Shown: in pieces, positions 1-64,000 of the stretch
How positions within the stretch are numbered: the stretch's first letter is position 1
How the letters are laid out: every line of letters begins with the position of its first letter
From: Octopus vulgaris
Taxonomy: Eukaryota
Direction: 5' to 3'
Length of the DNA: 64,000 bases
Assembly (NCBI GenBank): GCA_951406725.2
Contig: OX597817.1
Coordinates: 99,944,001-100,008,000, forward strand
Notes under the pieces: generated by a model
What the model was told of the DNA's origin: nothing
Database searches by the model: none
The model's input: the letters and a program-made list of their open reading frames with translations, nothing else
Translations under genes and position numbers: made by a program

Positions 1-139
1 TTATTCTTTACTTGAAATTGGTGAAGCTCACTTACTCAAGTATAAGAGCATCGAGTGTGTAAGAGGACCATTTGATGCTCAAAATGAATTGGATATACTA
101 CCAATGAAAATACACACACACACAATATATATATACATG

Positions 140-560
140 CTGTGGACATAGTTGTGCACTTAAGTCTGCTTTGCAACCACATGGTTTTTGCACTCAGTCC
201 CACCATGCAACATCTTGGGCCAATGTCTTTTACTATAGCTCCAGGCTAGCCAAAGCCTTGTAAGTGGATTTGGCAGACAGAATCTGAAAGAAACACTGCA
301 TAGGTGTGTATAGTTATGTCTCCTTATTTTGATACTGCATGTTCATTTTAAACATCTGTCAATGTCATACAAGCAGTGTTGTTTGTTTGCAATCTTCTGT
401 GAAAACACATGGACCTTGTACTGTTTTGTGATGGAAACAGATAAGGGTTGGTGAGGGTTGATGACAGGAAATGCATCCATCCATTAAAAAAAAACTATCT
501 CAACAATTTTTGCTTAGCCCACACAAGCTTGCAAATGCAAACATTAAAATAATGATGATA
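140..560 (+). mobile_element. Degenerate SINE (head related to copies at 33930-34080, 38340-38460 and 53900-54080; RTE-like (GAT)n tail)
   Basis: caaccacatgg...cagtccca...cttgggc...tactatagc head, ending atgatgat; the head recurs several times in the window. Confidence 0.65.
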
Positions 561-748
561 TGAATATGATGACTATATATATATGTATATACACACACAC
601 ATTTTATTAAATCTGGAAAAATTTTCACAAATTGTTACTCAGAATTTCACATTACTGTTTGTTGGACTGATGTGAACATATTCTTTTATTCTTTTGTTTC
701 AGTCATTTGACTGTGGCCATGCTGGAGCACCACCTTTATATATAAAAC

Positions 749-785
<37 letters not shown>

Positions 786-1306
786 TGTTTTAGATCCACT
801 TTTCACTGCTAGAATGTGAGGATAAGATTATTGTAAAATTTCCAATTATGAACAAATAGGAAAATCTTTTATAAACAATGCTGAAGAAAATAATTATAAC
901 TTATAATCTATATCTCACATAAACTTCACAGTGCAAGAATATAAGTTCACAAAATTAGTACTAATAAAGAAGTTTCCTTTTTATTTATATAGCAATAGCA
1001 GCTACTGAAATATAGAATCAGTGATAAGATGAACTATTACTTTGAAAGAAAATGACATTTATTTCATTACGACTTTCTTTAAAACATATTTCAATGAACA
1101 AGTAAAAATTATACACAGGTAAAATCAAATTAAATAAGAGTTATACATATTAGAAAGGAAAATAAAATTATGACAAATTAATAAATAAAACTTGTAAAAA
1201 GCATATTCTGAAATTATGACAATATCTCCGTGGAAGCAGACACACAGACACACACACACACACAACTGAAAGCAAAAACAATCTTTTAATGTGAAATTAA
1301 TAATTA

Positions 1307-46303
<44,997 letters not shown>

Positions 46304-46316
46304 TCAATAAATTTAA

Positions 46317-46532
46317 CCCTTTAGCATTTAAATTAGCTAAATCAGGCCCAAAAAGTCTACTTGTTTCATGTTTAAATTGGCCAGATCCAGCCTCCCAAGC
46401 CTACCCTACAAAGTTAATATAAAAATAAACAATTACATCATTGAAATCTCGAAGTTACAAGATAATGATGAATTAACACCAATGTGAATAAATAAGTATT
46501 ACATTTAACGGCATAGTCTGAATGCTAATGGG
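46317..46532. mobile_element. piggyBac-type MITE
   Basis: TTAA-ccctttagcatt...aatgctaatggg-TTAA. Confidence 0.8.
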
Positions 46533-46966
46533 TTAAAGAGATGAAAGAAAGAAAAAGTACATTGAATGCATAAATATACAAATAAATATTAACAGGAAAG
46601 AAAAGATTTCCTCTCATATTTAGTATAGAAAGTCAAGTCAATAAACTGTTGAGCATATCTTTTGAATAATAGGCTATTATTTTAATGCATAAATGAAATA
46701 ACAATGAAATACTGTAAAAGGAGAATAAAAAACATGAAAAAAAAAGATTATGATCCAATCAAATCAATGTAAAAAAAAATACATATTATAAGCATCCCCT
46801 GAATTAAGCAATTGGATTCTGTAACATGAAACCTATTTTCTCATTGGTTTTCATACTATAAAGATGTGTTTCAACAAATTTTTCCAGAAAACAAAAAGTC
46901 AACCGTAATTAATAAAAGTGACAAAATAAATTTCAAACATGCACTACAAAGAGAGAGAGTGAGGGT

Positions 46967-47120
46967 GTAATGAATGAGTTTAAGGATAACAAAGAATAGA
47001 GATTATCTGATTTTTTTTTTATTATGCAGTCATTAAAGTTCTTCCAGAAGAACTTTAATGACTGCATAATAAAAAAGTGGATAGTCTCCATTCTCTGTTT
47101 TCCTTAAACTCTTTCATTAT
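46967..47120. repeat. Fold-back palindrome
   Basis: Perfect 30-bp arms (47015-47044, 47047-47076) with a 2-nt loop; imperfect extension to ~75 bp. Confidence 0.9.
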
Positions 47121-47283
47121 TATTTCTTGTTGTATACTGTCAATTTAATGTGACAATAGGGGATTACACCACCGCTGTTTAGCCCTAGGAAGCATCGACA
47201 CTTCCTGTCCGCTTCGACACATTTCCTGTGTCCTTATATATTTACGAAGGGGAGACAAATACCCCCAGCAGCTAGGCCTGCAT

Positions 47284-47328
47284 CTAGGGACACGCATGTT
47301 TCAGGATCTTTGTCCATCATCGGTCTAG
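47284..47328 (-). ncRNA. Type I hammerhead ribozyme motif (CCGAUGA variant)
   Basis: CTAGA-CCGATGA-tGGA(caaaga)TCCt-GAAAC-ATGCGT-GTC-cCTAG. Confidence 0.75.
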
Positions 47329-47536
47329 AGTAGCAGAAGCCTGCTAGCTGCAGATTTACTCTTTATTATAGGCACAATGGCCCGAATTCAGAGGGGACAT
47401 TACAATACAGGACGTGGGGTACATATAATAAAAAAATCAAAAAGTATGGTATGACAATGAATTATTTGTAATGAATTAAATGGAATGGCTTTCGAGCCCC
47501 CCAAAGCTCGTAGTTTCAGTTACACTTACAATTGTG

Positions 47537-47932
47537 TTATTCAGGGCGTTCATTCGTTATGTACGTAAGTAACCTCTCCTGTTCTATAATACTTGGCAAA
47601 CTTTCATACCTAATGTAATGCATTACGCATACAGCTGTATACACATTTTTCAGTTTCATTACTGTCTCTTTTTCTACAATCGCCGCCTTCACTTGGTCAC
47701 CAAAATTTTTTGAATTTAATTTCACTCTAATTAGACTTTTCATATTTGCCAACTTCTTTTCAATTTCCTTGTCCTTCTTGTACAATATTATAGCTTTAAG
47801 ATTTCTTCCTTTTGGTCTTCCTCCTTCCTTACATTTTTCCAGCTGTTCTTCCACTCTTCTATCCCATTCTTCCGTTATCTGACAATTTGAAACTTCACTC
47901 GCTTTCGTTTCTGTATCTTTCTCTTTGTGCAT
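47537..47932 (-). CDS. In-frame 131-aa ORF immediately after the ORF1 stop (K/E-rich, function unknown)
   Basis: TGA-ATG adjacent in the same frame; lies within the ORF1-only element 47356-48998. Confidence 0.5.
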   Translation of the reverse strand: MHKEKDTETKASEVSNCQITEEWDRRVEEQLEKCKEGGRPKGRNLKAIILYKKDKEIEKKLANMKSLIRVKLNSKNFGDQVKAAIVEKETVMKLKNVYTAVCVMHYIRYESLPSIIEQERLLTYITNERPE

Positions 47933-48883
47933 TCAATCCTCCATCTCGTCGGTCAACTTCTTTTTAGCTTTTTTCTTTTTTTGTGTTTTGGATGGTGATT
48001 CCAACCGCGTTCTCTTTCTATCCTCTTTTTCTTCTGTTCTTTCCTTTTCTTTCTCCAACTCGTCACTACTTTCCACATTATCTGTAGTCACGATTTCCTC
48101 TTCCACATTCGCCTTTTGTAGTTCCTCTGTCAAAGCCTCCAGTGTTATCGTTTTCTCTTGTACTTCTCTTTGCGGACACATTTCTTTCATGTGGCCTCTA
48201 ATTTTGCATTTGTAGCACACTGGGGGTCTCCCCTCCACCACAACTCTGAGACGTGTCTCATCGGGGAAGACCAACTCCTCTGGGATGTTATACATGTCTG
48301 GCATGGTTATGTGGACCAAAGCCTGCACCGCATAACCCCACCACTTTACTTCTTTCGACTTTTCTATCTTCAATATCTCAACATTCTCTGTGCAGTTAAA
48401 TATTGTTGCCGCTACAATTCTCTCCATGTTCAGTTCTGGTGCAATTTTACTGATTCTTATTCTCACTGCCCTTTTTCCACAATAGCTAGGTAGTAACACC
48501 CGTTTTTCCGTTTTCAATATTTTCGTGGCGTTCCTCTTCGCTTCATCTTCATTTTTAAAATGAATGACTACTGTTGCATATTTTCTACCTCTATTGTAGA
48601 GGGTAGTTTCTTCTTCAATTTCCTGTAAACATCTCTCGATTTCCTCCGCTTCTGCCACTTCTATTTTCTTCGAAGCCACGCTCCACGTTCTGTATGTTAT
48701 AATACGCTTCTCCGCTTCTTTTGCTTCGTCTTCAGGTGGTGTGACCCTCACACAATCACCCTCCTTCTTGAAGTCGTTGAAGTATTTCTTCAAACTTTCT
48801 TTCTCGACAATTATTTCTTCTAACTGCAGTTCGCTCGCAGCCAGGCCCTTGCCTGCTGCTCCCGCATAAGTTTGGGCTTGCAT
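47933..48883 (-). CDS. LINE ORF1-like protein (RRM-like region, CX2CX4HX4C zinc knuckle, K/E-rich tail), 316 aa
   Basis: TYAGAA N-terminal motif, RGRKYATVVIHF, EGRPPVCYKCKIRGHMKEMCP; open frame; no RT or endonuclease in the element. Confidence 0.85.
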   Translation of the reverse strand: MQAQTYAGAAGKGLAASELQLEEIIVEKESLKKYFNDFKKEGDCVRVTPPEDEAKEAEKRIITYRTWSVASKKIEVAEAEEIERCLQEIEEETTLYNRGRKYATVVIHFKNEDEAKRNATKILKTEKRVLLPSYCGKRAVRIRISKIAPELNMERIVAATIFNCTENVEILKIEKSKEVKWWGYAVQALVHITMPDMYNIPEELVFPDETRLRVVVEGRPPVCYKCKIRGHMKEMCPQREVQEKTITLEALTEELQKANVEEEIVTTDNVESSDELEKEKERTEEKEDRKRTRLESPSKTQKKKKAKKKLTDEMED

Positions 48884-49290
48884 ACTCGGAAAAAAACCTC
48901 CAACAATTCACCATGCCGTAACAGCTTCCACCAACAAATTCGAACTCACAACCGCAATACACAATAACCGTAACACAAAATAACCGACACCAAAAAAACT
49001 GCTAGCTGCAGATATCTGTCTCGACTTCGTAAATATATATATATCTAATTTTCAGTGAAGTTTATTCACTGATCACCAAAATCAGAAATATTAAATTTCT
49101 AAATATATCATAGAGATATGTACGGTGGTGGGGCGATAGAATGGTTGTATACTGTCAATTTAATGTGACAGTAGGGGATTACACTGCCGCTGTTTAGCCC
49201 TAGGAAGCATTGACGCTTCCTGTCGGCTTCAACACATTTCCTGTGTCCTGTGTCGAGACAGATATCTGCAGCTAGCAGGCTTCTGCTACT

Positions 49291-49335
49291 CTAGACCGAT
49301 GATGGGCAAAGACCCTGAAACATGCGTGTCTCTAG
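49291..49335 (+). ncRNA. Type I hammerhead ribozyme motif (CCGAUGA variant)
   Basis: CTAGA-CCGATGA-tGGG(caaaga)CCCt-GAAAC-ATGCGT-GTC-TCTAG; predicted cleavage after 49330. Confidence 0.8.
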
Positions 49336-50464
49336 TTGCAGGCCTAGCTGTTGGGGGTATTTGTCTCCCCTTCGTAAATATATAAGGACACAGGAAATGT
49401 GTCGAAGCGGACAGGAAGCGTTGATGCTTCCTAGGGCTAAACAGCGGTGGTGTAATCCTCTACTGTCATGTTAAATTGACAGTATACCACCATTCTATCG
49501 CCCCACCACTGTACATATCTCTATGAGATATTTAGAAATTTAATATTTCTGATTATTATTTCTCTTCTATTGAAAAGCATAGTCTCTTTAAAGACAACTG
49601 GATCTTCAGGTATTGAGAATGTATGAAGAATAGTTAAACCAACAATTGAAGTACGTAAACTCATGTATGTTAACCAGCATTATCAATCAATAGAAGTGTA
49701 TATTGGTACCTGCTTGAATTATATATCCCCATCAACTAAAAAGTTTGGAAAATTTTTAGTAACTAAACTATATTGTAATCAATAACTATAGAATGAACAC
49801 AGAACTGTATAACTTTTGTATACATTTTGCATAAGATTTTTGATCTGGTGGTTTCATAGTAAATTATTAAATAAATATTCTACAAAACTTTTTTTTTTTA
49901 GAAATGGCAGCTAGATTTCCTACTGTCTGTCAAGAAAGATGTAAAACAAAGTTGAAATGGAGTAGTAGTTCAATCACAATCTGTCTGTCTTTCTCTCTCT
50001 CTCCCCAAAATAGTGGAATAGAGGGAGGGAGAGAGAGAATTAAAGGTACACATTAATAGGTATAGATACAGAATGAGGGAGAGCAAGGGTGATGACAATG
50101 ATGGCATATAAATCATATAGTGCAGGAAGAGATTACAGACATATATTCACAGCAACATTAAATAACAATAAATGTTAATAAAGTGGTCTTTAAATTCCTA
50201 GTCTGGTGTATTTAGAGAAGTGGTTGCCAAATTTTTTGAACCATCGACCCTCTTTAGCCACTTCTTCCACATCTACCTTTAGTCACGTCTACCTCTGCAT
50301 CGACCACCCTCCTCATTTAAAATACCTTAATACCTAACACTACCATACCATATCTTAAATGTGTACTGGGTACTGATGCTGGCAATTAAAATGTTAGCTA
50401 AAATATACATGTACAACAAATTAAGAAATTCTATTGAAGATGACACTTTTTACATTTAAAACTA

Positions 50465-50810
50465 AGTGTGCCAGTGGAATGTTAAAAGCACCCTTTGAGC
50501 GTGATCATTGCCAGGGCCACTGACTGGCTCCTGTGCAGGTGGCACATAAAAACACCATTTGAGCATGGCCGATGCCAGTACAGCCTGGGCACATAAAAAC
50601 ACCATTTGAGCATGGCCTATGCCAGTACAGCCTGACTGGCCCTTGTGCACCCACTACACTCAGAGTGGTTGGCATTAGGAAGAGTATCCAGCTGTAGAAA
50701 CTTTGCCAGATCAGATTAGAAACTGGTGTAGTCTTCTCGCTTGCCAGCCCTCAGTCAAACCGTCCATCCCATGCCAGCATGGAAAGCGGACATTAAACAA
50801 TGATGATGAT
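50465..50810 (+). mobile_element. RTE 3'-end/SINE copy
   Basis: Same family tail with subrepeats and (gat)n. Confidence 0.85.
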
Positions 50811-50899
50811 GTATAAGCCTACAGTATTAACCTTTCAGTTTTTATGAAATTGTTTTTCATGGTTAGAAAATGTGAAAAACATCATATTGCTGGAGTATC

Positions 50900-52460
50900 T
50901 TTTACTGAAATTGACGACATCAGCATGGTGATTCTGACTTAAGGCATTGACATCAGGCTGAATGTTGGCCAGTTTGTTTCAAATCACCTCATTCCTCCAG
51001 GTTCAGGCAATTACTATAAGCAAACACTTGACAATCCGCATCCCTTCAATCACCCCTCTCAATCATCAATTATGATACAGATTATGACATCAGGCCTTGA
51101 ACATTAGCAACAGTAGACTTCTCGCTGCAGTGAAAATTTATCAGGTTTTCCCACATTTCATGGTGTTGACTAAGTATTTCAAGCAGTTCCTCTGGGTGAG
51201 CTGGTCTTTTGCATGCCGACCCCTGGTTTAGAGGGATTCTGAGGACCATCCATCCATTTACACAACTACCCTCACAACAAAAGTTGTTGCCTTCAATGCA
51301 ATAGGAGATACTTGGAAGAGAGCCACTATCTTCTGACTTGTAAATCATTGGCATTTTTATCCAATGAGAATAAAGATCTAATGCAATGTTGTTTGATAAT
51401 ATAGGACACTATCACTTTGTAGGAACTTAGTTCAATTTGAACTCTTCATGTAATTTTTGTGTTAACTTATTAGCAGCAACTTGCAGATCTTTCTCTTTGA
51501 GTGCCAACCATGAAGCCATATTCTTTTCAGTCAAGTTAACTGTAGAAGTTTATTCCTCTTTTTGCTCTGCAACTTGCTCTTGTTCTAATAGTATCAGCTT
51601 CTCACCAGACAAACTTTCAATAAGATGTTAACAACTCTACCACATCATTTATAATTTTTCCAAGCCCTACATCATTTGATAGAGTCATCATATCCATCTG
51701 AGCCTGATATAAGATTTTCTGCTAGAAATATCTACAGTAAATCTAAAGTATCAGTGACTAGATAGGAAAACATGTTATGGATACAACTGACCATATGATT
51801 TCCCAAACACCGTTCATAGCCAAAGGTTGCATTTCATCCCATGACTTGATCCTGTTACATACAGCATCGAGAGTGTTGAACTTTTTCCAATAATCTCTAA
51901 TAGTATCTGTCATTAATTGCTTTTGAGTTTGTTACAAAGATCTCAAATAATGTGTTCAAGTTGTAATCACACTTTATGAATCATTTGCTGAAGCAAAACT
52001 ACGGACTATATTCTACTGGACACTTGCTGCATTTGTAAAAGAAGCAATGCTTTGTTGGAAATATGTTTGAGTACCTTTGTACTTCAAGGCAAAAAAAAGT
52101 TTGTAAACTAGATTTTGAAAAGGTTTGTAGTCATCTGAGCATTCTTATTTGAAAGCCTAATTACAGGTAGCAACTTAGCATAGCCCTCAAAATCACTTAA
52201 ATATTCAGATAATACACGAACTTCTGCTGCTGCATAACCTCCTTCATCAAGCATTTTCTTCAGTTCCCCAAGATAATTAGTATTACTACTGGCAGCTTCA
52301 TTGGTCATTTTAATGTTGTACAAAATAAAGCAACTCTTGAAGGAAGAAGGTGACAGTGGAAAATCATTTAGTGGAAACAATGATTAGTTTTATAAGCATA
52401 GAAATGAGCTGATTGGTATATTGCCAATGTGCAAAGAGAAGCTATGAGTGCTAATATTGA
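50900..52460 (-). mobile_element. Decayed pogo/Tigger-like transposon remnant
   Basis: FILYNIKMTNEAASSN..LKKMLDEGGY resembles the Tigger GE(A)ASAD region; remainder heavily broken. Confidence 0.5.
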
Positions 52461-53714
52461 AGTTTTAATAATAATAGAGGAACATGATTACACATTAACA
52501 CCATGTCAGCATGGAATGGCTGGTTTGACAGGATCCAATAAGCCACAAGACTGCATCAAGCTCCAGTACCTGCTTTGGCATAGTTTCTATGGTTATATGC
52601 CCTTCCTAACACCAATCACTTTACAGAGTGTACTGGGTGCATTTCATTTTGTGATGCCAGCACTAGTGAGGACACCAAGTAAATTACAATACAAAATTCT
52701 TCAATTGAGTGGGAGGGAGATGGTTTTGTACCTGGAGTTGAAAATCTAGAGTATGGCAGAACAAGGGACACTTGTCTCACCACAGAGGAGGTATATAATA
52801 ATGAAATTATTGTATACAGTGCTCAGGTGCACCACAACTTGTCATATAGACACACCTGTTGAAAAGCAAGAAAGAATAGCGGTGATCAGGTAATTGAATT
52901 GTAAAGTCAAATAATTCCTTTACTTTTCTTACAGATTAACACTTTATTGTCATAAGAAGCAACAGCTTCTTTCCTTACGCCTTCTAGATCATTAGCATGT
53001 AGGCACTTTCAAGAACAATACTATCTCTTGTGTTATGAATGTCTCAAAGACTGTTTACAAATGCTCTATACTTAGCTAATGCTAAGCATAGAGCATTTGT
53101 AAACGTTTGTTGGTTGTGCAAATGAAAGAATCTATGTGGTTGATCAACTTACTAGAAATAGCAGCCAAATTTTCTAGTTATACACAACCAGCTTAAACAA
53201 AAGGAAGGACAGAATAGTTTGTGATATACAAATAGATAATATGGTTATGGCTAGAATGTGTTTCAATTGTAGGTTGGCATGACTATACTTATTGGTACAT
53301 TAAATTCTTCACTGAACTCCATGCCAGTCCTAACCCTTAATAAAAGAATATTCAAACAGTTTGTACAACTCTCACAAGTCAATCTACTATACATTGAGCA
53401 CCAGACGTCATTTCATAGGTGTTTCTATTGCTAATTATTTCTGCATATCTGAAATACTGCTTTCTTGAACCTACCAATACCTTTTATGCACCTGTTTCTT
53501 GCATTGGATATACAGTATTGAGTCCTTACCATTGTCTGCTCATTTCCTTTCAGAACGTGTTGATCTGCAACAATTCAAGCATTAAGATCATCAAGCTCAC
53601 TGGTTTTGGTTGGCCTACAAAGGTCATAAGCATTGCTCTGCCTCCAGACTCAGTAAGAAAAATTTATATGTGATGATGATGTATATGCAAAATTTATACA
53701 TTTTATGTACACTA

Positions 53715-54082
53715 TTTTACTTGTTTCAATCATTTGACTGTGGCCATGCTGGAGTACCGCCTTTTAGTTGAAGAAATCGACCACTGAACTTATTCTCTGT
53801 AAGCCTGATGCTAATTCTATTGGTCTCTTCTGCCAAACTACTAAGTTATGGGGATGTGAACACACCAACATCGGTTGTCAAGCAATGGTGGAGGAGGGGA
53901 CAAACACAAACTCATAAATATATATATGATGGGCTTCTTTCAGTTTCCATCAACCAAATCCACTCACAAGGCTTTGGTCAGCCCAAGGCTATAGTAGAAG
54001 ACACTTGCCCAAGGTGCCATGTAGTGGGACTGAACCCGGAACCATGTGGTTGGGAAGCAAGCTTCTTACCACACAGCCACGC
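53715..54082 (-). mobile_element. SINE (tRNA-like head with core domain)
   Basis: Minus strand: ggcgtggctgtgtggtaagaagcttgcttcccaaccacatggttccgggttcagtccc...; tail ...ccagcatggccacagtcaaatgattgaaacaagtaaaa. Confidence 0.85.
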
Positions 54083-54659
54083 CAATCTTTTTTAAATTCA
54101 TCAATTCATTTAGAAACTGGAAGGTTTTACTATTTACAGTATATCTATGACAGTATTTTAGTTTATATATTGGGTTTTAAATATTTTAACTGGCATTTTT
54201 TAAGCCAAGCTGATGGTCTTTATTAACATCATACATTTTATGAACTGGATTATATTCTGAATATGTGTGTGGGGAGGTGGTTCAACAATATACATGGTTG
54301 TAGAACAGTAAAATAACAAATTACAGCTATTATACAATGTCTACATGTTATTCAGTCATTGTACTATCACCACTACATAACAGACAATTTTGTTCCAATA
54401 ATATCTAAAATATTTTTTCAAATCATTCAACTACATCAGAATTGCTAGAATGTGAAAAAAATAGTACTGCTTTTCTTGAAATAGTAATTTTGAAATAAAC
54501 TAGATAATTTACATAAAGTTTTAAAATTGAAGAAATTTGAAAATAACATTTTCTTTTTAATCCCAATAAAACATTTGTTGCCTTAAGCAGTTTCTTAGAA
54601 TTTAGATATTGAAATTACTTGTGTACCTAAACATCAGTTGATATTTCATCAGACTAGAA

Positions 54660-56079
54660 TCTATGTATTAATACGCTTGTATCATCAGCGTTTGTCACAC
54701 TGAGAAATGTCGGGATTAAATTCGAGTTATTTCCCTTGGCTTCTGGACTGGCATTGCTGCAACACTCTTGGAAGGTGGTAAAACTCTTCACAGTATATTA
54801 AGCTTCCAGTTCCTTTGAGTGAAACAAAGTGTGTGCAATGTTCCACCAAATTCTGATCAAGGAAACATTCTTAGGCAAATAGAAGTCTTCATTATTGACA
54901 AAGCTTCAATGATACCAGTTTATGCTTTGAAAGCTATAGATAATTGTTTAAGAGATATGAACAGTAATAGTACATTTGGTGGGAAAATTATCATACTAGG
55001 AGATTTTAGACAAGTTCTTCCAGTTGTTCCCAGAGCTCCTCCTGCAGCTGTACTTGATGCCTGCCTCAAACGCTCCTTTATGTGGGATAATTTTCATTAA
55101 ATGCAACTTACGCAAAACATGAGAACAAATGCAAATGAACGAGATTTTTTGAGGTGGCTACTACAACTTGGAAGTAGATTTTTTCAAAGCTCTCTTCATA
55201 ATCTCACAGAAGATACTATTGATATTCCTGAAGCATGCATATGTAACAATTCTTTGGTATCTACTGTATTTGACAATTGTACAGCAGAAAATATGAAAAA
55301 TAGAGTGATCTTAACCCTTACAAATTCAGACTGCTTAGCAGTAAATGAAGAAATTCTAAGTAGATTGCCCAATGAAACTAAGACATATCTAAGCACTAAC
55401 TCAGTAACTTCTGAATATGCCCAGAATTCTCCCATGATGTTTATAAACTCTCTTACACCTTCTGGAATACCTCCTCATTGCCTTAACTTTAGAGTTGGAG
55501 CAATTATTAGGCTTCTTAGAACCCTCTCTATAACACAAGGTTTATGCAACGGAACTCACTTGGAAGTACTTCAGCTCTACGAGCATAGCATTGAAGTGTC
55601 AATTATAAGTGGATCTCATTCTCACACAAGAGTACTGATTCCAAACATTCCATTAATTCTGCATTGGACCCAGTTCCCGGTTCATCTGTCCTATTCTGTG
55701 ATAATCAATAAAGTACAGGGACAAACATTTGATAGAGTTGGCATACACTTGCCACAGCCATGCTTCACTCATGGCCAGCTTTACGTAGCTTTTTTAATAG
55801 CAAAGGCGATGAACAGTGTGAGGGTTAAAGTGATACCTCAAAACGATATCCACTCGTGGTCAGAAAAGGGGAATCACCTACACTAGAAACATTGTATATA
55901 GGGAGTGCTGTAATGGATGTATTTAACATATACTTTCACATAATAATAAATACTTATATTATTAATAAATATAACATAAAGGATAATAGAATTTTTCATT
56001 AACCAACATGGTGAAAATTAAACAATTTTGATTAAATGATATTTAAATTATTTGTGAATTTTTTCATGGGTCCAACTAG
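54660..56079 (+). mobile_element. Internally deleted Helitron carrying a PIF1 helicase remnant
   Basis: A|TC 5' end, CTAG|T 3' end; IIDKASM, FGGKIIILGDFRQVLPV, LTQNMR, GLCNGT, QFP..SVIINKVQGQT, FTHGQLYVA motifs (54819-55886, one stop). Confidence 0.9.
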
Positions 56080-59000
56080 TCTATATTAAAGAAAAAGTGA
56101 ACAGACTGTATACAAACATTGACCCTAATATTTGAAAACCTTTAAGAAGAAAAACAACAACCCTTAGCTATTCTGCTCTCTCTATTTCACTGTTATTACA
56201 ATGACTTCTGTCTTTTAAGCTTGCAAACAATTTCTATTATGCCAATAAAACACTATTTGTTCTACATGACTTTCCACTTCTCATTTTCCTAACACCTTTC
56301 TTTTATTTACTATACAAATCCTTATTATTTCACTGGAAACCATCATTTAGCATGAGATGGTGCCAAATTTGGGTACAGCTACACTAAAATTAATACATTT
56401 TTTCAAAATACAAAATGTGTGTGGTTAAGTGATACAAGCTTACCTATACAGAAAAGGTCCCATGAATCTCCTGGACAAAAAGGATGAAGAAACAAAGAAC
56501 AGCACTTTAATCATGCCTGAATAAGGATCTCTTCTTAGTATACAACATAAGCGGTTCTTACAAACTAATTTTTCCTAACGAAATTTTTTGTTCAGCTGTC
56601 TTTAAAATTCTGTGACTGAGTAAACAAAGAAAAAAAGAAAGCTAGAAAATGACATTTGCCAAAGTCTTGTAAGCAAATAGCAAAGGGCATCTTAAATTTT
56701 GATAATGGAGAACACATTCAAACTATATCCAACATCACATCTGCTTTGTAGAAACTAAAAGCTTTCTCCTCTTGTTAACTCAAATTTATTTAACCCTATA
56801 TTACGTTAGACAACACATTAAAAGATATGTATATTTATCAAATATTTTGCTCTTCTGATATTTTTCAAGTAATAGTTCTGAGTCTAAGCCAAAACTATAC
56901 AATAACAATACTTTTCTCCAAAAGTCTAATACCTTAGAAATATAGTGCCAGCTAATAGTAACCATAGCAATGAGTTACAAGTTTTATGAAAATGTTGCCA
57001 ACATTTTACAACAGCATGATAAAGAGAAGTATGTAACAAAATATCTTGCACTTATACAATAAATACACACACACATACATACATATATAACATTTTTTTT
57101 ACCATTCATGTGACATGTCATTATCCTCTTCTGTTTTCTAACAAGTAGGATAGTTTACTTTGGGAGTGGGGCTAGGTAAAAATTCAAATCCATTTAAAGT
57201 TTAGTATTCTATACTATATTCATCTCTTATTATCATCATCATTGTCATTTAATACCCATCTTCCATAATGGCATGGGTTGGATGTTTTGACAGCAGCTGG
57301 TGATTCAGAGAGTTGCAACAGGCTCTATTGTCTGCTTTGGCATGGTTTCTACTGTTAGATGCCCTTCCTAATGTCAACCACTTTACAGAATGTACTGAGT
57401 GCTTTATAAGTGCCACCTGCACTAGAACTTTTTACATGATACCAGCATCAGTGGGGTCACAAAGTAACTTGCAAGACAATGACCCTTCAACAGGGAAGGA
57501 GGGTAGTATTGATGGAGGTGACTTTGAGCCAGTTGGGAAGTTAACATATAATAGAGGGATAGAGATAGGTGTCTTACTATGGGAAGAGATACTTGGCTAC
57601 CCAGTAGGAAAAAGGGGGTAAGAAGGGATAGAGAAAGATAGAGAGTCAGAGAAATAGATGGTGTTGAAGATTCAGTGGAACTTACACACAAGGTAGAGTG
57701 GAGGGAATATAAGAAATACAGAGGGGTGGGGTAGGAGGCTTCATAAGTGTGTTAGGGGACATATTTAGAGATAGTCAAGAGGTAACTGTAGCAAGTGGTG
57801 AGAGAAACTGGAGTAAAATAAAGGTTCAATTCTACTTAAAATTTATTCTATAAGACTTTTTTTTGTTATCATTAGATGAATGTTTTGATAGCTTTATACT
57901 GCATTAGTACAACTCATTGACAATTATATAATAGTGTTTCAAAGTTTCAAGTTTATAGGTGTACAAAAAAAAAAAAATAGAAATAATGAAATAGAAAAGC
58001 AAACAGTGATATGTTTGCGCAAAAATTTGAATATATTGAGTAACATTTAAGTGTTTTTCATCAGTAAGGACGTGACCATTTATTGTGCAGTATAATTATT
58101 ATAAACCTAAACAGCCAAAGCTGTTTATAGTCAGTAATAGCAAAGCATCCATGCCAGTGACATGTAAAAGTACCAGTGCTGGTGACATGTAAAAGGCACC
58201 CAGTACCCTCTCAGAGTGGTTGGAAGGGAACTAGCTGTAGAAACTATATCAAAATCAGATTAGAACCTGGTGCAGCTCTCTAGCTTACCAGTCCCAGTCA
58301 AACTGTCTAACCAATGCCAGCATGGAAAGCAGACTTCAAATGATAATGATGATAAATTCCTAATTCAAAATGAGATTAATATACTACTTTTTTCCTTTTT
58401 CATATGACATGTTTTTCTTCTATTTTGCATCAAGAGCAGTTTACATTTTTCTTTTCAGGTGAAAAACAATTATTGTTCAATATAAAGCATAGGATGGAAG
58501 TTCCAATTAATGTTTAGCATTGTGTATGGTATTTATGAAAAGGATTTTCTTTATTTTTTCCCCCATCATCTTCAATATAAAGCAGAGGTTAAAGGTTCAA
58601 ATCTTGAGGTATTCCCAACTGTCTCTTTTTCCATAAATATGGCTTATTAAAAGAATGTTATGAAAGGTTAAAAAAGCTAAAGTGCACATTTTATTCATTT
58701 ATCTAGTCCCTATCCTGTAATTATACTATAGTATGGTACAGACTAACTCATATACATCTATAGAAGTTATCTAAATATAATGGAAAAGCTGGTATCTAGC
58801 ATAGAGAAACAAAAAGAAAAATTGAAAAAAAAAAAAAAAGAACCATAATATTAATACTTCTCACACATTACCTGAATATTGCAAATAGAAATTCTCTTAT
58901 AGAGATTTTCTATATTCATTTTTCTTTAACCCTGCAAAGATTATTATCAGTTTGAAGCTTCAAAATAACCTTTCCAAAATATTTCACAACTTTTAGTTTG

Positions 59001-60429
59001 TTGACATTATCTAATTAATTACAATGGATACTACTTCCTTGAGATTGTTGGCACTCTATTTGAAATAACTTCAGTAGCTGTTTTAACAGCTTATTTTATA
59101 TAAATAACCTCTTAAAATTAAACATTCTGCTTTTGTTGCATAGATAATTATAAATAAAGTGAAACTCTATCCTGATTAACATCAAATAATATACAAAGTT
59201 AACATACACAATTTCTTAAAATGTTATAATAAATACAATTTTATCAATAAATATTAATTTAAAAGCAATTATATTAGATAATCTGTTCACATTCATTAGT
59301 GATTCGATTACATGAAGTTAAAACTGAAATCAAAAGTATTGCAAATTAATAATATCATTCTATGTAAACAAAGAGACTCAAGAAAAAAAAAACTATTTCA
59401 ATTTTAAAATAAATGATGAAGGATTAACAATAAATTGGAATTTTTTATAAAAGGTAAACTCAGGATTTTCTAACAAGGAGAAAAAATTAACTCTAAAATG
59501 CTGGCAGAAGCCCAGATGCATCCAGACTAGTTGCAATCTGAACAACCATGCTTTTATCTGTAACTTATCAGTTATGAATAGAAGATCTGCAGTAGGGGAA
59601 ATATTGTCAAAGAATGTAGACTGTTGAACTCATACCTACTTCTGCTAATATATTCTGTTTATGTACCACAAATCATATTTAAAACCAAGCACAGACATTA
59701 GCAAAGAGACTCATCATATTTAACTACACAAAATATAAGCACCAAGTTATTCAGGTCAATTTCATAACTTGGCTCTTCATTAATACACCTTCAAATATAT
59801 TAAAAAATTTTTGTCTTCTTTTAAAACCAAAACAAATTAGTTATTTTCTCCTGCCAATCTTCTCATAATCAAGTTTATTCAATAGATTTTTCATTGACCA
59901 TAAAAAAAATGGAATCTATCAAATCAACAATTCTAATTCCATATTTTTCATCATGAACAGATTACTACTGTAATCATTACTAACCTGTTTACAGTTATAT
60001 TACCAAAAAATCCCATTTCTTTAAAATTATGCAAAACCTTTGACAAGTATACAAGCTATGAGTATTATTAAGTTATGTTTCTCAGATGAATTGAAACTAA
60101 CTAAATATTATCAGTTTTAAAACTACTCTGTTCTTTGAAGGATCTATATTGTTAATGTGTGTGACCTTTGCTAATATGCTAACATGTGGAATTATTTTTC
60201 AGTACTAATTTAGGTTAAATGAGCAAGGAGCATAACTATCTATTCAATCCATTGTACCAGAAAAATAACTGATGTGTAACTCCTAGTTTTGCTTGTAATT
60301 GTTTTCATGGCATTCAGCTTTTGAAAACATTACAACACAAAAAATACAGGTTGTTCTTTATCAATTAACAAATAATATACAGATATGTGCATACATATAC
60401 ATGCACACACACACATGTACATATACATA

Positions 60430-61660
60430 CAGGGGTTGGATAAAATAATGGAAATACCTTACAATTTCAAACAAATTTATTTTAATATGGGGTAGGACCA
60501 CCTTTGGTAGTAATTACAGCTTGAATTGTACAAGGTATGGACTTGTACAAAGTTTGAATGGTTTCCAAAGGAATTTTTGCCCTTTCTTCAGCTAAAACAG
60601 TCTCCAGTTCTTGTAGTGAAGATGGTAGAGGATATCGACTCCTTACTTGTTTTTCTAAAATGCACCATAAATGTTCAATGATATTGAGATCTGGGGACTG
60701 TAGTAGCCAGATAAGACATTCAACTTCACTAGAATGTTCCTCATGCCATTCAGTAACAACTTTAGCTGTGTGAATTGGTGCATTATCATCCTGAAAGACT
60801 GCGTTTCCCTCTGGAAACAGTTCCGCAACCATAGGATGAATTTGATCAGATAAAATGCTTAGTCTTGACTATTAATTCTACCATGAAGGGAAACCATTGG
60901 CCAGCGGATTTCCAAGATGTAGCCCACCAGATCATCACAGATCCTCCTCCATGTTTAACAGCTGGAAGAAGGTAGTCTGGGTCAAATGCTTCTTTTGGCT
61001 GTCTCCACATGTATACTTGGCCGGTGGTCGGAAATAAGGTAACGGATGACTCGCCTGAGAAAATGACATTCTTCAACTGCTCTAGGGACCAATTCTGTAG
61101 GCTTTTACTCTATCTAAATGCTTTGCAGTAGTAGTTTTCTAATTGCAGCCTACCTGTGAAATCTGGCTTTGTGCAGCTCCTGGCCAACATTTTTTGTGGA
61201 AACTGGGTTCTCGAGGTGGTCATTAAGCTATGCAGTAATTTTGAGAGCAGTCCTTTTGTGATCCTTTCTAACAATTCGCATAAGGGTCTGAAGGTCCCTA
61301 TCTGAAAGTTTTGGTTTCCTTCCGGAGTTTTGTTTCAATGAGGAGGTTTTTCCCCTCTTTCTCAAAGGCTGTCATTACTTTCAAGACAGTACTTGTTGAT
61401 ACACCAAACACTTCAGGTGGTTTTGTTACGCTACCAACTGCTATATGAGCAGCAACAATTTGACCTCTTTGAAAGTCCAATAGATCTGTCATTTTAATGA
61501 GTTTTAATTACCTTTTTTGAAAAGAAACAGCAATTTTAGCAAAACATTAAGCAACACTAATAATAAATCAAAAAACATAAAAATAAACAAGGTTTTGATG
61601 GTTTTATAGATATTTCAAAATTATGATGCTAGGTGTTTCCATTATTTTTTACAACCCCTG
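60430..61660 (-). mobile_element. Tc1 transposon remnant (full-length, frameshifted)
   Basis: TA-caggggttggataaaataatggaaa...tttccattattttttacaacccctg-TA; VIFSGES, KHGGGSVMIW, FQDDNAPIH, SPDLNIIEHLW. Confidence 0.93.
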
Positions 61661-64000
61661 TATAAACACACACATGTATGCATGCATATGTACATACACA
61701 TACATATATAAAACCACACACACATATATACAGACAGACAGACACACATTTATATATACATATATATACACACAGATACATAATCATCATCATCACTATC
61801 ATTTAATCTCCATATCCTATGCTGACATACACTGGACAGTTTGACAGGGTCCAGCAACCCACAGGGCTACATTATACTACAATGTTAACTTCGGTATGAT
61901 GGTCTCTACAGAGGGATGTCTTTCCTAACAGCAACCACTTTACAAACTGGGTACTTTTCTTGTGCCACTAACATTAGTGACATCACCAAGTAACTTTCAA
62001 GGCAAGAATAGGAAAAGCCCTTTCAACTAAGTGTGGGGAGTATCTGAAATGGGGGACGTGGCTTTATGCCAGGTAATGAAAGTACGATAGACAAGTGCAG
62101 GTGTCTTGGTATAGAGAAGATACAGGGTTACCTTACATTTTATGTGGGTAGGTGGGAGTACATAAAAAGGCAGTGGTGGGGTGACAGAGCAAACCCTCAA
62201 GGTACCTCAGAGAGGACACAGACAGTGGATCAGGGGCTAGTTTCATAAGTATGTGAAAGGAGATTGACAGATAGTTGGAAATGAGGGCAGGGGTGAATGT
62301 AAGTGAATGATGAACAAAGGTGGGGGTGCAGTTGTTAATAGAAAATACCTGTATAGAGAGGAAGTAAGGCAGGAGACAGAAATGGTTCAGGTGGCAGGAT
62401 AGTTAAGAATGTAGAGAGATACTGTGCAAGGGGAGGAAGATGTGAGGTACATAAGGATGGCTATAGTGAGTGGGGCATGCAAGCAGATACAGTGTTGAGA
62501 ATGATGGTGGATATGAGAGATGTCAAAATGAAGTATGGCAGAGAAGAGGGAGACATAACTGAAGGCACAGAAAAGAAGTGAACAGTGTAAACAGAGTGGG
62601 AAAGAATGATGACTGAGAATGAGGGATGAAGCAAACCAATGTGTTTGAACTGCATCCATCAGTCCAACAGAGGGCACCCTGAGTTAACTATGGTGCTCTA
62701 ACACCTTTTTGTCTTAAATGAGAATTTTTTTTCCACAAACAGGTTCAAGTATCTGTGAAACATATTTGACCTGATCTTAAGTTTATTTTCTGTCACTGCA
62801 TTGCACATCTATTCACACACACACACACACTTTATATATGGTTAGTCAAACAACTTACAATGTGCATTCCTACTCAGTATTCAATTAACTAAATAGCTTG
62901 CCAGTAATTCCACAAAATGCAAACTGTGACCAATGCCATGTCAAGAGGACAAAGAGATGGAGACGTAACTATATTAGTAGATGAGCATGGTAGGTTGCAT
63001 ATGCAATATGAACTTATGAAATAAGTGATGAAAATATTTATGATACATTTAGTGTATATGAGACAACAATGGTGAAACAGAAATGCAATGCATGTAGTTT
63101 TAATCTAATCATTAAAACAGGCATAAAACTAATAGCTAAGAAATGGTTACTTTATATCTGAGGAGTAAACTTTTTTGAAATGCAAGTGAAAGTTAAAGCT
63201 TTTTGCCCAAGAACAGATGACCAGGACCACCCAACAGTAACAACTACCTCTATCTATGTTATATTAGTTCATCATTATGTCCACAGCAGCTAATATCCCG
63301 TGAAATGTTTCCAGCTCTCCACTTTTCTAAAGTTGGGTAAAATTTAACTGCCACAGGACTCTCCACTTACTTTTCTTTTTTATTTAGTTGCTCATATTTT
63401 TGTTTGTTTCCTAAAATTCCACTGCATTTTATAGCAATTCACTAAGAATACTTTTACACTTTCTATTTGCATTTATCCCCTCTTTCAACTACAAAAAAAA
63501 AAATTAATATAGTTTTTTTGCTTCTAAATAAGGATAATCCTAAAATTCTCAGGATATCAAAACCAACATTGTCACAAAGGAAATATTACTATCAAAACGT
63601 ATTTCCAAAACTTTTACAGTTGTCTTATCATCACAACAAAAAGATGATCTGCTTATTATACAGGTGTGTGTGTGTCTCTCTCTCTAGTATGTTTCTGAAG
63701 ATTTTATTCCTATATATCTTGAAATCTGTCAACTTTCTAGTTCCTAGTTCAATAGTAACCATTTTAAAAACCATTTCACTTATTTTAAAGCAGTCTTTTG
63801 AAAATTGGAAGCCAAGTTTCAACATTATTTCTGAGTACATGAATAGACAAAAAAAAAATTCATCTGTTGTTGACCAAATTATTTTGTTGCCCATAGCTGT
63901 TTAATTTACAGATAATATATCACTAAAACAATCTTAAAGGCTGTTTATCAAAAGTATTTTAACACTACTGGCTTTTCACAAAACCTGCCACACTAAACCG

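Follow-up and report, generated by a model that had tools for sequence, protein, structure and literature searches.

How did a 1.64-kb element that encodes only an ORF1 protein come to lie inside a repeat that carries a hammerhead ribozyme? The locus is part of a 64,000-nucleotide stretch of Octopus vulgaris DNA (contig OX597817.1, positions 99,944,001 to 100,008,000; hereafter the window). A sequence-only reading of the window had described its structure, and that description largely holds (Table 1). The minus-strand element has a 5' T-run, an ATG at 48883 and an AATAAA at 47367-47362, within the bounds first proposed. The 15-bp duplication on its flanks is exact and cannot be extended at either end, and its reverse complement, the uninterrupted site, occurs only once, in the neighbouring unit. 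A gap of 17 nt (47340-47324) separates the duplication from the hammerhead core, and the array has its own 12-bp duplication and an inversion, with inverted arms of 227 bp that are 95% identical. The empty site described as preserved is present, but its arm is inverted and 5'-truncated and lacks the upstream promoter-like motif. The same reading offered two explanations: a HAL1-like element that targets ribozyme-bearing repeats, or a ribozyme-processed RNA with a protein cargo. Based on our results, we think it probable that this is an ORF1-only element at the start of an snRNA-type promoter, and that a co-resident LINE of the L1 group likely supplied the ORF2 that inserted it.

Table 1. Coordinates of the features that make up the locus, numbered from the first letter of the window.
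Feature	Position	Strand	Remarks
Outer target-site duplication, left copy	47116..47127		12 bp; bounds the whole repeat insertion
Interrupted 357-bp hammerhead unit, downstream half	47129..47355	-	predicted +1 to +227
First type I hammerhead	47284..47328	-	core CCGATGA at 47323; predicted cut after 47289
15-bp duplication, downstream copy	47341..47355	-	predicted +1..+15 of the unit
ORF1-only (HAL1-like) element	47356..48998	-	1643 bp
Element 3' tail	47356..47382	-	ends ATAATAAAGA plus 4 nt; no poly(A)
ORF1, in-frame remainder	47537..47932	-	131 codons; C-terminal domain predicted folded in intact copies
ORF1 up to premature stop	47933..48883	-	316 aa; CCHC knuckle at aa 222-238
15-bp duplication, upstream copy	48999..49013	-	predicted 15-nt leader; predicted transcription start at 49013
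Interrupted unit, upstream half	49014..49249	-	tail of previous monomer and promoter-like region
ATTTACGAA	49026..49034	-	21 nt upstream of predicted start
PSE-like motif ATCAGTG	49067..49073	-	60 nt upstream of predicted start
Inverted 5'-truncated empty unit	49252..49551	+	no PSE-like motif; terminus is the recurrent 3' end of the family
Empty site within inverted unit	49264..49278	+	
Second type I hammerhead	49291..49335	+	predicted cut after 49330
Outer target-site duplication, right copy	49552..49563		12 bp

Copies of the element are concentrated at hammerhead units. The element tail has 116 exact matches, in a dispersed family whose full copies are 1.6-1.8 kb. Among 104 junctions, 65 adjoin a hammerhead unit, 14 are in tandem at such sites, one is at U2 +1 and 24 lie elsewhere, against a chance expectation of 0.3% (17/5000 in the null). 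The share of copies in the unit, which the earlier reading had proposed to count, is thus high, and random loci, which it had set against its own view, do not hold most copies. Several of the 24 junctions elsewhere have clean duplications and no motif. A strict rule that combines the motif with an upstream duplication selects 27 of the 65 hammerhead junctions; 13 of the 65 are truncated at the 5' end, lack the upstream half and show no duplication.

The insertion base is probably a promoter start of the snRNA type, itself predicted, rather than part of the ribozyme. The motif ATCAGT lies 57-59 nt upstream of U1 (10/10) and 57-61 nt upstream of unoccupied U2 (18/18, one of them ATTAGT), is absent from 12 of 12 U6, and precedes the insertion base by 53-60 nt in several hammerhead families that are unrelated. 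With a matrix from four U1/U2 promoter types, all 11 hammerhead-family sites score at 53-60 nt (null fractions 0.0001-0.033); the shared motif has 6-7 bases, the matrix comes from four sequences, and +1 was placed by eye in five families. In 33 of 47 full-length motif-bearing junctions, motif and element are 71-76 nt apart. Nine of 35 junctions are 63-70 nt from the motif, two or three of them representing an upstream second motif, which suggests that some subfamilies cut 5-9 nt later. The element tail stands immediately before U2 +1 in six matches (control, 0) and immediately before U1 +1 in one real match; the sole U1 case and one U2 case lack the 5' half. In addition, some copies carry foreign leaders that begin at the A of an earlier target (L129/L130/L132, L283 and L006). 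Because the motif stands at a like distance in U1, U2 and hammerhead families, because some carried leaders begin at the insertion base of an earlier target, and because the U2 and U1 starts are used as well, the promoter start is the likely target. The element apparently has no promoter of its own, and its insertion at an snRNA-type transcription start suggests that it likely borrows the one found there. By eye and unscored, ATTTACGAA resembles ATTTGTGAA upstream of U1 in position and letters. We disregarded transcription by Pol III, given the T-runs at the start of the elements and the absence of the motif from U6.

The candidate partner is an autonomous L1-group LINE of 5.4-5.5 kb with an endonuclease, RT, zf-RVT and a CCHC ORF1, whose closest solved relative is human L1 ORF2. 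By its architecture it is a putative Tx1-clade element. It has its tail (the last 10 conserved bases), insertion base and duplication size in common with the ORF1-only element. Its 30 sites comprise 20 at hammerheads, three at U2, three at a leader plus next element, one other and three unparsed; by script, 26 of the 30 are at hammerhead, U2 or leader sites, as found with a query that included 25 nt of unit A. The LINE also occupies U2 +1 and, in a single case, U1 +1. An autonomous LINE sharing both ORF1 and 3' tail had been suggested as something to look for: the short tail is indeed common to the two, but the ORF1s are just 30% identical (over 201 aa, E 3e-34), with invariant residues in common. 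The ORF1-only copies form an ORF1 clade separate from the LINE, and two partner copies gave no blastn match to the element, only short 5' and 3' motifs being common. Since these short terminal motifs are all that element and LINE have in common, the partnership is one that we infer; mobilization in trans by the ORF2 of the LINE is likely. The element would thus function like HAL1, with an origin that appears independent and older rather than that of a deletion derivative.

The ORF1 of the element is under purifying selection, judging from dN/dS values of 0.08-0.25 among 29 ORF1 cores, a sample of copies with open cores only, which biases the values downward. Comparison of copies indicates that full-length ORF1 is about 450 aa and that the window copy is cut to 316 aa by a premature stop, a TGA at 47935-47933 after which the frame is open for 131 further codons. 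A sense codon stands at this position in 17 of 18 matched copies, and intact copies encode 450 and 463 aa. The 316-aa frame first described is therefore real but a truncated form. Its description as an RRM/zinc-knuckle protein is borne out for the CCHC knuckle, the sole Pfam match; the RRM-like part is a look-alike, with a language-model resemblance to ZCCHC3-type RNA-binding domains (0.90) and an alpha/beta structure model, and a profile search against solved structures matched zinc knuckles alone and no RRM. Homology to ORF2 lies upstream of only one of the 104 tails, in a chimera (L231).

The hammerhead unit matches a non-LTR retrozyme in having a type I hammerhead, with predicted self-cleavage, in a short tandem non-coding monomer. 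The monomer of about 357 bp is dispersed and forms partial tandems, with 769 exact matches to the family-A core. A type I fold is supported by covariation, although an Rfam scan for hammerheads gave nothing at the gathering threshold or at E<=5. Over 52 units, 93.7% of cells are paired, and two-sided changes in the stems number 115 compared to 35.5 in shuffles, with slid controls at 24-53%; relatedness among the 52 units inflates these figures. The window core is CCGATGA instead of CTGATGA (U4-to-C). Outer duplications of 12-15 bp bound 11 of 23 loci (the window, L003, L009, L020, L036, L047, L049, L051, L057, L059 and L285), and most of the loci without one end in (TA)n. The inverted truncated arm and the duplication round the whole insertion are the Penelope-type signature; no PLE reading frame adjoins a unit in the sequence next to 288 loci. 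Four contig sets presumed to be RNA and three others, all from runs that are not recorded as RNA, cover unit and element, with no indication of start, end, strand or circle.

We propose that the unit is a non-coding retrozyme, which would owe its dispersal to Penelope-type machinery and its transcription to a Pol II promoter of the U1/U2 type located upstream. It could copy that promoter only because read-through transcripts would span from ribozyme to ribozyme. Target-primed reverse transcription would nick near +1 and duplicate about +1..+15, as the pattern of duplications suggests, leaving the element co-oriented and directly behind the promoter. The host promoter would then transcribe the element with a 15-nt host leader, which the carried leaders point to. 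Selection on ORF1 is consistent with an element that supplies its own ORF1 protein and uses a foreign ORF2. The site may be recognized via the promoter-bound factor SNAPc instead of DNA sequence, with ORF1 as a candidate tether, and occasionally the retrozyme machinery may move the whole composite elsewhere.

A different form of guidance, which we consider unlikely, is that the endonuclease reads loose sequence round ATC or that flanking RNA pairs with the target; the motif would then merely mark sites at which copies get transcribed and survive as masters. A degree of sequence preference may exist, given that 10 of 13 targets start with ATC. Subfamilies show a partial link to single target families and carry subfamily-specific 3-7 nt beyond the tail, the deeper cuts of some subfamilies would fit, and co-transcribed target RNA is said to raise specificity in other LINEs (PMC4494074, in the part available). 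However, the targets are poorly alike past the third base (mean identity 34%) and include U1 and AGT-starting sites, a well-supported clade of three copies (L020, L015, L017) occupies different targets, and carried 5' leaders do not match the currently occupied site. Survival of masters, in turn, cannot account for most dead-end copies being at the site. It is still harder to credit, and we give it very little weight, that the ribozyme fold, the cut RNA or an R-loop itself attracts or processes the element. In most targets the hammerhead lies 19-38 nt beyond the tail, where it could end read-through RNA, but the spacing from tail to core varies twofold whereas that to the upstream motif is tight, and U1 and U2 have no ribozyme.

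The cargo explanation, in which most copies are element and unit copied jointly through ribozyme-processed RNA, seems to us quite improbable as the main route. Duplications differ from one target family to another, members of one ORF1 subclade are found in different target families, a single subfamily occurs both in different units and at U2, and 24 copies lie outside units. Only 44 of the 769 family-A hammerheads are preceded by an element tail (725 are not), and the closest relatives of the window copy are 91-94% identical, with no close twin. Joint copying nevertheless appears to occur in a minority of composites, with Penelope-type inversions: the inversion joint is inside the element at 7 of the 65 junctions (6 loci). 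At L285 a 12-bp duplication surrounds the whole composite, the inversion is inside the element, and the arms match at 118/120, 39/39 and 184/185 positions; at L270 the element overlap matches at 245/248 and the unit at 228/235. The 13 truncated junctions with no upstream half could be read in the same way, but 5' halves are missing at U1 and U2 too, so such losses are not specific evidence for co-mobilization, and a search for duplications round 5'-truncated element-plus-unit loci found none. Of the two original explanations, the HAL1-like one thus survives in its site preference, varied duplications and partner LINE, with a promoter start rather than the ribozyme as the likely target.

Insertion at promoter starts would give animal LINEs a new target class, the snRNA-type starts common to U1, U2 and ribozyme repeats, and would hint, indirectly, at how invertebrate retrozymes are transcribed. 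The family is also a natural test of why ORF1-only elements retain a selected ORF1. Passenger and partner ORF1s differ by 70% and yet use the same base, so that an ORF1/ORF2 swap would show which protein chooses the site, and a LINE with a fixed landing point downstream of a defined promoter is relevant to site-directed insertion. More tentatively, and with considerable doubt, we speculate that a three-tier chain of parasites lives on one class of host promoter: hammerhead retrozymes that use U1/U2-type promoters, a SNAPc-tethered LINE and ORF1-only lineages. Through an ORF1-SNAPc tether, the LINE would find its way to any promoter start of this class, and old, selected ORF1-only lineages would contribute a tether themselves, one whose C-terminal domain is absent from the LINE. 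These lineages would steal promoter and ORF2, and might sometimes leave inside a ribozyme-cut circle via Penelope machinery. If true, this chain would be the first animal non-LTR system guided by a Pol II promoter factor, and would explain ORF1 retention in half-elements.

The literature searched does not describe this combination, and Repbase, Dfam and the octopus repeat library may hold these families; an octopus repeat annotation gives L1-Tx1 and Penelope families and, in the part available, does not mention targets or ribozymes (PMC13282606). The hammerhead unit resembles metazoan retrozymes and non-autonomous Penelope-like elements, which, in the available portions of the reports, have a short non-coding monomer, a type I hammerhead with a short palindromic helix III, and partial tandems that include a truncated arm in inverted orientation (PMC7229834, 10.64898/2026.07.22.740005, PMC8557442, PMC4209133). 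A U3-A8 core variant is reported there, whereas the octopus family core has U4-to-C. For newt satellite 2, an snRNA-type Pol II promoter is on record (cited in PMC2220036); the literature searched, as far as its text was available, reports neither invertebrate retrozymes with an snRNA-type motif nor retrozymes that serve as LINE landing sites.

A single group in octopus takes in U1, U2 and several repeats that are unrelated, unlike Keno and Tx1-Mar. Keno lands inside U2, at about +38, compared to +1 here. Keno (U2) and Tx1-Mar, with its passenger SINEU, are APE-type LINEs with U2 or mobile-element targets, and SINEU is likewise a non-autonomous passenger with the same target; that work also proposed borrowing of flanking promoters. 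SINEU is non-coding, however, and the available parts of these papers name no hammerhead repeat as a target (PMC4494074, PMC4640811). HAL1, or half-L1, is non-autonomous and encodes ORF1 only (PMC5753468, available part). The octopus element is similar in this, in an ORF1 related to that of a LINE and in its flanking duplications, and differs in its CCHC-type ORF1 with 30% identity to its partner's, UTRs that share only short motifs with the partner, no poly(A), a strict site preference and apparently no promoter of its own.

Guidance by promoter factors is known elsewhere. Yeast Ty3 inserts within a few bases of transcription starts, but is an LTR element that uses an integrase at Pol III genes (PMC5911963, available part). 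A close parallel in arrangement is Dictyostelium TRE5-A.1 and TRE5-A.2, an L1-group LINE and an ORF1-only passenger that are position-specific at small-RNA genes. According to the available text of the reports, TRE5-A ORF1 binds TFIIIB and TRE5-A.2 is mobilized in trans (PMC5911963, PMC3159450); in octopus, tethering of ORF1 to SNAPc would be the counterpart. TRE5 elements have their own promoter, insert about 50 bp ahead of Pol III genes and point the opposite way, and A.2 arose by simple deletion, whereas the octopus element lies co-oriented at +1..+15 of predicted Pol II snRNA-type starts.

The ORF1-only element of the window (the passenger) has a preferred class of targets and an autonomous partner LINE. 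Its family has 354 candidates, and most of the 40 that were scored are full length, at 70-94% identity. The 23-base tail of the element has 116 exact matches (control, 0). Among 104 distinct junctions (100 of these matches plus earlier loci, with one incomplete duplicate removed), a hammerhead lies 19-38 nt past the tail in 65, a target leader and then another element follow in 14, the U2 +1 comes right after the tail in 1, and other sequence follows in 24, two of them degenerate units on inspection by eye. Of 5000 random windows, 17 trigger the hammerhead detector. The duplicated sequence differs between target families and individual ORF1 subclades are found in several of them, indicating that most insertions are independent. 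Thus, of the possibilities raised by the sequence-only reading, clustering of independent insertions at hammerhead units describes most copies. Such a tail precedes just 44 of the 769 family-A hammerheads, and therefore the unit is not dependent on its cargo. dN/dS of the passenger ORF1 core is 0.08-0.25 in every dS bin (29 copies, open cores only). A second, distant ORF1-only lineage (the L229 type; Table) accounts for 5 of the 104 junctions and has the tail and sites of the main passenger. At L096, L097, L214, L224, L255 and L275, two to four elements are stacked per site, with 14-20-nt leaders between them.

The 3' end of a LINE occupies the passenger's insertion base before 3 of the 30 best unit loci. 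Full copies of this partner LINE, which from its architecture we take to be Tx1-like, are 5.4-5.5 kb long with duplications of 14-17 bp. They encode an ORF1 of the CCHC type and an endonuclease-RT-zinc ORF2 (frames of 549 and 1089 codons in the copy at L132), and the closest solved relative is human L1 ORF2. The 30 best copies, found with a query that carried 25 nt of unit A, sit before a hammerhead (20), U2 (3), a leader and the next element (3) or other sequence (1), with 3 unparsed. Genome-wide, the tail immediately precedes the U2 +1 in 6 cases (control, 0), five of them LINEs (four within one cluster) and one an ORF1-only element; it precedes the U1 +1 in one real case (3 matches, 2 by chance; control, 1). 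An autonomous LINE sharing both ORF1 and tail had been envisaged. The LINE exists, but its ORF1 is 30% identical to that of the passenger and the likeness of the tails is confined to the last 10 conserved bases; apart from a short 5' motif, nothing else is common to the two. Their ORF1s form separate clades, on long branches that leave the deep order unsure. Chimeras of the two elements are included in the Table.

Removal of the element leaves a 357-bp monomer, whose predicted type I hammerhead sits within a long hairpin (z -4.2). Although Rfam detects no hammerhead in the unit, the type I fold is backed by covariation across 52 units, taken from 62 distinct census sequences and the window's second copy. 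Two-sided changes occur at all six stem I and all three stem II pairs, and two-sided-change cells number 115 vs 35.5 in shuffles, a figure inflated by kinship of the sequences. Cores vary among units (CTGATGA, CCGATGA and the U3-A8 variant TTGATAA), and the U3-A8 variant is known from PLE hammerheads (PMC4209133). The family-A core has 769 exact matches genome-wide (control, 1), and the units are dispersed. Their usual layout is a partial tandem with an inverted arm and a recurrent 3' end, flanked by duplications of 12-15 bp or by (TA)n. Such an insertion pattern has been described for Penelope-like elements (PMC8557442), and animal retrozymes have been argued to be non-autonomous derivatives of these elements (10.64898/2026.07.22.740005). 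No autonomous PLE was found adjoining a unit at 288 loci. Penelope-like frames (RT and GIY-YIG-like) of at least two kinds are present at L094, L097 and L050, none adjoining units.

All coordinates assigned by the sequence-only reading were confirmed when the sequence of the window locus was re-checked: a 1643-bp minus-strand element bounded by exact 15-bp duplications, an empty site present once, in the inverted arm, a hammerhead core at 17 nt spacing, and a 12-bp duplication enclosing the whole repeat insertion. The 316-aa ORF is present too, but a premature stop cuts it short; this position is a sense codon in 17 of 18 matched copies, and the protein of intact copies is 450-463 aa long. Octopus bimaculoides has the sole named homologue of the ORF, at 43% identity. 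For an intact copy, a structure model built from an alignment of 17 rows, with a mean pLDDT of 70, predicts an alpha/beta N-terminal region followed by the knuckle, an acidic disordered linker at 257-336 and a folded C-terminal domain at 338-445 that the window copy would lack. In the L015 copy this domain (Table) has no Pfam match and is not alignable with the partner LINE ORF1. The composite probably lies within an intron of a 6-phosphofructo-2-kinase gene, adjoining an exon, in a genome of 2.8 Gb, and the element has the orientation of the gene. One contig (run X18) connects window positions 46745 and 49980 with different letters between them; it is possibly an allele, or a paralogous join, without the whole composite.

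Table. Features of the window and of the loci compared with it
Feature	Position	Strand	Remarks
Exon, 6-phosphofructo-2-kinase gene	window 46175-46303	-	Pfam 6PF2K
Perfect 30-bp inverted repeat, 2-nt loop	window 47015-47076		nested in a weaker 52-bp one; 40 nt off the array's duplication; MITE-like or miRNA-like; scores under Rfam thresholds
PSE-like motif palindrome	window 49052-49072	-	perfect 8-bp palindrome with a 5-nt loop, one arm formed by the motif
Tandem duplication of 47 bp	window 50541-50634		98% identity; within another interspersed repeat
Second ORF1-only lineage	L229, L250, L222, L263, L232		CCHC ORF1 very divergent; tail and target class as passenger
Chimera	L096 6400-8514		LINE 5' end and ORF1 fused to passenger tail
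Chimera	L285 6160-7397		passenger 5' end fused to LINE 3' end
Chimera	L231		ORF2 end fused to passenger tail
LINE C-terminus, restriction-endonuclease type	L034 1-1029		shortly upstream of a unit
ORF1 C-terminal alpha/beta domain (predicted)	L015 ORF aa 338-445		confidently modelled; conserved across passengers

From sequence comparisons, the passenger likely captures an snRNA-type promoter at its insertion base. The PSE-like motif ATCAGT lies 57-59 nt upstream of U1 in 10/10 genes and 57-61 nt upstream of unoccupied U2 in 18/18 genes examined, and was found in 0/12 U6 loci; in the window, the duplication begins 60 nt downstream of it. The window's empty arm, cut off 12 nt upstream of the site, has no motif. 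Looser forms of the motif palindrome (Table) are seen in other hammerhead families and are not evident in U1/U2. U6 genes (L297-L300, L290, L292) differ in their upstream signature, which is ATGCAAAT/ATGCTAAT near -75 and TATA near -30; U1 has ATGCAAAT too, near -43. With a matrix trained on four U1/U2 promoter types alone, a match at 53-60 nt was obtained for each of the 11 hammerhead-family sites examined (null fractions 0.0001-0.033); for five of these sites the +1 was placed by eye. Beyond the third base, the target sequences are 34% alike. The distance from motif to element is 71-76 nt in 33 of the 47 full-length 5' junctions having the motif. Several longer junctions additionally hold a leader that belongs to a different target family. 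It starts exactly at the A of that target, as a remnant of transcription from the former host's +1 would. U2 insertions at L129, L130 and L132 contain a hammerhead-family leader, and the leaders carried at L283 and L006 have a G in front. In newt, a satellite that carries a hammerhead is known to have a Pol II promoter of the snRNA type (as cited in PMC2220036). We propose as a hypothesis that tethering to a promoter-bound factor might be involved.

Several observations argue against promoter capture at the insertion base. The motif is short, its distance is 63-70 nt in 9/35 junctions, 24/104 copies are off target, ATC opens 10 of 13 targets, and the sole U1 case is without its 5' half. By a strict rule, motif and duplication occur together in only 27/65 hammerhead junctions; the rest are 6 inner tandem copies and 32 others, 13 of them truncated, with nothing upstream.

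In 7/65 junctions (6 loci), the inversion joint is within the element. At L285, a unit is at the end of both arms, the element and unit sequence is 98-100% identical between arms, and the composite is enclosed by a 12-bp duplication; at L270, overlapping segments of the element are identical at 245/248 positions. These inner inversions fit Penelope-type copying of element and unit together, and deletion across a palindrome would be a less economical origin for them. Thus, the idea that element and unit move as one appears to be true for a minority, whereas most insertions are independent. At the window copy, the promoter half is complete and the duplication perfect, and no other copy is closely similar; independent insertion is therefore likelier there than joint copying.

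U2, other transposons and microsatellites are among the sequences that Tx1 elements are known to target (PMC4494074 and PMC4640811). In the literature searched, we found no description of hammerhead repeats or common promoter starts as LINE targets. The passenger is not derived by deletion from the present partner LINE. It works like HAL1 (PMC5753468) and like TRE5-A.2, an ORF1-only rider of the position-specific LINE TRE5-A, whose own ORF1 binds a promoter factor (PMC5911963 and PMC3159450).

Follow-up and report, generated by a model that had tools for sequence, protein, structure and literature searches.

Animal non-LTR retrozymes are the closest described relatives of the repeat analysed here. 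As characterized in sections of PMC7229834 and bioRxiv 10.64898/2026.07.22.740005, they have in common with it a type I hammerhead, large target duplications and a likely dependence on Penelope. The octopus unit also resembles them in length (350 nt, against 350–390 nt in mussel), in a GC content under 45% and in lacking a coding frame. It differs from the retrozymes of these sections in occurring mostly as one or two units, in dispersed insertions that have two arms and two fixed 3′ ends, and in its variant cores (C4; U3-A8); moreover it hosts a site-specific LINE, and no autonomous element was found whose terminal repeat matches it. Neither octopus nor cephalopods are mentioned in PMC7229834. 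Penelope-like elements, in parts of PMC8557442 and PMC4209133, have similar inverted and partial-tandem ends, (TA)n, a hammerhead with a short palindromic stem III and the U3-A8 variant, whereas the unit has no RT or GIY-YIG frame. Newt satellite 2 (Coats 1994, as cited in part of PMC2220036) is a hammerhead repeat with an snRNA promoter; by comparison, the promoter of the octopus unit is deduced from a motif common with U2 genes and from LINE leaders.

For the LINE, the nearest parallels are the Tx1-clade elements (Tx1 in Tx1D, Keno in U2, Tx1-Mar, Kibi/Koshi; part of PMC4494074), which likewise combine APE-RT, a CCHC ORF1, a fixed site in a multicopy repeat and tandems that sandwich the duplication. 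The octopus LINE differs from those accounts by targeting a retrozyme and U2 +1, one family being spread across unlike sequences with a common promoter spacing. HAL1, HeT-A and Ag-Sponge (part of PMC5786205) are non-autonomous LINEs that keep ORF1 only, as do the octopus half-LINEs, which are distinguished by their partner's site specificity and by long mixed tandems of diverged subfamilies. Non-LTR retrozymes, the snRNA promoter of newt satellite 2, Tx1 elements in repeats or U2 and ORF1-only LINEs are already known from the cited parts of these sources. The literature searched described no LINE at a retrozyme start site common with U2 +1, and Repbase or Dfam may already name these repeats. 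Among the papers listed that bring together octopus, Penelope and hammerheads, none, judged by its listing, concerns this element.

The locus lies in a 64,000-nt stretch of Octopus vulgaris DNA (contig OX597817.1, positions 99,944,001 to 100,008,000), hereafter the window. We think it probable that its 355-nt unit is a hammerhead retrozyme, with a likely snRNA-type promoter and likely copied by Penelope, and that the gene inside it is an ORF1-only LINE at the probable start base.

Two-armed insertions and the nested half-LINE

E2 (47128–49551) is a head-to-head two-armed insertion flanked by a 12-bp target duplication, the left copy (47116–47127) matching the right copy (49552–49563). Its primary arm (49252–49551, plus strand) consists of LINE-free unit nt 1–300 and ends at the primary 3′ terminus, past the last of the hairpins listed below. 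As the earlier note had described, a hammerhead core with an inner enclosing stem is present on the plus strand. The predicted type I motif (49291–49335) comprises stem I (49291–49295/49331–49335), CCGAUGA (49296–49302) and GAAA (49317–49320), with a predicted cut after 49330; it deviates from the consensus by C at position 4 and by U-U at the base of stem II. The enclosing stem pairs GAGACAGATATC..CAGCTAG (49255–49275) with CTAGCTG..GGTATTTGTCTC (49344–49367). The ordered 3′ hairpins (49387–49550) are GACAC/GTGTC (49387/49399), AGGAAGC/GCTTCCT (49413/49426), TACTGTCA/TGACAGTA (49461/49477), ATATCTC/GAGATAT (49515/49525) and AGAAAT/ATTTCT (49534/49545), all claimed before and all on the plus strand.

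The second arm of E2 is on the minus strand and is interrupted by a 1.64-kb ORF1-only LINE. Its downstream part (47128–47355; unit nt 13–239) includes the LINE insertion site, a hammerhead and hairpins and terminates at the secondary 3′ terminus; the candidate type I motif of this copy (47284–47328) was recognized by its pattern, with the core CCGAUGA, GAAA and GUC. The upstream part (48999–49250; unit nt 134–358 plus the duplication) carries hairpins and the promoter segment. An AT-rich TATA-like stretch (49028–49041), 15–28 nt above the LINE site, doubles as part of the 5′ strand of a stem that spans the unit junction, and the TCAGTGAA/TTCACTGA palindrome (49052–49073), whose ATCAGTG arm (49067–49073) matches the motif upstream of U2 genes, is likely a proximal promoter element. 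This hairpin (49052/49065) and TATATATTTACGAAG (49025–49039, minus strand), the outer strand of the enclosing stem, had both been listed with the other parts of the unit; they sit not in the plus arm but in the inverted one, so that the monomer of the earlier note was assembled from two opposite arms. Nor is the unit permuted head to tail, as had been proposed, the arms of E1 and E2 being head to head. Because its two hammerheads lie on opposite strands, E2 is unable to yield a monomer or a circle; with these and the stop in its ORF1, it is a dead end. A perfect palindrome of ~60 bp lies at 47014–47075, 40 bp to the left of E2.

E1 (12143–14561, plus strand) belongs to an older subfamily and has an E2-like plan, a head-to-head insertion with one arm split by a module (1.6–1.8 kb in E1 and E2). 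The element itself (12158–14546) is flanked by a 15-bp duplication (12143–12157 and 14547–14561) and is made up of an inverted arm to ~12318, a plus arm (12322–12508), a degraded half-LINE (12509–14268) and unit sequence (14269–14547). The hairpin series reported for E1 is indeed the same as in E2, with two corrections in this 3′ arm: the third pair is TGCAA/TGGCA and the hammerhead has lost stem III. The arm folds weakly (z −1.7). Elsewhere in the window are a 581-aa RT with a PHD-like finger (39291–41036, minus strand), a Pif1 helicase fragment (55101–55886, plus strand) and a histidine-phosphatase exon (10420–10830, minus strand), which suggests that the window may lie in a host-gene intron.

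The nested module of E2 (47356–48998, minus strand; AATAAA at 47362–47367; no RT) lies between two minus-strand copies of a 15-bp duplication, the 5′ copy at 48999–49013, whose first base is the putative transcription start of the unit, and the 3′ copy at 47341–47355. It encodes a CCHC protein: ORF1 (47537–48883, 448 codons) has a single in-frame stop (47933–47935), predicted tandem RRM-like domains and a CCHC knuckle (48170–48220). In a structure model of an intact sister copy the tandem RRM-like domains were predicted with a mean pLDDT of 69, and the best Foldseek matches were RRM pairs (E 2e-4). Three unit loci with different upstream sequence contain full LINEs at the same base, consisting of ORF1 and an APE-RT-zf-RVT frame; their ORF2 is closest to human L1 ORF2p (E 4e-66), and the half-LINE ORF1 is homologous to theirs (E 1e-27). 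Since full LINEs occupy the same base and the ORF1s are homologous, the 15-nt repeat is a target duplication and the module a half-LINE. By its domains and target duplication the nested element is an L1/Tx1-group LINE, HAL1-like in having ORF1 only and its own 3′ end; domain order, target specificity and motifs make it a candidate member of the Tx1 clade. The best named LINE match came from Argonauta, and a search for ORF1 homologues gave none among the 7995 candidates scored.

A first-look search with the half-LINE module returned 35325 candidates, many with open frames of 450–480 codons and arranged in tandems with or without the unit. In two half-LINE copies A>G changes account for 124 of 152 mismatches (L065:6741–7661) and 107 of 151 (L080:4870–5783), against 8 of 41 in a control; such an excess is typical of RNA editing and hence indicates an RNA stage, and both copies likely represent ADAR-hyperedited RNA that became fixed in the genome. 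Diverged ORF1-only modules form long mixed tandems at five places (L061/L062/L176, L072/L177, L074, L075/L180 and L076/L178), which have a common upstream flank with a TATA-like box; two of these tandems end in a full LINE. At L059:447–2724, head-to-head arms, each of half-LINE plus unit, are joined inside the ORF, by co-mobilization or later deletion.

Structure and dispersal of the unit

First-look searches with four unit queries gave 2914, 2737, 898 and 4051 candidates, which are lower bounds and not copy numbers. Six subfamilies were recognized from 96 natural full monomers in the fetched loci (A, 26; B, 23; C, 20; D, 20; D2, 2; E, 5). Units are 347–364 nt long (~355 nt), have a GC content of 35–44% and, with a longest ATG frame of 20–50 aa, are non-coding. 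A type I hammerhead motif was found by pattern and pairing in all six subfamilies, with a variant core, and stem II of subfamily B is normal in the alignment. The claim of a structured non-coding retrozyme family thus stands, on unit length, short frames, thousands of first-look candidates and compensatory changes, and we are highly confident that the unit represents an animal non-LTR retrozyme family. The suggestion that it is viroid-like, with RNA-to-RNA replication, is unsupported; this is a genomic DNA family with target duplications, and a pattern scan detected hammerheads only in the sense of each arm, none in the opposite polarity.

The primary arm (49252–49555) folds at −112.7 kcal/mol (z −6.8), with 0 of 100 shuffles as good. 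Circular folds reached z ≤ −2.5 in 13 of 17 cases (range −0.8 to −12.1), and the old subfamily C folds weakly. Alignments chosen for diversity comprised 25 5′ halves (of 29 proposed) and 29 3′ halves (of 37 proposed), and the named structure was derived partly from RNAalifold on the same alignments as were counted. Two-sided changes were observed in 19 of 24 pairs in the 5′ half and, leaving out the terminal hairpin, in 16 of 29 pairs in the 3′ half; covariation scores were 0.59 and 0.33, compared with at most 0.17 and 0.12 in slid controls, a slid/shuffle comparison that ignores relatedness. Both sides have changed in 11 of 11 pairs of stem I and its extension, and the ATATCTC/GAGATAT hairpin showed no two-sided change in any of its four pairs. 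Core pair 3-8 is C-G in A, B and most of D, U-A in 15 of 15 E sequences and mismatched in much of C; the swap to U-A is known in print (part of PMC4209133). The outer, junction-spanning stem is unalignable across subfamilies, and its strands were therefore swapped between molecules (86 of 96 monomers parsed): own-molecule duplexes have −24 to −35 kcal/mol, against −13 for shuffles, and come out as the most stable in all six rows and in five of the six columns. As the 5′ strand of this stem begins above the putative start site, the stem would be possible only in read-through, multimeric or circular RNA. The covariation check proposed earlier was borne out in so far as helices show compensatory changes between subfamilies; at the level of single pairs, a home-made all-pairs test with a tree null, which had no power, found no base pair at E<1, its sole top pair not being a base pair. 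The structure consequently rests on helix-level counts over ~5 independent lineages, from which we conclude that the unit fold is stable and conserved across diverged subfamilies. No Rfam hammerhead model reached the gathering score in the window or E≤1 over 47000–49700, so the hammerhead call rests on pattern and pairing; the Rfam matches at E≤1 were miRNA models only, on an unrelated palindrome, and were discarded.

The observation that E1 and E2 end at the same hairpin proved both true and general. Among 305 distinct arms, 3′ ends cluster at two sites, 150–179 nt (71 arms) and ~210–239 nt (83 arms) behind the cut site, 44 further arms being counted in the latter zone round the unit boundary. 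There is no excess of arm ends at the predicted cut site, with 6 of the 305 starts and none of the ends within 4 nt of it. Both orientations are present at 45 of 117 loci; (TA)4 stands at an end in 24 of 78, and a duplication of at least 7 nt, in some cases merely a TA run, in 47 of 78. Many two-armed loci have target duplications of 12–15 bp. Within 3.3-kb stretches picked by best match, two same-strand hammerhead positions occur at 7 of 117 loci, neither E1 nor E2 among them, so that most loci contain fewer than two units. LINE-free tandems that span the unit junction do exist. Splicing as the origin of the LINE-free junction was rejected, since a GT-AG product would miss one G. Arms within a locus exceed those of different loci only marginally in their mutual identity (0.952 against 0.932, 0.914 against 0.909, 0.934 against 0.928 and 0.842 against 0.831), and most rare variants are not common to both arms of one locus; copying from a single circle is accordingly unsupported. 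At one locus (L020) the arms are 99.7% identical.

Both the unit and the half-LINE are represented in contigs of five runs presumed to be RNA, with a dip over the hammerhead, but the dip is also seen in the deep runs X18–X20, and the unit-to-LINE depth ratio in the five runs is no higher than in X18–X20, so that these contigs support neither expression nor cleavage. Ligation at the GUC site would restore the genomic sequence, so junction reads there would not be decisive. At the 3′ end of the LINE in L198, a case that the 305-arm end screen missed, unit sequence starts at the insertion site, stops with the GUC triplet and is joined there to a half-LINE 5′ UTR, in this single case a possible trace of a cleaved RNA end. 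In a U2 array on C23 (L367, L368), each ~1.75-kb U2 repeat has a 62-nt match to subfamily D nt 245–307, which in L089 also stands alone. Other, unrelated hammerhead families lie near fetched loci (L073:2106 and 2522–2611, L104:59–585, L110:877).

Two autonomous Penelope families with long frames are present in the genome. A Penelope frame with the unit as its terminal repeat was found at 0 of 120 unit loci, five of which have Penelope fragments nearby, and no terminal sequence is common to the unit and either family (68 Penelope loci, with other ends); the only frame at E2 is ORF1. One of 95 head-to-head joins, in subfamily E (L405:3869–4790; C4:92293368–92294289), holds a 224-nt Penelope coding piece, a GIY-YIG fragment most similar (96.5%) to a Penelope copy at a distance of 2 kb; a switch of template during a single event, or else local repair, may account for it. 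Inverted and partial-tandem ends and (TA)n targets are Penelope-type footprints in the relevant part of PMC8557442, and mobilization of the unit by Penelope seems to us a good probability. An antisense match between Penelope and subfamily B (70%, 86 nt) was set aside as AT-rich. In the window, 29482–30090 is a 3′ fragment, beside (TA)n, of a high-copy GIY-YIG Penelope family (full frames ~840 aa) whose terminal repeat carries another hammerhead.

Target choice of the LINE and the likely promoter

What the earlier note overlooked is that one of its hairpins is likely a DNA promoter element and that the adjoining ORF is a nested site-specific LINE. Keno inserts inside U2, and we know of no LINE at the start site of newt satellite 2. 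The LINE loci compared here are best matches, that is, the nearest relatives of the queries and not a genome-wide sample. At 30 loci retrieved with a LINE C-terminus query, one being the query itself, 3′ ends read by eye run into the unit in 21 cases, into U2 +1 in 3, into a unit- or U2-type duplication and then another LINE in 2 and into other sequence in 4. The 21 unit-linked ends fall in subfamilies A, D, D2 or E, ~25–35 nt above the hammerhead core. Sixty LINE 5′ ends, which include both queries and repeated loci, lie behind a unit (43), in tandem (12) or elsewhere (5). Full APE-RT LINEs and ORF1-only relatives occupy one unit base in subfamilies A, B, D, D2 and E, with 14–15-bp duplications and often in tandem; seen from the unit side, a LINE 3′ end is at the site in ~8 of 120 unit loci.

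In 27 of 28 U2 genes CAGT is found 55–59 nt above +1, and for the LINE site the distance is 52–59 nt in 41 of 43 cases; inspection by eye found no such motif upstream of U6 genes. In the unit it forms the 5′ arm of the TCAGTGAA/TTCACTGA hairpin, and with CAGT ~56 nt upstream in both U2 genes and the unit, this hairpin is likely to be an snRNA-type promoter. In U2 arrays on C3 and C23 the LINE is preceded by an intact promoter and U2 bases 1–14, after which comes a second leader resembling the start of subfamily D2; this retrozyme-type leader implies that the donor RNA began at that unit base. Double leaders also occur in L218, L224 and L243, and by eye further LINE copies (L063, L230) are preceded by CCAAT/TATA-like promoters. 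The 5′ junction of unit and LINE is spanned by contigs of runs that are labelled with the names of two other organisms. These sequence comparisons make an snRNA-type start at the LINE site likely. That the LINE is guided by the promoter complex rather than by sequence is a more tentative reading, on which we remain slightly sceptical.

Proposed explanation and alternatives

In the explanation we favour, RNA polymerase II would start ~56 nt below the CAGT(G) element common with U2 genes. Tandem copies, once read through and cut by two hammerheads, would yield monomers or circles; here the long stem would pair the promoter segment with sequence behind the hammerhead; we lean towards active cleavage and circles from tandem source copies. 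A GIY-YIG Penelope RT would prime on both cut DNA strands; the two 3′ termini, head-to-head arms, duplications and preference for (TA)n are observed. The LINE would borrow the promoter of its host, its RNA thus starting with the duplicated host bases, and because the target letters differ, it may locate start sites via the promoter complex or the open DNA there.

The earlier note had raised the case of a unit that is no more than the pseudo-LTR of an RT-coding Penelope; its copies would then be truncated remnants. Penelope traits in part of PMC8557442 do include head-to-head arms, partial tandems and (TA)n targets, and according to part of bioRxiv 10.64898/2026.07.22.740005 vertebrate retrozymes derive from pLTRs. 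However, the check that was run found no Penelope ORF abutting the unit as a terminal repeat at the 120 unit loci, the 68 loci of the two Penelope families, only these two being covered, end otherwise, and junction-spanning LINE-free tandems exist; the unit being merely such a terminal repeat is very improbable. We give slightly less weight still to unit and ORF forming a single protein-coding element, a gag-only retrozyme with hammerhead units as its terminal repeats. It would agree with the 25 of 30 ORF1-only loci that touch a unit, with the two L059 arms of ORF plus unit and with L049, which has no upstream half-unit, and occasional co-mobilization in read-through RNA may happen; but the duplication varies with the host copy at each site, the ORF occurs also in U2 genes, behind other TATA promoters and in tandems that lack the unit, a LINE 3′ end is at the site in so few unit loci, and full LINEs use the same base. 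A further reading, in which the unit would be a SINE-like linear RNA, structured but with its hammerhead decayed and forming no circles, is improbable, if less so than these two. The variant core in A, the mismatched 3-8 pair in much of C, the few tandem copies and the lack of arm ends at the cut site are in keeping with it, whereas the 3-8 swap and stems I–III covary, and the junction stem, which needs multimeric or circular RNA, is kept though its 5′ strand lies above the start site.

As for the LINE site, its choice by DNA sequence or structure alone, through an endonuclease preferring an ATC-like start after an AT-rich stretch, with the promoter likeness incidental or secondary, is unlikely, though it carries more weight than the alternatives above. 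Many targets do start with ATC after T/A-rich bases, Tx1 target choice is ascribed to the endonuclease in part of PMC4494074, and one off-target copy (L032) lies in unrelated DNA with a 14-bp duplication. Against it, the letters of the duplication differ among A, B, D, E and U2 yet the distance to CAGT stays at 52–59 nt, and donor leaders show that LINE RNA began at the insertion base.

Carried further, the favoured explanation leads to a speculative picture of three tiers of parasites, which we put forward as possible rather than probable. A Penelope enzyme would spread a circular-RNA retrozyme with its own snRNA promoter; Tx1-type LINEs and their ORF1-only satellites would be start-site seekers guided by the promoter complex, hopping among retrozyme subfamilies, U2 and other promoters, silencing the circle that they enter and at times riding its Penelope route as cargo.

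The analysis adds an abundant octopus retrozyme family with comparative support for a whole-monomer fold, and marks, from sequence alone, where an animal retrozyme probably has its promoter and start site. It also provides a natural series for how target-specific LINEs choose and switch targets, with one family in unlike sequences at a common promoter spacing. If targeting does follow the promoter complex, this LINE would be a counterpart of Ty3 and TRE5, the comparison cases for such targeting, and a lead for site-directed RNA-templated insertion.
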